Made by a program: the position numbers and the translations under genes
Shown: positions 1-64,000 of the stretch, one piece after another
How the letters are laid out: each line of letters starts with the position of its first letter
Numbering within the stretch: position 1 is the first letter of the stretch
Origin: a virus
DNA: 64,000 bases
Direction: 5' to 3' (one strand)
Virus record (IMG/VR): IMGVR_UViG_3300032236_001478
Span: 17,624 to 81,623 of that record
The notes under the pieces: generated by a model
Seen by the model: the letters and a program-made list of their open reading frames with translations, nothing else
Database searches by the model: none
What the model was told of the DNA's origin: nothing

Positions 1-2
1 AA

Positions 3-1697
3 ACATATGACAACACACAAAAAAATTATGTTCCGTTAGTATTATTTCCTGACCAAGAAAGATTAATCTTGGATTATGAAGAATACAATGAAAACATTAC
101 AAAAAAATATAGACAAGCCGGAGTATCAACAGTTACCGCTGCTTGGGTTTCTAGAAAATTACAATTAGCTAAACCTGAAAAACCAGAAAGGGTATTGTGT
201 ATTGCAAACAAACGTGATACTGCAATTGAATTAGCAAATAAAATCAGACATTTCTTAGAGCAATGGCCTGAATGGATGAATGTTGGGTTTTCACCTGATA
301 AAAACTCAGAAAGTAGATTTAGATTAAATAATGGTTGTGAAGTAAAAGCGGTTGCAACCTCAGGTGACGCCTTGCGTGGTTATACACCTACAATATTGAT
401 ATTTGACGAGGCTGCGTATATTGAAGCTGGCGAAGACTTCTGGGCGGCTTCTATGGCCTCTCTTTCTACGGGTGGTAAGATTATATTGATTTCAACACCA
501 AATGGTTACGATCCAATTTATTATGGTGTTTATGACCAAGCGGTTCGTAAAATGAATGACTTTCATATTACAGATTTAAGATGGTTTAAAGATCCACGTT
601 ATACTAAAGATTTGAGATGGGTTAAATGTAACGACATTTGTCATTATATGTTAAACAGAGAACAATACAATGATGATGAAGTTGTTATGTATGATTTTGA
701 TATTGAAAAATACAGAGAGTACGAAGAACAGGGTTATAAACCATTTTCATCTTGGTTTGAGTCAATGTCTAAAAAATTCAAGTTTGATAGACGTAAAATT
801 GCACAGGAGTTGGAATGTGACTTTTTGGGTTCTGGTGATGGTGTTATTCCAGGGGATGTGCAACAAGATATAAGAAAAAATCAAATCAGAGAACCCAAAG
901 AAAAGTATATGCAAGGTACGATGTGGCAATGGAAAGAGCCAGTAATCGGACATCGTTATATTATGGGTGTTGACGTTAGTAGAGGTGATAGTGAAGATTT
1001 TTCATCAATAAGTGTTATTGATTTTGATGAAAGAGAACAAGTATTAGAATATATCGGTAAGATACCACCAGATGATTTAGCGGCTATAGCATATAAATGG
1101 GGTGTATTATATGATGCATTTATTGTTATAGATATAACAGGTGGTATGGGTATTGCAACATCAAGAAAGTTACAAGAAATGAATTATAAAAACTTGTATA
1201 TTGATGGTATTAATACACAGAATGTTTGGGAGTATGATAAAAAGAAATTAGAGAAAATACCAGGTATTAATTTCAACAATAAAAGAACGCAAATAATTGC
1301 TGCATTTGAGGAACAAGTTAGAAAGGGTTTCCAAATACGTTCAAGTAGACTATTAAATGAATTGAATACATTCGTTTATGTTAATGGTAGACCAGATCAC
1401 ATGAAAGGTGCGCATGACGATGCTATTATGAGTATGTCTATGGCATTGTTTGCTGGTGAAATATCATTTAGTCAGTTAACTAAGAACACAAATCAAAACA
1501 AAGCTATGATTGAGTCATGGGCTATGTCAGAAAGAACGTATGAACCTCAAAAGTCATTTTATTCTTATGGACCAGCAATGGATATGATAGGATCAATGGC
1601 TATGGATAATCAACAAATTTACCATAGAGATAATCCAATGAATATGCCACAAAACGCTTATCAAGATTATAGATGGTTATTTGGGCCTCGTAAATAG
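3..1697 (+). CDS. terL: Terminase large subunit (T4 gp17-like), 5'-truncated by window edge
   Basis: Frame is open from nt 3 (TYDNTQKNYVPLVLFPDQERLILDY...). Walker A-like KYRQAGVST, Walker B LIFDEAA, ISTPNG coupling motif, nuclease MGVDVSRG and HDDAIMS. Lies directly upstream of the portal. Confidence 0.95.
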   Translation, partial: TYDNTQKNYVPLVLFPDQERLILDYEEYNENITKKYRQAGVSTVTAAWVSRKLQLAKPEKPERVLCIANKRDTAIELANKIRHFLEQWPEWMNVGFSPDKNSESRFRLNNGCEVKAVATSGDALRGYTPTILIFDEAAYIEAGEDFWAASMASLSTGGKIILISTPNGYDPIYYGVYDQAVRKMNDFHITDLRWFKDPRYTKDLRWVKCNDICHYMLNREQYNDDEVVMYDFDIEKYREYEEQGYKPFSSWFESMSKKFKFDRRKIAQELECDFLGSGDGVIPGDVQQDIRKNQIREPKEKYMQGTMWQWKEPVIGHRYIMGVDVSRGDSEDFSSISVIDFDEREQVLEYIGKIPPDDLAAIAYKWGVLYDAFIVIDITGGMGIATSRKLQEMNYKNLYIDGINTQNVWEYDKKKLEKIPGINFNNKRTQIIAAFEEQVRKGFQIRSSRLLNELNTFVYVNGRPDHMKGAHDDAIMSMSMALFAGEISFSQLTKNTNQNKAMIESWAMSERTYEPQKSFYSYGPAMDMIGSMAMDNQQIYHRDNPMNMPQNAYQDYRWLFGPRK

Positions 1698-1739
1698 TCT
1701 TCCTTTACACGAAATATTAGTTTATATTATAAAGAAAAG

Positions 1740-1747
1740 TATTTATA
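1740..1747 (+). promoter_or_regulatory. Putative late promoter TATTTATA (portal)
   Basis: Motif recurs on the coding strand upstream of 18 genes, mostly structural. Here it is 6 nt before the ATG. Confidence 0.7.
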
Positions 1748-1753
1748 TAGAAT

Positions 1754-3601
1754 ATGGCACAAAATCCTACTGTCTTTCAGAAACTAACAAGAATGTTCGG
1801 TTTTCCGGGCCAAACCCCAAAACAGGATACACCTTCGTTTAATTTCAGTAAAGATGAAATATTAAAAACAGATAGTAGAGAAGATTATGAAAAAGCAATG
1901 TTGCAAGCTCAACAGAGTCAATACATTGCTGACAAATGGACAAAATTAGATCAATCTCTCTACAACCAATCGGTTTATTACGAACCTAATAGACTTGCAG
2001 CATACTATGACTATGAATCAATGGAATTTACTCCAGAGGTTTCAGCAGCGTTAGATATCTATGCGGAAGAATCAACAACAATGTCAGAGAAAGGTGAGAT
2101 ATTAACTATCTATTCTGATTCTGATAGAGTTAAAAGTATATTACATGATTTATTTCATACTAAAATGGATATCAATACGAACTTACAAATGTGGGCTCGT
2201 GGTATGTCAAAGTATGGCGATAACTTTGTTTATCTTAAAATAGATCCAGAAAAAGGTATTGTTGGTGTTCAACAATTACCGAATATTGAAATAGAAAGAA
2301 TTGAAGGTGCAGCATCTAAGACACCAAATCAAAAAGATATTAAAGTACCAACAAGAGAATTAAGATTCCAATGGAAGAATAAAGATTTGGAATTTCAAGC
2401 TTGGGAAGTTGCTCACTTTAGATTATTAGGTGATGATAGAAAATTACCTTATGGTACTTCAATGTTAGATAAAATTAGACGTATTTGGAAACAATTATTA
2501 TTGGCTGAAGATGCGATGTTAATTTATAGAACATCTAGAGCACCTGAAAGACGTGTATTTAAGGTTTTCGTTGGTAATATGGATGATAAAGATATTGATC
2601 CATACGTACAACGTGTTGCTAATAAATTTAAGCGTCAACCAGTTTCTGATCCTCGTAACGGCCAAGTGGATATGAGATATAACCAAATGGCAGTAGATCA
2701 GGATTTCTTTATTCCAGTTCGTGACCCAGGGCAACAATCTCCGATTGAAACATTACCTGGAGCACAGAATTTAGGTGAGATTGCCGACATTGAATATATC
2801 CAAAAGAAAATGTTAGCTGCTCTTCGTATTCCAAAAGCATTTTTAGGTTTCGAGGAAGTTGTTGGTGATGGTAAGAATTTAGCATTAATGGATATACGTT
2901 TTGCTAGAACAATTAATAAAATCCAAAAATCTTTAATACAAGAATTAAATAAAGTTGCGTTAATACATCTATTCTTATTAGGAATGGAAGATGATTACAC
3001 AAACTTCCAATTATCTTTAACAAACCCATCTGCACAATCTGATTTATTAAGAATTGAGCAATGGAAAGAAAAGGTAACGTTATATAAAGATGCAACATCA
3101 GATCAATCACAAGTTGGTATTTTACCAGTATCACATACATGGGCTAAAAAGAATATCTTAGGATTTAGTGATAGTGAAGTATTACTTGATTTACAACAAC
3201 AACGTTTAGAAAGAGCTATTGGATTTGAGTTAACAAACACACAAAATATTATTAAGCGTTCTGGTGTATTTGATGATGTTGATTCTAAATATGGTATACC
3301 TGAAGATGAAAGAGAAGCATTAGAAAAATCAGGACAATTAGGTGGAGAAGCTCCAGGTGGTGGTGAAGGCGGTGCTTTAGGCGGCGCAGAATTAGGTGGT
3401 GCTCCTGCTGGAGGCGCACCAGAAGGTGGTGGTGGCGAAGCACCATTAAGTGAAAATTTCTTCGTTAAATCAAAAAGATCTAAAATATTATCAATGTTAG
3501 ACGAAACATCTGCTGAAGATAACATATTATTCGATATGGAACGTGCACAACGTAATATTTATGAAATAGAAAATAAAATAAAAGACATATTAAACGACTA
3601 A
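1754..3601 (+). CDS. Portal protein (T4 gp20-like)
   Basis: LAEDAMLIYRTSRAPERRVFKVFVGNM, DFFIPVR, IETLPGAQNLGEIADIEY and DIRFARTI are T4-type portal motifs. Gly/Ala-rich C-terminal tail. Confidence 0.95.
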   Translation: MAQNPTVFQKLTRMFGFPGQTPKQDTPSFNFSKDEILKTDSREDYEKAMLQAQQSQYIADKWTKLDQSLYNQSVYYEPNRLAAYYDYESMEFTPEVSAALDIYAEESTTMSEKGEILTIYSDSDRVKSILHDLFHTKMDINTNLQMWARGMSKYGDNFVYLKIDPEKGIVGVQQLPNIEIERIEGAASKTPNQKDIKVPTRELRFQWKNKDLEFQAWEVAHFRLLGDDRKLPYGTSMLDKIRRIWKQLLLAEDAMLIYRTSRAPERRVFKVFVGNMDDKDIDPYVQRVANKFKRQPVSDPRNGQVDMRYNQMAVDQDFFIPVRDPGQQSPIETLPGAQNLGEIADIEYIQKKMLAALRIPKAFLGFEEVVGDGKNLALMDIRFARTINKIQKSLIQELNKVALIHLFLLGMEDDYTNFQLSLTNPSAQSDLLRIEQWKEKVTLYKDATSDQSQVGILPVSHTWAKKNILGFSDSEVLLDLQQQRLERAIGFELTNTQNIIKRSGVFDDVDSKYGIPEDEREALEKSGQLGGEAPGGGEGGALGGAELGGAPAGGAPEGGGGEAPLSENFFVKSKRSKILSMLDETSAEDNILFDMERAQRNIYEIENKIKDILND

Positions 3602-3603
3602 CA

Positions 3604-4341
3604 ATGAATAAATTTGGTGTAGTAAAATCTAAATTGTTAACCAAACTAACTGAATCTTACGCAAAACAAAACAAAGCAGAGATTAAAGATATATTAACAA
3701 CAATAAAGGAAAATAAAGATTTTAAGGAAATGTATTTGTTTTACGAAGAAATCGAAAACAAATATATTGAAGATAATGAAATTGCAAAATTATATGTTGA
3801 GGGATTAAGCACTTATTTTGGTCAATCAATTAGTAACTTAAATATGTTTTGTGAATCATTAGAAAGTAAATTAGTTGATATAGAAATTACAACTAATGAA
3901 ATATATGAATCATTAGATATATTATGTGAAAAAGATTCATTATCAAATATTGAAAAAAAGGTTATTGCAAAAAAGAAATTAATCGAGCACTTAACAACTA
4001 AAAAAGAAATTAAAGAATCAAAAGAAACTACTTTAGTACCAAATGAAACCCTCCTTAATGCGATATTGGCTAACAACTTTAATGTACTCTACAATCAAAC
4101 ATTATCTGAATCAGAAAAAGAAGAATTGAAAAATATATTATCAATTTCTCATGATGATTTAGTTACTAAAAGTAATGAATTAGCAGAATCGGTTATTAAT
4201 CAAATATCATCACTTTTAAGTGAATCAAATGATACTGATTTATCTAAGAAATTAAATGCTGTGAAAAACGAGGTTACTCAAATGAGTCCATCGCGATACA
4301 ATTATTACAGATTAACAGAATTAAAGAACGGACTTAATTAA
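3604..4341 (+). CDS. Hypothetical helical protein of the head module
   Basis: 245-aa ORF coupled to the portal gene; Glu/Lys/Leu rich with several LxE/IxE motifs. Confidence 0.75.
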   Translation: MNKFGVVKSKLLTKLTESYAKQNKAEIKDILTTIKENKDFKEMYLFYEEIENKYIEDNEIAKLYVEGLSTYFGQSISNLNMFCESLESKLVDIEITTNEIYESLDILCEKDSLSNIEKKVIAKKKLIEHLTTKKEIKESKETTLVPNETLLNAILANNFNVLYNQTLSESEKEELKNILSISHDDLVTKSNELAESVINQISSLLSESNDTDLSKKLNAVKNEVTQMSPSRYNYYRLTELKNGLN

Positions 4342-4353
4342 GTCCGTTTTTTA
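4322..4353. terminator. Palindromic terminator overlapping two convergent stop codons
   Basis: Perfect 22-nt palindrome AACGGACTTAATTAAGTCCGTT (4327-4348), extendable to 32 nt with one G-T pair. A T6 run (4347-4352) closes the right arm on +. Confidence 0.75.
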
Positions 4354-4525
4354 TTTGTTGTACGTAGATAGCTTTCAATTTTTCTGTTCTTTTTATTACA
4401 GATGGTTTTGTGAAAGTTTGTCTATCTCTCAATTTTTGGATTTGCTTTGTTTTCTGAACTTTATTTTTATAAGTTCTTAAAGCACTTTCGATTGTTTTTT
4501 CTTTTGTTACGTCGATTATAATCAT
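4334..4525 (-). CDS. rpsU: Phage-encoded 30S ribosomal protein bS21 (63 aa; start at 4525 rather than 4543)
   Basis: MIIIDVTKEKTIESALRTYKNKVQKTKQIQKLRDRQTFTKPSVIKRTEKLKAIYVQ matches the bS21 pattern (ALRxYKxK...LRxRxxFxKPSxxKR) with the Bacteroidia-type KAxY54. Confidence 0.93.
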   Translation of the reverse strand: MIIIDVTKEKTIESALRTYKNKVQKTKQIQKLRDRQTFTKPSVIKRTEKLKAIYVQQIKNGLN

Positions 4526-4542
4526 ATGAAATAAGTATATCA

Positions 4543-4550
4543 CAAATATA
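4543..4550 (-). promoter_or_regulatory. Bacteroidota -7 box (TATATTTG) upstream of bS21
   Basis: Exact TAnnTTTG on the minus strand, 17 nt before the ATG. No clear -33 TTTG. Confidence 0.5.
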
Positions 4551-4559
4551 TTAATTATT

Positions 4560-4591
4560 TTTGGAATTATAAGTTTTTTTTGTTATTTTTC
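4560..4591 (+). promoter_or_regulatory. Host-type (Bacteroidota primary sigma) promoter
   Basis: TTTG-N20-TATTTTTC upstream of the ORF at 4629. Confidence 0.45.
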
Positions 4592-4628
4592 ATTATACAC
4601 CATAAAAAATGTTAATGACAAATGAATA

Positions 4629-5054
4629 ATGAAAATTGGTAAGTATATCCCATTGGGATCGTACAACGAAGTAAAAATCGGTTATGGCACCGTAGATCAT
4701 AAGAACTTAAAGACCATTTATCTTAAATTAAATTCCTGGGTTCAACCAGATAATGAAACCGAAGATTTCGATTCTTTAATACAAAAAACAAGAAGGAAAA
4801 TTAAAGAAATGGTGTATAATCTTAATTCACCATATTTCAAGAAACAATGTATTGTTGATTTAGATATTAGAACAAAAGGCATTAAGCTTGATAAACGTTC
4901 TTTTATGAATCTAGAAATAACATTATATGTTGAGAATTTCTTTGATATTAAAACATCTGATACAAAAAAATTAGTTAAAGATATCTTATTGCAAACAATA
5001 GACACAACTTTAATTGATAAAAAGCTATTCAATTTCCACAAAAACAAGAAATAA
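4629..5054 (+). CDS. Hypothetical protein
   Basis: 141-aa ORF with normal codon usage, divergent from bS21. Confidence 0.75.
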   Translation: MKIGKYIPLGSYNEVKIGYGTVDHKNLKTIYLKLNSWVQPDNETEDFDSLIQKTRRKIKEMVYNLNSPYFKKQCIVDLDIRTKGIKLDKRSFMNLEITLYVENFFDIKTSDTKKLVKDILLQTIDTTLIDKKLFNFHKNKK

Positions 5055-5068
5055 TGCTGATATCATAG

Positions 5069-5076
5069 TATTTATA
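5069..5076 (+). promoter_or_regulatory. Putative late promoter TATTTATA (prohead protease)
   Basis: Recurrent motif, 16 nt before the ATG. Confidence 0.65.
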
Positions 5077-5092
5077 GAGATAAATTCTATAA

Positions 5093-5782
5093 ATGAAGAT
5101 ATTAGGACCAAAAGAATCCGGACACGGAATTTTGATTGAATACGACGCAGGACACGTTTCACCTGACGAAAACAAAAAAATATTACAAGAAGCTATGGAA
5201 TTAGATTTTTCTAAAGATCTAATTCTATATGCTGTTTTGCAAAAATACGACACTCCAAATAAGAACGGTAGAATCTACCCAAAACCTATTCTTTACAGAG
5301 AAAACGAAAAATATCAATCACTAATCAAAAAAGGTAGTGCATTGAATGAATTAAACCACCCATCTTCCTCACTTATCGATTTAGACAGAGTTTCACACTC
5401 AATTCTTGAAACATGGTGGGATGGTAAAATGTTAATGGGAAAAATCAAATTATTTACATCTCCAGGTTGGAAGAAAATGGGTATAGTATCCACTAAAGGG
5501 GATCAAGCAGCTATGTTATTAATGAACGGTGCAACATTAGGTATTTCATCTCGTGGTGTTGGTTCATTGAAACAAGTTAAAGGTGAGAACATAGTACAAG
5601 ATGATTATGAACTTGTATGTTTTGATTTAGTGTCATCACCATCAACTCCAGGTGCTTATGTATTTAAAGATCCATCCGAAAGAGATCAATTCCAAGAAGA
5701 GGTTGCAGAACGTCAAGCGCCTCAAGTTGATGACCGAATGAAAAAATTAATGGGTCGTCTTGATAGTTTTTTAGGTAAATAA
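5093..5782 (+). CDS. Prohead core protease (T4 gp21-like)
   Basis: NKNGRIYP, LNELNHP, RVSH, catalytic LGISSRGVGS, FDLVSSPSTPGAY. Confidence 0.95.
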   Translation: MKILGPKESGHGILIEYDAGHVSPDENKKILQEAMELDFSKDLILYAVLQKYDTPNKNGRIYPKPILYRENEKYQSLIKKGSALNELNHPSSSLIDLDRVSHSILETWWDGKMLMGKIKLFTSPGWKKMGIVSTKGDQAAMLLMNGATLGISSRGVGSLKQVKGENIVQDDYELVCFDLVSSPSTPGAYVFKDPSERDQFQEEVAERQAPQVDDRMKKLMGRLDSFLGK

Positions 5783-5835
5783 GCAATTTTATGGCGATAG
5801 CAATATAGAAAAATAGATTTTTCTTTTTTCTAGAC

Positions 5836-5843
5836 TATTTATA
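5836..5843 (+). promoter_or_regulatory. Putative late promoter TATTTATA (scaffold-MCP operon)
   Basis: Recurrent motif, 27 nt before the ATG. Confidence 0.65.
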
Positions 5844-5870
5844 AGGTAATAAACAATATTTTATTTCACA

Positions 5871-7196
5871 ATGAGCGAAAAAAACATTTTAGAACAAGCA
5901 CTTCTTCAAATTAATACATTAGAAGAAGCTGTAAAGCAAAACGCAAAAGGTATACTGGCTTCAACTATGAAGGAAGAACTTAAAGACTTGCTTAAAGAAT
6001 CATTGGAAGAAGAGGAAGAGACTCATCCTATGGATGAAGCAACTCCTGAAGAAGAGGAAGAAAAAGATATGTCAGGTGACGACGACGCATCTTCTGAAGA
6101 AGAAGATACTGAGTTAGATACTGATGATGACACAGACCTCGATAACGCAGACGAACCAACTGGTGAGTTTGGATCAGAAGAAGATGCTGATAGCGACGTT
6201 GAAGACGGCGAATATCCTGCAGATTCTGAAATGGACACAGATGCTGATACTGATTCAGATATGGGTCTTGATGCAAACGACGATGTTGATAGTGACGACG
6301 ATGTAATGGATATGACAGGTGCTTCTGACGAAGAAGTTATTAGAGTATTCAAGAAAATGAAACCAGAAGATGGTATCGTTGTTAAAAAAGACGGTAATAC
6401 AGTTGAGTTCCAAGATGGCGACAACGACTACGTTATCAAATTAGATGAAAATGAAGAATCACATGATGAGACTTTATATGAAATCGATTTAGACGAAGAG
6501 GAAGAAGAAGAAACTGAAGAAGAAGTTCATGAAGAAAAACACCCTGGTGTTAAAGGTCATGGTCCTAAAAAAGTAAGTTTCGAGCCAGCTAAGAAAGGTT
6601 TCGACGAGAAAAAATCTCACGTTAACCCTCTTAAAAACACTCACAAACCAAAGAAATTTGAGTTCTCTGAGGAAGAAGAAGGTACTGAAGAAAAAATCGA
6701 AGCAACTGAAGCTGCAAGAACAAAATCAAATCCACACGGTGATAAAAACGGTATGGATAGAGCAGGTATAAAATCTAAAAAGATGTATAAAGCCGGTTCA
6801 TCAATCAACGAAGAAGTTGAAACTTTGAAAAAACAAAATGCTGAGTATAAAAAAGCTTTAGTATTGTTTAAGGATAAGTTAAACGAAGTTGCTGTGTTCA
6901 ATGCAAACTTAGCTTACGCTACACGTCTATTTACTGAAAATTCAACAACAAAAACGGAGAAACTTAATATATTAAAGAGATTTGATACAGTTTCTTCTTT
7001 ACAAGAATCAAAAAGCTTGTTTAATACAATACAATCTGAATTAAGCACAAAAACTACAACAGTTGCTGAATCAGTTGCAGAAAAAATCTCTAGCACACCA
7101 TCAACATCATCTTCTACTGAGGTATTATCAGAAGCTAAGGCTTATGAAAATCCACAATTCAGCAGAATGAAAGATTTGATGAAAAAATTAAAATAA
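5871..7196 (+). CDS. Prohead core/scaffolding protein (gp22-like)
   Basis: Between protease and MCP; very acidic disordered centre, C-terminal coiled coil, many LxE sites. Confidence 0.8.
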   Translation: MSEKNILEQALLQINTLEEAVKQNAKGILASTMKEELKDLLKESLEEEEETHPMDEATPEEEEEKDMSGDDDASSEEEDTELDTDDDTDLDNADEPTGEFGSEEDADSDVEDGEYPADSEMDTDADTDSDMGLDANDDVDSDDDVMDMTGASDEEVIRVFKKMKPEDGIVVKKDGNTVEFQDGDNDYVIKLDENEESHDETLYEIDLDEEEEEETEEEVHEEKHPGVKGHGPKKVSFEPAKKGFDEKKSHVNPLKNTHKPKKFEFSEEEEGTEEKIEATEAARTKSNPHGDKNGMDRAGIKSKKMYKAGSSINEEVETLKKQNAEYKKALVLFKDKLNEVAVFNANLAYATRLFTENSTTKTEKLNILKRFDTVSSLQESKSLFNTIQSELSTKTTTVAESVAEKISSTPSTSSSTEVLSEAKAYENPQFSRMKDLMKKLK

Positions 7197-7223
7197 AAAT
7201 TAAAAACAAAATACAATTCAAAA

Positions 7224-8969
7224 ATGGGAGCATTATTAGAATCAGGTATGGTTGGTAACATCGGTCTTAAGCACCTTAGAGTTATCAAAGAAGATACCAT
7301 CAAAAAATGGGACGAATTAGGCTTTTTAGAAGGTTTAGACGGTCACCAAAAAGATAACATCGCGCAATTATATGAAAACCAAGCGTCTTACTTAATCAAC
7401 GAAGCAGCAGTAGCTGATGCGTCTGGTTCATTCGAGACTGTGGTATTCCCTATCATTCGTCGTGTGTTCTCTAAATTATTAGCTAACGACATCGTGTCTG
7501 TACAAGCTATGAACTTACCAATTGGTAAATTATTCTACTTCATTCCTAAGATTCAGGAAAGAAACGCTGGGGCTCACTACCATCCTTATGGTTACCCATC
7601 AAACTCTACTGATCCTAATGAAGGATACACTGGAGGTAACTTATATGACCGTTTCTATGAAACTGGTACTATGACAACTGGTGCTGATGCTGACGTAAAT
7701 TCAGGTTTATTTGACTACTCAAAAGGTCAATATTCTGCAGTTACTTTATCAGCAGTTTCAGCTGTTACTTTCTCAGCTGGTGTTGTTTCTGGTATTGCTG
7801 ATTCAGCTTTAACTGGTACATCAACTAACGCATCATTAGTTTTCAAATTTACTGGTTTCACTAAAGATGGTGAAGGTAAATTAATCGGGCCTAATGGTAA
7901 CGCAATGGATACTGAAGAATTCTTAGCTTCTGCAGTTGTAACTGTAGGTGGTACTGCTAGAAACTTCAATATCGTTACACAAAAATATGGTAAAGGTATC
8001 GTAGAATACGGTCAAAAAGTATCTACAACTAACTACCCTCAAGGTAACTACTACCAAGATACAGTTGACCAAGAAGGTTCAATGTATATCCAAGTAGATT
8101 TACAAAACTATAGTGCAACTTCAGGTTTCTCTAACATTACTTTAGCTAACAGCAATGTTGCAGGTACTGTTTCTTTAACTTACAGAGTGTATGACACTTT
8201 AGAATTTGAAGATCAAATTGGTGAGGTATCTTTTGATTTACAATCAGTAACAGTTTCTGTAACTGAAAGAAAATTAAGAGCTACATGGTCTCCAGAATTA
8301 GCTCAAGACGTTAGTGCATTCCACAACATCGATGCTGAAGCTGAATTAACAGCTTTATTATCTGAGCAAATCGCTGCAGAAGTTGACCGTGAAATTTTAC
8401 GTGACTTACGTAAAGGTGCTGCATGGACAGCTAAATGGGATTACAATGGTTGGAAGTACGGTGGTGCTAGTGGTGCAACTTTACAAGGTTACACTCAAAA
8501 AGACTGGAACCAAACTTTGGTTACTAAGATCAACCAAATCTCAGCTCAAATCCACAAAACTACGTTAAGAGGTGGTGCTAACTGGATCGTTGTTTCTTCA
8601 GAAGTTTCTGCAGTATTCGATGATTTAGAGTATTTCCACGTATCTAACGCAGAACCAGAGCAAGATCAATATAACATGGGTATTGAAAAAATAGGTTCAG
8701 TAGCTGGTCGTTACCAAGTTTACCGTGATCCTTATTTCCCAGCTAACAAAATCTTGATAGGCCACAAAGGTAAATCATTATTAGATGCTGGTTATATCTA
8801 CGCACCATATGTGCCATTACAATTAACTCCAACAATGTACAATCCATTCTCAATGACTCCAATCAAAGGTATCATGACTCGTTACGCGAAGAAAATGGTA
8901 AACAACCGTTACTTTGGTGTTATCACTGTAAGTGGTATCCAAGTGTTCGATATGAATACATTAAGATAA
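7224..8969 (+). CDS. Major capsid protein (T4 gp23-like)
   Basis: RRVFSKLLANDIVSVQAMNLPIGKLFY, RKLRATWSPELAQD, IDAEAELTALLSEQIAAEVDREI, YAPYVPL, GIMTRY. Strong codon bias. Probable maturation cut after LINE60. Confidence 0.97.
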   Translation: MGALLESGMVGNIGLKHLRVIKEDTIKKWDELGFLEGLDGHQKDNIAQLYENQASYLINEAAVADASGSFETVVFPIIRRVFSKLLANDIVSVQAMNLPIGKLFYFIPKIQERNAGAHYHPYGYPSNSTDPNEGYTGGNLYDRFYETGTMTTGADADVNSGLFDYSKGQYSAVTLSAVSAVTFSAGVVSGIADSALTGTSTNASLVFKFTGFTKDGEGKLIGPNGNAMDTEEFLASAVVTVGGTARNFNIVTQKYGKGIVEYGQKVSTTNYPQGNYYQDTVDQEGSMYIQVDLQNYSATSGFSNITLANSNVAGTVSLTYRVYDTLEFEDQIGEVSFDLQSVTVSVTERKLRATWSPELAQDVSAFHNIDAEAELTALLSEQIAAEVDREILRDLRKGAAWTAKWDYNGWKYGGASGATLQGYTQKDWNQTLVTKINQISAQIHKTTLRGGANWIVVSSEVSAVFDDLEYFHVSNAEPEQDQYNMGIEKIGSVAGRYQVYRDPYFPANKILIGHKGKSLLDAGYIYAPYVPLQLTPTMYNPFSMTPIKGIMTRYAKKMVNNRYFGVITVSGIQVFDMNTLR

Positions 8970-8985
8970 TCTTAATCGGAATCAT

Positions 8986-9016
8986 AAAAAAACCCTCGAG
9001 AAATCGGGGGTTTTTT
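8986..9016 (+). terminator. Intrinsic (probably bidirectional) terminator after MCP
   Basis: A7-CCCTCGA-GAAA-TCGGGGG-T6. Confidence 0.9.
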
Positions 9017-9047
9017 ATTGTACAATATTTTTATTATATTATAAACT

Positions 9048-9344
9048 ATGGAATACGAAAAGCTTAGATTAGACGTTTTGCAGAAGCTTATTGACGAAAG
9101 AGGTATAACTTGTAAGAACAAGAAAGAAGAGATAATTAAGTACCTTAAAATGGACGATGAGGGTAAGTATATGTATGATATTACTTACGAAAGAACTCAA
9201 GGAGGTTACTTTGTTGGTATTGACATAAAAGATCACCAACACTTAATACAAATGAGTAAATTTATTGAGAAAGGGGAGGCTAGGCGATTAAATCGTTATG
9301 AAAATAATCGTATAATGTATTTTTCTAGTGTAAAATTAATGTAA
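9048..9344 (+). CDS. Small protein with N-terminal SAP/HeH-like helix-extension-helix
   Basis: YEKLRLDVLQKLIDERGITCKNKKEEIIKYL resembles the SAP/HeH pattern (L..L...L..RG+...G.K.EL+..L). Confidence 0.55.
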   Translation: MEYEKLRLDVLQKLIDERGITCKNKKEEIIKYLKMDDEGKYMYDITYERTQGGYFVGIDIKDHQHLIQMSKFIEKGEARRLNRYENNRIMYFSSVKLM

Positions 9345-10070
9345 TTACCAAGCTTTACAACTCCAATATCTTGCTTTCCAACGTGGTCCCGGATTTTCAC
9401 AATGATGTCTTGCTCTAAACGATTTACGATGAGATGGTATGTTTTTTTTAATTCTCATGTTAGGATCACCAAAATTAACCTTAACAACATTACCTTTATC
9501 ATTTTTAACATAAACAGAACGTTTTTTAGGCCCATTAGGGGTTAAAAATGGTTTACCAAGTTGAACTTTACGTCCTTGGTATTCAGCTTCATTTAATATA
9601 TCGTCAGCAATAAAATCTGTAGATTGAACTATACCAAATTCATCTTCTTCGATAATTGTACTTTCGTCAATTGGAACACAGTTAGGAACTTGTTTACCGT
9701 CTTTTTCTTTTGTTCCGTATGCTCTATAACCTTTCCAACAAGGATTTTTCATTTTCTTTTTACCTTCGTTCATACTGAATTGATTCATATCCGCAGATAC
9801 TGGTTCTTCATCAGCTTGATGACCTTTGGTTTCATTCATAATAAAATCAAATACTTGATCCATTAATGATTTAGCTTCGGTCATATGATCGTCAGCCCAA
9901 TCATGTCCTTGACTTAAAAGTTGGTCAATTGTTGATGGATCAATTTGTCTAAGCAATTTACATTGTCTTTCTATTTGATCTAAATTCTGGAAGAACATAT
10001 AGTTTTCTTCCATTTTTTCATTTTCAATTAATCTTTTAAGTTGTGATTCGGTTAAAATTATCTTTTGCAT
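9345..10070 (-). CDS. Modular late protein with CWKGY..PNCVP and ..FRARHxC..ARYWSCxxW modules; putative internal head protein
   Basis: Short modules of a type seen in T4-like phage hypotheticals. N-terminus KIILTESQLKRLIE. Late motif at 10075-10082. Confidence 0.7.
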   Translation of the reverse strand: MQKIILTESQLKRLIENEKMEENYMFFQNLDQIERQCKLLRQIDPSTIDQLLSQGHDWADDHMTEAKSLMDQVFDFIMNETKGHQADEEPVSADMNQFSMNEGKKKMKNPCWKGYRAYGTKEKDGKQVPNCVPIDESTIIEEDEFGIVQSTDFIADDILNEAEYQGRKVQLGKPFLTPNGPKKRSVYVKNDKGNVVKVNFGDPNMRIKKNIPSHRKSFRARHHCENPGPRWKARYWSCKAW

Positions 10071-10082
10071 AATCTATAAATA

Positions 10083-11480
10083 TTACTTTTCAGATACAAT
10101 TTCAAATTTGATTGTATCTTTATACATTATTTCTTCATTATTAACTATAGCTTTAAATTCTAGATAGTATTCTCTAGGTATTAAATAAGTTGTGTCTATC
10201 ATGAATGAATTTTCATTAGATTTATCCATTAATGTCCATTCATGAATTGGTACTTGAATATGTCCACCTTCGTCAACCCAAATTCTATAAAAAACATTGT
10301 CTAATAATACTGTTCTAGGGTTGTTAATATCTCTAAATGAAACAACTACTTTTCTTTTTTCACCACTTTGTAATTTTTCATTTAATCTTAAACCATAATA
10401 CTGAACAGCATATCTAGTAAATTGAGTTTCATTACCACCAATCTTTATTTGATTTGTAATTGGGTATGGAACAAATTTTTGAGAAACATCTGCTAATGCA
10501 ACTTGATTTATTTGTAAGTTTTTCCATTTATCATAATAAAATCTTTTACCGTCACAAGTTACGTTCTCAATACCAAAAGTCACTTTATATACACCACATC
10601 TAACATGTGTTACATCTAAATTACTTAATCCGCTAATTACGTTACCATTAGAATCTGTAATATCAACTACAGGCATTAAATCTAAGTTAATGCAATTTGT
10701 ACCTTGAGAAACATATAAGTATAAATTTTGCTCTAGTTGTTCAACAAAATTATCTCTGTTATCCATGATTGTATCGTCAAAATAAGACTCTACATAAGGC
10801 TCAAAGAATGTTTGGGTATATTTGGTAAAGAATGCTACAGATTGGTCTACATCAGGAGATAATTGAGAATATACCACAGCAAATGCTAGCCCTAATCCTT
10901 GGTCTGTCGCACCAGAAACTAATATGCTATTTACATAATCAGTTATATCAAAATCAATATTCTCAAATCCATTATCAAAATGGATTACACTTCCTGAAGT
11001 GCCGGCAACAATAGTAGGTGAATCATTGTAAACACCTACTGTGGACCATTGATCTAAAGTATTTCTGTAAAACCAGTTAGAAGGTCTTTCGTCATATGTT
11101 TTGTTACCAGAAACAAAGTCATAGCTTTCATTTTGATAATCAAAACCAATACCTTCATCCCAATATTCATCTTCTGGTATTTGGAAAAGAATTAAATCAA
11201 AAGAAGTTGCTCTGTCTCTACCAGTTGTTCTATTTTCACCCTTTAATCCCTCGTCACCAAAAATTGTATTTGTAAGGTGTAAAGTGTGTTTTGTATTAGA
11301 ATCAACAATTACTTCGTTGTTGTCAACTCTTCTTTTTAATTCAGTAAAATCTACTTTAAATAAAAATTTTGAGAATCCTGAGCCATAAAATATCTCAGTT
11401 GTTGGATTTTTTGCAGTGTTAACCTGCATATCCTTAATAATTGTGTTGTTTTTCTCAAAATATGAACGGAAATACGACAT
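10083..11480 (-). CDS. Putative virion structural protein (beta-rich)
   Basis: 465-aa ORF with late motif at 11491-11498; aromatic, beta-type composition. Confidence 0.65.
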   Translation of the reverse strand: MSYFRSYFEKNNTIIKDMQVNTAKNPTTEIFYGSGFSKFLFKVDFTELKRRVDNNEVIVDSNTKHTLHLTNTIFGDEGLKGENRTTGRDRATSFDLILFQIPEDEYWDEGIGFDYQNESYDFVSGNKTYDERPSNWFYRNTLDQWSTVGVYNDSPTIVAGTSGSVIHFDNGFENIDFDITDYVNSILVSGATDQGLGLAFAVVYSQLSPDVDQSVAFFTKYTQTFFEPYVESYFDDTIMDNRDNFVEQLEQNLYLYVSQGTNCINLDLMPVVDITDSNGNVISGLSNLDVTHVRCGVYKVTFGIENVTCDGKRFYYDKWKNLQINQVALADVSQKFVPYPITNQIKIGGNETQFTRYAVQYYGLRLNEKLQSGEKRKVVVSFRDINNPRTVLLDNVFYRIWVDEGGHIQVPIHEWTLMDKSNENSFMIDTTYLIPREYYLEFKAIVNNEEIMYKDTIKFEIVSEK

Positions 11481-11503
11481 TTCTTTTTATTATAAATATC
11501 CAA

Positions 11504-13039
11504 TTAGTTGATTCTAATTGAATTGTTCAATAAGTCATTTTCCAGGGTATTGATTTGATTCTGTAATCTTATAAAATTAGGATCTTCCTTAACAAGAGGA
11601 TCAGTAAGATTATGCTGATGACTTTCGAATAAATCCATCATAGCTTTCAATACGTCCACTAATACTTCACCTCTAACTAAAGCATAGGTATTTGGTTCAA
11701 TATCTTGTATATAGTTTTCTTGGGTTGGTTCATAATTGTCAACTTTCTTGAAATCAATTATCTTCTCAAATTCATTGGTATCAGTTGAAACAAAATAAAT
11801 CCTATCTGATTTTAATGCTGCAAAAGTTTGTTCTTGATTTACATCACTTTTAACAAGTGCTTTTTGTATTTCTTTTTTTGTTGTTATTGGTGGTTTAGCA
11901 CTATAACTAGAATAAATTAAACCGCTTTTAACATAATTGAAAATTGAGACATTTTGGAATATTAAAACTCTATTATTAGTTTCAGTCGGGCCTAAATTTC
12001 TATTTTGACATTCATCGGTAGGTCTAAAATAAAATGGGTGCATATCAGTTTCCTTATATGTGTTAGCGACTCTATTTAAACCATATTTGTGTAGTAAATT
12101 AATAGTGTTTCTGATTGTCACATAACATTGTATGTTACCAGAAGCACCAGTAATTGTAAATGTTGGCGTAGTGGTATCGTTATTATTCTTTAAGAAATAA
12201 TTATTTGGATTTAATAGAATACATTTTTCGTTTATTGCTGAATCACCTAATTTAACATTTTCAATTCTGAAATCTGTTCCAGCATTTTCTGTATTGTACA
12301 CGAAAAAGTTAATGTTCTGTGTATCACCAGTAAAATTATCAATTGAATATTCTATCATATATTTTACTTGACCAGTAGCCCCAGATGTGCTTTCAACAAC
12401 AATATCTTGATATTCTAAAACATGTGGAAATTTCTTAAGGTGTAGTGTTGCAGTTCTATCGGCCATTATTGGCTTAGAAGCTAACGCTACTTTCTGTTCA
12501 TCATTAGCAAAATCTTTACTAATTAATTTACCACCTCTTAAATTGATACCATTTTCAGTAAACACGACATCTGATCCAGATCTACCATAAATTGCATAAT
12601 CGGTTGGTTTTGCTAATGAATTTTTAGTTCTATCATCATAATAGTAACCCTTTCTGGTTCCTTCATTGATAAACATTTTAGGTCCGAAATCATTAGACAT
12701 CCCATAAGTTGTATGAGTAAGTTGGTTACCAAAAAATTGACCGTTTTTTGTGAAATCATGTGTAGTTGTAAATGGCCCAGGAATATAAAAAACGTTAACC
12801 CTGTCTTTATCAGTATCAAATTGTAATATCATTACAGATTGACCCGAATATGGGATTGGATTTATTTGATAAGGTAAAAGTGGACTAGCAACAAATTTAT
12901 CATCTCTTGACCATTCAACATAGTTGTCTTTGGCTTTTTCAACCTCACCAGTTAATTCATTATATGTTGAATAACGAATTCTACCAATTCCTAATGGGTC
13001 TATATTATCTCTTACAATACCAACGTCAATTATTTTCAT
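11504..13039 (-). CDS. Baseplate central spike (gp5/gpV-like OB fold, HxH tip)
   Basis: N-terminal GIVRDNIDPLGIGRIR and P..GQSVMI fit the gp5 OB fold. C-terminal ALVRGEVL...FESHQH metal-tip motif. No lysozyme domain recognised. Confidence 0.75.
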   Translation of the reverse strand: MKIIDVGIVRDNIDPLGIGRIRYSTYNELTGEVEKAKDNYVEWSRDDKFVASPLLPYQINPIPYSGQSVMILQFDTDKDRVNVFYIPGPFTTTHDFTKNGQFFGNQLTHTTYGMSNDFGPKMFINEGTRKGYYYDDRTKNSLAKPTDYAIYGRSGSDVVFTENGINLRGGKLISKDFANDEQKVALASKPIMADRTATLHLKKFPHVLEYQDIVVESTSGATGQVKYMIEYSIDNFTGDTQNINFFVYNTENAGTDFRIENVKLGDSAINEKCILLNPNNYFLKNNNDTTTPTFTITGASGNIQCYVTIRNTINLLHKYGLNRVANTYKETDMHPFYFRPTDECQNRNLGPTETNNRVLIFQNVSIFNYVKSGLIYSSYSAKPPITTKKEIQKALVKSDVNQEQTFAALKSDRIYFVSTDTNEFEKIIDFKKVDNYEPTQENYIQDIEPNTYALVRGEVLVDVLKAMMDLFESHQHNLTDPLVKEDPNFIRLQNQINTLENDLLNNSIRIN

Positions 13040-13236
13040 TTGTTAATCCTTTTTTTAATCTCGTCGTTTACGTCATTATACATTTTTTCAATAGTATCTA
13101 AATGTCTAGTAAGACTTATAATTAAATCTTTTGTTTTGTTAAATTCGGTTTCTAATTGTTGGGAAACAACATATAAATCCTTATTGGATTTGTTTTCAAG
13201 GTTTTCCACTATTTCAACTAATTTTTCCTTTTCCAT
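13036..13236 (-). CDS. Small coiled-coil hypothetical protein
   Basis: 66 aa, translationally coupled (ATGA overlap) to the spike gene. Confidence 0.7.
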   Translation of the reverse strand: MEKEKLVEIVENLENKSNKDLYVVSQQLETEFNKTKDLIISLTRHLDTIEKMYNDVNDEIKKRINK

Positions 13237-13237
13237 T

Positions 13238-15121
13238 TTACAATTTAATTCCTGCTGTTTTTATTATACCAGGTGGTAAAATTAATGGTCCGGATAAACC
13301 TGGGATTGGTATTATTGCAGCTTGGTTACCACTTAATATTTTACTATTTTGGCTGTTCTCATCATCATGACCTTTAACTATAGAAGAAAATACGTGATTT
13401 AATTTATTAGTTGTACCATGAATTGGGGATGTATTAACACCCTTATTGTTAGCCATTTTAGTTATATTCATAATAGCTCTTGTTTGGCTATATCCGCTTC
13501 TATAATCAGCTAAGGATAATAAGAATCCAGGTATGTTCAAGCTAAAGCTAGCTGCCGATAATGCGGTTTGTATTGCGTTTGTGATCAATTTATAAAGTAC
13601 TTGACAGTTATCTAAATTTTGATCTAATATTTTTTTCAATATAGCAATTAAAGAAGCCACAATAGCATAGTATCTTTTATACTTCTCTTTCAATATACTT
13701 AATGCTGTAATTTTAAGAAAATCTAAAAGATCTTTTTTGATTCTAATCCAAAATTCATGTATAAATTTCCAATATAATTTTTTTACAATCTTAAAGAATA
13801 ATTTATATAATTTTTTTACAATATCTTTAACTTTCTCAGCACCACCATTAATCAATTTATATATTAAAACAATTGGTAATAACATTTTTGGTGATAGCAC
13901 GGCAGCGATCATTGCATATGGCATGTTTAAGTTGAAATTATTAAACACACTAGCATGAAAGTCTTCAGGTGTTAGTCCACTATCAGATGCATCATGTGCA
14001 TCATTCGCCATGTTTTCTAAGAAATCATTTACCTTATCTGCTAAATCATTATTTGGTAAATAAACAAAATCCTCTAAGTGTTTTGTTGGAATAGGGTACT
14101 CAAAATTATTACAATCAGCAAATTTCATGACTCTTCTAAATCTTCTAGATTCATCATCTAAATCAATACCTTCAACGTCATCAAAATTGAAATAAAATTC
14201 AACGTCTTCATCATTTTCCTCAAATTGAGGTTCGTTCTGATTTAGACCTGTTTTTTTTGGTGTACCACAGTTTGCGAAAATCTTTGATAATACTCTGTTT
14301 AATTCATTTAAACTAATATTAAATCTTTGTGAGTTATCATCACCCATACTAAGTAACAATATAGCCATTCTCATAACATCTGGCTTTTTTGGTACGTGTA
14401 TATTAGAAAAGAAATTTTTAAGAAAGCTCCCAACAGTCATATTATTTCCGGTTAAACCAGAAAACCCATAACTTTGTGAATCTTCTTTCCAATAAACAGT
14501 AAATAATTCCTGATTTGGTGCAATCATGAAATGGTATGGTTGATGATTTGTAAATAAATCATGTAATTTTCTATTAATTTGTTGACCGACGTCTGTGATG
14601 TCTTCATATAAAACTTGACCCATTTTAGCTAATGGATCTATGGTTAGAACATTTAATAAATCAAAGTCACTTGGCAGTAACTCCATTGTATCAGATGGTA
14701 TCGGCGTTTCAGAACCACAAATACCATCCCCAGCAAAAAAAACATCTTGAGAAGCTTCTAATACAATTTGTTGTACTGATTTCATTGTGATGTCAACAGA
14801 CTCTTCAATAATTTGTTTAAGTCTATTTTTTACCGGTAATTTATATTTTGATGCTTGATATTTTTGAGATGTGCCTAGGAATGGCTCAACCATTTCACAC
14901 ACATCCTTAAACACATTTGATGCGTTTTCTTTTTTTCTTTTTAACTTAGATTTTAAGTCAGATAATTTTTTAGGATATTGACCTTGTTGAGATGGTAAAT
15001 CCTTGATCAAAGAATCTTTCAACGAATCATTATCTTGAAGATTCGGATCATCGTTTATACTGTGTATAACAGATATAGTTGAACGAATGTCTTGTTTTTG
15101 ATCTTGTATATTATTAGCCAT
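13238..15121 (-). CDS. Hypothetical protein, probably virion/baseplate associated
   Basis: 627 aa, in the late operon upstream of the spike. Confidence 0.7.
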   Translation of the reverse strand: MANNIQDQKQDIRSTISVIHSINDDPNLQDNDSLKDSLIKDLPSQQGQYPKKLSDLKSKLKRKKENASNVFKDVCEMVEPFLGTSQKYQASKYKLPVKNRLKQIIEESVDITMKSVQQIVLEASQDVFFAGDGICGSETPIPSDTMELLPSDFDLLNVLTIDPLAKMGQVLYEDITDVGQQINRKLHDLFTNHQPYHFMIAPNQELFTVYWKEDSQSYGFSGLTGNNMTVGSFLKNFFSNIHVPKKPDVMRMAILLLSMGDDNSQRFNISLNELNRVLSKIFANCGTPKKTGLNQNEPQFEENDEDVEFYFNFDDVEGIDLDDESRRFRRVMKFADCNNFEYPIPTKHLEDFVYLPNNDLADKVNDFLENMANDAHDASDSGLTPEDFHASVFNNFNLNMPYAMIAAVLSPKMLLPIVLIYKLINGGAEKVKDIVKKLYKLFFKIVKKLYWKFIHEFWIRIKKDLLDFLKITALSILKEKYKRYYAIVASLIAILKKILDQNLDNCQVLYKLITNAIQTALSAASFSLNIPGFLLSLADYRSGYSQTRAIMNITKMANNKGVNTSPIHGTTNKLNHVFSSIVKGHDDENSQNSKILSGNQAAIIPIPGLSGPLILPPGIIKTAGIKL

Positions 15122-15492
15122 TACAATTCGTAAGTACTTGATTTATTATCATCAATGTCACCCATCATTTTTTCAAGGATGGCTCTGTCTTCATCAGATA
15201 ACTCTAATTTACCAGCTGGTCCACCTTTTGGTCCTGACATTTGTTTAAGTAAAACACTTTGTAATTTAACTAACGAGATTTTCTTCTCGGTACAGTCGTT
15301 TAATATTTTTTGTTGTTCTTTGATTACAGGACCAATCGTACTCATATCTTCAGCGTCTTTCATGAAAGACATCATTTTACGAAGAATGGTAGATGCGGTA
15401 TTTCTGTTTTCAACCACATCATTATAGATTTCCTGCATTAAAGCTAAAGCTGATTCAACATTTAAGCTTATATTACTTCTAGGTGTTCTCAT
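15121..15492 (-). CDS. Helical hypothetical protein (possibly terminase small subunit-like)
   Basis: Two long amphipathic helices plus a tail; late motif TATTTATT at 15497-15504. The TerS call is a guess. Confidence 0.5.
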   Translation of the reverse strand: MRTPRSNISLNVESALALMQEIYNDVVENRNTASTILRKMMSFMKDAEDMSTIGPVIKEQQKILNDCTEKKISLVKLQSVLLKQMSGPKGGPAGKLELSDEDRAILEKMMGDIDDNKSSTYEL

Positions 15493-15507
15493 ACTAAATA
15501 AATAGAT

Positions 15508-16206
15508 TTAATCTAAAAACCCAGCAATTATACCTTCGTATATCTTCTTAAATCTTTTTAGCGAAATTCTTATTTCTTTGGTTGATAAAGAAGTCATTTC
15601 TCTTAGTGATAGTAAAATAAGGTTCTTATTGAATTTATTACCCTCACCAACCTGAAAAATCTTATCGAAATTACTAAAGATCTCTAAAAGGGCGTAACCT
15701 AGTTTAGTCTCATTTTCGTTTAGATTTTCATTCTCAATGAAGTCTTCTAGAGATATCGTCAGTTTAATAATAACGTCTCGATAGTCGATAATATATTCAT
15801 CTATAACATAAGACAAATCAGATCTTTCTTCAATATCAGATGAGATGTCATCATAAGAAACACTACGATTTTGTTCTTTAGTGTCTTTCTGTATGGCACC
15901 CATAAGGTAATTCTTACAAATTGTACCAAAATAAGAATATGCTTTGTGATTTGCAGTTGGGTCAAATTTGTTTATTTTTGTTATAAGAAATGACATGGTA
16001 TCGGTATGAATTTCCTCAAATTCCATGTCTTTCCTATAAAGCTTGTAACGGCGGATAATACTTTCCACCATAATAATCAGGGGTTCTCTTAAATATTCAT
16101 TGAATATCTTGTTACGTTCATCATCGGATTCGGATTGGAGATATCGTACAACCGCTTGTTCTTGATCCTCCCCAAAATATATTTTTTGGGTTCGTTTTCT
16201 TGGCAT
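15508..16206 (-). CDS. Late-transcription sigma factor (T4 gp55-like)
   Basis: Region-2-like KINKFDPTANHKAYSYFGTICKNYL corresponds to gp55 FDP..S.NPFAYFTQI. N-terminal KIYF motif. Confidence 0.8.
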   Translation of the reverse strand: MPRKRTQKIYFGEDQEQAVVRYLQSESDDERNKIFNEYLREPLIIMVESIIRRYKLYRKDMEFEEIHTDTMSFLITKINKFDPTANHKAYSYFGTICKNYLMGAIQKDTKEQNRSVSYDDISSDIEERSDLSYVIDEYIIDYRDVIIKLTISLEDFIENENLNENETKLGYALLEIFSNFDKIFQVGEGNKFNKNLILLSLREMTSLSTKEIRISLKRFKKIYEGIIAGFLD

Positions 16207-16992
16207 TTAGGCTTCTACATAATTAATATCTCGTTTATTCTTAAAGAAAAATTCTTTCTTTGCTGCATCCAACCAGAACTTAACTTCATCTTCAGAAAGT
16301 TTGCTAGACTCTTCATTTTTATAATTCCAAAACAATGAATCCTCTCTTAAATTTGTATGCTCATAACCAACTTTAGGTACTGTCATCACAACAACCCCAT
16401 TGTTTGTCATTCTTAATAAGAATTCATAGCCAAAAGTTAATTTGATATTATCCTTAAATCCGCCATTATCTAAAATAACTTTTGTTTTATAAAGACCGCC
16501 ACTAATTTGATAGTTTTGATAATCTAATAAAACTTCATTATCTAAAAATCCTTGTCTATCTGTAAATCCATATGCCCATACAGATTCGTTCATTAAACTA
16601 ATAAAACTACCTTCTGAATTAATGTCTCTAACAATAGGTAAGAAAATACTTACATCAGGATAGATTTTTACGTATTCACTTATTGACTTAAACCAAACTG
16701 GTTTATATACGTCATCAATTTCTAAAATGCTAAACCATTCAGTATCACAATTTTGTGCTCCTCTATTGATTTGAGAACAAAAATCAGTTTCGCCTGTGTG
16801 TACGTTATATGCAATTTCTAAATCACTACCTAAATCAATCTTATCAATTTCGGTTTTCACACTTGATGGACAAACTATTAATAATTTCACATCACTAGCA
16901 AAATCTTTTACAGAGTCTACCGCTTTTATTAGTAATTTACTATAATCATCGTTCATTTTATGAACGGGTAAAATAATTGTTATATTTTTCAT
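16207..16992 (-). CDS. Glycosyltransferase, GT-A/GT2 family
   Basis: ITIILPVH start, QINRGAQNCDTEWFSILEIDD (ExDD in place of DxDD), GGF..., YEFLLR. Confidence 0.8.
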   Translation of the reverse strand: MKNITIILPVHKMNDDYSKLLIKAVDSVKDFASDVKLLIVCPSSVKTEIDKIDLGSDLEIAYNVHTGETDFCSQINRGAQNCDTEWFSILEIDDVYKPVWFKSISEYVKIYPDVSIFLPIVRDINSEGSFISLMNESVWAYGFTDRQGFLDNEVLLDYQNYQISGGLYKTKVILDNGGFKDNIKLTFGYEFLLRMTNNGVVVMTVPKVGYEHTNLREDSLFWNYKNEESSKLSEDEVKFWLDAAKKEFFFKNKRDINYVEA

Positions 16993-18050
16993 TATGCTGG
17001 GTCTTCTTGTTTTAATTTACTTAATGCAATTTCTAACGTTTCAGTTCTTTTAGTTTCTAAAGAATCAAAAATTGAGATTATATTATTTTTTGTTGTTTCA
17101 GCATCATAAGGTAATAAAGTTTCTTTCATTTTTTCTTTAACTTCTTCACTTAATTCAATACCATCAATCCAAGCTAAAACAAATGTTCCGATTAAATCTG
17201 TTAACTTATTAATGTCTTCAGTCCAAATACCATTTTCGCCAATCCATTCTGGTTCAACATCCGGTACTTTACCAATAACAGGTACGCCACATTTCATTGA
17301 TTCTAATGGGAATGTTCCAAATGTAGATTCATTATCAACCCAAACTGATACCATACACTCTTTTAGATTTGTTGCGAAATCATCATATGTCATATTGATC
17401 ATATCTCTAAAAGTGATCCATCTTAATTGTGGATATTTCAAGTAAAATTCAGAAATAACTCTTCTATGGATATTTCTATCTCTACAATGAATTGCTACGT
17501 AAGGTTTTTTTGGTAAATCTAATGGACTAAAAATTTCATCAATGATTGGTGGAATTACAAACACTAAAGATTCTGGAAATACATCTAAGATATATTTTTT
17601 AGTTTCATTTGTTGTTGTGATTGCACGATCAAAACCAAAATCACTCCATCTGCTACCTACTGGTAAATTCTCAAATATGTAATCCTTTTGTTGAACTAAC
17701 ATTACTTTGATACATTTAATGCTTGATAATTGTTGTAATGCATTAGAATAATATTCTGGAACTACAATAACATCATCAATATTAATACTAACTTTATCAT
17801 CTTTAATTGTTACAATTGGAAGGTCTTTATACTTTTCACCTAACCATGTCTCAACTCCAGTGTAGTTTTTATCTTCTACTAAAATTTTAGCATTAGTGCC
17901 GTTTTGTTTTAATGTTATCGCCATATCGTAAATGTGTTTTACGGAGGCTCTTGGACTTGTTTTCGTGTCGTATGTTAAAAAATATACAACATTCTCATTT
18001 GTTTTCAATCTGTCAATTGCAGATTGTAAGTTTTCTATGTTATTATTCAT
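16992..18050 (-). CDS. Glycosyltransferase, GT-B/GT4-like
   Basis: DVIVVPE and C-terminal ESTFGTFPLESMKCGVPVIG. Start at 18050 overlaps the upstream stop (ATGAATAA). Confidence 0.75.
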   Translation of the reverse strand: MNNNIENLQSAIDRLKTNENVVYFLTYDTKTSPRASVKHIYDMAITLKQNGTNAKILVEDKNYTGVETWLGEKYKDLPIVTIKDDKVSINIDDVIVVPEYYSNALQQLSSIKCIKVMLVQQKDYIFENLPVGSRWSDFGFDRAITTTNETKKYILDVFPESLVFVIPPIIDEIFSPLDLPKKPYVAIHCRDRNIHRRVISEFYLKYPQLRWITFRDMINMTYDDFATNLKECMVSVWVDNESTFGTFPLESMKCGVPVIGKVPDVEPEWIGENGIWTEDINKLTDLIGTFVLAWIDGIELSEEVKEKMKETLLPYDAETTKNNIISIFDSLETKRTETLEIALSKLKQEDPA

Positions 18051-18330
18051 CGTCATCTTCTTCTATTAAAATATTATGTTTTATTAATGTGTTGAATGCA
18101 ATTTTAAATGCAATGCTTGTACCTTTTTGTGTGAATGCACTAATTTCTTCATCTATTTCTTCAGCTTCTGATAAAACGGTACCTAAACACATTTTAACAA
18201 CTTCATACTTAAAGATATTGACTTCTAAAGTGTCATTACCATCTTCATCTTTTATGGTGTCTCCTGTTTTGCATCGTTCAGTAATTGATTCGAGTTCGAT
18301 GTAGTATTGTTTTCCGAATAATTCGAGCAT
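18043..18330 (-). CDS. Hypothetical protein
   Basis: 95-aa ORF within the operon. Confidence 0.7.
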   Translation of the reverse strand: MLELFGKQYYIELESITERCKTGDTIKDEDGNDTLEVNIFKYEVVKMCLGTVLSEAEEIDEEISAFTQKGTSIAFKIAFNTLIKHNILIEEDDDE

Positions 18331-18899
18331 AATTCTTTTATTTCTGTTAATTTAGTTATTTCTAAACTATTTGTAAAGTATTGATTATAAACAGTGTTGA
18401 ATTTGTATACAATTTTATTTTCTGGACAAGATTTAACAACGTCATGATTATCTGTAATCCACATATCGCATTTAGTCCACAATTCATCAATGTCAGATGA
18501 ATTTGCGAATTTTATATTGTTTCCTAAGAAACCATTTTTTGATAAGAAAAATAAAGTTGCTGGTTTAGCCTTACCTAATTCATCTAAACCAATTAATGTA
18601 ATATTGTGATCTTTATTATTGTAAATAATATTATTAAGATCACTGAATGTTGTTGAATAACTTAATCCAGCATGACCAAAGATTTCAATTGGGTATTCGA
18701 TAAATAAAAAATACTCAAATTCTTCTCTAGACTGAAATTTATATGAGGCAAATAAATTATTATTTTCAATAGGTTCTGTAATACCGTACTCAAAAGAATC
18801 GTCTTCTAATTCAGAATCAAAAAAAGCATCTTTGTAATGATAATCTAATTTTTGTATTGTGTTTCTTATAACACCATCTATACTAATGAATATTTCCAT
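18252..18899 (-). CDS. HAD-fold 5'(3')-deoxyribonucleotidase-like protein with degenerate motif I
   Basis: MEIFISIDGVIRN (cf. DxDGV), T..FL..NG and MWITDN (cf. LIDD). Start 18899 sits just after a host-type promoter. Confidence 0.6.
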   Translation of the reverse strand: MEIFISIDGVIRNTIQKLDYHYKDAFFDSELEDDSFEYGITEPIENNNLFASYKFQSREEFEYFLFIEYPIEIFGHAGLSYSTTFSDLNNIIYNNKDHNITLIGLDELGKAKPATLFFLSKNGFLGNNIKFANSSDIDELWTKCDMWITDNHDVVKSCPENKIVYKFNTVYNQYFTNSLEITKLTEIKELCSNYSENNTTSNSNQLLNDAKQETP

Positions 18900-18903
18900 A
18901 ATA

Positions 18904-18934
18904 GAAATATACACTGACAAAGATCAGAAGTAAA
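18904..18934 (-). promoter_or_regulatory. Host-type promoter for the HAD/GT/sigma operon
   Basis: TTTA-N19-TATATTTC, 4 nt before the ATG at 18899. Confidence 0.55.
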
Positions 18935-18936
18935 CA

Positions 18937-19650
18937 CTAATCGTATCTTTGTAAGATTTCTCCAATGATTGGATTTCTTACAATATCTTGATTACCAAAC
19001 TCAAATACACCAATACCTTTAACGCCTTCTAATCTTTTCTTAGCATCGTATAAACCAGATTTAGTTTTGTCCTTAAATTTATCAGATTGTTCTAAGTCTC
19101 CAGATAAGAAAAATTTAGAGTTAAATCCAATACGAGTTAACAATAATTTAATCTGAGCAGGCGTCGCATTTTGCGCTTCCTCGAAAACTAAAATGGTATT
19201 ATCTACGTTCCAACCACGCATGTAAGCTAGTGCTGCAACTTCAATATAACCTTGGTCTTTCAATGTTTCACGAGCCTCTTTACCAATGATTTTATTTAAT
19301 AGATAATATGATGGATAAATGTATGGATCTAATTTCTCTTCTAAACCACCAGGAAGTGATCCTAATTTCTCTTCTGCTTCAACAGCTGGTCTAACAATAA
19401 TAATCTTTTCATACTTGTTAGAATCGTCGTATAATAGGTCTACAGCACGTTTCATCGCGATATATGACTTACCAACACCTGCTGGTCCGAAACACAATGT
19501 GATTTGATTTTCCCCGAGTATTTTCCAATACTCCTCTTGGTTTTTAGTCAGGAACTTTTCTTTAGGACGTTTGATGATTTGTCTGATCCTGTCTTTATGT
19601 GATGTTTTTTTCTCTTCTACTTGAACGGTTGCTTTTTGTTTACTTGGCAA
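18937..19650 (-). CDS. phoH: PhoH-like ATPase
   Basis: GPAGVGKS, IVRPAVEAEEKLGSLPG, AYMRG, FEEAQN, LLTRIG, GDLEQSD, DIVRNP. TTG start; late motif at 19683-19690. Confidence 0.95.
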   Translation of the reverse strand: MPSKQKATVQVEEKKTSHKDRIRQIIKRPKEKFLTKNQEEYWKILGENQITLCFGPAGVGKSYIAMKRAVDLLYDDSNKYEKIIIVRPAVEAEEKLGSLPGGLEEKLDPYIYPSYYLLNKIIGKEARETLKDQGYIEVAALAYMRGWNVDNTILVFEEAQNATPAQIKLLLTRIGFNSKFFLSGDLEQSDKFKDKTKSGLYDAKKRLEGVKGIGVFEFGNQDIVRNPIIGEILQRYD

Positions 19651-19694
19651 AATTTTAGCTTTTAATGTGTCCGTTTATTTTCTATAAATATGTC

Positions 19695-20315
19695 CTATTT
19701 TCCAGTACTACCAAACCCACCCGAACCTCTTTCGGAATCCGACAATTCAGGTACTTGGGTCATATATATTTGAGGATAAGGTAAGATCATAATTTGAGCA
19801 CCTCTTTCACCAACATTATATGAAAGACTATCTAAACCTTGTGTCTTTTTAAAAGTGGCTTGGATTTCCCCTCTGTAACCACTATCAATTACACCCACAC
19901 AATTAGATAATATTAAATCTTGATTACGAACTGATGAACGTGGGAAAATTAATCCAACATAACCTTTAGGGATTTCCATTGCAATACCAAAACCATATGT
20001 AATACTAAAACTAGTATTTTCTTTAATATCTGTAATTGTTAAATCCATACCAGCATCACCAACTTTAGAATAAGATGGTATAACTGCATTATCATCTAAT
20101 TTTTTAACTTTAACAACAACACCAAGATCTGGTTGTGTGAAATTTGTTTGATTTTCAGTTGTTGCTTCTTTTACAACATCATCATTAATAGCGTTTAATA
20201 CTTTATTAAGATCCTCCATAAAATTTTGATTGAAATCGTCAAAATTGTCTGCAGAAAAGTTTTTTTCTAAGTCTTCTAATTTTTTAATATATCCCTCTAA
20301 TTCTTCTTTATTCAT
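19695..20315 (-). CDS. dut: Trimeric dUTPase with ~60-aa acidic N-terminal extension
   Basis: GDAGMDL, FPRSS, GVIDSGYRGEI, AQ, RGSGGFGSTG. Confidence 0.97.
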   Translation of the reverse strand: MNKEELEGYIKKLEDLEKNFSADNFDDFNQNFMEDLNKVLNAINDDVVKEATTENQTNFTQPDLGVVVKVKKLDDNAVIPSYSKVGDAGMDLTITDIKENTSFSITYGFGIAMEIPKGYVGLIFPRSSVRNQDLILSNCVGVIDSGYRGEIQATFKKTQGLDSLSYNVGERGAQIMILPYPQIYMTQVPELSDSERGSGGFGSTGK

Positions 20316-20526
20316 GATTCTTTTTTTCTTCTATCCATTTATCAAAAGCCTTAAGTCGTTTTTTAAGGTCATCATCTTGTTGTCTTAAACAACATTCAAC
20401 TAAAATATCTGTAATTCTTTGTAACTCTTCAATAGTAATTTTAACACCAACTGAATTAACATAATCAAGAGCCAATTTACTTTGTGACTGGCGCATAATT
20501 TGTATATCTTTACTATAAAAGTTCAT
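20308..20526 (-). CDS. Hypothetical protein
   Basis: 72 aa, overlaps the dut start. Confidence 0.7.
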   Translation of the reverse strand: MNFYSKDIQIMRQSQSKLALDYVNSVGVKITIEELQRITDILVECCLRQQDDDLKKRLKAFDKWIEEKKNHE

Positions 20527-20544
20527 CAGTTGGTGTTAAATTAA

Positions 20545-20781
20545 TTATTTACTTTTGTAATATTCAGGTGTGTTTTTTTCATCGATAACGCACTCAATAG
20601 GCATTTTAACGACGCTTAAACTTTCACTACCTCTTATATCACCTGATCTGTAATTTGCTGCAACAATTGTCGCTTCTTCTACTGATTCTGCTTGTAATAC
20701 GTATTTTACTTTTTTAATACGTGGGTTTCCTTCTCTGTCCATTTGTTCGGTTTCATAACCGATTGTAACTAAATAATACAT
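20545..20781 (-). CDS. DUF4494-like small protein (Bacteroidota-type)
   Basis: YLVTIGYE...EG..KKVKYVLQAESVEEA resembles DUF4494 (..K+RYEK..ENG..KKV.E.YLVDA.SFTEAE). Confidence 0.55.
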   Translation of the reverse strand: MYYLVTIGYETEQMDREGNPRIKKVKYVLQAESVEEATIVAANYRSGDIRGSESLSVVKMPIECVIDEKNTPEYYKSK

Positions 20782-20787
20782 GTTGTT

Positions 20788-22017
20788 TTATTTTATTATT
20801 GATTTAAAAAATTCTATTCTGTCTTGACAAGTTTTCTTTAATGAATATTTGTCTTTAACTGTTTCATATAAACGTTCACCTAGATCTTGAATCATATTAG
20901 GATTATCAATCAAACGTTTCATATGTTTTGCCCAGTCTTTATGATTCTTATTTTCACCAACTAATAATGCATTTCCTTTATTATTAAACTTACCTTCATC
21001 TACAGCTGAAATTAAATCTAATGTGTATGGTTGAACATTACTAGCAATGATTGCTTTTTTATGGAATCCAGCTTCAATAACTTTCAATTGTGATTTATTT
21101 GCGTTGAATTCTGAATTAACAAGTGGTGCTAAAGATACATCAAATGTGTTATAATTTGTTGCATATGTGTTAATCTCTTTAGTCCATCTTCTTCTATATG
21201 TTTTATCAGAATCATCGTATGGTATTTCTAAAAATTGTGATAAATAACTTTTATAATTTTCATCAAGATATCTATAATTGTCAGTGAAGATATTTTCATA
21301 TCTATACCATACAGTTTCCATTGGTTTTATTGGTCTTTGTCTTTGTTGTTTTGTAATCGAATCAATTTCAGTAACATTACCTCTAAGATCAAATCCACAA
21401 AGAACCATCTGTACATTATCCTTATTAGAATTTAATACACTAGCGATACCATTAGTCATTAATGTAATATCGTGTAAGTGGGATGAGCCACCTAACCAAC
21501 CAAATCTAATTCTATTAGATTGTTCTGGGTTTCTTTGGAATTGAGGTTCGTCTTCGTTAACCGCATTTGGGAAAACTTCGACATTTTTCAATTTCAATTT
21601 ATCAAATATTGTTTTTTGGAATATTGGTGTTGTTGTTGTAACATAATCAACAGTTTTCAACATGTCGATTTTCATTTCACCAATTTTAGACATCTTAACG
21701 GCTTGATACATTGGGTGTCTTTGATCAACAAACCAAAGATCATCAATATCCATAATTACTTTTTTACCAACAGATTGTAACCATTTTATACGTTTTATAT
21801 TATCATCATGGTTGGTTTGATGAATAAATGTATGGAATACAACAATATCATAATCAGCAAAATATGCATCGTTATTATCTGCATTGTAAGTTATATCTAT
21901 ATGAACATCATCTGTGAAATGTTCCCCTATGTAGGTATATGGATCAGATATCCTGAATTTACCTACCCCGTGCTTATCCGATGGAATTGCTAAAATTTTA
22001 ATTTTTGACATTAACAT
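20788..22017 (-). CDS. Glycosyltransferase, GT-B fold
   Basis: GVGKFRI..P, IMDIDD, RFGWLGGSSHLHD, DVSLAPL...FNANKSQLKVIEAG. Confidence 0.85.
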   Translation of the reverse strand: MLMSKIKILAIPSDKHGVGKFRISDPYTYIGEHFTDDVHIDITYNADNNDAYFADYDIVVFHTFIHQTNHDDNIKRIKWLQSVGKKVIMDIDDLWFVDQRHPMYQAVKMSKIGEMKIDMLKTVDYVTTTTPIFQKTIFDKLKLKNVEVFPNAVNEDEPQFQRNPEQSNRIRFGWLGGSSHLHDITLMTNGIASVLNSNKDNVQMVLCGFDLRGNVTEIDSITKQQRQRPIKPMETVWYRYENIFTDNYRYLDENYKSYLSQFLEIPYDDSDKTYRRRWTKEINTYATNYNTFDVSLAPLVNSEFNANKSQLKVIEAGFHKKAIIASNVQPYTLDLISAVDEGKFNNKGNALLVGENKNHKDWAKHMKRLIDNPNMIQDLGERLYETVKDKYSLKKTCQDRIEFFKSIIK

Positions 22018-22029
22018 TAATCATTTGTA

Positions 22030-22060
22030 ATAATATACAAAAATTAATTCAGAAAACAAA
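22030..22060 (-). promoter_or_regulatory. Host-type promoter
   Basis: TTTG-N19-TATATTAT upstream of the GT/dut operon. Confidence 0.6.
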
Positions 22061-22073
22061 ATGGTTGAAAGAT

Positions 22074-22658
22074 CTATTTTGCTTTGTTAACGCCTGTGAT
22101 TTTTCCCTTGAATACAGAATCACCAACTTTCAATACTAAATTTTCGTTGATTGATTGTGTTTGTTGTGCAGTAAGAATTTGATTTAACTTTTCATCTAAA
22201 ACTTTACGAACAGTATTTTCAACTAAAGTTGCTAATGATGTCATGTCAATAGATGATGACGGATTATTATATCTTGGTTGTGCTGACTGTTTACTTGATT
22301 TTGATGAAACACCTTCCTGTTCCATTAATCTTTTAGCTCCTTGGATAAAGTCCATGTCTAAGCTATCATTTAATGAAATTTGTGGAATTGGATTTTCTAT
22401 CATTGCTTGTTTAATTGCTGCTGGTAATTTAGAATTGTTAATTTTATCTATGTTCATTTCAGCATTAACAGCTCTTCTAGATGGTGTTGGTGCTGCTGTT
22501 TGTTGATTCATTAAATCTTCAGGATTACTTCTTAAAACAGCTTCATTTACATGACCTCTTTCAAAATTACCTCCATCAACTTTATTCATAACTTTTTTTG
22601 CTTGAACTAGTTTACTCATTAAGTCATTAGCTGATATTGTTCCTTTTCCTTGTTCCAT
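22074..22658 (-). CDS. Hypothetical protein
   Basis: 194 aa with INNSKLPAAIKQAMIENPI. Host-type promoter TTTA-N19-TATCTTAT at 22672-22702. Confidence 0.75.
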   Translation of the reverse strand: MEQGKGTISANDLMSKLVQAKKVMNKVDGGNFERGHVNEAVLRSNPEDLMNQQTAAPTPSRRAVNAEMNIDKINNSKLPAAIKQAMIENPIPQISLNDSLDMDFIQGAKRLMEQEGVSSKSSKQSAQPRYNNPSSSIDMTSLATLVENTVRKVLDEKLNQILTAQQTQSINENLVLKVGDSVFKGKITGVNKAK

Positions 22659-22686
22659 TTCTATTTTTTTTATAAGATACTATAAT

Positions 22687-23532
22687 TTATAAAAACATTA
22701 AACGTTTAATTCTATTAATGCTTTCATTTAATTGATTATTTTCTTCCTCTTCTGGATTTTCATCACCTGGAACTTCTGGTTCTGGTGTTGGTTTTGTGCC
22801 ATTTAATCTTGGTGGTTCTTTAGACGGTTTAGTTTTAGGTTTTGGTTGTGGTAATTCAGTTGCAGCTGGTTCTGTTGTTGGTTCAGTTGGTGTTGGTTCC
22901 ACTTGTGGGGTTGGTTGAGTTGGTTGTACCTCAGGTGCTGCTGCAGTTGGTTGAACTTGTGGTTCAACTGGTGTTGGTTCTGCTTGTGCTTGTGGTGTTG
23001 GTTCAGTAGGTGTAACTTCTGGTTCTGCAGTTGGAACAGTAGTTGGTTTTGGTGTTGGCTTTCTTTGTTTTCTTGGTTTTTTTGGTTCAGCACTGAAATC
23101 AGTTGAAGCATATATTTTAATTAACGGCCAATAAGCATTACCATCTTGTTTTTCATCTGGATTAAATCCAGGTTTTGGACCTTCATAATTGCTATCTAAA
23201 TCAATTTTGATATTTGACATTCTAGATAATAAAAACGTTCTCCATTGATTTTGTTCCAGTCCTTTTTTAGAAACATTAGGTGAAGGTACCCAAGCTCTAA
23301 TAGCCATTTTGTTTTTGTTAGTTAAACCTATCGCAACAGGTTCAACTTTTTTTCTATTACCTTTCAATACTTTTTCAGGACCTTGTGCTGGACCAGTATA
23401 CATAAAAGTAATTGGACGTCTATTAACAATAGCATCAACAATAGCTTTCATTCCAGATGTCTTTAATAACATTTTGTTATATGTTTCACCTGTAAGAACT
23501 TCAACTAATAATATTTCAGATAATGATTTCAT
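22687..23532 (-). CDS. Stand-alone WYL-domain protein with Pro/Thr/Gln-rich tail
   Basis: AIVNRRPITFMY...RKKVEPVAIG...AIRAW...WRTFLLSRM fits the WYL fold. Followed by a ~100-aa low-complexity linker and a terminal LNESINRIKRLM helix. Confidence 0.75.
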   Translation of the reverse strand: MKSLSEILLVEVLTGETYNKMLLKTSGMKAIVDAIVNRRPITFMYTGPAQGPEKVLKGNRKKVEPVAIGLTNKNKMAIRAWVPSPNVSKKGLEQNQWRTFLLSRMSNIKIDLDSNYEGPKPGFNPDEKQDGNAYWPLIKIYASTDFSAEPKKPRKQRKPTPKPTTVPTAEPEVTPTEPTPQAQAEPTPVEPQVQPTAAAPEVQPTQPTPQVEPTPTEPTTEPAATELPQPKPKTKPSKEPPRLNGTKPTPEPEVPGDENPEEEENNQLNESINRIKRLMFL

Positions 23533-24077
23533 TAAAAATCTGGGTATGTTTTATTTTCTCCCCATTTATTTGTTGCTAAAGATTTCATTCTATTTTGTAT
23601 GTCAATAGATGTTCCAACCTCAAATGTGCTAGGATTTTGTCCTTCACCTACTGGTGATATTGCATCTGGATTTGTAACACCATATTGATAATTTTCACCA
23701 TATCTATTGAATGCCATAGTTTTATTTCTTGTTAATATATCATCTTTTGTACCAACGGTACCACTATCATTAACTTGACCCATTCCGAAATTATCACCGT
23801 CAGACTTTGCGTCTTTAGAGTTAATTCCATAACCATTATTTTCAGAATATCTATTGAAACCTAAAGTTTCATTTCTTGTTAAAATATCTTTACTTGTCCC
23901 AACTTCACCATAAAAATTTTGTCCGTCACCTTTTGGTGAGATTGCGTCTGGATTGTTAATACCATAACCATTATTTTCAGAATATCTATTTATTGCTAAT
24001 TCAGTATTTCTATATTGAACTGCAATTAATTCTAATGGTGATGTAGGTGTACTACCCATATTAGTTTGATCTGCCAT
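23532..24077 (-). CDS. Tandem-repeat protein (about 3.4 repeats of 45-49 aa)
   Basis: Unit RNxxLxxNRYSENNGYGINxxDAIS..GxGQ....VGTxxDILT. Exact 29-nt DNA repeat at 23827-23855 and 23962-23990. Confidence 0.8.
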   Translation of the reverse strand: MADQTNMGSTPTSPLELIAVQYRNTELAINRYSENNGYGINNPDAISPKGDGQNFYGEVGTSKDILTRNETLGFNRYSENNGYGINSKDAKSDGDNFGMGQVNDSGTVGTKDDILTRNKTMAFNRYGENYQYGVTNPDAISPVGEGQNPSTFEVGTSIDIQNRMKSLATNKWGENKTYPDF

Positions 24078-24078
24078 A

Positions 24079-24576
24079 TTATAACATTAATTTTTTAATT
24101 CTATTTATTTCTTCCTCAAATAATTTACCCATACTTAAAGATGATACTGAAGACGCATGTGAATTACTCTTCATCATATTCAATGGTGGTAAAAAATCAG
24201 GTTTCTTAGTATGCTTTTTCAAGAAACTGTTTTTTCTTTCTCCAGTCATAGCAGTCATACTATCTGCATTTTTTCTACCTTCTTTTCTATTAACAATTAA
24301 GTCTCTTTCACCTTGTAAAAATTGTTTCCCCCAGTTTTTCATTAAATCACCACCGTAAAGATCATATTTTTGTTTGTCTTTACCGGCATCCATATATGTT
24401 AAGTCATGTATGATCTTTTTTAACTGACCATAAGTGACTTTTTTATCATTTATTATATTTTTAGCTCTATCAATACCAGATACACTTACCCCATTAAGAC
24501 CTTGGATTGTATGGTTGATCTTATCTAAGATATTTTGTGGAACATCAAAAATTCTACTTTTTAATTCTTTATTCAT
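24079..24576 (-). CDS. Basic hypothetical protein, putative head-internal
   Basis: 165 aa, ends LFEEEINRIKKLML. Confidence 0.7.
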   Translation of the reverse strand: MNKELKSRIFDVPQNILDKINHTIQGLNGVSVSGIDRAKNIINDKKVTYGQLKKIIHDLTYMDAGKDKQKYDLYGGDLMKNWGKQFLQGERDLIVNRKEGRKNADSMTAMTGERKNSFLKKHTKKPDFLPPLNMMKSNSHASSVSSLSMGKLFEEEINRIKKLML

Positions 24577-25315
24577 CTTCGTTTTCTAGTTCGCTCTTAA
24601 TATCGTCTAAGCTTAAACCATGATTTTTCATTGTGTTTTTCAATGAAAATAATTGTCTTTTTATTATTGGATGGATAACTTTAGCTTCTTCAGTCTCTTT
24701 AGTTACAATATCGTTATCCTTTGCTTTTTTCTTTTTTAGAAGATTGTCGATGTATTCTTCCATGAAGTTTAATGGGTTTTCAACTAATCTTACCATATCA
24801 TCTGGTAATTTCTCTTCATAACCTAATGCGCCCATTCTTTCCTTTGCTTCTTCATCAGATAACCCTAAATCTTTAGTGAAATGACGATATGCTTCATCAT
24901 AATCAGCATCTTGCATAATTGTTTCATCAGCACCTAATGTTTTGCTCATGTCACTTTCAGCCCAATATCTTAAAGATGTGTGAGTACCATGAACACCATG
25001 AGTTCCCATAGAACCAGCAGCGGTTTTAACAACCATATCTGTGGTCCAATCATCTGTAACACCTTTTGTGTTGAAATCAGTTGGGAACGAACTTGTTGCT
25101 ATATTACCGTTTTTGTCAACTATTTCATCAACCTCTTCTTCTTTTTCTACTTTGTCAGGTATTTTTTCGTAATCTGTCTTATCAGAAAACTCTTTAGCCC
25201 ATTTAGCCCATTTCTTACCTTTTTTACCTCCCTTACCTGCTTGCGCGTAGAAATAGCGTTGTTGTGCTTTTGATGCGAATTTTTCCTCAATCACCTGTTT
25301 TATAAAATTATTCAT
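24569..25315 (-). CDS. Hypothetical protein, putative head-internal
   Basis: Begins MNNFIKQVIEE-KFASKAQQRYFYA. Late motif at 25331-25338. Confidence 0.7.
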   Translation of the reverse strand: MNNFIKQVIEEKFASKAQQRYFYAQAGKGGKKGKKWAKWAKEFSDKTDYEKIPDKVEKEEEVDEIVDKNGNIATSSFPTDFNTKGVTDDWTTDMVVKTAAGSMGTHGVHGTHTSLRYWAESDMSKTLGADETIMQDADYDEAYRHFTKDLGLSDEEAKERMGALGYEEKLPDDMVRLVENPLNFMEEYIDNLLKKKKAKDNDIVTKETEEAKVIHPIIKRQLFSLKNTMKNHGLSLDDIKSELENEDE

Positions 25316-25330
25316 TCAAATAGACTTTTA

Positions 25331-25363
25331 TATAAATATCAAATGATACGAAAGATATTTATA
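25331..25363. promoter_or_regulatory. Back-to-back divergent late promoters
   Basis: TATAAATA at 25331-38 (= TATTTATA on -) and TATTTATA at 25356-63 on +, each upstream of its own gene. Confidence 0.7.
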
Positions 25364-25368
25364 GAAAC

Positions 25369-26514
25369 ATGAATACTCAAAATATTTTAGGATTTTATGG
25401 TTATAAATTGGATTTACAGCTAGATTCTTCGGAATTTTATGACTTTGAGTTGTCAAAAGACGACTATATTGATGGAAGTTTAACGAATATCCTAAGTTAT
25501 GACCCCGTATTATCATCTGATTTCACAAATAATATAGATGTACCATACCAAGTTGGGATTGATCAGAATTCTGATATTAAAAGAAGAAACGAATTAGGAT
25601 GGACAGCAAATTTTGTTTTCAATAGAAACAATTTACCTTGGAGTTCGGGTTCGGTGTTTTATTATTGGGGTATAACTAATGAAACAACAGCATCAAATTA
25701 CTTAGATAATAACTTATCATTCCAATTTACAGATGAGGGTGAAGTATCTTGGTATTCATATCATTATTCTGGATTATGTGATTCAACTTCTGGTTATACA
25801 ACAACATCTTATGTTGCTAGTGGTAAAACAGATACATTATGTTCTAATGGAACAAATGATGATTTTACCATTACTGTAACATTTGAGAGAAATTACACAC
25901 TTACAGAATGTTCATTAGACAATGATGGTGGATGGAATGATATGATTCCTGGTCCGCATGCAGTTCCTTATAGTGATTCTGTGTGGGACGGTCCAACAGC
26001 AAATACTGGTTCTTTCATTGGTCATGCGGATCAAATTGTAACTGGATATACAATGACAACAGGTTCATTGGATTGGTTAACAGGTGCAACACAATACACA
26101 TATGTTGAGGTGTTAAATAAAAAATGGTGGAATTCAAGAAATATGCGTTTAGGTACATTGAAAATATACTTAAATGGTGTAAGAATATATAAATTATTAG
26201 ATTGGGAAGAAATTATTCCATCTCAAAGAAGTTCAATAAACCCTATGATTCAATCTTGGGGTGGCGGTACTTCTGGTTCTCTTAATTTACATGTAGGGGA
26301 TACACAATTTTTGTTGAAAAATATAAAATATTATGATGTTCCTTTGGATTTTGTACAAGTTAAAACATTATATAATCAAATAAAACCTTCGTTTAGTATA
26401 AGTGAATGTAATGAACCTTGTGTTGATAATGTATCAGCATTTTCGGTTGTTGGGTTATTAACTGAAATAAACGAATATATCTACACTGAAGATGGCAATC
26501 TAATAATCTATTAA
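25369..26514 (+). CDS. Putative virion protein (beta-sandwich/LamG-like)
   Basis: LGTLKIYLNG, SWGGGTSG, IKYYDVPL. C-terminal LLTEINEYIYTEDGNLI fibre-adaptor-like motif. Confidence 0.6.
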   Translation: MNTQNILGFYGYKLDLQLDSSEFYDFELSKDDYIDGSLTNILSYDPVLSSDFTNNIDVPYQVGIDQNSDIKRRNELGWTANFVFNRNNLPWSSGSVFYYWGITNETTASNYLDNNLSFQFTDEGEVSWYSYHYSGLCDSTSGYTTTSYVASGKTDTLCSNGTNDDFTITVTFERNYTLTECSLDNDGGWNDMIPGPHAVPYSDSVWDGPTANTGSFIGHADQIVTGYTMTTGSLDWLTGATQYTYVEVLNKKWWNSRNMRLGTLKIYLNGVRIYKLLDWEEIIPSQRSSINPMIQSWGGGTSGSLNLHVGDTQFLLKNIKYYDVPLDFVQVKTLYNQIKPSFSISECNEPCVDNVSAFSVVGLLTEINEYIYTEDGNLIIY

Positions 26515-26527
26515 ACTATTTATATGA

Positions 26528-28402
26528 ATGGCAAATAAAAAAATAACCCAATTAGCTAGTGGTTCAGCAAATATACCTTTATCAGGTTCTACCGCAGTAG
26601 TTTATAATGGTACAACTTACCAACAAACAATCTCATCACTTAGACAAAATTTAGTAGATAGTGGTTCTCACCATTTTACTGGAAGTCAATATATTAATGG
26701 TAATTTAATCGTAACTGGTTCAATTATCGCACAGGAATTTATTATTAGTTCATCAGTTTCACACATTACTGTTGAAACAGTAAGTGGTTCGTCAAACTTT
26801 GGTGACACATTTGATGATAATCATAATTTTACTGGATCGGTGAATGTAACTGGTTCGTTAAACGTAAAAGGAAATACTAGATTTTCAAGTCTACTTGTTG
26901 GGACAGCTTCTTTCCAAACAGATAATCCTGAAGTTTTAAGTGTTGCTAATAGTGGAAGTTTCAACGTAGCACATTTTGATGCAAACAATCAATATTATGC
27001 TCAGATAAACTTGAAAAACTGGAATTCTGGTAATAATTCAAGTGGTGATATAGTTGTTACCGCAGATAACGGTAATGAAGGTATACATTATGTTGACCTT
27101 GGTATTAACTCATCAACATATACGGGTGGTTTAGTTGGTGCCGAAAATGATGCTTACTTATTAAATGTTGGTAACGATCTTTACATTGGAACTGTTGGTG
27201 GCGGTTTTCATCCGGGTGATGTTAGAATTTTTACACAAAATAGTTGGCAAGAGCCACAAATTTCAGTTAGTGGATCAGGACAAATAATGTTTAATACTGG
27301 ATCTGTAGCAAACGGATTTGAGTATGAGTTTAGTGGTAGTGTTAAATTAGATAATCAATTGAAAGTTGATGGATCAGTTACAGCTTCTTATTTTGTTGGT
27401 GATGGTAGTCATTTAACTAATTTACCAGTACAAACGACTAATGTAAGTATGTTCTTATCATCTAGTGCGTTTAATACATTCTATACTTCATCTTATTTAG
27501 CATATAGTTCATCACTTAATAGTAGGTTATCAAGTTTAGAGTCATATAGTGATGATGATAGTTATTTTGCTACAACAGGATCAAACACATTTGTTGGAGA
27601 TCAAACTGTTCATGGAATAATTTACAATAACAATATTCATAATATTGATACAGACTTAAACATTATAGCTGAAAATTTCAACAATATTGGTTTATGGGCT
27701 GAAGGTGGTACAATAAATGTCACAGGTTCATTATTAGTAAGTGGTTCACAAGTAATACAAAGTGTAAATCCTAATGCAAACTATGTTTCAAAATTTGCTG
27801 GTTATGTTGGGGGGGCTAAAATGGCAATTGGTGTTAGCTCTGACCCTAATTTTGGTGTAACTAATGACATATTAAATGGAGATGAAAATGGTTACTCACC
27901 ATACACAATTACTGCCGAATCTATCACAATAAACGCGCCATCAACATTTAATGCAAATATAGATACAAATGGTAATAGTATACGAACAAATGGTGGTGAT
28001 ATAAGAGGTAATAATTTTAGAGTTGATAATATTCTTACTTTAGGTGCAACAAGTGAAAGATTTACAGTTACAGATGGTGCTAGTGTTCCAAACGCTCAAC
28101 CACCAGAATTTGATTATACATATTGTGCCATAGCATATGTTAGTAACTATATAAACGCTATTGATATTAAATTAATTAATGTTCCTGAAGACAGTAATAG
28201 AGCTTTAGGTTTTACGGTAATACTTGATGAAACAACAAATAAAGAAATTAACTCATTTGTTATCAATAATGAAGTACAAAGTATATTATGGTTTGGTGGT
28301 AGTCAACCTGATACTATTCCGAATGTATTTAATATATTTTCATTTAGTATGTTAAGAATAAGTGGTACTTGGAAAGTATTTGGTCAATTAACAACATTCT
28401 AA
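26528..28402 (+). CDS. Tail fibre-like protein
   Basis: MANKKITQL start, many (S/T)GS repeats, FVGDGSHLTNL, ATTGSNTFVGDQT. C-terminal W.GGSQP...FNIFSF domain. Late motif at 26517-26524. Confidence 0.75.
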   Translation: MANKKITQLASGSANIPLSGSTAVVYNGTTYQQTISSLRQNLVDSGSHHFTGSQYINGNLIVTGSIIAQEFIISSSVSHITVETVSGSSNFGDTFDDNHNFTGSVNVTGSLNVKGNTRFSSLLVGTASFQTDNPEVLSVANSGSFNVAHFDANNQYYAQINLKNWNSGNNSSGDIVVTADNGNEGIHYVDLGINSSTYTGGLVGAENDAYLLNVGNDLYIGTVGGGFHPGDVRIFTQNSWQEPQISVSGSGQIMFNTGSVANGFEYEFSGSVKLDNQLKVDGSVTASYFVGDGSHLTNLPVQTTNVSMFLSSSAFNTFYTSSYLAYSSSLNSRLSSLESYSDDDSYFATTGSNTFVGDQTVHGIIYNNNIHNIDTDLNIIAENFNNIGLWAEGGTINVTGSLLVSGSQVIQSVNPNANYVSKFAGYVGGAKMAIGVSSDPNFGVTNDILNGDENGYSPYTITAESITINAPSTFNANIDTNGNSIRTNGGDIRGNNFRVDNILTLGATSERFTVTDGASVPNAQPPEFDYTYCAIAYVSNYINAIDIKLINVPEDSNRALGFTVILDETTNKEINSFVINNEVQSILWFGGSQPDTIPNVFNIFSFSMLRISGTWKVFGQLTTF

Positions 28403-28403
28403 T

Positions 28404-29084
28404 ATGCCAATAAAATCATTGTTTTCTAATAGATTTAAACCAGTAGGCGGTGGTATTGTGCCAGCGCCTGAAGAAGGTTTTTTATCTGCTGAAGATGGTA
28501 CATCATTACAAAACGAAAATGAAGCGTATCTTGATATTGATGGCCAAATAACTGGACAGACAATAACACCTACACCAACACCGACCCTAACATCAACACC
28601 AACAGCAACGACTACCCCTACTCCGACATCAACAAGCACACCTACGCCAACACCTACTTCAACAAGTGGTGGTGTTAGTTCGGGTAGCTATTATTTCTAT
28701 TATTCAACTGAAGGAATATTAAACGTAGGTCCGCCATTAACAAATGGTAATGCAATATTTAGAAATTTAACAAATAATACACAGGTATTTGACCCTAATT
28801 TTAGTAGTGGTACTGGTGAATTATATTTTTGTACAAAAGATAGTAACGGAACATCGTATAACACACAATTCAGTAATCTACAAACAAGTGGTGGAACAAT
28901 AACAATAAGACAAGGAAGTAATAGTGCAACTTTTACTGCCGCAACAGGTGGTCAATTTGCTTATAATCCTGGAGGAGGTGGTGGAAATGGTTTTTTACTA
29001 ATACGTAGTGGTCAAATTATAACTCAAACACAAACCTGTTCTAAGTTTAATGCTACTGACCCAATTTCACTAACATTCAGTTAA
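28404..29084 (+). CDS. Fibre-associated protein with (TP)n linker
   Basis: LSAEDGTSLQNENEAYL motif, then TPTPTPTLTSTPTATTTPTPTSTSTPTPTPTST, then a beta domain. Confidence 0.7.
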   Translation: MPIKSLFSNRFKPVGGGIVPAPEEGFLSAEDGTSLQNENEAYLDIDGQITGQTITPTPTPTLTSTPTATTTPTPTSTSTPTPTPTSTSGGVSSGSYYFYYSTEGILNVGPPLTNGNAIFRNLTNNTQVFDPNFSSGTGELYFCTKDSNGTSYNTQFSNLQTSGGTITIRQGSNSATFTAATGGQFAYNPGGGGGNGFLLIRSGQIITQTQTCSKFNATDPISLTFS

Positions 29085-29116
29085 AATAAAAGACAAAACA
29101 ATATTTATAATATAAG

Positions 29117-30961
29117 ATGGCAAAAAGTAAAATATCACAATTACCACAATATACAGGAGATACGACAGGTGTTTATCTTTTGATGGATAATGCAAATCAA
29201 ACACAAACATTTAAAGTTCTTAAAGAAGATATTATAACAAATATAACTTTACCAACTGGGTTAGTATCAAGTAGTAATCAAATTTCATATACTGGATTAA
29301 CAAACATACCAAATGGTATAATATCAGGTAGTTCACAAGTATTAAATGGTAGTGGTATTATTTCTAGTTCAACACAATTAACAGCGTCAATGGATGTTAG
29401 ATATCTAAATGTAACTGGCGAAAATGTTGTTTCTTCTTCATCACAAATATCTTATACTGGAATTACTAACGTACCTTCAGGAATTGTTAGTGGATCTGCA
29501 CAATCAACAACTTGGGGTTATTTAACAACATCGTCATTTAATACTGTTTCTGGTTCATTAGATAGCAGATTAGATGCCGTAGAGTTATTAAGTTCATCAC
29601 TTACTGTTGCGGCTAATAGCACAACAAAAATATTAGATAGTGTTTCATATACTAACGCAAGTTCATGGACAGCAACCTATGCAGGTAATGGTGGGTCAGT
29701 TAAGGTTGAAGCTAATTTTACAGCATACGCAAGTTCAACAGGCGGTAAAACAATGACTTTATATCGAGATGGTGTTGCAGTTGATACTGGATATTTTTAT
29801 TTTAATACTGCAAATGTTCATGCAACAATGCCAACATTATATTATATTGGAACAAATGAAATAGGTTCACACACTTATAGCATTGGTGTTAATTCAGGTG
29901 TATTGATAGATCCTCAAGATTACGCATCAATTATTGTAACTGAAGTATTCAATGCTTTGATTACTGGAAGTTTAAATTATGTACAAGTTTTAGGAGATAG
30001 AAGAGCAGGTATAACTTCATCGGGAACCGCAATTATTAGTGGTAGTATAACAACTAAAGGTAATCCAATACAAATAATTGTCACAGGTGATGCGAATCCA
30101 ATAGGTGCATCTGGTTGGGCAAGATTACAACTTTATAGAAATAGTACACCTATTGGAAATATAGTACAGGCAGAAAATGGTTCGAATTTAAACATACCAT
30201 ACTGTTTAAATATTATAGATAATCCAGGTGCTGGGACTTATACTTATTACATGAAAACTGGTACTATGAGTGGTACTATAGATTTTGGGGAAGCTAGTGG
30301 TCCAACTTTGACAATGATTGAATTAGGTTCTATTGCACAAATGGCTAGTCTTGGATATGCAATAACAGGATCAAATACATTTAATGGAGATCAAACAATC
30401 ACAGGACAAATAAATGTAGGTACAAGTAGTGGTAATGAAGGTGGACAGATAAACTTAGCGTTAGCTCAAACAAACCAAACGTTAACTGGAAGTGTCAATA
30501 TTGATGTATATCAAAATAGACTTAGATTTTGGGAAGGTGGCGGAAATGCTAGAGGTGTAAGTATTGATTTAAGTAAAGCGCCTAATAGTGTTAATGCGGA
30601 TTTATTATGGAAAATGAGTGGTATTGTAAATGCTGGAACATTTGTAACTTTGGATAATATAAAGGCGACAGTGACAACAAGTGGTAATCGTGGTTTAAGT
30701 TTAGCAACTGTATCGGGAACGGTCACAGGATATGTTTCAGGTCAATATCAAGTAATGACAGGTGGAGGTGGTGCTGGTGCAAGCAGTACAAGTTTATCAA
30801 CAAGCGCAACTACTTCATTGTTTAGTTGGAATTTTACTAGTGAAGGTGATACTGCTACGTACATTTTAAGAGATAACACAAATAATAGAGTTTATAGAAT
30901 TATTATGATAATTGGTGGTGCATACAACAATAACTTTATTTCAATAGAAAGATTATACTAA
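29117..30961 (+). CDS. Tail fibre-like protein
   Basis: MAKSKISQLP start, repeats (G+VSSSxQISYTG+TN+P), AITGSNTFNGDQT. Late motif at 29102-29109. Confidence 0.75.
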   Translation: MAKSKISQLPQYTGDTTGVYLLMDNANQTQTFKVLKEDIITNITLPTGLVSSSNQISYTGLTNIPNGIISGSSQVLNGSGIISSSTQLTASMDVRYLNVTGENVVSSSSQISYTGITNVPSGIVSGSAQSTTWGYLTTSSFNTVSGSLDSRLDAVELLSSSLTVAANSTTKILDSVSYTNASSWTATYAGNGGSVKVEANFTAYASSTGGKTMTLYRDGVAVDTGYFYFNTANVHATMPTLYYIGTNEIGSHTYSIGVNSGVLIDPQDYASIIVTEVFNALITGSLNYVQVLGDRRAGITSSGTAIISGSITTKGNPIQIIVTGDANPIGASGWARLQLYRNSTPIGNIVQAENGSNLNIPYCLNIIDNPGAGTYTYYMKTGTMSGTIDFGEASGPTLTMIELGSIAQMASLGYAITGSNTFNGDQTITGQINVGTSSGNEGGQINLALAQTNQTLTGSVNIDVYQNRLRFWEGGGNARGVSIDLSKAPNSVNADLLWKMSGIVNAGTFVTLDNIKATVTTSGNRGLSLATVSGTVTGYVSGQYQVMTGGGGAGASSTSLSTSATTSLFSWNFTSEGDTATYILRDNTNNRVYRIIMIIGGAYNNNFISIERLY

Positions 30962-30962
30962 T

Positions 30963-31331
30963 ATGGAGTTTTTTATAAGACAAGGTTCAAATGAACCAAT
31001 TTTAAAATTAAAGCTTATCGATGATGGTAAGAATGATTTATCATCTTTTAATGATAGGTTAGAAAATAGTGTAATTACCTTCGAAATGTCCGATATTGTT
31101 ACAGAAGCACCACAAGTATTAAATGGTCAATGCCTTCTTACTAATAAAATACAATTATATAATCAAACAACACCAGAATATTATATAACTTACAGATTTT
31201 CAAGCGATGATACATCTGTAAAAGGAAAATATGAAGGGATTATTACAATACAATTTTTAGATACAAACTCAAATCCAACGACTAAATTGATTCTACCGAT
31301 TAATGAAAAATTATACATTAATGTGGTGTAA
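30963..31331 (+). CDS. BppU-like Ig-fold baseplate/fibre adaptor
   Basis: FFIRQGSNEPILKL...YRFSSDDT..KGKYEG..I.F....LILP....LYINV pattern. Confidence 0.55.
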   Translation: MEFFIRQGSNEPILKLKLIDDGKNDLSSFNDRLENSVITFEMSDIVTEAPQVLNGQCLLTNKIQLYNQTTPEYYITYRFSSDDTSVKGKYEGIITIQFLDTNSNPTTKLILPINEKLYINVV

Positions 31332-31363
31332 TTTGTTTTTTTAAGTTTTTTTTTATATATTAG
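31332..31363 (+). promoter_or_regulatory. Host-type promoter of DNA polymerase
   Basis: TTTG-N20-TATATTAG. Confidence 0.6.
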
Positions 31364-31424
31364 TTACGTTAAAGGCAAATTACAATTTATTGTAAGCTAA
31401 TGTGTCACCATATAAAATAAAAAA

Positions 31425-34331
31425 ATGAAAGAGGTCATCTCTCAAGAAGTCATTGAAGATTTCTTAAACGGCTCAGATCCTGAGCAGTATATCGTCAATT
31501 TAGAGTACGATTACAGATCCAATACAATTTACAAAATTATTCAAGATCCTGAGAAAGGTAAAATTGTAACACAAGATACTTTTACACCATTCTTATGGGT
31601 TGGTGATTTAGTTGGTCTTAATTTCTATAACAATAGAAAGAGTGAACAAAAAAGAAAAATGACCGAGCATGGCATTTTAATTGAAAGACTTGAGACACAT
31701 GGTAATGAAAGGCTTGAAGCTGGATTATGTTACATGGTAAAAAGTTTAAAGTCATATACAAACCTCATATCTTTTTTCAAAGAAGGTGGTTTAGATCCAT
31801 GGGGAGAAAAACATAAAAAGTATTTTCAAATACTATCTCCGGTTGAACAATATCTTGTACAAAAAAAGAAAAGATTATTTAAGGGAATTGAAGAATATGA
31901 TGATGTTCACAGACTTGTATTCGATATTGAGACCACGGGTTTAGATCCATTGGTCGACAAAATAATTTTGATAGGTTTAAAAGATAATAAAGGTTTTTCT
32001 AAAACACTAGATGCGTTTGGTGACGAAGGTGAAAAACAATGTATTGAAGATTTCTTTTTATTAGTAAAAGAATTAAAACCAACAATATTAGCAGGTTATA
32101 ACTCAGCTGCGTTTGACTTTCCATTTATTATAAAAAGGGCTGAAATATTAGGTATTGATGTTTCTAGTTTAACAAAAGTATTAAATCCAAAAGAAGGTCT
32201 CAAGCAAAGAGAAGCAATGCTAAAATTAGCAAATGAAGTTGAACCTTATAATCAATTTATGATATGGGGGGTTAGTATTATTGATATTGCTCATGCGGTT
32301 AGACGTGCACAGGCAATTAATTCTGAAATCAAATCATGGGGATTAAAATATATCACAAAATATCTAGAGAAAGAGAAACCTAATCGTGTCTATGTTGATG
32401 GCGCATTTATTTCTAAAATTTATTTAGAGAATGAAAGTTATTATGCTAATCCAAAAACAGGAAATTATAAATTAATTGGAGAACCTGGAACTGAAGGTTT
32501 ACTTGAAAAGTATCCAGGTAAGTTTGAAATATGGACAGGTAGAAAAATTGTGGAACAATATCTAGATGATGACTTATATGAAACTATGGTTGTAGATGAT
32601 AGTTTCTCACAATCAACATTCTTATTATCAAAAGTAATTCCAACAACATATGAACGTGTAGCTACTATGGGTACTGCAACACTTTGGAAAATGGTTATGT
32701 CAGCTTGGAGTTATGAACATAATTTAGCAATACCGGCACGAGATGAAAAAAGAGCAATTACAGGTGGATTATCTAGATTGTTAAACGTTGGTTATGCGAA
32801 AAATATTGTTAAGTTTGACTATGCTTCTCTATACCCATCTATTCAATTAGTATATGATGTATTTCCAGAATGCGATGTGATGGGGGTGCAAAAATCAATG
32901 TTAAAATACTTTCGAAATATTCGTATTAAATATAAAAGATTAACTGGTGAATATAAAACATCTAATCCTGCATTATCTGAAATGTATGATAGAAAACAGT
33001 TACCAATTAAGATTTTTATTAACGCATACTTTGGATCATTATCTGCACCACACGTATTTCCTTGGGGTGATATGAATATGGGTGAAACAATTACATGTGT
33101 TGGTAGACAATGTTTGAGAATGATGATTATGTTTTTCCAAAAGAAAGGATATAAACCTCTTGTGATGGATACGGATGGTGTTAACTTTGAAACTCCTGAT
33201 GATATTGATTCACATGTTTATATTGGTAAAGGTTTAAATGAATTATCAATAGAAGGTAAAGAATACATAGGAATAGAAGCTGACACTGCTGAATTCAATG
33301 ATTTATTTATGCGAAATGAAATGGGTTTGGATATTGATTATACCGCGCCTGCTTGTATTAACATATCTAGAAAAAACTACATCATCAAATTGATGAAGAA
33401 AGGTAAAGAAAAGATTAAGTTAACGGGTAATACTATTAAATCAAAAAAATTACAACAATATGTTGTAGATTTCTTAGATGATGGTTTAAAGTATTTGTTA
33501 AATGGTGACGGTCATACTTTTTTAGAATTGTATTATGAAACAATAGAAAAACTTTATAATAAAGAAATACCTTTAGCAAAGATTGCAAATAAATCTCGTG
33601 TTAAACAAAGTATTAATGATTATAAAAAACACACTAAGAAAGTAACAAAGTCTGGTTCACTTATGGCAAGACAAGCACATATGGAACTTGTTTTACAAAA
33701 TGATTATCCAGCAACGTTAGGTGAAACAATTTATTATGTAAACAATGGTGTGAAAAAATCTAGTGGCGATGTTCAAAAAATAACAAAACCAACTAAAAAA
33801 CAACAAGAAGAATACACAACTAAACATGGTAAGTTAATGCCTAATGATTATATTGAGATTAACTGTTACATGATACCTGAAAAAGAAATTGTTAATAACC
33901 CAGAATTAAAAGGTGACTATAACGTAGCGAGATACATTAGTATTTTTAATAAAAGAATTGAACCACTTTTAGTTGTATTCAAACCTGAAATAAGAGATGA
34001 CATTTTAATTGAGGCACCAGAAGAAAGACAATATTTTACTAAAACACAATGTGATTTAGTTTCTGGATTTCCATTAAAAGAAGATGGGCAAGATAAAATA
34101 GAAGAGGTGATGACACTATCTGATAGTGAAGTAATCTTTTGGAATAGAGTTAACAGAGATCCATTCTTCATGTATGTTGATAACACAATTGAATTAGTTG
34201 ATCAATATTGGGTTGAACATAATAGAAAAGTTGTTGCTTTTCAAGTTCAAAGTATCAAGAATAATGAAGATGAAGAAATCATAGAAAATAATGCACATGA
34301 TTTTGCTTATCATGCAACATCAGGCGATTAA
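31425..34331 (+). CDS. polB: Family B DNA polymerase with 3'-5' exonuclease
   Basis: ExoI FDIETTG, ExoII GYNSAAFDFPF, motif A DYASLYPS, motif B KQLPIKIFINAYFG, motif C MDTDG, RKNY. Confidence 0.96.
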   Translation: MKEVISQEVIEDFLNGSDPEQYIVNLEYDYRSNTIYKIIQDPEKGKIVTQDTFTPFLWVGDLVGLNFYNNRKSEQKRKMTEHGILIERLETHGNERLEAGLCYMVKSLKSYTNLISFFKEGGLDPWGEKHKKYFQILSPVEQYLVQKKKRLFKGIEEYDDVHRLVFDIETTGLDPLVDKIILIGLKDNKGFSKTLDAFGDEGEKQCIEDFFLLVKELKPTILAGYNSAAFDFPFIIKRAEILGIDVSSLTKVLNPKEGLKQREAMLKLANEVEPYNQFMIWGVSIIDIAHAVRRAQAINSEIKSWGLKYITKYLEKEKPNRVYVDGAFISKIYLENESYYANPKTGNYKLIGEPGTEGLLEKYPGKFEIWTGRKIVEQYLDDDLYETMVVDDSFSQSTFLLSKVIPTTYERVATMGTATLWKMVMSAWSYEHNLAIPARDEKRAITGGLSRLLNVGYAKNIVKFDYASLYPSIQLVYDVFPECDVMGVQKSMLKYFRNIRIKYKRLTGEYKTSNPALSEMYDRKQLPIKIFINAYFGSLSAPHVFPWGDMNMGETITCVGRQCLRMMIMFFQKKGYKPLVMDTDGVNFETPDDIDSHVYIGKGLNELSIEGKEYIGIEADTAEFNDLFMRNEMGLDIDYTAPACINISRKNYIIKLMKKGKEKIKLTGNTIKSKKLQQYVVDFLDDGLKYLLNGDGHTFLELYYETIEKLYNKEIPLAKIANKSRVKQSINDYKKHTKKVTKSGSLMARQAHMELVLQNDYPATLGETIYYVNNGVKKSSGDVQKITKPTKKQQEEYTTKHGKLMPNDYIEINCYMIPEKEIVNNPELKGDYNVARYISIFNKRIEPLLVVFKPEIRDDILIEAPEERQYFTKTQCDLVSGFPLKEDGQDKIEEVMTLSDSEVIFWNRVNRDPFFMYVDNTIELVDQYWVEHNRKVVAFQVQSIKNNEDEEIIENNAHDFAYHATSGD

Positions 34332-35443
34332 ATCATAGTAAACGGAGTTGGCATCGCACGAAACTTAAGAGCTTTGTTTGTGTTTTCAGCTTCGTTTGCT
34401 TTTCTTTCTAACATTTTGTCTGGACGTAATCTTTCAAGACGAGCCATTAATTCTTCAATTAATTTTGATCTTTCATCCTTACCTTCAGTAAGTAATGATT
34501 GATAATCTAATTGAACTTCGCTGTCTGGAACTTTAAGTGCTCCTGAAAATTTACCATAAATTCTACCAAGCGATTCTTTAGCATATCCTGTCATATACTT
34601 TCTTACCCAGTTTTGTGCTGGTCTATTTAAGTCATCCCAGGTAAGTTGTTGTGTCATTACATCTGAAGGTAATTTAACAATATCTTTGTTTTGTGATAAA
34701 CAAGTGTCTCTATCTTGTGTGTCGTAGTACCAATACCAAACTTTAAAGTTGTTTTGTACAATGTTTAAGAAATCAAATCGACCTCCAGGGGTATTGTATA
34801 AGTGAATATATTTTTTCCCATCAGGACCTGCAGTAATTCTATATGTACAATCGCCACCTATCAATCTATTTTTAATATTTCTGTCTTGCATTCTAGCTAA
34901 CAAATCATAAGCTGGAAGCATAAAATAAGAACCTTGAGCACCTACTTGAGCAAATCCACCCACGCCACCAAATCCAACACCACCTAATCCGCCAAATCCA
35001 CCCATGAATGGATCTACAATAGAATCTGTTAATGTAGCACGGCTAAACCATAAAAGTTCATTTATTTCTCTTCCTGCTGGAATTTCGTAAACTTGTTGAC
35101 CCGATACTAAAGTAAAGAAGTCCTTTTTAAGAATATTATCTCCGTTTGCTTGTAAACCAACAATTTTAGAATATGCATAACTAAATCTTGTTTCGTAGTT
35201 TAAATCATTTGTAATAAATGCTCTCGCTACGGACTGAGTGTCAACATTAATACCGATTAATTCACCCCATTGAGATTCAATTAACCAGTTATTTACATAT
35301 TCTTCATAATCATTAAGAGATAATTCGATGAATGTATCTAATTGTTCTTCAGTTAATTCTATACCTCTAACCGGCATCCCTAACAAATTAAGGATTTGTG
35401 AATATAGTTTTTCTTTTTCTGTTGCACTTATTGGAGTAGCCAT
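34328..35443 (-). CDS. Neck protein (T4 gp13-like adaptor)
   Basis: LGMPVRGIELTEEQLD, WVRKY..GYAKESLGRIYGKF....P...VQLD. Late motif at 35460-35467. Confidence 0.85.
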   Translation of the reverse strand: MATPISATEKEKLYSQILNLLGMPVRGIELTEEQLDTFIELSLNDYEEYVNNWLIESQWGELIGINVDTQSVARAFITNDLNYETRFSYAYSKIVGLQANGDNILKKDFFTLVSGQQVYEIPAGREINELLWFSRATLTDSIVDPFMGGFGGLGGVGFGGVGGFAQVGAQGSYFMLPAYDLLARMQDRNIKNRLIGGDCTYRITAGPDGKKYIHLYNTPGGRFDFLNIVQNNFKVWYWYYDTQDRDTCLSQNKDIVKLPSDVMTQQLTWDDLNRPAQNWVRKYMTGYAKESLGRIYGKFSGALKVPDSEVQLDYQSLLTEGKDERSKLIEELMARLERLRPDKMLERKANEAENTNKALKFRAMPTPFTMI

Positions 35444-35447
35444 AGAC

Positions 35448-35478
35448 TTTGTTTATAAGAATAAATATCATATATTTG
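35448..35478 (+). promoter_or_regulatory. Consensus Bacteroidota promoter
   Basis: Exact TTTG-N19-TATATTTG, 4 nt before the ATG at 35483. Its spacer contains the oppositely oriented late motif of the neck gene. Confidence 0.75.
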
Positions 35479-35482
35479 GGTT

Positions 35483-35680
35483 ATGAACGAAACATTATTA
35501 ACCATATTCCAAGTAGCTGGACAAAAAGATTATGAATTTTCATACAAAACAGGAACATTACCTGAAAATGTTTTTACATTAGATAAGGACAATAAAAAAT
35601 TATTTGTTTTTATTGGTAATCCTGAAGCAGAAGATTTAGATACTATTCTGAAGGACTTGTTGGTAAATCTTCAGAAATAA
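35483..35680 (+). CDS. Small hypothetical protein, probably leaderless
   Basis: 65 aa directly after a consensus promoter. 3' end overlaps the SNF2 gene convergently. Confidence 0.6.
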   Translation: MNETLLTIFQVAGQKDYEFSYKTGTLPENVFTLDKDNKKLFVFIGNPEAEDLDTILKDLLVNLQK

Positions 35681-37424
35681 CTGCACTGATTACATCTTTG
35701 GTAAACGATTCTGAATATTCTCCTTCACCCATTACCTGGTCAATTACATTCTTCTTCTTTTGAAGGATATTGTAAATTTGCATTTCAATTGTATTCTCAA
35801 AAACAGGGTAATATACTAAGACACCTTTTGTTTGTCCGTAGCGATATGCTCTATCTTCGCCTTGTGAGTGATCCGCCGGCACAAAAGATAAGTCATTCAT
35901 AATCACAACTTCCGCAGCAGTCAATGTAAGGCCCACACCTGCTGCTTTGATGTTACCAATGAATACTCTGATTTTGTCATCGTTTTGAAACCTATCAACC
36001 GATACCTGTCTTTTATCCTTAGACATACGACCATCAACAGTTACAGAGTTCTTTTTATATTTCTCATGTATCATATCTAAAGTTAAAGTAAAGTTGGTTA
36101 AAACGATTACTTTTTTACCTTGTTCAAGACATTTATCAATTAATTCACAAGTAAATGGTACCTTTTCATAAGATATCAATTGTCTTATTTTCATAAGTCT
36201 ATTCAATGTAACCGAAATGCTTTCTTTCTTTTGATTTTCTTTGGTAATTCTCATGAACTCATCTAACTCATCGTCATATAGAGTGTTTTTAAGCTCCAAA
36301 AATACAGGGGCGATAATCTTCTCAGGGAGATCTAGGATATCTGTCTTTAATCGTCTTAAAATGATGTTCTTGGTCCTTTCTCGTAGCTCATCTAGATTGC
36401 TAGATCCGCTAGTGTTCCAAATCTTTTTATTTCCAACAGTAAATTGGAAGCCCTTACAATATCTACGAACATAGTTTTGCCAATTAAGGGTTAAAGGTGA
36501 TCTAACAATCTTAAGTAAGTTAAAATAGTTTATAGGTCTTGAAGTCATTGGTGTACCCGTGAGCAACCATACTTTAGGTATTTTTTCTAAAATGTCATTC
36601 AATAACTTGGTTCGCTGCGCTGTGCTGTTAGATATATAATGCGCTTCGTCCACTATCGCTAATTCAAACTTTTCATTTGTAATTAATTTATATGCATCGC
36701 TATCCTCACTCTTTTCAGTTGTATGGAAGTTTTTAAGAATATCGTAGTTAATAATGTAGAAATCAAAAGTTGAACCCCATTTTCTACCCTCAACAATTAA
36801 AATACGTCTATTTGTGTAGTTTTTAATCTCTCTTTCCCAGTTAATCTTTAATGATGCTGGACATACAATCAATACTTTCTTAGCTTCACTTTCAATCGAA
36901 GCGAGAACCGCAGCGGTAGTTTTACCAAGACCCATGTCATCGGCTAAAATGAACCTATCATTAGCCAAAAGACGTTCAATAGCAATTTTTTGATGCTCCA
37001 TTGGTGGTCTTACATCATATTTTGAATAATCAATAACTCTATTAAGTTTTTTTTCTTCAGCAAGTAATGCAAACTTAGGTATCCACATTGCAGATAACGC
37101 TTCGCTTTCAAAAAGTCTTCCCCATATATGAAATGCTTTGTCAGAATCACATAATAATTTCTCAACCCATACTTTTTCAGGGGCTTTAGACAATAGTTTA
37201 TCTTCTTTTAACTTTTCAGCAAAGCTTGCGTCTAGGTTAACAAACTTCCTAGCTACTTTAGGAATGGTATTTTGATGTTTTAAAACATAATCTGCTTGTG
37301 TTCTAGTTAGCGCATAGTTTTTATTGTCAAAAAGTCTCCTTTTCCACTCCAATATTTGATTATTAGATCCAGAATAAGATGTTAATATCTCTCTAGCTTC
37401 AATTTCAGGTATTTTAGTGCTCAT
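35643..37424 (-). CDS. SNF2-family (HARP/SMARCAL1-like) helicase/translocase
   Basis: LADDMGLGKT, IVCPASL, VDEAH, LTGTP, AAGVGLTL, QGEDRAYRYGQ. Start 37424 avoids overlap with the divergent gene and follows TATATTTC (37431-38). Confidence 0.92.
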   Translation of the reverse strand: MSTKIPEIEAREILTSYSGSNNQILEWKRRLFDNKNYALTRTQADYVLKHQNTIPKVARKFVNLDASFAEKLKEDKLLSKAPEKVWVEKLLCDSDKAFHIWGRLFESEALSAMWIPKFALLAEEKKLNRVIDYSKYDVRPPMEHQKIAIERLLANDRFILADDMGLGKTTAAVLASIESEAKKVLIVCPASLKINWEREIKNYTNRRILIVEGRKWGSTFDFYIINYDILKNFHTTEKSEDSDAYKLITNEKFELAIVDEAHYISNSTAQRTKLLNDILEKIPKVWLLTGTPMTSRPINYFNLLKIVRSPLTLNWQNYVRRYCKGFQFTVGNKKIWNTSGSSNLDELRERTKNIILRRLKTDILDLPEKIIAPVFLELKNTLYDDELDEFMRITKENQKKESISVTLNRLMKIRQLISYEKVPFTCELIDKCLEQGKKVIVLTNFTLTLDMIHEKYKKNSVTVDGRMSKDKRQVSVDRFQNDDKIRVFIGNIKAAGVGLTLTAAEVVIMNDLSFVPADHSQGEDRAYRYGQTKGVLVYYPVFENTIEMQIYNILQKKKNVIDQVMGEGEYSESFTKDVISAVISEDLPTSPSE

Positions 37425-37473
37425 ATTAAAGAAATATAAATAATAACAATCACTTTGTGTACTATTTATTGGT

Positions 37474-37986
37474 ATGAATAACAAATTACCAATCACCCGT
37501 TTAGGTAAGTTTTTCTCTAACGAAGACTTTGATTTACAGATACAAATAGGTCAGGAATATTTGAGTGGTGACTTGAATATGAAGCTTGTTTTATTCCGTG
37601 TGGATAGACAAAAGACAAGTAATGATGATGTATATGGTGAAGTTGGGGCTGATGAGATCAAGTATTTCCCTCCAGTTGAGTTTAATGCATTAGTTAGAAT
37701 TGATGCACCAACTAATAAATCATATAAATCTGGTTTAATGAGATACAATGAACCAGGAAATATGACTATATCTGTTTACTTAAAGCAATTAGAAGATTTG
37801 GGTGTTGAAATTAAGTACGGAGATTATATTGGTTATCCTGAAACTGAAGAGAGAATGAGATATTATACAGTTACAAATGACGGTAAGGTTACTTCAGACA
37901 ATAAACACAACTTATTTGGTTATAGACCATATTATAGAACAATAACTTGTACACCAGCACAAGAAAAAGAATTTAGAGGAGTATAA
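37474..37986 (+). CDS. Head completion/neck protein (gp14-like)
   Basis: DDVYGE..., GDYIGY. Located between neck and tail terminator. Late motif TATTTATT at 37463-70. Confidence 0.65.
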   Translation: MNNKLPITRLGKFFSNEDFDLQIQIGQEYLSGDLNMKLVLFRVDRQKTSNDDVYGEVGADEIKYFPPVEFNALVRIDAPTNKSYKSGLMRYNEPGNMTISVYLKQLEDLGVEIKYGDYIGYPETEERMRYYTVTNDGKVTSDNKHNLFGYRPYYRTITCTPAQEKEFRGV

Positions 37987-37987
37987 C

Positions 37988-39220
37988 ATGCCATTACCAA
38001 GAAGAAAAACAGACATACAGATTTACAAGGGTAAAGAGTTGACAGATAGAAGACAGGAGATGTTGAACATGATTACCAAAGAAAACACCTATCTTCCTGA
38101 GCCAATTTTACATGATGACCTAGATAGAGGTATGTTAGATTTCATTAACAATAATTTCAAAATTGTTAGTGATGGTAAAACAATTCCAGTTATACAAAAG
38201 ATTTTAACAATTCAAAGATGGGCGGAAGTTTTAAATAATTGGGAGTTTGCTGATGACGATAATAACATGAAAGTACCTTTTATAGGTATAATCAGAAGAC
38301 CAGATGTTCAACCTGGCACAAATCCATCAATTACAAGAACAATACCACAAAGGTTGCCAGTACACTACGCGACCGTAGCGACTTGGAATGGAACACAAAT
38401 GGGTGCTGACGTTTACAAAATACCTCAGCCCGTAGCGATTGATATTAGCTTTGATGTTACGATTGTGTGTAGTAAAATTAGAGAACTTAATAAGTTGAAC
38501 AAAACTGTAATGCAAATTTTTTCATCTAGACAAGCTTACACAACAGTAAAAGGTCACTATATTCCTATTGTTTTGGAAAAGGTTGAGGATAATTCACCTA
38601 TTGATCAAATTGATGGTCGTAGATTTTATCTACAAAACTATTCGTTTACAATGTTAGGATTTTTAATCGATGAAGAAGAGTTTGAGGTAAAACCAGCCGT
38701 AAGTAGGTTCATGTTACTTACTGAATTTATAAAATCGAATAATTATGCTAAAAAGTTTATCAATAAATTAATTAACATAGTTGTTGCAACATTTAGAGCA
38801 GATGGAATGCAAACCTCATTCAGTGTGGGTGAATCTATAGCAATCCTATTTAATGTGGAAATCAATGGTTTGATACAAGAAAGGGATGTTGACTATTATC
38901 ATATTGTTGGAACATCTAAAATTACTTTTGATACGGCACCATACCAAGGAAGTGTAATTACAATCAAGTATTATGCAGGTAAAAGTAGCGTTCTTATTGA
39001 CAACTATGGTAAACAATTACAAGTTGCGACTGAAAACTTCTATTATAGTGATAGTTTAATATTCCCAACTATAAATGGTATCAATAGTGTTGTAAGTGTA
39101 GACGTTAATGGTATTGCTCAAGAAGAAAATGTTGGATTTGAAATCCATACAGCAACTAGCATCAAATTATTAGCCACACCTTTGGTTGGGTGGAAAGTAG
39201 GTATCACTTACTTATATTAA
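37988..39220 (+). CDS. Tail terminator/sheath stabiliser (gp15-like) with C-terminal beta repeats
   Basis: KIPQPVAIDISFDVTI..SK.RELNKL pattern; two C-terminal V.INGL.Q...DY repeats. Upstream of the sheath. Confidence 0.65.
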   Translation: MPLPRRKTDIQIYKGKELTDRRQEMLNMITKENTYLPEPILHDDLDRGMLDFINNNFKIVSDGKTIPVIQKILTIQRWAEVLNNWEFADDDNNMKVPFIGIIRRPDVQPGTNPSITRTIPQRLPVHYATVATWNGTQMGADVYKIPQPVAIDISFDVTIVCSKIRELNKLNKTVMQIFSSRQAYTTVKGHYIPIVLEKVEDNSPIDQIDGRRFYLQNYSFTMLGFLIDEEEFEVKPAVSRFMLLTEFIKSNNYAKKFINKLINIVVATFRADGMQTSFSVGESIAILFNVEINGLIQERDVDYYHIVGTSKITFDTAPYQGSVITIKYYAGKSSVLIDNYGKQLQVATENFYYSDSLIFPTINGINSVVSVDVNGIAQEENVGFEIHTATSIKLLATPLVGWKVGITYLY

Positions 39221-39375
39221 GATTCACCGTAAATGTCTTTTTTCTTGGGTTTACAGGTCTCATCTATTAGTTTTTCAAGAACTCTGTAAATTTTAAGCCC
39301 TTGTTTAGCACAATAGTCTTTTAATAAGTCATGATGTTTCTCACTTATTTTAACATTTTTTGTTTTCATTTTCAT
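39217..39375 (-). CDS. Ribbon-helix-helix DNA-binding protein (52 aa; absent from ORF track)
   Basis: Hand translation: MKMKTKNVKISEKHHDLLKDYCAKQGLKIYRVLEKLIDETCKPKKKDIYGES*. Beta strand KNVKIS, helix, G-turn, helix. Confidence 0.8.
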   Translation of the reverse strand: MKMKTKNVKISEKHHDLLKDYCAKQGLKIYRVLEKLIDETCKPKKKDIYGES

Positions 39376-39382
39376 ATCTAAA

Positions 39383-39410
39383 GATAAATAAGGATAAAAT
39401 AGGATAAAAT
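39383..39410. repeat. Three phased GATAAA direct repeats (10-bp period), putative RHH operator
   Basis: GATAAA at 39383, 39393 and 39403 (AGGATAAAAT exact twice). The first copy is also the late motif TATTTATC on -. Confidence 0.65.
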
Positions 39411-39457
39411 ACTATCTAAATAGTGAAAATCTTGGAAATCTTTGTTGAAATCAAAGA

Positions 39458-39465
39458 TATTTATA
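39458..39465 (+). promoter_or_regulatory. Putative late promoter TATTTATA (sheath)
   Basis: Recurrent motif. Confidence 0.65.
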
Positions 39466-39498
39466 AGTTAAATAATAAATTTTTAATTAAATCAATCA

Positions 39499-42351
39499 AT
39501 GGCAAATTCAAACAAAGTCTTCGTTTCTCCTGGTGTTTATACCTCAGAAACAGATTTAACTTTCGTGGCACAGAGTGTAGGTGTTACAACATTAGGTTTA
39601 GTTGGTGAGACTTTACAAGGTCCAGCATTTGAACCTGTGTTAATATCTGATTTTACTACCTTCAAAACATACTTTGGTGGTACTTCACCAATTGTTGACA
39701 TAAACGGATACCCAAAATATGGTCTACCGTATGTCGCAAAAGCATATTTACAAGAATCTAACCAATTATTCGTAACTCGTATTTTGGGATTAACTGGCTA
39801 CATGGCAGGTGTAACTTATGGTATTACTGCTTTAGGTGGTATGACTGTTGATTTAACATCATATGGTACTACAACTGGAACAGCAAATCCACATACTCAT
39901 GCTGCAATGACTGGTGGTACTTTTTATCATGAATTAACTGGATATACATCTGTAAATGGTAATTCATTTGCAGCATATATTGAAGCTCATTATAGTGGTA
40001 TTACAAATGCAGACAATGGTAAATGGTTTACAATAGGTGCAATTCCTAGTGGACACACTCCAGGCGGTACTCAATTAGTTTCTCCATTAACTGGAAGATT
40101 AGTTGACAATACAACAAATGGTAAAGAGTGGTATAATATTTTAACAAATGGTGTTGATGAAGTTTACACATATGTGTTTGTTTATAATAGTGGTGACACA
40201 TCATTCCACGTAACAAAATACACATTTGATGCTATGGTAAATCAAGATTACGATGGTAAAGTGGTGTGTTTATTGAGATCAAGAGGTCAATATCATAGAG
40301 AAAACTTAGTTTATCAAGTTACAGGTAATGAGGCAGTTTCTATTACAACACCTAACAATATGACAATAAACCCAAAAGCAGAATTTACAATTTCTGTAAC
40401 TCCTGATACTGGCGGAACAAAAACATATACTATTTCTTTGGATAATACTGATACAAAATATGTAACTAAAGTATTAGGTGTAGATCCATTTGATAAAGAA
40501 ATGGGTGCATATCCATTATACACTTACGAGGCGTATCCAAATTTAATTTCCCAATTATATTCAAAAGGTTTAATTAGAGGTTTAAATACAAATATTGTTT
40601 CTCAAGATGAGGGAACTGATTTTGTTGGACAATATCAACATCCAGTATCTCCAATGGTAGTTTCTGAAGTAAGAGGTGGTGTAGTTACAGATTTATTTAG
40701 TTTCATTGCAGTTTCTGATGGTGATGCCGGTAACTATATCAACAAAATCAGTATTGAAAATATTAACTTAAACACAGGTGAATTTGATGTACTTATTCGT
40801 AGTTTTAATGATAGTGACGATAACGTAGTTGCTGTTGAAACATACAAAAGATGTACAATGGACCCAACTGCTCCTGGTTTCATCGGTAAAAAAATAGGTA
40901 CTGCAGATGGTTTATATACATTGAATAGCAAATATGTAATGTTAGTTTTAGCTGATAATTTTGCTACAGACGCAATTCCTGCAGGATTTAAAGGATGTTA
41001 TACTAAAGATAATATTGGTGGTCTTGTTTATAAAACTGAGTATCACCAATCTGGTGATGTGGTATCTTACTTATCTGATGGTACACCAGTTATCACAAAT
41101 GGTGATAAAGTTAAAAGAACAAGCTTAGGTTTAAGTTCATCATCTCAAAGTGGTGCAAGTTATGATAATGACATGTTCAAATACAAAGGTGCTTCTTCTT
41201 TAAGTGGTGTTACTACTTTCGGTTTCCACCTTTCATCTAATGCATCTGGAATTGTTGATAATTCTGACAACGTTTTATTCAAAACAACTCCTTATGATTT
41301 AGAAGGTCAATCTGGAACATACAATCCATTAACAGCAACAACATATTGTAAATTTACAATGCCTATGTTTGGTGGTTTTGACGGTTGGGATATCTACAGA
41401 CAAACAAGAACAAATACTGATCAATACATTTTTGGTAAACCTGATTATACATCTGGAAATACTTTAAATGGTGGTGTATTCAGTACTACAATTCCTAACT
41501 CTGATTACTATTCTTTTTTACAAGGTATTCAAACATTTGCAAACCCAGAAGCAGTTAATATCAACGTATTTGCAACTCCAGGTATCGATTGGTCAAACAA
41601 TTTATCTTTAGTTACACAAGCAATTGATATGATTGAAAACGATAGAGCAGATTCACTTTATATTATTGATTCACCTAATGATACTGATGTTAATTCAATC
41701 ACTTCTTCATTCTATGATCAAGGAATTGATAGTAACTATTCAGCAACATACTGGCCTTGGATACAAATTTTAGATGCGGATAACGCAACTCAATTGTTCA
41801 TACCTCCAACAGGTGAAGTAGTTAAGAATATAGCATTAACAGATAACGTAGCTTATCCTTGGTTCGCAGTAGCGGGATATACAAGAGGTTTAGTTAAATC
41901 TATTAAGGCAGCTAAAAAATTAACATTAGACGATAGAGATAATTTATATAAAAATAGAATTAACCCTATTGCTACTTTCTCTGATACCGGAACTATTATT
42001 TGGGGTAACAAAACTCTTCAAATTAGAGAATCTGCGTTGGATAGAATTAATGTTAGAAGATTGTTACTAAGAGCAAGAAAATTAATTTCTGCTGTTGCAG
42101 TTAGATTGTTATTTGAACAAAATGATGATACTGTAAGACAAGAATTCTTAAGATTAGTAAATCCAATCTTAGATGCTATTAAAAAAGAAAGAGGTTTAAC
42201 AGATTTCCGTGTAACGGTATCTAGTGATCCTTCGGATATAGATAATAATTTGATGGTTGGTAAAATATTCATAAAACCAACTAGATCATTAGAATATATA
42301 GATCTGAATTTCGTAATAACTCCAACTGGAGCTTCATTCGAAAACGTATAA
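39499..42351 (+). CDS. Contractile tail sheath protein (gp18-like)
   Basis: FVSPGVYTSETD, GETLQGPAFEP, YSATYWPW, PWFAVAGYTRG, RINPI, WGNKTL, DRINVRRLL, LFEQND, IKPTRSLEYI. Confidence 0.97.
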   Translation: MANSNKVFVSPGVYTSETDLTFVAQSVGVTTLGLVGETLQGPAFEPVLISDFTTFKTYFGGTSPIVDINGYPKYGLPYVAKAYLQESNQLFVTRILGLTGYMAGVTYGITALGGMTVDLTSYGTTTGTANPHTHAAMTGGTFYHELTGYTSVNGNSFAAYIEAHYSGITNADNGKWFTIGAIPSGHTPGGTQLVSPLTGRLVDNTTNGKEWYNILTNGVDEVYTYVFVYNSGDTSFHVTKYTFDAMVNQDYDGKVVCLLRSRGQYHRENLVYQVTGNEAVSITTPNNMTINPKAEFTISVTPDTGGTKTYTISLDNTDTKYVTKVLGVDPFDKEMGAYPLYTYEAYPNLISQLYSKGLIRGLNTNIVSQDEGTDFVGQYQHPVSPMVVSEVRGGVVTDLFSFIAVSDGDAGNYINKISIENINLNTGEFDVLIRSFNDSDDNVVAVETYKRCTMDPTAPGFIGKKIGTADGLYTLNSKYVMLVLADNFATDAIPAGFKGCYTKDNIGGLVYKTEYHQSGDVVSYLSDGTPVITNGDKVKRTSLGLSSSSQSGASYDNDMFKYKGASSLSGVTTFGFHLSSNASGIVDNSDNVLFKTTPYDLEGQSGTYNPLTATTYCKFTMPMFGGFDGWDIYRQTRTNTDQYIFGKPDYTSGNTLNGGVFSTTIPNSDYYSFLQGIQTFANPEAVNINVFATPGIDWSNNLSLVTQAIDMIENDRADSLYIIDSPNDTDVNSITSSFYDQGIDSNYSATYWPWIQILDADNATQLFIPPTGEVVKNIALTDNVAYPWFAVAGYTRGLVKSIKAAKKLTLDDRDNLYKNRINPIATFSDTGTIIWGNKTLQIRESALDRINVRRLLLRARKLISAVAVRLLFEQNDDTVRQEFLRLVNPILDAIKKERGLTDFRVTVSSDPSDIDNNLMVGKIFIKPTRSLEYIDLNFVITPTGASFENV

Positions 42352-42369
42352 AATATAATAAAAACAATT

Positions 42370-42401
42370 AAGTGGGGGATAGGCATAGTATCCCCCATTT
42401 T
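42370..42401. terminator. Intrinsic terminator after sheath (usable in both directions)
   Basis: TGGGGGATA-ggcatag-TATCCCCCA followed by TTTT; A-rich on the left side. Confidence 0.85.
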
Positions 42402-42510
42402 AATTTTGCTGAGGTAAGGATATCGTAATTCCAATAATTTTTTTAGTATTTTTTATGATTATTTTATAAGAATTATTGGTTAAGAATAGAAAATAGTTTG
42501 AGGATATGCA

Positions 42511-42542
42511 AAAAGCTACGATTTTTTTTTGACAAAGTCAAA
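42511..42542 (-). promoter_or_regulatory. Orphan host-type promoter with overlapping palindrome
   Basis: TTTG-N20-TAGCTTTT on -. TTTGAC-AAA-GTCAAA inverted repeat at 42528-42542. Confidence 0.45.
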
Positions 42543-42622
42543 TTTCAACCCCAAATTAAAATATTTTAAATAACGATATATTTATCTAAAAGCAAATAAA
42601 CTAAAAACTAATATAGAAAAAA

Positions 42623-43111
42623 ATGGCTGATTTATTAATGAAAATGCCGGTTCCATACGAACCAAAACGTAAAAATAGGTTTATCTTAAGATTTGATTCA
42701 TCTTTAGGTATAAATGAGTGGTATGTTCAATCAACTGCTCGTCCTAGTGCTAAAATTGGTGTTACTCCAATACCATTCTTAAACACATCAACTTACGTTG
42801 CTGGTAGATTTGAGTGGAACACTATTAAAGTTACATTTAGAGATCCAATCGGTCCTTCAGCTGCTCAAGCTTTAATGGAATGGTTCCGTTTACACGCTGA
42901 ATCAGTTACAGGTAGAATGGGATATGCAGCAGGTTACAAAAAAGACGTTGAATTAGACATGTTAGATCCAACAGGTGTTGTGGTTGAAAAATGGATATTA
43001 CAACAATGTTTCTTAGAAGATGTTAACTTTGGTGAATTATCATATGACCAGGATGGTTTAGCGACTGTAGATGCTACTTTGAGAATGGATAGATGTATTT
43101 TAGTATACTAA
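42623..43111 (+). CDS. Tail tube protein (gp19-like)
   Basis: EPKRKNRF, YVAGRFEWNTIKVTFRD, AAGYKKD..L.MLDPTG.VVEKW. Late motif TATTTATC at 42579-86. Confidence 0.93.
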   Translation: MADLLMKMPVPYEPKRKNRFILRFDSSLGINEWYVQSTARPSAKIGVTPIPFLNTSTYVAGRFEWNTIKVTFRDPIGPSAAQALMEWFRLHAESVTGRMGYAAGYKKDVELDMLDPTGVVVEKWILQQCFLEDVNFGELSYDQDGLATVDATLRMDRCILVY

Positions 43112-43133
43112 TACACTTAACATATTGATTTAC

Positions 43134-43185
43134 AATCCATTATAATTATTGTTCCATGTGGAACGTAGTTATAATGGATTTTTTT
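43134..43185 (+). terminator. Long hairpin terminator after tail tube
   Basis: AATCCATTATAATTA...TAGTTATAATGGATT arms followed by a T-run. Confidence 0.8.
43150..43165. promoter_or_regulatory. parS-like ParB-binding palindrome
   Basis: TGTTCCATGTGGAACG, 14/16 identical to the chromosomal parS TGTTCCACGTGGAACA. Confidence 0.65.
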
Positions 43186-43229
43186 ATTTAAAACTTTACT
43201 TTACAATAGTTATTGTTTAAACTAGATAC

Positions 43230-43982
43230 ATGGATAATAACTTAAAAATAGACCCTTCAATCGCCTATGATGTGGTACAGTTACCTTCAGGCGGAATACA
43301 TTACACAAATAATAGAAAATCATTAAGAGTAGCGTATTTAACTGCTTCTGATGAAAATATTCTTTCTTCACCCAACTTATTACAATCGGATAGTGTTGTT
43401 GATGAACTATTAAAAAGAAAAATTTTAGATAGAGATTTCGATATTAATGATCTTGTTAATGATGATAGACAAGCAATATTGATTTTTTTAAGAAATACTG
43501 CATTTGGTTCAGATTATAAAATTACTATGACTGATCCAAAAACGAAAGAACCATTTGAAGCAACAATTGATTTATCCGTTATGAAAACAAGGGATTTAAC
43601 ATTAATTCCAGATGCAAATGGTGAATATGAATTTTATATGGAAGTATCAAAAGTTCCTGTCACTTTTAAATTTTTAAATAATAAACAAGAACAAGAATTA
43701 GAAAAAATACGAGCTTCCGCAACAGGAAATACCGTTGCACCAACAAATACAAAAAGACTGGAAATGATGATTAAAAGCGTAAACGGCGAAAGATCATTAA
43801 TGCCAATTTATAATTTCATACAAAATATGCCAATTAAAGATTCGCAAGACTTTAAAAGATTTGCAACAAAAAATAAGCCAGGATTAGATTTATTATATGA
43901 AGTTATTACCCCATCAGGAGAAAAAGTCCCAGTTTTAGTGGACTTTGGGGTTGACTTTTTTCGTCCTTTCTACGGAATATAA
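43230..43982 (+). CDS. Tail/baseplate-hub assembly chaperone (gp26-like)
   Basis: VQLPSGG..Y, YLTASDENIL, DRQAILIFLRNTAFG..Y, FIQNMPIKDS, PGLDL, ends DFFRPF. Between tube and tape measure. Confidence 0.8.
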   Translation: MDNNLKIDPSIAYDVVQLPSGGIHYTNNRKSLRVAYLTASDENILSSPNLLQSDSVVDELLKRKILDRDFDINDLVNDDRQAILIFLRNTAFGSDYKITMTDPKTKEPFEATIDLSVMKTRDLTLIPDANGEYEFYMEVSKVPVTFKFLNNKQEQELEKIRASATGNTVAPTNTKRLEMMIKSVNGERSLMPIYNFIQNMPIKDSQDFKRFATKNKPGLDLLYEVITPSGEKVPVLVDFGVDFFRPFYGI

Positions 43983-44109
43983 GCAAAGTTTGATGAAAGA
44001 ACTTGTTTTTTTAATTAGACAAGGATTTAGTTATCAAGACTTCTTAATTATGCCAATACACGAAAGAAGATATCTTATTGACTACATATTAGAACTTGAA
44101 AAAAGCTAA
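43957..44109 (+). CDS. gp51-like chaperone extension (absent from ORF track); probably reached by frameshift, or from ATG 43993
   Basis: +1 frame reads FFVLSTEYKQSLMKELVFLIRQGFSYQDFLIMPIHERRYLIDYILELEKS*; the FSY.D...MP..ERR motif is typical of G-T/gp51 chaperones. Confidence 0.75.
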   Translation, partial: FFVLSTEYKQSLMKELVFLIRQGFSYQDFLIMPIHERRYLIDYILELEKS

Positions 44110-44137
44110 ATTTTTGTATTTATAATAAAATAGCTAA

Positions 44138-46072
44138 ATGCAATTAATAGATTTACTTACGGCGGATGGTAAAATAGCAACTTCAAGCGGAGCTTTTAAA
44201 AAACTAAAAGAAATTTTTAGCGACGCTGATAGAGTTAGAGATAAAATTAACGAAGGTCTTAAGGATGCCGCTACACAAATTAGTGGTGGAAACCAAAAAT
44301 CTACTGCATTTTCAGATTTTGCTCAAGGTTCTATGAAAGCTATTTTAAATAGTGCATATGATAGATTAGGTAATGAAGCATATAGAATGGGTAAAAACCA
44401 ACTTGGTTCTATATTTGAAGATATGGCAAAAGAAATTGCCAGCTTAAATTATGATGGTGTAATAAGTAAATTTATTGGTGGTATTTTAGGTAAATCAGCA
44501 AAAGCCGCAGAAGACATTGCTAAAATTAGTGATAAAGCTATTGAAATTGCTAAAGCTAAAGGTGGAATAGTTGGTGAATTAGGTAATTCAATGCAAGAGA
44601 CAATTTTGCAAGCGTTACCTAAAGCAACAGAAATGGGTGTTACCGTTAATGAATTAATGGAATCCACTCAAAAAATGCTTGTTAATTCAGGAAGAATTGT
44701 TACATATTCAAAAGAAACTTTAACAGACGCTTTAACATCAGGAAAAGCATTTACTGAATATTCAGGTCAAATTTTAGAAAACGGAGAAAATTTTAGAAAT
44801 GTTGGAATTGGTTTAGCCGGAGCAACTGAAAATATCAATAAAATTGGAGCAAAAAGTGTTGCAATAGGTCTTAATGCTAAAGAAGTTACTAAGACTGTAA
44901 TGGCAAATTTAGATAAATTAAATGAATACGGTTTTAAAAATGGTGTTGAAGGTTTATCTAGAATGGTACAAGAAGCACAGTCTTTAAACATGAAAATGGA
45001 CAGCGTTTTTAAAATTGCAGAAAAAGGGTTTAGTCCAGAAAGTGCTATTGAATTAAGTGCAAAATTATCGGTTATAGGTGGAGCTGTTGGTGCTTTTAAA
45101 GATGTACCAAGATTAATGTATGACACAACAAATGATGCTGAAGATTTACAAAAGTCATTGTTAGAAGCCGCTTCAAGTTTAGCTACATATAATACCGAAA
45201 CTAAACAATTTGAAGTGTCTGGGGCAAATATGAGAAGAGCGCATGAAATGGCTGCAGCTTTAGGTATGGATATGAAAGATTTGAATAGTTTAGCAAAAAA
45301 GGCGGCAGCAAAAATGGAAGCGATGGGGGAAATCGACATGATGGGCAATATGAGTGATGATCAAAAAGAATTTATTGCAAATATGGCTCAAGTAGGTAAG
45401 AACGGCGAAATGGTAATACATTTACCTAAAGATATTAAAGAAAAAATGGGCTTTAGTGATACTATTGTTAACTTAAAAGATTTAAGCGCAGATCAAGTAG
45501 ATAACATTAAAAAATTACAAGAAGAAATGGCTGAAAAAGCCGAAAGTCCAGAAGAGATAGCTAAAGATCAACTTAATGAAATGACAAGGTTATCAAATTT
45601 AACAAGCGCAATATATTATCAATTAGGTAATTTAATTCATCAAAGAGGAGCGGGCGCAAGAGAAAAAATAGGATTAACTGCTAAAGGTTTGTCTGGGTCA
45701 AGCGACCTTCTTATGAGTACAATTTTTAGTAAAATTGAAGCAGGGGAAAGAGCCAGATTAGCTTCACAATTTGGAACAGATATTATTAATTTAAAACCTA
45801 AAAACGAACCTAGTAAAGAACAATCTGATTTATTTGATAAAGTAAAAAATAACCTTAAAAAGGTTTTTGAAGATCAAAAAAAGAAAGAAGATAGAGAAGC
45901 TGGAAAAGATATCACAGGTAAATTGGACGTTAACTTAAAAATTACAAGCGATAATAATATGGACATTGCAGGTAGAATGGATAAAGACCCTAAGTTTAGA
46001 GCTGATTTTGTTGATAGTATTACAGAAAGTGCTAGATCTTATTTTTCAAAGGGTGAAGTAATAGAAGGATAA
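44138..46072 (+). CDS. Tape measure protein
   Basis: 644 aa, helical and Ala/Lys/Met rich, directly after the chaperone pair. Late motif at 44117-24. Confidence 0.75.
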   Translation: MQLIDLLTADGKIATSSGAFKKLKEIFSDADRVRDKINEGLKDAATQISGGNQKSTAFSDFAQGSMKAILNSAYDRLGNEAYRMGKNQLGSIFEDMAKEIASLNYDGVISKFIGGILGKSAKAAEDIAKISDKAIEIAKAKGGIVGELGNSMQETILQALPKATEMGVTVNELMESTQKMLVNSGRIVTYSKETLTDALTSGKAFTEYSGQILENGENFRNVGIGLAGATENINKIGAKSVAIGLNAKEVTKTVMANLDKLNEYGFKNGVEGLSRMVQEAQSLNMKMDSVFKIAEKGFSPESAIELSAKLSVIGGAVGAFKDVPRLMYDTTNDAEDLQKSLLEAASSLATYNTETKQFEVSGANMRRAHEMAAALGMDMKDLNSLAKKAAAKMEAMGEIDMMGNMSDDQKEFIANMAQVGKNGEMVIHLPKDIKEKMGFSDTIVNLKDLSADQVDNIKKLQEEMAEKAESPEEIAKDQLNEMTRLSNLTSAIYYQLGNLIHQRGAGAREKIGLTAKGLSGSSDLLMSTIFSKIEAGERARLASQFGTDIINLKPKNEPSKEQSDLFDKVKNNLKKVFEDQKKKEDREAGKDITGKLDVNLKITSDNNMDIAGRMDKDPKFRADFVDSITESARSYFSKGEVIEG

Positions 46073-46109
46073 TTTTATAAAAATATCTATTTATAGTATA
46101 AACAATTAG

Positions 46110-49100
46110 ATGCCAACTCATTTAGATTTTGATGGAACAAACAGCTTTAGGAGCAAGTTAATTGCTAGGACATTACCTTCACCTAATGGCCCTCAAACAT
46201 ACACGTCCACAAATTATAACTTTGGCACACTTTCAGATTATTCAGATATTAAACAAGGACCTATTGATGCATTAGAACCATCTAAAGTAAAACAATATGG
46301 TACTTTAAACACATATAAGCCGGATCAATATTTTATTAAGGATAGATTAGAAGAATTACCTAGAAGAGCTAACTTAAATTTATATCCTTATTTCGTAGCG
46401 AACAATGATAACACATTAATAGGTGTTTTAAATTCTAAATCCTATGATAATGAATCTGAATTATTTAAATTCGCTGCGAAATATATAACAACAGATAGTA
46501 ATGGTCCAATTGCAGCGAGAGTTCAACAAAATACAATTTCTAACAATATTAATGGTGCTAGTTCATTAGAAACATTTACTAATAACTCATCATCAGTGAC
46601 TGGTGCTTTAACAGGTAAACAACCTTTAGTTCCACAGAACTATGGTATTACTGTTGATAACAGTGCTAATTCAAATGGCAACAATCAAGACTTTATGGAA
46701 GTATTGTCTGGTAAAAAATCACCATTTGCTGAAATACCTGGACAATATTTAGATATTCCTAATAATCCAGTTAGATATACAACACCACAAGCAATTCCAT
46801 TAAGAGTAACAGATTCTAAAGATCCATCACAACCTGCATCATTTAGTCCTACACCAACAGTAGGTACCGCAGCGGCTGGATTAGCTAGTTCATTATTACA
46901 AGATATTACTAGTGTTGTATCATCATTAGTTGGTATACCACCACAATTAACAAGCCCATTCCCTTCTGATTTATTAATTCAGTATATGGGTAGTGGACAA
47001 CAACAAGTTTTATTTAATAATTTATCATATTCATATTATAGACCGGATTATACTGTTGTAGGTACATCTAAAAATGGTATTTTACCACCAGTAGGTTATG
47101 CATATGTTGGTGACGACACATATGAAGATGTTAGATATGCAATGTCTGATTTTAATGGTACACAAATAAGAAGCTCATATTATTTGAGTTTAATGTTTGA
47201 TCCATTACAAGCTGAATTATTTCAAACTGAAAAGAATATTACCCAAGGTGGTAAAGTTAGTGGTAATCTTACTTGGATTAGTAACAATTCAGATTTTAGT
47301 TTACTTGGTAAAAATAACGCAGAATGGAATGCACAATCATCTCAATATATTGAAAGTCTTTCTGGTACCTATTCATTTAGAGGTGAATCAATTTTAAATA
47401 AGACACAACAAATATTAAATGCTAAACCAAAAGGCACTGAAGGTAAAACACATGTAGGTAATGTTATTGATCAAACAAGTAGAGTGTTTAGAGAAGGTGA
47501 TAGATATATGTCAAGAGGTTCTGCTGTTCAATATGTTAGTAGTTATACAAAACAACCAAGTGGTGTAGAATATGGTAGAGTATGGACAAAAGATAGACCA
47601 TATATGCACAACTCAGATACTATGAAAAACTCTTCTTTACTTAGAAAGTTTAATGATAGTATTTTAGATAGTCCATATAATCTAAACATTGGACCAATGT
47701 CAAATGGTAATAAAAGTTTTGAAAATTCATCAAATATTAAAAATGGTGTTGCAACAAAATATATGTTATCAATAGAAAATTTGGCATGGAAAACATCAAA
47801 TAGAAAAGGATTTACATATAGTGATTTACCATTTTCAGAAAGAGGACCTAATGGTGGTAGAGTTATGTGGTTTCCACCATATGATATCAAATTTAATGAA
47901 AGTTTAAGTGCAAAGTGGGAGCCAAATGTATTTTTAGGACGTACAGAACCTGTTTATACGTATCAAAATGCTGAAAGAGATGGAACACTTTCTTTCAAAA
48001 TTGTAGTTGACCATCCAAGTATATTGAATGTTATGAGAGATAAATTTTTCTCAGACAAAGGTATCTTTACACAAGAAGAAATTGAAAACTATTTTGTTTC
48101 ATTTTTTGCCGGTTGTGAAAAACTTGATTTTTATTCTATAATTAGAAAATATACATCATTAGATCAAAGTGATGCTGAAGCAATACAACAATATTTACAA
48201 TATTTTAAAGATAATAAAAAATCTGACACATATTATAAAACTAAGTTTACTCAAACTGCAGGTCAAATTGTAAGTAAAGCGCCAACATCAATGGTAAGTG
48301 CTGAAGTTTTAACTACAGCATCAACTGGGTTAAATGTTGTTAATACAGCAATACAAGGAGCTTCTGTTAATGCAAATACTGGTTTTGCTTCGTATGCAAG
48401 CGTTGCCGCTAATTCTACAAATGTTTCATTAGATATTGAAAAAGAAACAGTAACAAAAGCACCACCAACCGATCAGTTAAAAAAATTGATAATGAAAACT
48501 TTATCAGAAGATTTCTATTTTAAACAATTAGAATCTACTGACCCAATAGTTTTTAGTTCATTAAAAGAAAAGTTAAAATATTTTCATCCAGGTTTTCACT
48601 CAACAACACCAGAAGGTTTAAATTCTAGATTAACATTTTTACATCAGTGTACAAGACCAGGTGATACTATTCCTGTTAAGTCTAATAATGTAGATAATAG
48701 TAATTTAGATGCTAGAAATACTACTTTTGGTCCACCTCCAATTTGTGTTTTAAGAGTTGGTGATTTTTTTAATTCTAAAGTTATTATCAAGAGTATTCAA
48801 TTACAATATGAAAATTCATTATTTGATTTAAACCCAGAAGGTATAGGTGTACAACCTATGATTGCTGATGTTACTATGAATATTTCATTTATTGGTGGTC
48901 AAGGTTTAAAAGAACCAGTTGCACAATTACAAAATGCATTAAGTTTTAATTTTTACGGAAATACTGAAGTTTACGATTATAGATCAACAGCAACAGAAGA
49001 TAGAAGTAAATTCAATATAAGTGAATTAGAAAAATTCGTAATGAATACTCCTAAAACACCAAAAATAGCATCTGTACCACAATCGCCTGATAGTCCAATT

Positions 49101-50132
49101 TATGAAAAATATATTGGAACATTAAATGGTAATAATTTAGTATATGCTAATTATTTCTCAAATACTAGTGCACCTGAAAATATATTTACAGCAACAAAAA
49201 AATATTTTGATGCCGCTACTGCAAAATATATTAAATATAAAACAACCTATGGGCCACTATTGCTACCATTATTCTTTTCAAACGATTTGAGGGGGAAAAA
49301 TACTTTAGATGTTAACGATACTACATCTTCAACAGTAACAATTAATCTTATTGGTACCTATAATAAAGGTAGTGAATATCCTGTGTTATTAGATAACTTA
49401 CATAATTCATTAAAAAGTTCATTTGGTAATATTAGTAGTATTAGTAATGCATTAGGTTTTGATAACTTTATGAGTGAATCTGTAATAAAAAGATCTGACA
49501 AAATCATATCAAGTTACTTTCAAAATTTAGTTGAAAATGTCATTTCTACATTAGAGAAAGAAAACACAAACGATATTGATAAAAATAGAAATGCATTTAT
49601 CTCAATTATTGATAAACTTAATTTTATAATGAGCACAAACGGTATAGATGCTCAATTATTGAAAGATTCATCTAAAGCTTTAGAATTATCTGATTTTGAT
49701 GCTGAAGTATTTTTTGGTTATTACAGCGATGTGATAGATCATATTGGTGCTTTTGGCACAGTTTTCAATGATAATTTAGATAATACTATCAATTTTAAAA
49801 CTTCAGGAGCAATAGGTGAAAGCAATTTCTTAATCTTATTATCTAAATTTTGGAAAATTACAGATATAAAAGCATTATATACTGGTTCATCAGATAGTGG
49901 TTTATTTAATGATGACATATTAAACAAAATAACAGATCAGTTAAATTCGTTTAATGAAACAATAACAACAGATGAAATTAATATAGAAAATCCTCCGACA
50001 TTAACGTCATCAGATGATTTTACATACGGTACAACAGATAGCACAATAACTAGCAATCAATTAGATACCCTAAAAGCAATATTCAACACAAAAGACTATA
50101 GCTCAAATTCTTCATTAAATTTTTATAGATGA
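46110..50132 (+). CDS. Large baseplate/tube-initiator protein
   Basis: FPPYDIKFNES..AKW....LGRTEPVYTYQNAER.GTLSF and PPICVLRVGDFF..KVII motifs of gp48/gp54-like domains. Late motif at 46088-95. Confidence 0.7.
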   Translation: MPTHLDFDGTNSFRSKLIARTLPSPNGPQTYTSTNYNFGTLSDYSDIKQGPIDALEPSKVKQYGTLNTYKPDQYFIKDRLEELPRRANLNLYPYFVANNDNTLIGVLNSKSYDNESELFKFAAKYITTDSNGPIAARVQQNTISNNINGASSLETFTNNSSSVTGALTGKQPLVPQNYGITVDNSANSNGNNQDFMEVLSGKKSPFAEIPGQYLDIPNNPVRYTTPQAIPLRVTDSKDPSQPASFSPTPTVGTAAAGLASSLLQDITSVVSSLVGIPPQLTSPFPSDLLIQYMGSGQQQVLFNNLSYSYYRPDYTVVGTSKNGILPPVGYAYVGDDTYEDVRYAMSDFNGTQIRSSYYLSLMFDPLQAELFQTEKNITQGGKVSGNLTWISNNSDFSLLGKNNAEWNAQSSQYIESLSGTYSFRGESILNKTQQILNAKPKGTEGKTHVGNVIDQTSRVFREGDRYMSRGSAVQYVSSYTKQPSGVEYGRVWTKDRPYMHNSDTMKNSSLLRKFNDSILDSPYNLNIGPMSNGNKSFENSSNIKNGVATKYMLSIENLAWKTSNRKGFTYSDLPFSERGPNGGRVMWFPPYDIKFNESLSAKWEPNVFLGRTEPVYTYQNAERDGTLSFKIVVDHPSILNVMRDKFFSDKGIFTQEEIENYFVSFFAGCEKLDFYSIIRKYTSLDQSDAEAIQQYLQYFKDNKKSDTYYKTKFTQTAGQIVSKAPTSMVSAEVLTTASTGLNVVNTAIQGASVNANTGFASYASVAANSTNVSLDIEKETVTKAPPTDQLKKLIMKTLSEDFYFKQLESTDPIVFSSLKEKLKYFHPGFHSTTPEGLNSRLTFLHQCTRPGDTIPVKSNNVDNSNLDARNTTFGPPPICVLRVGDFFNSKVIIKSIQLQYENSLFDLNPEGIGVQPMIADVTMNISFIGGQGLKEPVAQLQNALSFNFYGNTEVYDYRSTATEDRSKFNISELEKFVMNTPKTPKIASVPQSPDSPIYEKYIGTLNGNNLVYANYFSNTSAPENIFTATKKYFDAATAKYIKYKTTYGPLLLPLFFSNDLRGKNTLDVNDTTSSTVTINLIGTYNKGSEYPVLLDNLHNSLKSSFGNISSISNALGFDNFMSESVIKRSDKIISSYFQNLVENVISTLEKENTNDIDKNRNAFISIIDKLNFIMSTNGIDAQLLKDSSKALELSDFDAEVFFGYYSDVIDHIGAFGTVFNDNLDNTINFKTSGAIGESNFLILLSKFWKITDIKALYTGSSDSGLFNDDILNKITDQLNSFNETITTDEINIENPPTLTSSDDFTYGTTDSTITSNQLDTLKAIFNTKDYSSNSSLNFYR

Positions 50133-50455
50133 GTAACCAATATTATGATAGATACCAAGATTTTGTAGTTGATGGTGAATTTTTAATTATACCCGGTATA
50201 CAAATACCATTAAAGTCAACTGACCAATTTATACAATATAAAAAAGGAATTGATAGATTGGATAAAATATCTCAAGACAGGTATAATACACCATTATTTA
50301 GTTGGTTAATTATGTTAGCAAATCCATCGGCTGGGCCTACAGAATTTGAGATACCAGATAATACAACATTAAGGATACCTTTTCCTCTAATTAATACTTT
50401 ACAAGATTATAAAAAAGCTGTAGAGTTGTATAAATTATACTATGGCGAACAGTAA
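50129..50455 (+). CDS. LysM-like baseplate wedge protein (gp53/gpX-like)
   Basis: DRLDKISQDRY..P..SWLIMLANP.....IP..TTLRIP. Confidence 0.8.
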   Translation: MSNQYYDRYQDFVVDGEFLIIPGIQIPLKSTDQFIQYKKGIDRLDKISQDRYNTPLFSWLIMLANPSAGPTEFEIPDNTTLRIPFPLINTLQDYKKAVELYKLYYGEQ

Positions 50456-53400
50456 TATTAATAATAGTGATGACATATATGTAAAGGTTGATGTAAATAA
50501 TTTAGTTCATATTGACCCAGGTGCTTCTGTTGATAAAAGTGGACAAATAACGACTAGAAATGTTGCACAAGAAAACTTAGTAACTTATGTTAATCTAGAA
50601 GCAGATTTAATTCCTAGAACGACTTTCTTCGCTGACGGAGAAAAAAGTACGTTATTATCCATTGCTGAAGGTAAATTAAATTTTTTAAGAAATACTGACG
50701 GTTCTGATTATGACACAACTTGGTCAGAAGCATTTTATCCAAAACCAGAAAACCAAAAAAACGGTGCTAATATTGGAAATTATGATAGAACTTCACAAAG
50801 TTTTGGTATTTCCTCAATTAATATGTCAACTAAAGGTCTTAATGGTATTCCTGATGTTACAATTAATTTTATAGATGTAAGGGGTAAAACGTTATTTGAA
50901 GCCCCTAGTAATTCGCCGTATCAATCATTCTTTCATTTACCATGGCCTATATTCTATTTAACAATAAAAGGATATTATGGTAAAGCGATTCGTTATAGAT
51001 TACACTTAGTTGAATTCTCAAGTAAATTTAATGGTAATAATGGAAATTTTGAAATTACTACTAAATTTTTAGGATCTACTTTTACATATTTGAACGACAT
51101 TAAGTTACAAAATATGATGGTGGCACCTTATATGTATCTAGTTGAAACAGCTAATGAGCCATATAAACAAAACTATAGTACAGGTTTAGTTGATGTCACA
51201 ATATCTAGAACAACAAAAGGCTATCAAGTTTTAAAATCTGTTTATGATGAGTACAAAGCTAAAAAATTAATCCCACAAGACTTTCCTGTTAAAACAATTA
51301 ATGAGCTTCTAATTAATGCTCAGTCTGCTGAGAGATTATTAGAAACTGAAATATTTGAAAATACTGTTGATTTTAAAGTTTTAGGTAGTATAAAAGAATT
51401 TGAAAAGATTATTAATAATTTTGCTTCGGCAATCAATACTTGGGGTAACTCTTATTTAGATTTAAAACATCCACAAATTATTGATAATGTTCAGTATTTT
51501 CCTTTAAATAAAGCTGCTAGCGAAGCAGATAAAACAGGTAACAATGGTCAACCAACATTAGATAGTATTACTAGTACTGTACAAAAGGGGGCACTTAATC
51601 AGATTATTGAATTATATAAAACACAAGCAGAAACAAATCTTGCTTTTGGAAAAGCATTTGATCCGAAACTTATTAAAGATAAAGATATTACATTAAAACA
51701 AATATTATTTGACAAATATTTGATTAATCAATATTACACATTAACACCAGAACTTAATGGTAAGTATGGGGTAGCAATAACAGTATTGTTAGATGAAATT
51801 AATTTAATTAACAAAGAATTTATTTCACAAAAGAATAGTCTGCAGGATAAATTAGAAGCTAAGATGAATAGTATTCTTAAAAATTCTAAAGGTGGTTTAG
51901 GATTTACACCAACTATTAGAAATATTTTCGCAGTTATTTTGGCTAGTGCTGATACGTACATTAGATTAATGAAAGATGTACATTCTAAAGCTATTGAGAA
52001 ATCTAAAGATAGACAAATTAAAGTTAATGGTAGTAAATTAGCGGATGGTTCAATAGAAGGTTTATATCCTTGGCCTCAGATTAAGAAAAAGACAAATGAT
52101 GGAACAGCAATTCTTATGTATCCTGGTGATCCAGATATTGCAGGACAATTAGATGCTACTAATCCAACAATGTGGCCTGAAATTGAATTCATAGAATTAT
52201 ATGAAAGTATTGCAACAAAAAGATCTGACCCATTAACTGGCAATGATATCGATTTGAGCAAATTAAACTTTGTATTTGAAGACGATAAATCGGTTAGAGA
52301 TAGTAATAATGTTTCAACATTATTAAATTTGTCAGACATTTATCCATATAGCGATAAGACTATGGCAAATTTAGTGTATGAAATTTATGAAAGAATTTTT
52401 TATATGACTTCATACGATTCATTTTCTACATTAGCTAATCTTAATCTTAGAGATAAAGAGGTAGAAACAATTAAAAATTCGTTAGATGATGACGAAGATT
52501 TAAAAACACAAATAATTGCTATTGCTAAATCTGGATCAACATCATATATTCACACATTTTTACAAAGTTATTCCCCATTTGAAAGATACCCATATGTTGA
52601 AGAGTATTTACCAACTGTTGATTATATAAAACAATATGTTGAAAATGGTGATTATTTAATTGAACCATATGTGAACTTAATTCAAAAAACATATAGCGAT
52701 AATGGTTATACCGATTTTGAGAACGAATTGAATAAATATGACCCAGAGGATTATAGGTATAATATTTATCCGTTTAACTCAAATACATATCAATCTTATT
52801 TAGGTAGAGCTTTAAGAAAAGAGGATTTTAAATTTACAGGGTTATTATCAGTTAATGCAAGAGATTCATTTATTTCATCTCAAATATATCCAGCTTTATG
52901 GGTAAAAGATAATTTTGTTGATAATTTATTTTCTAATAGTATTAAATTAAGTGGTCTTACAGATACAATTACAAGAAATATTTTAAATACCCCATATTTT
53001 CATAAACAACTTTCAAATGATTTTTATAGTGGTGGCAGTGTTGGTAGATACGCTGGGTCAGCTTATTTACTTTTAAATTCATTACCATTTCATGATTTAG
53101 ATGAAGTAATAACATCAGATAGTGGCTCTTCAATTCTTATGTCATCCATGTTTAAAGAAATAGGTTCATCCCATTTTTTACCATATCATATGATTTTAAA
53201 ATGGGGTTCAATCTACCATAGATACAAGAATTATATTTTAAACGGTGTTGACATTATAAATGGTTCAACTATTCCAATTGATGGAAAAACATATTTTAAC
53301 GATCAAAATAGTGGAATCACATTTTCATATAGTGGGTATTCTAAAAATTCTTCAGCTGTAGATACATATGAAACATACATAAGCGGTACAACAATTTATA

Positions 53401-56240
53401 GTGATAATACAACACCAAATGATGCTGTATATTATCAAAATACTATAGGTCTTTATCCATATTATCAAAATGTTTATAATCAAATAGTTAATGGATCACT
53501 TTTATTTTATCCTGGACAAACGCCAAGTGAAAATGAAAAATTCGGGGATTTAATAGTGAATAGCAATACTGCTGCAGTTAATTTTAACAAAGCAGCTAGT
53601 GACGGTGTAATTAACTTTTTTACGAGAAATCCAAATGCAAGTAAAGGTTTATTAGTTTCATGTTATTCAAATAACTTCAAAATTAATGTGGGTGATTTAA
53701 CATATACATTATTACCATCATATGGCGATAACATATCATATAATTTAGTTGAATACAATAATGAATATGAACAAGACGCATTTAAAATAATTTGGTCAAC
53801 GGAAGATCAAACTAATATAATATCTGCACCATCAACTAATTTACCTAATTATAGTGGTAATAGTATGCCATCTTATAATCAATATTTTAAGAATATTGCG
53901 GATGGTACATATACTATGAGTTCAAATAATAGAAAGGTTATAGATTTAATTGCAACATTTAGCCCTTCAATGTTGGATGACTTTGAACAAATGTTTTTAG
54001 ATTTTACAACCTTAAAATTAACCACTAATGCGGTTTCAAAAAACCCATACAAGTATAGTAATTTTCAAGACTTATTGAAAGCAATATCATCAGTATCTAT
54101 TTCAGATGTGACTGAAAATGATATTACAACTTTTGTAACTGCTCAAAATAAAAATTTAACAGCTATTACAAAAACAATATTAAGTAATGATAACTTAGTT
54201 AAGTTTACAATAGGTAATCCAAAACAAATTGACAATTATGTTTTATATGGTGTTTCTGGAATAAATCCAAAGTACCTTAATAATATAAATCAATATTCAA
54301 GTTCACAATTAACACAAGATAATCTAAAGTATATAAAATTATATATTGGTGAAGATTTAGAAGGATATTATCAGCAGTATTTTGCATTAATGAATATTGA
54401 GATTAATCAAGAAAACATTAAAGCACATAGACAACTTGCAAGAATATATGCAGGATATATGGCTAGCAATGCAAGAGAAAATAGTCATTTTGTTACAACA
54501 ACAACAGCGTTCCAAAGTTATTTAAAAACAGAAATTGTTATACCTCATCAAACAAGGTTTTTAGACTTATTTAATAACTTATTAAATAAGATAGCTAAAG
54601 AGCTACCACCAAAACCTAGACAGGCGGTGACACCAACTCATGGGTACAATACTGAAAAAACTACAAAATTAGAAACTTATAATTTCTTTAAAGAATTTAA
54701 TGATAAATGGATTGGTGGTAATTCAATAGGTCAGAATCCAATTTTAGAAGATTTTTTATTTTTAGATAGAGCTAATGCTGATATTGGGGACCAACTATAC
54801 TTAAGTTTAACTAGATTAGTACCACTTGGTGATGCAAAGAATGCTAAAAAAAGTTTATTTAGTATTATTAGTATTTTGATTAATGGTGAAAATATTGACT
54901 TTAGACCTTTACCGGCTTATGTTAATTTTTATGGTACTAATTTTACAAACACTAAAAAAGTTTCATCAGCAAAAGATGTTGCTAAAAATTTATTTGGTAC
55001 GTTTTTAGAAGTGGATTACCAAGATTCACAACCTAAGATGCTTTTACAATATATTGGACCAGTTTCAAAATATCTACCAATAAATCAAATTAGTAATAAG
55101 TTCAAATATAAGTCAGATGGTTTTAATATTAATAATATTACTCCAAACCCTTTATTAATATCACAACAACAATTCGCTGCGCAAGATTATTCAAAATCAA
55201 ATAGAGTAGTAGGGTTTGAAATTAATTTTGGGGATCAAGGTAATAGTATGTTTAAATCATTTACAGTAGATCAAACATCTAAAACACCAACATCTGCAAC
55301 ATTCGAAGCGTATGAAGCGTTAGGTAGATCTGCTTCTGGTTCTAATACTGCTGAGGTTGATGTAAATTTATATGATGTTTATAGAACATATTCATATACT
55401 TGTGAGGTGACAGCTTTAGGTAATGTTATGATACAACCAACTATGTATTTTCATTTGAATAACATACCACTGTTTGAAGGGACTTATTTAATTATGGAAG
55501 TGCACCATGAAATTAGTGCTGGTGTTTTAAATACTAAATTTAAAGGTGTAAAAATGCCAATAGATAAGTTACCTCAATTACAAGATAGTTTTATTGCAGC
55601 ATATAGACCATTATTTGATAAATTACTTAACGCTGCGTTTACTAAAAAACAAACAGCAACGAATGTTCCAACAACCATTAAAACATATGCAATTAATGGT
55701 AAAAATACTGATATAGATTTTGGTACACAAAATATAACAGGGGAAGAATTAGTTGATAATTCATCTGGTTATTTAAATGGAATACCTTATAATGGACAAG
55801 ATGGTGAATCGCATGTACAATTAGTTAAATTTAATAATTCACAGTGGTTGAGAGCTGTGGTTGGATTTATGGGATTTGATTATGCGATACCAGATAATAA
55901 TGATATGACAGTTTTAACTGTGAAATCAGGTAAAGCAGTAAAATGGTCACATATTAAAGGACCTCTTACAGATTTTTATTCTTGTAGATTCAACTTTAAT
56001 GATACTGCACCACAAAATATTAAGGGAATGAAGTTCTTTAATCCAAGAAATAGTAAAGTTGATCCAATTTATGTTGAAAATACTTACGATTCTGTAAAGG
56101 ACTTATATTATGGAGCGGTTGACAATGCTTTACCACAAACAACAGATAAAGGAGTTGGTATTGGAATTGCAATGTCCAAGTCATTAATGCTTAAATTAAA
56201 GGTTAATACTGGAGATGTTGTGTATTTTAACATAAACTAA
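50442..56240 (+). CDS. Very large baseplate hub protein (gp27/gpD-like ends with large insertion)
   Basis: N-terminal FGISSIN...PDVTINFIDVRG and FYLTIKGYYG. C-terminal YTCEVTALGNVMIQPTMYF......FEGTYLIMEVHHEI. Confidence 0.7.
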   Translation: MANSNINNSDDIYVKVDVNNLVHIDPGASVDKSGQITTRNVAQENLVTYVNLEADLIPRTTFFADGEKSTLLSIAEGKLNFLRNTDGSDYDTTWSEAFYPKPENQKNGANIGNYDRTSQSFGISSINMSTKGLNGIPDVTINFIDVRGKTLFEAPSNSPYQSFFHLPWPIFYLTIKGYYGKAIRYRLHLVEFSSKFNGNNGNFEITTKFLGSTFTYLNDIKLQNMMVAPYMYLVETANEPYKQNYSTGLVDVTISRTTKGYQVLKSVYDEYKAKKLIPQDFPVKTINELLINAQSAERLLETEIFENTVDFKVLGSIKEFEKIINNFASAINTWGNSYLDLKHPQIIDNVQYFPLNKAASEADKTGNNGQPTLDSITSTVQKGALNQIIELYKTQAETNLAFGKAFDPKLIKDKDITLKQILFDKYLINQYYTLTPELNGKYGVAITVLLDEINLINKEFISQKNSLQDKLEAKMNSILKNSKGGLGFTPTIRNIFAVILASADTYIRLMKDVHSKAIEKSKDRQIKVNGSKLADGSIEGLYPWPQIKKKTNDGTAILMYPGDPDIAGQLDATNPTMWPEIEFIELYESIATKRSDPLTGNDIDLSKLNFVFEDDKSVRDSNNVSTLLNLSDIYPYSDKTMANLVYEIYERIFYMTSYDSFSTLANLNLRDKEVETIKNSLDDDEDLKTQIIAIAKSGSTSYIHTFLQSYSPFERYPYVEEYLPTVDYIKQYVENGDYLIEPYVNLIQKTYSDNGYTDFENELNKYDPEDYRYNIYPFNSNTYQSYLGRALRKEDFKFTGLLSVNARDSFISSQIYPALWVKDNFVDNLFSNSIKLSGLTDTITRNILNTPYFHKQLSNDFYSGGSVGRYAGSAYLLLNSLPFHDLDEVITSDSGSSILMSSMFKEIGSSHFLPYHMILKWGSIYHRYKNYILNGVDIINGSTIPIDGKTYFNDQNSGITFSYSGYSKNSSAVDTYETYISGTTIYSDNTTPNDAVYYQNTIGLYPYYQNVYNQIVNGSLLFYPGQTPSENEKFGDLIVNSNTAAVNFNKAASDGVINFFTRNPNASKGLLVSCYSNNFKINVGDLTYTLLPSYGDNISYNLVEYNNEYEQDAFKIIWSTEDQTNIISAPSTNLPNYSGNSMPSYNQYFKNIADGTYTMSSNNRKVIDLIATFSPSMLDDFEQMFLDFTTLKLTTNAVSKNPYKYSNFQDLLKAISSVSISDVTENDITTFVTAQNKNLTAITKTILSNDNLVKFTIGNPKQIDNYVLYGVSGINPKYLNNINQYSSSQLTQDNLKYIKLYIGEDLEGYYQQYFALMNIEINQENIKAHRQLARIYAGYMASNARENSHFVTTTTAFQSYLKTEIVIPHQTRFLDLFNNLLNKIAKELPPKPRQAVTPTHGYNTEKTTKLETYNFFKEFNDKWIGGNSIGQNPILEDFLFLDRANADIGDQLYLSLTRLVPLGDAKNAKKSLFSIISILINGENIDFRPLPAYVNFYGTNFTNTKKVSSAKDVAKNLFGTFLEVDYQDSQPKMLLQYIGPVSKYLPINQISNKFKYKSDGFNINNITPNPLLISQQQFAAQDYSKSNRVVGFEINFGDQGNSMFKSFTVDQTSKTPTSATFEAYEALGRSASGSNTAEVDVNLYDVYRTYSYTCEVTALGNVMIQPTMYFHLNNIPLFEGTYLIMEVHHEISAGVLNTKFKGVKMPIDKLPQLQDSFIAAYRPLFDKLLNAAFTKKQTATNVPTTIKTYAINGKNTDIDFGTQNITGEELVDNSSGYLNGIPYNGQDGESHVQLVKFNNSQWLRAVVGFMGFDYAIPDNNDMTVLTVKSGKAVKWSHIKGPLTDFYSCRFNFNDTAPQNIKGMKFFNPRNSKVDPIYVENTYDSVKDLYYGAVDNALPQTTDKGVGIGIAMSKSLMLKLKVNTGDVVYFNIN

Positions 56241-56282
56241 TGAAATTATACATTTTCTGGATATTTATATAAAAAACCAAAT

Positions 56283-56486
56283 ATGGAAAACAATAATTTA
56301 AGAAGTACCGTGGATCAATTTCTTAGCCCTAAACAAGTTAAAAGAACATCACAAGACGGTATGGAAAGAGAAGAATGTGATTTATTAACAGGAGAATGTT
56401 ATACAATCAGAGAAAAAGACGGAATAGTAGAAAGAATAAATAAAAAATACGTTACAAACGACGGTAGACAATTATTACAAGATTAA
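56283..56486 (+). CDS. Small hypothetical late protein
   Basis: ECDLLTGEC...DGIVERI.K...T.DGRQLL. Late motif at 56262-69. Confidence 0.7.
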   Translation: MENNNLRSTVDQFLSPKQVKRTSQDGMEREECDLLTGECYTIREKDGIVERINKKYVTNDGRQLLQD

Positions 56487-56489
56487 ACC

Positions 56490-57158
56490 ATGCTAGAGAA
56501 AAAACTATTAGAAGAAGTAAACAGGTACAAAAGTATTAACAAATACGCAGCGAACCTTTTAAATGAACAAGCGGTACCTCCAGCACCACCAGCAGGTGAT
56601 GAACCAGGCGCAACACCTCCAGCTGAGGATGCTCCGGCTCCAGGTTTAGGTGGTGACGTACCACCAGCAGGAGAAGCTGCGCCAGAAGCAACAGACATGC
56701 CACCAGCTACAGGTGCAACTGAAGATAACTCAACAGAAGAAGTTGATATTACTGATTTAGTTAATATGACTAAAAATATCAAAAAAGAATTAGAAACTAA
56801 TAAAACAGATAATAGCGGTGTTATTAGTAAAATGGACGATGTATTCAATAAAATAACAGAATTAGAAGGTAAGTTAGGCGAAATGGATAACATTATTGCT
56901 AAGATTGATCAACTAGGTGTTAAAATTGAAGAAATGAAACCAAAATCTCCAGTTGAGAAACTTGAAATGCGTTCTTTGGATTCATATCCATTTAACGAAA
57001 AACCAGACCAATTTTTTACACAAAAACAAGCAGAAATGCAAGCAAGTGGTAAAAATGAATATGTTTTGACTAAAGATGATGTAACTAATTATTCTAGAGA
57101 TCAAATCGCTAAAACTTTTACTCCAAACCAAGATGACGAATATGAAGCTAGGTACTGA
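56490..57158 (+). CDS. Hypothetical protein, putative head-internal
   Basis: N-terminal KLLEEVNRYKSI...LLNE, Pro/Ala-rich region, coiled coil, KLEMRSLDSYPFN. Confidence 0.7.
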   Translation: MLEKKLLEEVNRYKSINKYAANLLNEQAVPPAPPAGDEPGATPPAEDAPAPGLGGDVPPAGEAAPEATDMPPATGATEDNSTEEVDITDLVNMTKNIKKELETNKTDNSGVISKMDDVFNKITELEGKLGEMDNIIAKIDQLGVKIEEMKPKSPVEKLEMRSLDSYPFNEKPDQFFTQKQAEMQASGKNEYVLTKDDVTNYSRDQIAKTFTPNQDDEYEARY

Positions 57159-57516
57159 TATTCATGATTTGATGGAATACCATCAACAAATTAAAATTTT
57201 ACATTGGCAAACCGAAGGTTATGCTAGACATAAAGCATTTGATAGTGCTTATGAAGAATTAGGTGATTTAATTGATAAATTTGCTGAAGTTGCTATGGGC
57301 AAATATGGTAGATTTGTATTAGAAAATAATGACAAATCATTAAAACTTAAAAATTTATCAGAAATTCACATTATTGATTTCTTACAAGAGATAAAACATT
57401 TTCTAATTGGACTTACAGATGAGTATGACCAAAGAAAGGATAGTGATTTATTAAACATTAGAGATGAAATGTTAGGTGAGATTAATCAATTGGTTTACTT
57501 ACTTACATTAAAGTAA
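57142..57516 (+). CDS. Ferritin-like/Dps-related protein (DUF5856-like)
   Basis: IKILHWQT..YARHKAFD..YEELGDLIDKFAE...G and LLNIRDEMLGEINQLVYLLTL. Confidence 0.75.
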   Translation: MKLGTDIHDLMEYHQQIKILHWQTEGYARHKAFDSAYEELGDLIDKFAEVAMGKYGRFVLENNDKSLKLKNLSEIHIIDFLQEIKHFLIGLTDEYDQRKDSDLLNIRDEMLGEINQLVYLLTLK

Positions 57517-57538
57517 AAAAATATTTTAAAAATAATTG

Positions 57539-57567
57539 AGGCTTGATTTTGAAATCAGGCCTTTTTT
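57539..57567 (+). terminator. Intrinsic terminator overlapping the SSB promoter
   Basis: AGGCTTGATT-ttga-AATCAGGCCT followed by T5. Confidence 0.85.
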
Positions 57568-57578
57568 ATGTATATTAG
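57548..57578 (+). promoter_or_regulatory. Host-type promoter of the replication operon
   Basis: TTTG-N19-TATATTAG; the -33 box lies in the terminator loop. Confidence 0.65.
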
Positions 57579-57618
57579 TATCCATAGTCACTTATTAATT
57601 AATTTAAATGTAAAAAGT

Positions 57619-58467
57619 ATGTCAGTTTTAGACTCAGTACTAGCACAGTACGAAAAAAACAAACAAGGTGCCAATGCAGGACCTAAAGTAAGTTCAGAAG
57701 AAAGATTAAAGAAGTATTTTGCACCAATCTTACAAGGTGGTAAAACTTCAGGCGAAAAAAGAATTAGAATTTTACCAACTAAAGATGGTTCAACTCCATT
57801 TAAAGAAGTTTGGTTCCACGAAATTCAAGTGGACGGCAAATGGGTAAAATTATATGACCCAGGAAAAAACGAAGGTAAGCGTTCACCTTTAAACGAGGTT
57901 AATGAAGCTTTACGTAGTACTGGTGTTGAGCAAGACAGAGAATTAGCAAAAACATATAATCCTAAAAGATTTTATGTATTAAAAGTTATTGATCGTGATA
58001 ACGAACAAGACGGTGTTAAATTTTGGAGATTTAAACACAACGCAAAAGGTGAAGGTGTTTTAGATAAAATTATTCCTATTTGGAAAAACAAAGGAGATAT
58101 TACAGACCCAGATAAAGGTCGTGATTTAATTATCTCTTTATCTTTAACTAAAAACCCTAAGGGTGGTGAGTATACAAATATCTCATCTATTTTCCCTGAT
58201 GATGCGTCATTATTAAACGCTGACACAGCAAAAGCTGAAGAGTGGTTAAATGATGAATTAACTTGGGCAGACGTTTATTCTAAAAAACCAGAAGAATACT
58301 TAGAAGGTATTGCTAAAGGTTATGTTCCTAAGTGGAGCACTGACGCTAAGAAATGGATTTGGGGTGAAGAAGCTGAAGCTGCTGACTTAGGTGCGGCAAC
58401 AGCATCTGCGGCAATCGTTGCAGACCCACAAGTTGAAGAAGATGTAGATGAAGATCTTCCTTTCTAA
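57619..58467 (+). CDS. ssb: Single-stranded DNA-binding protein (T4 gp32-like)
   Basis: RIRILP...PF..VWFH, KVIDRD....GVKFW.F, DITDPDKGRD, acidic DEDLPF tail. Start at MSVLDSVLAQY. Confidence 0.88.
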   Translation: MSVLDSVLAQYEKNKQGANAGPKVSSEERLKKYFAPILQGGKTSGEKRIRILPTKDGSTPFKEVWFHEIQVDGKWVKLYDPGKNEGKRSPLNEVNEALRSTGVEQDRELAKTYNPKRFYVLKVIDRDNEQDGVKFWRFKHNAKGEGVLDKIIPIWKNKGDITDPDKGRDLIISLSLTKNPKGGEYTNISSIFPDDASLLNADTAKAEEWLNDELTWADVYSKKPEEYLEGIAKGYVPKWSTDAKKWIWGEEAEAADLGAATASAAIVADPQVEEDVDEDLPF

Positions 58468-58481
58468 TTTGAAATAACTAT

Positions 58482-58507
58482 GCATGGGGATAAAACCCCA
58501 TGCTTTT
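58482..58507 (+). terminator. Hairpin/terminator between ssb and uvsX
   Basis: GCATGGGG-ataaaa-CCCCATGC-TTTT. Confidence 0.75.
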
Positions 58508-58528
58508 AAAAAATGTAAACGTAAAATA

Positions 58529-59530
58529 ATGGCAGGTATTAAAAAAACAGACTTTTCTTCAATAAAGAAAAAGTTTTCTAAAGAGGCAGAATATAAACCA
58601 GATCGTTTTTTAGATTTAGGTGATGCTTTTTTAAATGCAACTGGTCTTCCAGGTCCAGCAATAGGTCATATTAATATGTTTTTAGGTCACTCAGATACTG
58701 GTAAAACAACTGCACTTGTAAAAGCTGCTGTTGATGCACAAAAGAAAGGTATCTTACCTATTTTCATTATTACTGAACAAAAATGGAGTTGGGAACACGC
58801 AGTATTAATGGGATTTAATAAAGAAGATGATTTCTACTTATTTAACAGTGATTTTGAATACATTGAACAAATCACAGATTATATCAATGAAGTTTTAGAC
58901 GCACAAGATAAAGGTGAATTACCTCACGATATTTTATTCGTTTGGGATTCAGTTGGTTCAGTGCCTTGTAAAATGACATATGACGGTAAAGGTGGTAAAC
59001 AACACAATGCATCTGTATTATCAGATAAAATCGGTATGGGTATTAACCAACGTATATCTGGTTCAAGAAGAACTGATAAACAATATACAAATACATTGAT
59101 TATTGTAAATCAGCCTTGGGTTGAATTACCTGATAATCCTTTTGGACAACCAAAAATCAAAGCTAAAGGCGGTGAATCAATCTGGTTAAACTCAACATTA
59201 GTATTCCGTTTTGGAAACGAAAAAAATGCTGGTACAACTAAGATTAAAGTAACCAAGAATGGTAGAGAATTAAACATAGCTACAAGATCTAAAATTGTAA
59301 TTATGAAAAACCACGTAAACGGTATCGCGTTTAGTGATGGTAAGATTATGGTAACCCCACATGGTTTCATGAATGCAAGAGACAATGATGAGGAGAAAAA
59401 ATCTAGAGAAACTTATGTTAAAGAAAACCTTGCATATATTAGTGAAATATATACAAGAGCATTTAACGATAAGATCAGCGATGCAAGTGAACTTGATTTC
59501 AAAATAGAGTCATCTGGTGATGACGAATAA
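58529..59530 (+). CDS. uvsX: RecA/UvsX-like recombinase
   Basis: GHSDTGKTT, FVWDSVGS, IVNQ, KGG, KNHVNG. Start MAGIKK after the hairpin. Confidence 0.9.
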   Translation: MAGIKKTDFSSIKKKFSKEAEYKPDRFLDLGDAFLNATGLPGPAIGHINMFLGHSDTGKTTALVKAAVDAQKKGILPIFIITEQKWSWEHAVLMGFNKEDDFYLFNSDFEYIEQITDYINEVLDAQDKGELPHDILFVWDSVGSVPCKMTYDGKGGKQHNASVLSDKIGMGINQRISGSRRTDKQYTNTLIIVNQPWVELPDNPFGQPKIKAKGGESIWLNSTLVFRFGNEKNAGTTKIKVTKNGRELNIATRSKIVIMKNHVNGIAFSDGKIMVTPHGFMNARDNDEEKKSRETYVKENLAYISEIYTRAFNDKISDASELDFKIESSGDDE

Positions 59531-59543
59531 ATGTAAAATTTAA

Positions 59544-60560
59544 ATGTCCGTATTACTTGTCGATGGAGATAATTTACTCACGATTGGTTTCTTTGGCCGC
59601 AAAAACTATTTCTATAAAGGAAAACATTTTGGCGGAATCTATCATTTCATTGACACTCTTAGGATGTCTTTTGAAACATACCAACTAGATAAGATCTGCG
59701 TGTTTTGGGATGGTGATGATGGTTCACTCTCACGCAAAAAGATATACCATTTATATAAGGAAAATCGTAAATCGAACAGATGGACTGATGAGGCCCAAAG
59801 TTCTTACGATTATCAAAGATCTAGGATAAAACAATACTTAGAGGAGTTATATATACGTCAAGGGGAGTTTCCAAATTGTGAGGCTGATGATTGTATAGCT
59901 TATTATTGTCAAAATTCGCCAAAAGAGAAAAAAATTGTCTATTCATCTGATAGAGATTTAGCTCAATTAGTGAGTGATAATACTAAATTATATAATCCTG
60001 CCCATCGCAAGTTATATGGTACTAACGATATTATTGAATATGACCATGAAAACATCTTAATTGAAAATGTTAAATTAGTTAAGATGTTATGTGGTGATCC
60101 ATCAGATAACATATATGGAATTAAGAATTTCGGTATTAAACGTTTTATTGCGTTATTTCCAGAAATACAAACACAAGCACTTACCTTAGAAGAAGTGCAA
60201 GAAAAAACAAATGTTCTATTTGAACAAGACAAGCACAACAAAACAATCCAAAACATTTTAACTGGTGTAACTAAATTAGGAGTTTTCGGGCAAGAATTTT
60301 ACGATATTGCAAAAAAAATCGTAGATTTAACTGAGCCAATCTTAACTGATGAAGCTAAAGAAAATATCAATTTATTAATTAAAGATTCACTAGATCCGGA
60401 AGGGCGTTCATATAAAAATACAATGAAATTAATGATGGAAGACGGTATTTTTACCGTTTTACCTAAATCAGATGATGCCTGGACAAAATTTTTAAACCCA
60501 TTTCTCAGGTTAACAAGAAAAGAGAAGAATAATCGTATTGTAAAATTTAAAATTAAGTAA
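59544..60560 (+). CDS. 5'-3' exonuclease/flap endonuclease (T4 RNase H/Pol I N-domain-like)
   Basis: LLVDG, VFWDG, YKENR, EADDCIA, SSDRDLAQL, GDPSDNIYGI. Confidence 0.93.
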   Translation: MSVLLVDGDNLLTIGFFGRKNYFYKGKHFGGIYHFIDTLRMSFETYQLDKICVFWDGDDGSLSRKKIYHLYKENRKSNRWTDEAQSSYDYQRSRIKQYLEELYIRQGEFPNCEADDCIAYYCQNSPKEKKIVYSSDRDLAQLVSDNTKLYNPAHRKLYGTNDIIEYDHENILIENVKLVKMLCGDPSDNIYGIKNFGIKRFIALFPEIQTQALTLEEVQEKTNVLFEQDKHNKTIQNILTGVTKLGVFGQEFYDIAKKIVDLTEPILTDEAKENINLLIKDSLDPEGRSYKNTMKLMMEDGIFTVLPKSDDAWTKFLNPFLRLTRKEKNNRIVKFKIK

Positions 60561-60561
60561 A

Positions 60562-61005
60562 ATGAACATTCAAGAACAAAACAAATTTGAGTTTTTGTTA
60601 ACGTTGGAAAAAAACATTATCTGTCAAAGATATTTCAATGTAAAAGACTACAATCCTGAGAGCAGAAGATCAATGGACCTACACTATTTGGTTAAAGAAA
60701 TTAGTGAAGAAATTAGCTATGATTTGAAAATAAAAAGTTCCAATTATTTGGTCGAAAATCAAAATTATTTTACCAATTCTGCAGTTGTGGATGAGGCAGA
60801 AAATAACGAAGCGCAATACTTTTTATTGCAGATTAAGCAGGGCGATGATGTATTTATTGAAAGAATATTTCCTGCGTATGTGTTCCCTCCTAGAATTAGA
60901 TATGCGGTAGATATTCGTCCTAGTTTAAGACGCATTTTGGCAGATTTAACAGACGTTATGTCACGTCAAGAACTAGAAACTACGTACCTTCAGTACGATT
61001 TATAA
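60562..61005 (+). CDS. Hypothetical protein in the replication operon
   Basis: 147 aa; NIICQRYFNV, PPRIRYAVDIRP. Confidence 0.75.
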   Translation: MNIQEQNKFEFLLTLEKNIICQRYFNVKDYNPESRRSMDLHYLVKEISEEISYDLKIKSSNYLVENQNYFTNSAVVDEAENNEAQYFLLQIKQGDDVFIERIFPAYVFPPRIRYAVDIRPSLRRILADLTDVMSRQELETTYLQYDL

Positions 61006-61029
61006 AATTAATGTAAAGTAATAAGAATT

Positions 61030-62412
61030 ATGAGCGAAAAGAATTTCGGGTACTTAGGTACGGGGTTTCAACTGTCCCTATTAAAAAATATTGTTGAGGA
61101 TAAAAAATTCGCTGAGTCTATTGTAGAAATTATTGAAAGTAACTATTTTGATAACAATTATTTTAGAGTTATCATGCAACATATCAAGGAAGTATATGCT
61201 AAACATACATATATACCTACATATGATGGTATTAAACAGTTAATTTTAACAGAAAGTACTAGAGATCAAACTGCTAAAACTTTAACTGACCAGGTTGACA
61301 TGATTAAAGAACAACCGTTAGTAGATTCGCAGCTGGTACAAGAAAATGCTTTGAATTTTTGTAAACAACAAGTCCTAAAGAAAGCCTTAAAAGAAGTCGA
61401 TTCTATTACATCTGAAGGTGCATTTGAAAACTATCATAAAATTGAGCAAATTATTCAAAAAGCCCTTCAAGTAGGAATATCTGACGATACTACTAAAGAC
61501 GTTTTTGAGGACATTTTAGACGCTTTAAGACCAGATAGTAGAGAAGTTATACCTACGGGATTAAATGGTATTGATAACCTTTTAAAAGGTGGTTTAGGTA
61601 GAGGTGAATTAGGTGTTGTATTGGCACCTACAGGAACAGGTAAAACAACTTTGTTAACTAAATTTGCTAATACAGCGTATAATGCCGGTTTTAATGTTGT
61701 ACAAATATTTTTTGAAGATAATGTTAACAATATTAGAAAGAAGCATTTTACAATTTGGACAAATATTGCCCCAGACGACCAACCAGATGTTGCTTCTGAA
61801 GTTGAAAAATTAGTAAAAGATGCACAAAACAGATCTACTGGTCAATTAAAACTTGTTAAATTACCAAGTGACTCAGTTACTATATCAGAAATAAAATCTA
61901 AAATTAGAAAGATGAAAGCCGATGGTTTTCGAATAGATTTACTAACTTTGGACTATGTTGATTGTGTTTCTCCTGAAAGATCAGCTTTTGGTGAAGAATG
62001 GAAAGGAGAAGGTGCGATTATGAGACAATTAGAAGCAATGACTGCTGAGTTTGATATTGCAATATGGACAGCAACCCAAGGTAATAGAGAATCTATTAAA
62101 TCAGAAGTTGTTACAACAGATCAAATGGGTGGTTCTATTAAGAAGGCACAAATTGGTCACGTGGTAATGTCAGTTGGTAAAACATTAGAGCAAAAAGAAC
62201 AAAACTTAGCTACATTGACATTGTTAAAGTCAAGAATTGGTAGAGATGGCGTAGTATTCAATAACTGTTTATTCAATAATGAATACCTTACAATCGATAC
62301 TGAAACACAAAACACTCTTCTTGGATTTGAAACTGATAAGTTACATCAAAAAGAAGAAAAAAACAAACAAAGAATTCGTGAATTAATGGACAAAAAAACC
62401 ATCAAAAACTAA
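61030..62412 (+). CDS. dnaB: Replicative helicase (DnaB/T4 gp41-like)
   Basis: IPTG...[32 protein letters not shown]. Confidence 0.93.
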
Positions 62413-62417
62413 TAATA

Positions 62418-63389
62418 ATGAAAGAGAAAATTTTAATTGAAAACCCGTATCGATTTGTATTATTTCCAATTGAACATGAGGATATTTGGAAGTTATATAA
62501 ACAACAAGAGGCGTGTATTTGGACTGCTGAAGAAATTGATTTGAGCCAGGATATCTCAGATTGGGAAAACAAGTTAAATGCCGATGAACAACACTTTATC
62601 AAACATGTATTAGCATTTTTTGCTGCATCTGATGGAATTGTTAATGAAAATATTGCACAGAATTTTGTAAATGAAGTTCAATATACTGAGGCGAAAATGT
62701 TTTATGGTTTTCAAATTATGATGGAAAATATTCATAGTGAAACTTATTCATTATTAATTGATTCATATATTAAAGACAAGGAAGAACAAATGCGTTTGTT
62801 CCATGCTATTGACACTATTCCAGCAATCATGGAAAAAGCAGAATGGGCTGTTAAATGGATTAATTCAAAATCATTTGTAGAAAGATTAATTGCTTTTGCG
62901 GCAGTTGAAGGAATATTCTTCTCAGGTTCATTTTGTTCAATTTTCTGGTTAAAGAAAAGAGGATTGATGCCTGGTTTAACATTCTCAAATGAATTGATTT
63001 CTCGTGATGAAGGTATGCATTGTGATTTTGCTTGTCATTTATATAACAACCATATTGAAGGAAAATTAAGTGAGAAAAAAATTAAAGAAATTATTTGTGG
63101 CGCTTTAGAAATTGAAAAGAAATTTATATTAGAGGCATTACCAGTAAGATTAATTGGTATGAATTCTGATTTAATGTCACAATATCTTGAATTTGTAACA
63201 GATAGATTATTAGTTTCGTTAGGTTGTTCTAAACAATACAATTCAAGTAACCCATTTGATTTTATGGAAAACATTGCAATTCAAGGTAAAACTAATTTCT
63301 TTGAAAAGAGAGTAGCAGAGTATCAAAAAGCAGGGGTACATAATGCGTCAGAAGATTTAGAATCTGCATTTGGCGATATTGATTTTTAA
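62418..63389 (+). CDS. nrdB: Ribonucleotide reductase class Ia beta subunit
   Basis: [57 protein letters not shown] (eukaryote-like/Bacteroidota subtype). Confidence 0.97.
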
Positions 63390-63407
63390 AAAAATAGATT
63401 TAATAAA

Positions 63408-64000
63408 ATGAAAGTAAAAAAAAGAGATGGTAGCCTCGAAGAGATGAGGTATGACAAAATTACTAGAAGAATTAGCGCTTTATGTGATGATTTAAACTTA
63501 GAATATATTGACCCAACATTTGTTACGTTAAAAGTAACATCTGGTATATATGATGGTATATCTACAACAGAATTAGATACACTTGCGGCTGAAATTGCTG
63601 CATCTATGGTGACAACACATCCGGATTATGCAAAATTAGCTGGTAGATTAGCCGTTTCTAATTTACATAGAACAACTCCTAAAAAATTCTCACAGTGCAT
63701 TAAAGAATTATATTCTTTTATTGAACCAAAAACTGGAAAAGAATCTTCTTTGATTTCAGATGAACTTTATGAGTTTGTATTAGCAAACAAAGAGGCGTTA
63801 GATGGCGCAATTGTGTTAGATAGAGATTTAGATTTCGATTATTTTGGTTTTAAAACTCTTGAAAGATCTTATCTATTAAAAGTAGGTAAAAGAATAGTGG
63901 AAAGACCACAATATATGTACATGAGAGTTGCTGCAGGTATTTGTAAAGGTGATGTAGAAATGGCAATTCGTATTTATAACGATTTATCACAACATTTTTA
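63408..64000 (+). CDS. nrdA: Ribonucleotide reductase class Ia alpha subunit with ATP cone, 3'-truncated
   Basis: Hand translation: MKVKKRDG...DKITRRI...HPDYAKLAGRLAVSNLH...FDYFGFKTLERSYL...ERPQYMYMRVA. Confidence 0.96.
   Translation, partial: MKVKKRDGSLEEMRYDKITRRISALCDDLNLEYIDPTFVTLKVTSGIYDGISTTELDTLAAEIAASMVTTHPDYAKLAGRLAVSNLHRTTPKKFSQCIKELYSFIEPKTGKESSLISDELYEFVLANKEALDGAIVLDRDLDFDYFGFKTLERSYLLKVGKRIVERPQYMYMRVAAGICKGDVEMAIRIYNDLSQHF

Follow-up and report, generated by a model that had tools for sequence, protein, structure and literature searches.

The window, a 64,000-nucleotide stretch of viral DNA, belongs to an IMG/VR record of 81.6 kb with an estimated completeness of about 26%. 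The region considered here runs from the tail sheath gene through the tail tube gene to a baseplate-hub-like gene and contains the following features:

39499..42351, plus strand: tail sheath gene, 950 aa (phrog_23, E = 6e-60)
42370..42400, plus strand: intrinsic terminator of the sheath gene, a terminator-like site; no parS-like site follows the window's copy
42623..43111, plus strand: tail tube gene, 162 aa (phrog_4542, E = 1.6e-26)
43118..43130, minus strand: match to the IHF core consensus, TAACATATTGATT, at chance level and excluded from the element
43134..43180, plus strand: terminator-like hairpin of the tube gene, 47 nt, followed by a T-run at 43181-43189
43150..43165, no strand: parS-like near-palindrome TGTTCCATGTGGAACG, 16 bp, conserved in relatives
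43190..43229, plus strand: conserved block (AAAACTTTACTTT ... TAGTTAT ... TAAAC) preceding the baseplate-hub-like gene
43230..43982, plus strand: baseplate-hub-like gene, 250 aa (phrog_150 baseplate hub, E = 1.5e-7)

Most related loci also have the conserved block of 43190..43229 after the tube terminator, and it is probably the promoter or leader of the baseplate-hub-like gene. A bS21 gene lies among the head genes of the record and is encoded on its reverse strand. No match was obtained when the region was compared with cultured phages by blastn, and a search of cultured phages with the sheath protein recovered distant relatives only, at less than 35% identity; no cultured model phage was identified. 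Phages encoding bS21 have predicted Bacteroidetes or Flavobacterium hosts, including one match to a Flavobacterium CRISPR spacer; no integrase was reported for them, pseudolysogeny was suggested, and the report does not mention parS, ParB, or centromeres (PMC9723584). Based on the bS21 gene, that report, and a relative found in a Flavobacteriaceae bin, the host of the window phage is predicted to belong to the Bacteroidota.

A parS-like palindrome downstream of the tail tube gene

The near-palindrome TGTTCCATGTGGAACG begins 39 nt past the stop codon of the tail tube ORF. It is identical to TGTTCCACGTGGAACA at 14 of 16 positions, with one mismatch in the core and one at a tolerated outer position. 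One of its half-sites is perfect (GTTCCAC, on the minus strand), and the other has a C-to-T change in the core. The window contains a single match to TGTTCCACGTGGAACA with two or fewer mismatches, compared to 0.01 expected. A first-pass annotation of this DNA had reported the 14/16 match at this place and put its probability by chance below about 1%; position and count were both correct, and the expected number of matches agrees with that estimate.

The 16-mer TGTTCCACGTGGAACA is the parS site of Pseudomonas aeruginosa (parS2/3) and Pseudomonas putida and, with a terminal G, the Myxococcus xanthus consensus (PMC4368675, PMC7022226), and the half-sites GTTCCAC and GTTTCAC are recognized by several ParB proteins (PMC4368675, PMC5098823, PMC7022226). 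We took this GG/CC spelling as the reference because it is the one used in Bacteroidota and Pseudomonas. The Bacillus-type consensus TGTTNCACGTGAAACA was rejected as a reference: TGTTCCATGTGGAACG differs from it at three positions, and seven such matches occur in the window where 3.0 are expected, which makes the window site a chance-level match. Compared to the chosen reference, the spelling is of the chromosomal type, at 14/16 in the window and up to 16/16 in relatives. The window copy does not have an intact CACGTG core. In P. aeruginosa, ParB affinity is affected by whether the core is intact, and sites with two mismatches bind more weakly (PMC4368675); reading CATGTG instead of CACGTG, the window copy is likely a weaker site, as judged from its spelling.

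Hairpin and IHF match

The palindrome forms the apex of the hairpin at 43134-43180, which has a minimum free energy of -23.5 kcal/mol (z = -5.6; 0 of 200 shuffled sequences fold as well) and is followed by TTTTT-A-TTT. Folding thus upheld the earlier description of the palindrome as the tip of a 47-nt hairpin that precedes a T-run. A stable hairpin with a T-run at a gene end and a conserved structure characterizes intrinsic terminators, and the predicted hairpin has each of these properties; it was absent from the list produced by a simple terminator scan of the window. Comparison of the window with three relatives (L002, L052, and L075) revealed compensatory changes at four pairs of the outer stem and an unchanged apex sequence. 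Covariation of the stem together with a fixed apex suggests that selection acts on the structure of the stem and on the sequence of the tip.

An exact IHF consensus had also been noted beside the hairpin, at 43118-43130. The match is exact, as TAACATATTGATT fits the core consensus WATCAANNNNTTR; the window contains 24 such matches compared to 13.2 expected, and a single match is therefore uninformative. We know of no established IHF consensus for Bacteroidota. A TTGAT(A/T)(A/T)(A/T)CAA-type inverted repeat lies just upstream of the parS-bearing hairpin in the window (43120-43133) and in L002, L007, L009, L013, L017, L052, and L075, and the left arm of the stem is often formed by the right half of this repeat. 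The putative IHF site TAACATATTGATT is part of this TTGAT..ATCAA-like block, which also precedes the hairpin in relatives.

Conservation and relocation of the site in related phages

A search of IMG/VR with the tube protein found 598 relatives, and the best 80 of these (79-86% protein identity) were analyzed together with the window, giving 81 rows and 437 kb of related loci. The 14-bp core GTTYCAYGTGRAAC occurs 52 times in the 437 kb with one or no mismatch, at most once per locus, whereas shuffled sequences give an expectation of 0.4. When two mismatches are allowed, 65 of the 81 rows have the core. The parS-like sites in the related loci are all intergenic. They lie upstream of the tube gene in 43 rows and downstream of it in 22; 16 rows have no site, and none has a site on both sides. 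The first-pass annotation had looked to the region downstream of the tube gene for conservation, and while the core is retained widely, it has this position in only 22 rows.

The 43 upstream sites are found 250-315 nt before the tube gene and 2-10 nt past the T-run of the sheath terminator. The 22 downstream sites are either inside the apex of the tube terminator (L002, L052, L075, and the window) or just after a separate tube terminator (L010, L016, L019, L032, L036, and others). A single site is therefore kept per locus although its position switches between the two sides of the tube gene. The refuting outcome named in the first-pass annotation was that orthologous terminators keep the hairpin and lose the core; the comparison turned out favorably for its reading, as relatives keep the GTTCCAYGTGRAAC core where the hairpin or terminator context differs or where the site has moved.

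The perfect sequence TGTTCCACGTGGAACA is present in at least three separate lineages (L023/24, L061/63/64/67/69/70, and L073), and the Bacillus-type sequence TGTTCCACGTGAAAC in L013, L017, L068, and L075. The use of TGTTCCACGTGAAAC or TGTTTCACGTGGAAC in other relatives corresponds to alternatives that are allowed within the known parS family; because the relatives vary between TGTTCCACGTGGAACA and TGTTCCACGTGAAAC, their variation stays inside that family. The flanks of the site are unalignable between lineages, and the parS motif is among the few conserved blocks when 14 sheath-tube spacers are aligned with MAFFT. The excess of matches (52 compared to 0.4), the two alternative intergenic positions, and the divergence of the flanks indicate that the site is conserved under selection in the related genomes. 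Per-position information content is circular for the 14 positions used in the search, and only the two outer positions were considered; outer position 1 is T in 36 of the 52 contexts.

Where phage sites depart from the perfect sequence, they do so most often by a central CpG-to-TpG transition, which converts CACGTG to CATGTG or CACATG. It is present in 15 of 52 distinct phage contexts, the remainder being mostly CACGTG, and has occurred in at least six lineages, usually as the sole mismatch in the 14-bp core. Its carriers include L006, L007, L010, L019, L032, L039, L044, L053, and the window. In the sites of Flavobacteriaceae hosts, this change is almost never present. Its recurrence suggests that the center of the site mutates readily without loss of function or, alternatively, that weaker sites are selected. 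Many of the related sites carry one or two mismatches, which could mean partial decay.

The 16 rows without a site, about one-fifth of the 81, include the nine that the tube tree places closest to the window. A search for a copy elsewhere in these lineages found none in their contigs, which cover 3-14% of the genome. The tube-gene tree groups the window with lineages that lack parS, yet the 3' region of its tube gene shows clear homology to its counterpart in the L002/L052/L075 clade, which suggests recombination where the tube gene ends or close by.

Other blocks are also conserved in the sheath-tube spacer. These are ACCCAGTAT followed by repeated CTGGAACTAG-like units, a AAAAACTACGAAAA ... 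TTGACAAAATCAAG block, and, just before the tube gene, ATATATTTATA, which is probably a late promoter. The window's spacer (42352-42622) contains the AAAAACTACGAAAA ... TTGACAAAATCAAG block and ATATATTTATA and lacks the ACCCAGTAT/CTGGAACTAG block.

Copy number and partition genes in whole phage records

Records of 89-288 kb contain one or two matches each, one of which is intergenic, and the large records have one intergenic copy per 200-290 kb. The extra matches, found in G001, G002, G004, and G005, are within ORFs and have core mismatches. We considered them as additional centromeres and rejected this assignment, as they are probably coding coincidences. In G005, a large relative, no exact copy of the site was found in the sequence searched. 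Another relative of the phage group, contig G245:C1, has 248,233 bp, the size of a whole phage genome, and belongs to a 1.7-Mb Flavobacteriaceae genome assembly; its tube gene (72315-72800) encodes a tube protein that is 81% identical. This contig has no parS-like site at one or no mismatch, and the usual host pair of sites is present on another contig (C36) of the same assembly. Since G005 and G245:C1 have no exact copy, the site is dispensable.

Neither a ParB_N domain (PF02195) above the cut-off nor a ParA-type ATPase (PF13614) was found in G000-G004, one of which is 92% complete and another, G000, about 26%. In the sequence covered, these records thus lack a canonical ParB and a ParA of their own. 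The first-pass annotation had stated that no parA or parB lies in the window, and this holds for the whole 81.6-kb record. Two records, G002 and G003, encode a ParB-like protein (phrog_12305, E = 6e-22) that scores only 13-15 bits against ParB_N:

L083 958-1713 (G002:220903-221655), minus strand; also in G003: ParB-like gene, 251 aa (phrog_12305)

This protein has a DGQHR-type motif, its best Pfam match is GmrSD_N (weak), and no sequence relative was found in the PDB. The gene was not found in G000, G001 (75% complete), G004, or G005, of which G001 and G004 have the site. The protein was therefore rejected as the general binder of the site, being confined to the sub-lineage of G002 and G003.

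Host parS sites, ParB, and SMC

Genomes from many bacterial phyla contain the exact 16-mer in clusters of two to five copies inside a few kilobases. The 14-bp core was found in 120 of 121 Flavobacteriaceae genomes; with few exceptions, these genomes of 2-5 Mb have two copies, separated by about 1.9 kb, and no others. The centromere of this family is thus laid out as two GTTCCACGTG(G/A)AAC sites. They flank mnmG/gidA, next to ybeY, as seen in Flavobacterium soli (L122 6848-6863) and Chitinophaga solisilvae (L152 2542-6181). We found no paper describing the two-site, mnmG-flanking arrangement in Flavobacteriaceae, and it is apparently undescribed.

ParB (TIGR00180) was detected in each of the five Bacteroidota genomes tested, all of them drafts in which parB and the parS sites are on different contigs; in F. 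soli, parA and parB form an operon. For the predicted host group only, then, a cognate ParB is available and the host parS has the same sequence as the phage site. The first-pass annotation had proposed that ParB bound to the phage recruits SMC. Searches of three Flavobacteriales genomes (G009, G010, and G011) for SMC (TIGR02168) and the SMC hinge (PF06470) found neither, and a control search of Bacteroides thetaiotaomicron likewise gave no match; both were found in Daejeonella and Chitinophaga (G012 and G013). SMC recruitment is therefore doubtful if the host is a member of the Flavobacteriales, and for this reason it is not part of the mechanism we favor, except in the case of a host from another class. 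In the bacteria that gave no SMC match, ParB may work without canonical SMC.

Discussion

We consider it fairly probable that the palindrome is a copy of the host parS that functions now or did so until recently, present as a single cis-acting site on a myophage of about 250-330 kb that encodes bS21 and infects freshwater Bacteroidota. The idea at the center of the first-pass annotation, a chromosomal-type parS on a phage without ParA or ParB, has stood up in that the core is kept in relatives and has the spelling of the host family; its SMC and IHF components have not, and the core of the window's own copy is weakened. Given the sequences, a phage group without ParA or a standard ParB probably borrows the ParB of its host. 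Host ParB dimers would recognize the phage site and, with CTP, would close into clamps that slide onto neighboring phage DNA and build a partition complex. Working on the nucleoid, host ParA might then position the phage genome, which is not integrated, or partition it. In this way a phage without an integrase might persist through host divisions in pseudolysogeny or a carrier state, or keep its replicating genomes apart. The sheath and tube genes are heavily transcribed, and a site that lies directly behind their strong terminators, or forms the tip of one, would be kept clear of read-through; a palindrome would suit the tip of a hairpin at no cost.

The main functional rival to centromere borrowing is a decoy role, in which the replicating copies of the phage site would soak up host ParB from the sites at mnmG and disturb chromosome segregation or ParA/DnaA control to the benefit of the phage. 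We regard this as unlikely. Because the host family has two parS sites per chromosome, tens to hundreds of phage copies would outnumber them, and both the late-region location and the lack of a phage ParA or ParB fit titration. However, a decoy should profit from many strong sites, whereas each genome keeps one that is often weakened, and the viability of ParB mutants in many bacteria (PMC7022226, Table 1) makes the pay-off doubtful. The site could instead be an operator or docking site for a phage-encoded protein, either a divergent ParB-like protein or an unrecognized HTH protein, that binds in the manner of KorB on OB, with the parS spelling shared by chance. The ParB-like protein of G002 and G003 and the other conserved regulatory blocks of the sheath-tube spacer speak for such a binder, yet that gene was not found in G000, G001 (which has the site and is 75% complete), G004, or G005, and its product has a DGQHR-type motif and a best Pfam match to GmrSD_N, not the features of a centromere-binding ParB. 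Moreover, the site is identical to the parS of the host family, down to the T/C and G/A alternatives, and is single-copy, not dispersed, and we judge a phage-encoded binder to be quite unlikely.

A role in RNA, as a plain terminator feature that stabilizes the tip or adds a small extra hairpin, with coincidental likeness to parS, would explain why every site adjoins a terminator and why, in the window and L002/L052/L075, the palindrome caps a terminator-like hairpin. Such a role predicts covariation, but it is the stems that covary while the spelling of the apex is fixed. In most relatives the site is past the T-run and so outside the terminator, variants such as GTGAAAC break pairing yet remain in the parS family, and an arbitrary 16-bp palindrome would equal the host parS with a chance of about 1 in 65,000. 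We thus find this explanation very improbable. The same weight falls on the view that the site serves no purpose at present, being either a decaying remnant of host DNA once captured or a match that arose by chance. Loss of the site from about one-fifth of lineages, its absence from the closest tube-gene relatives of the window, and the many copies with one or two mismatches are what a relic would leave. Against this stand the 52 matches compared to 0.4 expected, retention across lineages whose flanks cannot be aligned, and movement between two positions without duplication; in addition, most copies with the central CpG-to-TpG change have no other mismatch in the 14-bp core. We see very little likelihood in this explanation.

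The closest precedent for a borrowed host parS is phi29, which has five host-type parS sites and uses them through the host protein Spo0J (Meijer et al. 2005, summarized in PMC2731898). As described there, phi29 and Nf resemble the phages studied here in being classed as lytic, in lacking a ParB of their own, and in carrying parS sites of the host chromosomal type, and host ParB (Spo0J) moves their genome with the host segregation machinery in a non-lytic phase (PMC2731898). However, phi29 is a 19-kb podophage with five sites whose known role is entrapment in the Bacillus spore, in contrast to a myophage of about 250-330 kb of non-sporulating Bacteroidota with one site, which is placed at late-gene terminators. 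The combination of several parS sites with spore entrapment is thus not found in this group, which has one intergenic site per genome. To our knowledge, the predicted Bacteroidota hosts do not form endospores.

Chromosomal centromeres offer a second comparison. The 16-bp palindrome of P. aeruginosa parS1-4, P. putida, and M. xanthus is the same in relatives of the phage, and 14/16 in the window (PMC4368675, PMC5098823, PMC7022226). Chromosomal parS sites are clustered near oriC and are usually close to parAB (PMC4368675, PMC5098823, PMC7022226), whereas the phage site is far from replication and partition genes and its binder would come from another genome. A single parS site suffices in P. 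aeruginosa (PMC4368675, PMC7022226).

Mobile elements provide further parallels. In the ParAB-parS system of P1 and the SopAB-sopC system of N15, as proposed here, a ParA/ParB-type system acts on a cis site to maintain a phage genome that is not integrated while the cells divide. P1 and N15 encode their own ParA and ParB and have private sites; unlike them, the phage group described here encodes neither ParA nor a canonical ParB and uses the host spelling. The KorB-OB system of RK2 is similar in having palindromic sites of 14-17 bp of the ParB-HTH type on a mobile element. Elements of the KorB/ParB type have the cognate gene and many sites, compared to one site and no canonical ParB here.

The exact 16-bp palindrome is also present in at least 120 other IMG/VR contigs (L210-L329), mostly unrelated and of very different GC content; among the matches listed, only two of these contigs belong to this phage group. 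Also among the matches listed, the palindrome comes directly after a terminator T-run in L213, L249, L261, L241, and L299. It is just before a hairpin in L272, and a second parS lies 10 nt away in L265 and L296. The occurrence of the palindrome on unrelated contigs, often after terminators, hints that centromere borrowing may be common.

The principle that a phage can use a host-type parS is already known from phi29. A literature search found no paper on host-type parS sites on jumbo phages or phages of Bacteroidota, and the novelty lies in the host phylum, in the single site, in its placement beside late-gene terminators, and in a role for which spore entrapment is excluded. We tentatively suggest, as a possibility short of likely, that a widespread group of jumbo phages of freshwater Bacteroidota that lack an integrase persists as a stably inherited episome through a single host centromere plugged into the host ParABS system. 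Aquatic microbiologists often invoke pseudolysogeny or a carrier state for large "lytic" phages, and almost no mechanism for it is known beyond the spore entrapment of phi29. If these phages do persist as episomes, the pseudolysogeny of virulent-type phages would gain a concrete, testable molecular mechanism. A conserved host centromere on phages without an integrase, ParA, or canonical ParB offers a direct and cheap test of such a mechanism.

Follow-up and report, generated by a model that had tools for sequence, protein, structure and literature searches.

Four AUG-UAA octamers in the replication operon of a giant phage: possible start-stop elements of a single lineage

Start-stop elements, in which an AUG is followed directly by a UAA, have been described in E. 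coli (yecJ and hslR), in Arabidopsis NIP5;1 (AUGUAA) and in human 5' UTRs. Such an element can encode no peptide, lies beside a real initiation site and mildly attenuates the main ORF. For instance, removal of the start-stop AUG of E. coli yecJ raises reporter expression by 16% (bioRxiv 10.1101/520783). The E. coli elements lie within genes and have SD-like sequences upstream, and no description of a start-stop regulon in a bacterial virus was found in the literature searched. The RegA operators of T4 and RB69 are A/U-rich and unstructured, carry an AUG preceded by an A-tract, and overlap or directly precede the start codon in several early or middle genes, the clamp and clamp-loader genes 44 and 45 being among those named (PMC3014915). 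RegA sites in T4 usually include the true AUG of the gene and have no fixed sequence. The operator of T4 gene 32 consists of an upstream pseudoknot and an unstructured A/U-rich leader with UUAA(A) repeats, and the cooperative binding of gp32 does not require a G-containing word. At the level of DNA, the T4-type late promoter (TATAAATA) is a short A/T-rich box in sense orientation, placed a few nucleotides before the ATG and confined to one functional class of genes.

The octamer AATGTAAA shares traits with each of these systems. The window analysed here, a stretch of 64,000 nt, belongs to an 81.6-kb contig of an uncultured giant phage (~26% of the genome) that holds five plus-strand copies of the octamer. 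Four of them precede the ATGs of ssb, uvsX, a 5'–3' exonuclease gene (exo) and dnaB (likely starts at 57619, 58529, 59544 and 61030) in a replication operon with the order ssb, uvsX, exo, orf147, dnaB, nrdB, nrdA (Table 1). The products are assigned as a gp32-like SSB (PF08804), a UvsX-like recombinase, a 5'–3' exonuclease (PF02739) and a DnaB-like helicase, which confirms the identities proposed in an earlier note on this DNA. The core of all four intergenic copies is ATG-TAA, a start codon and then directly a stop codon, and the octamer ends 4, 9, 6 and 12 nt before the respective ATG. The coordinates and the ATG-to-ATG distances of 11, 16, 13 and 19 nt in the earlier note hold on re-measurement. 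One A before and one A after AUGUAA are identical in 4/4 copies and a further upstream A is present in 3/4. The octamer is not embedded in any longer repeat or cassette by which the word might have spread from site to site. Copy 2 stands directly after a hairpin and T-run; copy 3 overlaps the uvsX stop codon with a spacer of 13 nt, so that positions 59528–36 read TAA-ATG-TAA, the stop-ATG-TAA arrangement already noticed; and copy 4 begins 5 nt past the stop of orf147. In no other leader among the 82 called genes of the contig was the octamer found, structural-gene leaders included, as the earlier note had stated for structural genes.

Table 1. Positions of the octamer copies and of neighbouring signals, numbered from the first nucleotide of the window.
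Feature	Position	Strand	Remarks
TTTG-N19-TATATTAG, Bacteroidota-type promoter-like site before ssb	57548–57578	+	predicted; -7-like block conserved in relatives
AATGTAAA copy 1, 5' UTR of ssb	57607–57614	+	uAUG at 57608, 11 nt 5' of ssb ATG
GC-rich hairpin and T-run between ssb and uvsX	58482–58503	+	z = -2.7
AATGTAAA copy 2	58512–58519	+	uAUG at 58513, 16 nt 5' of uvsX ATG
AATGTAAA copy 3	59530–59537	+	uAUG 13 nt 5' of exonuclease ATG
Near copy ATTGTAAA, 3' coding end of exonuclease	60537–60544	+	I-V-K; without AUG, 18 nt before orf147 ATG
Exact AATGTAAA inside orf147 coding sequence	60637–60644	+	AAT GTA AAA = N-V-K
AATGTAAA copy 4	61010–61017	+	uAUG 19 nt 5' of dnaB ATG

The remaining plus-strand copy, which the earlier note had correctly placed in the orf147 coding region, is probably a coding coincidence. 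Relative L141 has the same octamer in similar ...ttcAATGTAAAggac... surroundings, a locus that we infer to be its orf147 homologue. The near copy reported upstream of orf147 is present on the plus strand, but it lies within the coding end of the exonuclease gene, whose stop is further downstream at 60558–60, and not in a free leader. A complementary sRNA-like site was considered and rejected because each of the five minus-strand copies falls within a coding sequence or stands 130 nt before a gene, with no sign of function. The rest of the anatomy first described, an AUG-UAA core in A-rich leaders free of SD sequences, is borne out: the called-gene leaders of the 81.6-kb contig have no SD sequences, and the host, apparently of Bacteroidota type, seems to do without Shine-Dalgarno pairing.

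The promoter-like site upstream of ssb overlaps a terminator hairpin at 57538–57563, and transcription from this site would include copy 1. The pattern of the site occurs before ssb in 22/93 relatives and rarely before the downstream genes (only 0–2 per ~50–100), so that the copies probably lie within one mRNA. Downstream of ssb the intercistronic spacers are tight, and no sigma-70-like promoter was scored at the uvsX, exo and dnaB sites. The hairpin and T-run between ssb and uvsX are found at the same position in relatives and probably form an intra-operon attenuator or an RNA-stabilising hairpin. In predicted folds the RNA around the octamer is unstructured and the motif leaders share no structure; the ssb leader folds no better than shuffled sequences (z = +0.96).

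The relatives available for comparison have 67–83% UvsX identity, none closer being present in the collections searched, and the best exonuclease match in a metagenome scan reaches ≤77% identity. In distinct orthologous leaders the octamer is found in 0/79 cases for ssb, 1/93 for uvsX, 0/98 for exo and 0/86 for dnaB; it is thus absent, a single uvsX leader excepted, from ~80–100 distinct relatives per gene, and it occurs in only 1 of the 206 leaders of G002, a syntenic 217-kb relative. The regulon for replisome stoichiometry that the earlier note suggested therefore fails as a conserved regulon, by the refuting condition set in that note. Because ~90 related phages have no motif at these places, the octamer can at most be the private signal of one lineage. 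Exact-pattern scans of viral contigs with the exo and ssb leaders gave matches only at loci without a detectable homologue of these genes, and the 'phages' GenBank collection gave none. No RNA run is listed for this stretch; contigs of three DNA runs gave the source sample and a strain ~98% identical in a microbial-mat run, whose short contigs fall outside the leaders. The 49 cases in which AATGTAAA precedes ORFs in relatives were examined as a replication-gene leader motif and rejected, since each is either a coding copy in the exonuclease gene or part of a TGTAAAC/GTTTACA hairpin, as its 5' arm, upstream of a dps-like gene.

Upstream start codons are generally avoided in this setting. In Bacteroidetes, AUG is under-represented at positions -21 to -1 (PMC6847099). 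The ATG/GAT ratio is 10/21 (~0.5) in the other 78 leaders of this phage and 23/46 (~0.5) in the leaders of G002, and an upstream AUG is held by only 0/79 orthologous ssb leaders, 2/93 uvsX leaders and 4/86 dnaB leaders. Start-stops occur in 5/206 leaders of G002, where they are scattered; by our own arithmetic, this rate of 2.4% would give at least four in five consecutive leaders in ~1 in 10,000 such genomes. Judged from sequence, what remains is a lineage-specific anomaly, namely four instantly stopped upstream AUGs in a family that otherwise avoids upstream AUGs. Such an anomaly would be compatible with either a start-stop or a repressor site, and a four-copy cluster from drift alone seems unlikely.

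The reading that we favour, with a probability of roughly 0.35, is that the four intergenic copies are lineage-specific upstream start-stop mini-ORFs that would compete with the nearby true start codons. Here we infer three things: transcription of the sites, ribosome initiation at them, and the direction of the effect. In an SD-blind host, any AUG that is accessible in an unstructured A-rich leader may serve to load a ribosome. With a footprint of ~15 nt downstream, a ribosome seated on the upstream AUG would occupy or abut the true AUG 11–19 nt away, and it would terminate at once. The four cistrons would be expected to undergo mild attenuation or, possibly, to receive ribosomes handed off from the start-stops. 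Only this lineage would have acquired the element, and a recent, lineage-specific origin fits because a start-stop requires no new trans-acting factor. The occurrence of four start-stops in five consecutive leaders, far from the G002 baseline, speaks for the mini-ORFs. Against them, the identical flanking As hint that a recognised element extends beyond what a start-stop requires, the near copy before orf147 has no AUG, leader enrichment is not significant family-wise, and the motif is conserved in no relative at 67–83% UvsX identity. Moreover, by the start-context matrix of this phage, only the ssb upstream AUG is start-like, whereas the other three score as random ATGs. Unlike the known start-stops, the phage copies are four and identical, stand in intercistronic leaders of one operon and would be read in an SD-blind system, with ribosome binding putative. 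It is conceivable, though less likely than not, that this giant phage of an SD-blind, Bacteroidota-type host recently evolved the four identical start-stops to throttle translation of the cistrons for SSB, recombinase, exonuclease and helicase. Such throttles would exploit the reading of any accessible AUG, the very feature on account of which upstream AUGs are purged elsewhere in the family.

The octamer may have no function and be a drift coincidence in short, weakly constrained A/T-rich spacers, noticed post hoc; this is conceivable, though unlikely. Accidental upstream AUGs would be tolerated because a stop comes directly after each, and Meydan et al. point out that a stop directly after an accidental start mitigates its harm (bioRxiv 10.1101/520783). 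The absence of the octamer from the orthologous leaders of relatives is as chance would have it, and so are its counts within the genome: window-wide there are 9 copies against 13.7 expected, and the enrichment over the A-rich leader background, which the earlier note had asked to be tested, has a per-word p of 0.003 but is not significant after correction for all 8-mers, some 8-mer matching that value in 98.5% of null leader sets. The word is also easily reached. One-mismatch A/T variants are frequent in leaders of the relatives, at 33/79 before ssb and 19/86 before dnaB, among them AATTTAAA, the relatives' form with G>U relative to the octamer, so that a single T-to-G change can create it, and two further copies are accounted for by coding (N-V-K and I-V-K). 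Conversely, chance would require four independent events, all contrary to the family-wide avoidance of upstream AUGs and with no longer repeat to have spread the word, at the odds calculated above from G002. In null sets any 8-mer reaches at least four of five consecutive leaders in 2–3% of cases, the listed examples all being pure A/T words, whereas a G/C-containing 8-mer common to at least four of the five leaders is found in 0/72 distinct orthologous leader sets; TGTAAA occurs five times here and 0–1 times in each of 82 relatives. Improbable, but able to account for the identical flanks, is a reading in which a trans-acting protein private to this lineage would bind the octamer as single-stranded RNA, either a RegA-like repressor that would block ribosome loading or an endoribonuclease that would cut the operon mRNA between cistrons. 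The shared word would then be 8–9 nt, (A)AAUGUAAA, longer than a start-stop requires, and the AUG-less near copy ATTGTAAA suits a protein site better than a start-stop. The traits of RegA operators are present here: the sites are A/U-rich, unstructured and AUG-containing, have a 5' A-tract and lie directly 5' of replication-gene starts (PMC3014915). The dnaB leader AAAAUUAAUGUAAA resembles both the SELEX consensus of T4 RegA, aaAAUUGUUAUGUAA, and the rIIB site, AAAAUUAUGUAC, and the octamer sites resemble the SELEX winner ...UUAUGUAA (PMC3014915). Unlike the T4 sites, a fixed octamer lies here 4–12 nt upstream of the true AUG, and the conservation of operators in related phages that goes with the RegA regulon is not seen in the orthologous leaders. 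RegA itself (PF01818) was not detected, the limit being E ≤ 10 for the 81.6-kb fragment and E ≤ 1 for a 316-kb, 95%-complete relative and the 217-kb relative. Nearly all genes of the fragment have homologues in G002, which, one leader excepted, lacks the motif; apart from the nrd genes, only two ORFs (64 and 65 aa) are specific to the fragment, neither with an above-cut-off Pfam match, and a lineage-specific trans-factor encoded in this ~26% of the genome was rejected on that ground. As in the T4 gene 32 operator, the gene of a gp32-like SSB has an unstructured A/U-rich leader with UUAA(A) repeats (TTAATTAATTTAAAT, 57597–57611). In contrast to that operator, only the A/U tract is present, with neither an upstream pseudoknot nor a stable fold, and the octamer precedes three other genes as well.

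A DNA-level role, in which the octamer would be a promoter-like box of a non-late temporal class giving each replication gene a short-leader transcript, is very unlikely. Its geometry resembles that of the candidate late box of this phage family, TATTTATA, which stands 3–16 nt before the ATG in 13–14 leaders, including those of terminase and portal. The octamer keeps a comparably short sense-orientation distance of 4–12 nt, and like the T4-type late promoter and TATTTATA it is A/T-rich and confined to one functional class of genes. Moreover, uvsX lies behind a terminator-like hairpin and might depend on a promoter of its own, and a TATATA-type element lies at the equivalent place in 40/86 dnaB leaders of relatives. 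However, the late box is kept in relatives, yet their uvsX, exo and ssb leaders share no box of any kind, and a new promoter class would require a new lineage-specific factor. At ssb the predicted start of the conserved host-type promoter is ~23 nt upstream of the octamer, within the 13-nt spacer before exo the octamer shares nucleotides with the uvsX stop codon, and the three sites other than ssb have no scored sigma-70-like promoter. TATTTATA is the top 8-mer in G002 (26/206 leaders) and is highly enriched and conserved, unlike AATGTAAA, which occurs in 4/82 leaders here without the genome-wide enrichment and conservation of a class-specific promoter box. Kinship of the two words through a shared skeleton, nATnTAnA, was rejected because this holds too little information in A/T-rich leaders.

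If ribosomes do read the octamers, they would show gene-by-gene setting of dosage within one operon of SD-ignoring bacteria, and they would indicate that a phage can rapidly and repeatedly recruit start-stops, elements known from leaders in eukaryotes and from a few genes of E. coli. Were the throttles real, the operon would offer a natural test bed for the choice of start codons without Shine-Dalgarno pairing. If ribosomes ignore them, the lesson is one of caution: a neat four-fold motif in A/T-rich leaders can belong to a single genome and not survive comparison with relatives. Comparison has also established which signals of this phage family are real and conserved: the late box TATTTATA, the host-type ssb promoter and the hairpin between ssb and uvsX.

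The octamer AATGTAAA, in which an AUG is directly followed by UAA, has five + strand copies across the complete 81.6-kb contig, each of them inside 57607-61017. Four are intergenic; between their last base and the ATG that follows there are 4 nt at ssb, 9 at uvsX, 6 at the 5'-3' exonuclease gene (exo) and 12 at dnaB. Coordinates assigned to the octamer and the replication genes in the earlier note were all correct on recheck, as was its remark that structural genes lack the motif: no further leader among the 82 called genes of the contig contains it. For orf147, the gene between exo and dnaB, the exact copy described in its early coding region was confirmed, whereas the near copy ATTGTAAA, described as upstream, falls in the coding end of exo. 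Because both are coding sequence, neither counts as a free leader element.

Genes and motif copies of the replication region, with examples of the late-box candidate (window positions)
Feature	Position	Strand	Remark
Dps-like protein gene	within 57.1-64.0 kb	+	
ssb	ATG 57619	+	gp32-like SSB, PF08804
uvsX	ATG 58529	+	UvsX-like recombinase
exo	ATG 59544	+	5'-3' exonuclease, PF02739
near copy ATTGTAAA	60537-44	+	codes I-V-K, 3' end of exo
orf147	between exo and dnaB	+	147-aa protein, no assigned function
fifth copy of AATGTAAA	60637-44	+	codes N-V-K of orf147
dnaB	ATG 61030	+	DnaB-like helicase
nrdB and nrdA	62418-63998	+	after dnaB
TATTTATA	1740-1747		before portal
TATTTATA	25354-25361		
TATTTATA	56262-56269		
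TATTTATA	contig bases preceding the window		

Related genomes reach 217-316 kb, so the contig (81,623 bp, 31% G+C, CheckV completeness 26%), whose final 64 kb make up the window, represents only part of a giant phage. A near-identical strain exists elsewhere, as short low-depth contigs about 98% identical to the phage over 57615-60479 were present in microbial-mat metagenome run X2 from a different study. Shine-Dalgarno (SD) sequences are absent from the leaders of the 82 called genes of the 81.6-kb contig. SD-like sequences are very few in the contig, and one of them, GAGGAG, stands 7 nt upstream of ATG 37988 (37969-37987); the genome is otherwise free of them. Spacers in the operon measure 13 nt (uvsX-exo), 1 nt (exo-orf147) and 24 nt (orf147-dnaB). 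The longest ORFs of ssb and uvsX open at in-frame ATGs farther upstream (57568 and 58484), within a terminator T-run or hairpin, and orthologue alignment supports the downstream starts at 57619 and 58529.

A terminator hairpin (57538-63) separates the dps-like gene from ssb. It is overlapped by TTTG-N19-TATATTAG (57548-78), which agrees with the Bacteroidota -33/-7 consensus at 7 of 8 positions, and a sigma-70 scan scores the same site 10/12 (TTGAAA-16-TATATT). In a loose version, this promoter pattern precedes ssb in 22/93 relatives, compared with 0-2 of about 50-100 for each of the other operon genes; the -7-like block before ssb is widely conserved. The ssb-uvsX gap holds a GC-rich hairpin with a short T-run (58482-503), followed by an A-run to 58511; the 101-nt stretch containing it has a fold z of -2.7, and relatives carry a hairpin and T-run with different stem sequences at the equivalent position. 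This hairpin may act as an attenuator within the operon that sets the ssb:uvsX ratio, or it may stabilise the 3' end of the ssb mRNA. RNA around each octamer copy is predicted to be unstructured, and the simplest reading is a single operon mRNA with the octamers in leader and intercistronic RNA. The ssb leader at 57597-57611 consists of UUAA(A) repeats (TTAATTAATTTAAAT), with TTTAAAT kept in relatives; the repeats recall the unstructured portion of the T4 gene 32 autogenous operator, although no pseudoknot is predicted here.

The octamer is not kept in relatives. Among 158 related loci, whose UvsX is 67-83% and exonuclease at most 77% identical to the phage's (metagenome, viral-contig and phage GenBank searches found none closer), AATGTAAA occurs in distinct orthologous leaders of ssb in 0/79, uvsX 1/93, exo 0/98, orf147 0/88 and dnaB 0/86, and start-stops of whatever kind are almost absent. 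In G002, a 217-kb relative syntenic with the entire fragment, 1/206 leaders has the octamer and 5/206, scattered, have start-stops. The post-transcriptional regulon proposed in the earlier note, which itself named such absence as a refutation, is thus unsupported as a conserved system, and sequence comparison refutes it at the level of the family.

Within the phage's own genome, evidence for more than chance is mixed. Both strands of the window hold 9 copies against 13.7 expected, and no longer repeat was found around the octamer. Genome-wide leader enrichment is not significant once all 8-mers are considered: the leader count (n = 4) has a per-word Poisson p of 0.003, yet some 8-mer equals or beats it in 98.5% of Markov-generated leader sets. 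An 8-mer in at least four of five consecutive leaders arises in 2-3% of null sets, the printed example words being all pure A/T. Set beside its relatives, however, the phage is an outlier. TGTAAA is present five times and GTAAA seven times in its five leaders, whereas each of 82 relatives has 0-1. An 8-mer with G or C that recurs in at least four leaders was seen in none of 72 distinct leader sets from relatives, whose recurring words are of A/C type (e.g., TAAAAACA). The family avoids upstream AUGs: the ATG/GAT ratio at -21..-1 is 10/21 over the remaining 78 leaders of the phage and 23/46 over those of G002, and orthologous leaders contain upstream ATGs in 0/79 (ssb), 2/93 (uvsX) and 4/86 (dnaB). 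Published work on Bacteroidetes likewise finds AUG under-represented close to start codons (PMC6847099). With many windows and many possible patterns weighed, a four-fold coincidence without function is conceivable, if somewhat unlikely, but four consecutive upstream AUGs that all run straight into UAA and have the same flanks are difficult to explain by independent drift in such a family.

The best reading, still unproven, is a lineage-specific and probably RNA-level cis-element. We give a probability of about 0.35 to the octamers acting as start-stop mini-ORFs. In an SD-blind system any accessible AUG would be a potential start. With the established toeprint distance of +15/16, a ribosome on the upstream AUG would also span the true one, 11-19 nt further on. 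It would have to terminate immediately, giving mild attenuation or possibly hand-off. A start-stop could work without any new factor, in keeping with a recent origin, and functional examples are known from E. coli, yecJ expression rising by 16% when the AUG is removed (bioRxiv 10.1101/520783). Against this mechanism, a position weight matrix of the phage's own start contexts finds only the ssb upstream AUG start-like, and the As conserved on either side of AUGUAA suggest that the element exceeds 6 nt. A site for an RNA-binding repressor or RNase is unlikely: the copies fit the T4 RegA operator description (A/U-rich and unstructured, with an AUG behind an A-tract, positioned at the start codon or immediately 5' of it), and both the SELEX consensus aaAAUUGUUAUGUAA and the rIIB operator are similar to them (PMC3014915), but neither the fragment nor two large relatives yielded a PF01818 (RegA) protein, and the fragment holds no lineage-specific candidate factor. 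Other readings take up the remainder.

The octamer also shares its geometry before ATGs with TATTTATA, the late-box candidate of the family and top leader 8-mer (14/82 leaders here, p 3e-11; 26/206 in G002). When reverse-complemented, TATTTATA reads as the T4 late promoter TATAAATA; it lies upstream of terminase and portal genes, ends 3-16 nt before the ATG and often directly follows a terminator; as a -10-type box it would make late mRNAs near-leaderless. AATGTAAA lacks its conservation and enrichment, however, and the ssb copy is well downstream of the predicted transcription start, leaving a promoter-like box quite improbable. At 60997-61004, GATTTATA matches the late box at 7/8; it overlaps the stop codon of orf147, and a AATGTAAA copy follows 5 nt later. 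In relatives, 40/86 distinct dnaB leaders have TATATA or ATATAT within 25 nt of the ATG, and six have exact TATTTATA within 50 nt. An internal promoter of dnaB's own may exist.

The genes nrdB and nrdA had no tblastn match anywhere in the otherwise syntenic G002 (217 kb, 65% complete). The dps-like gene and orf222 overlap in the window phage (57133-57205), the Dps-like protein having an N-terminal extension; about 20 related loci (e.g., L002:3403 and L103:1659) instead carry TAATGTAAAC...GTTTACA, which forms a 7-bp hairpin in the gap from the orf222 stop to the dps-like start.
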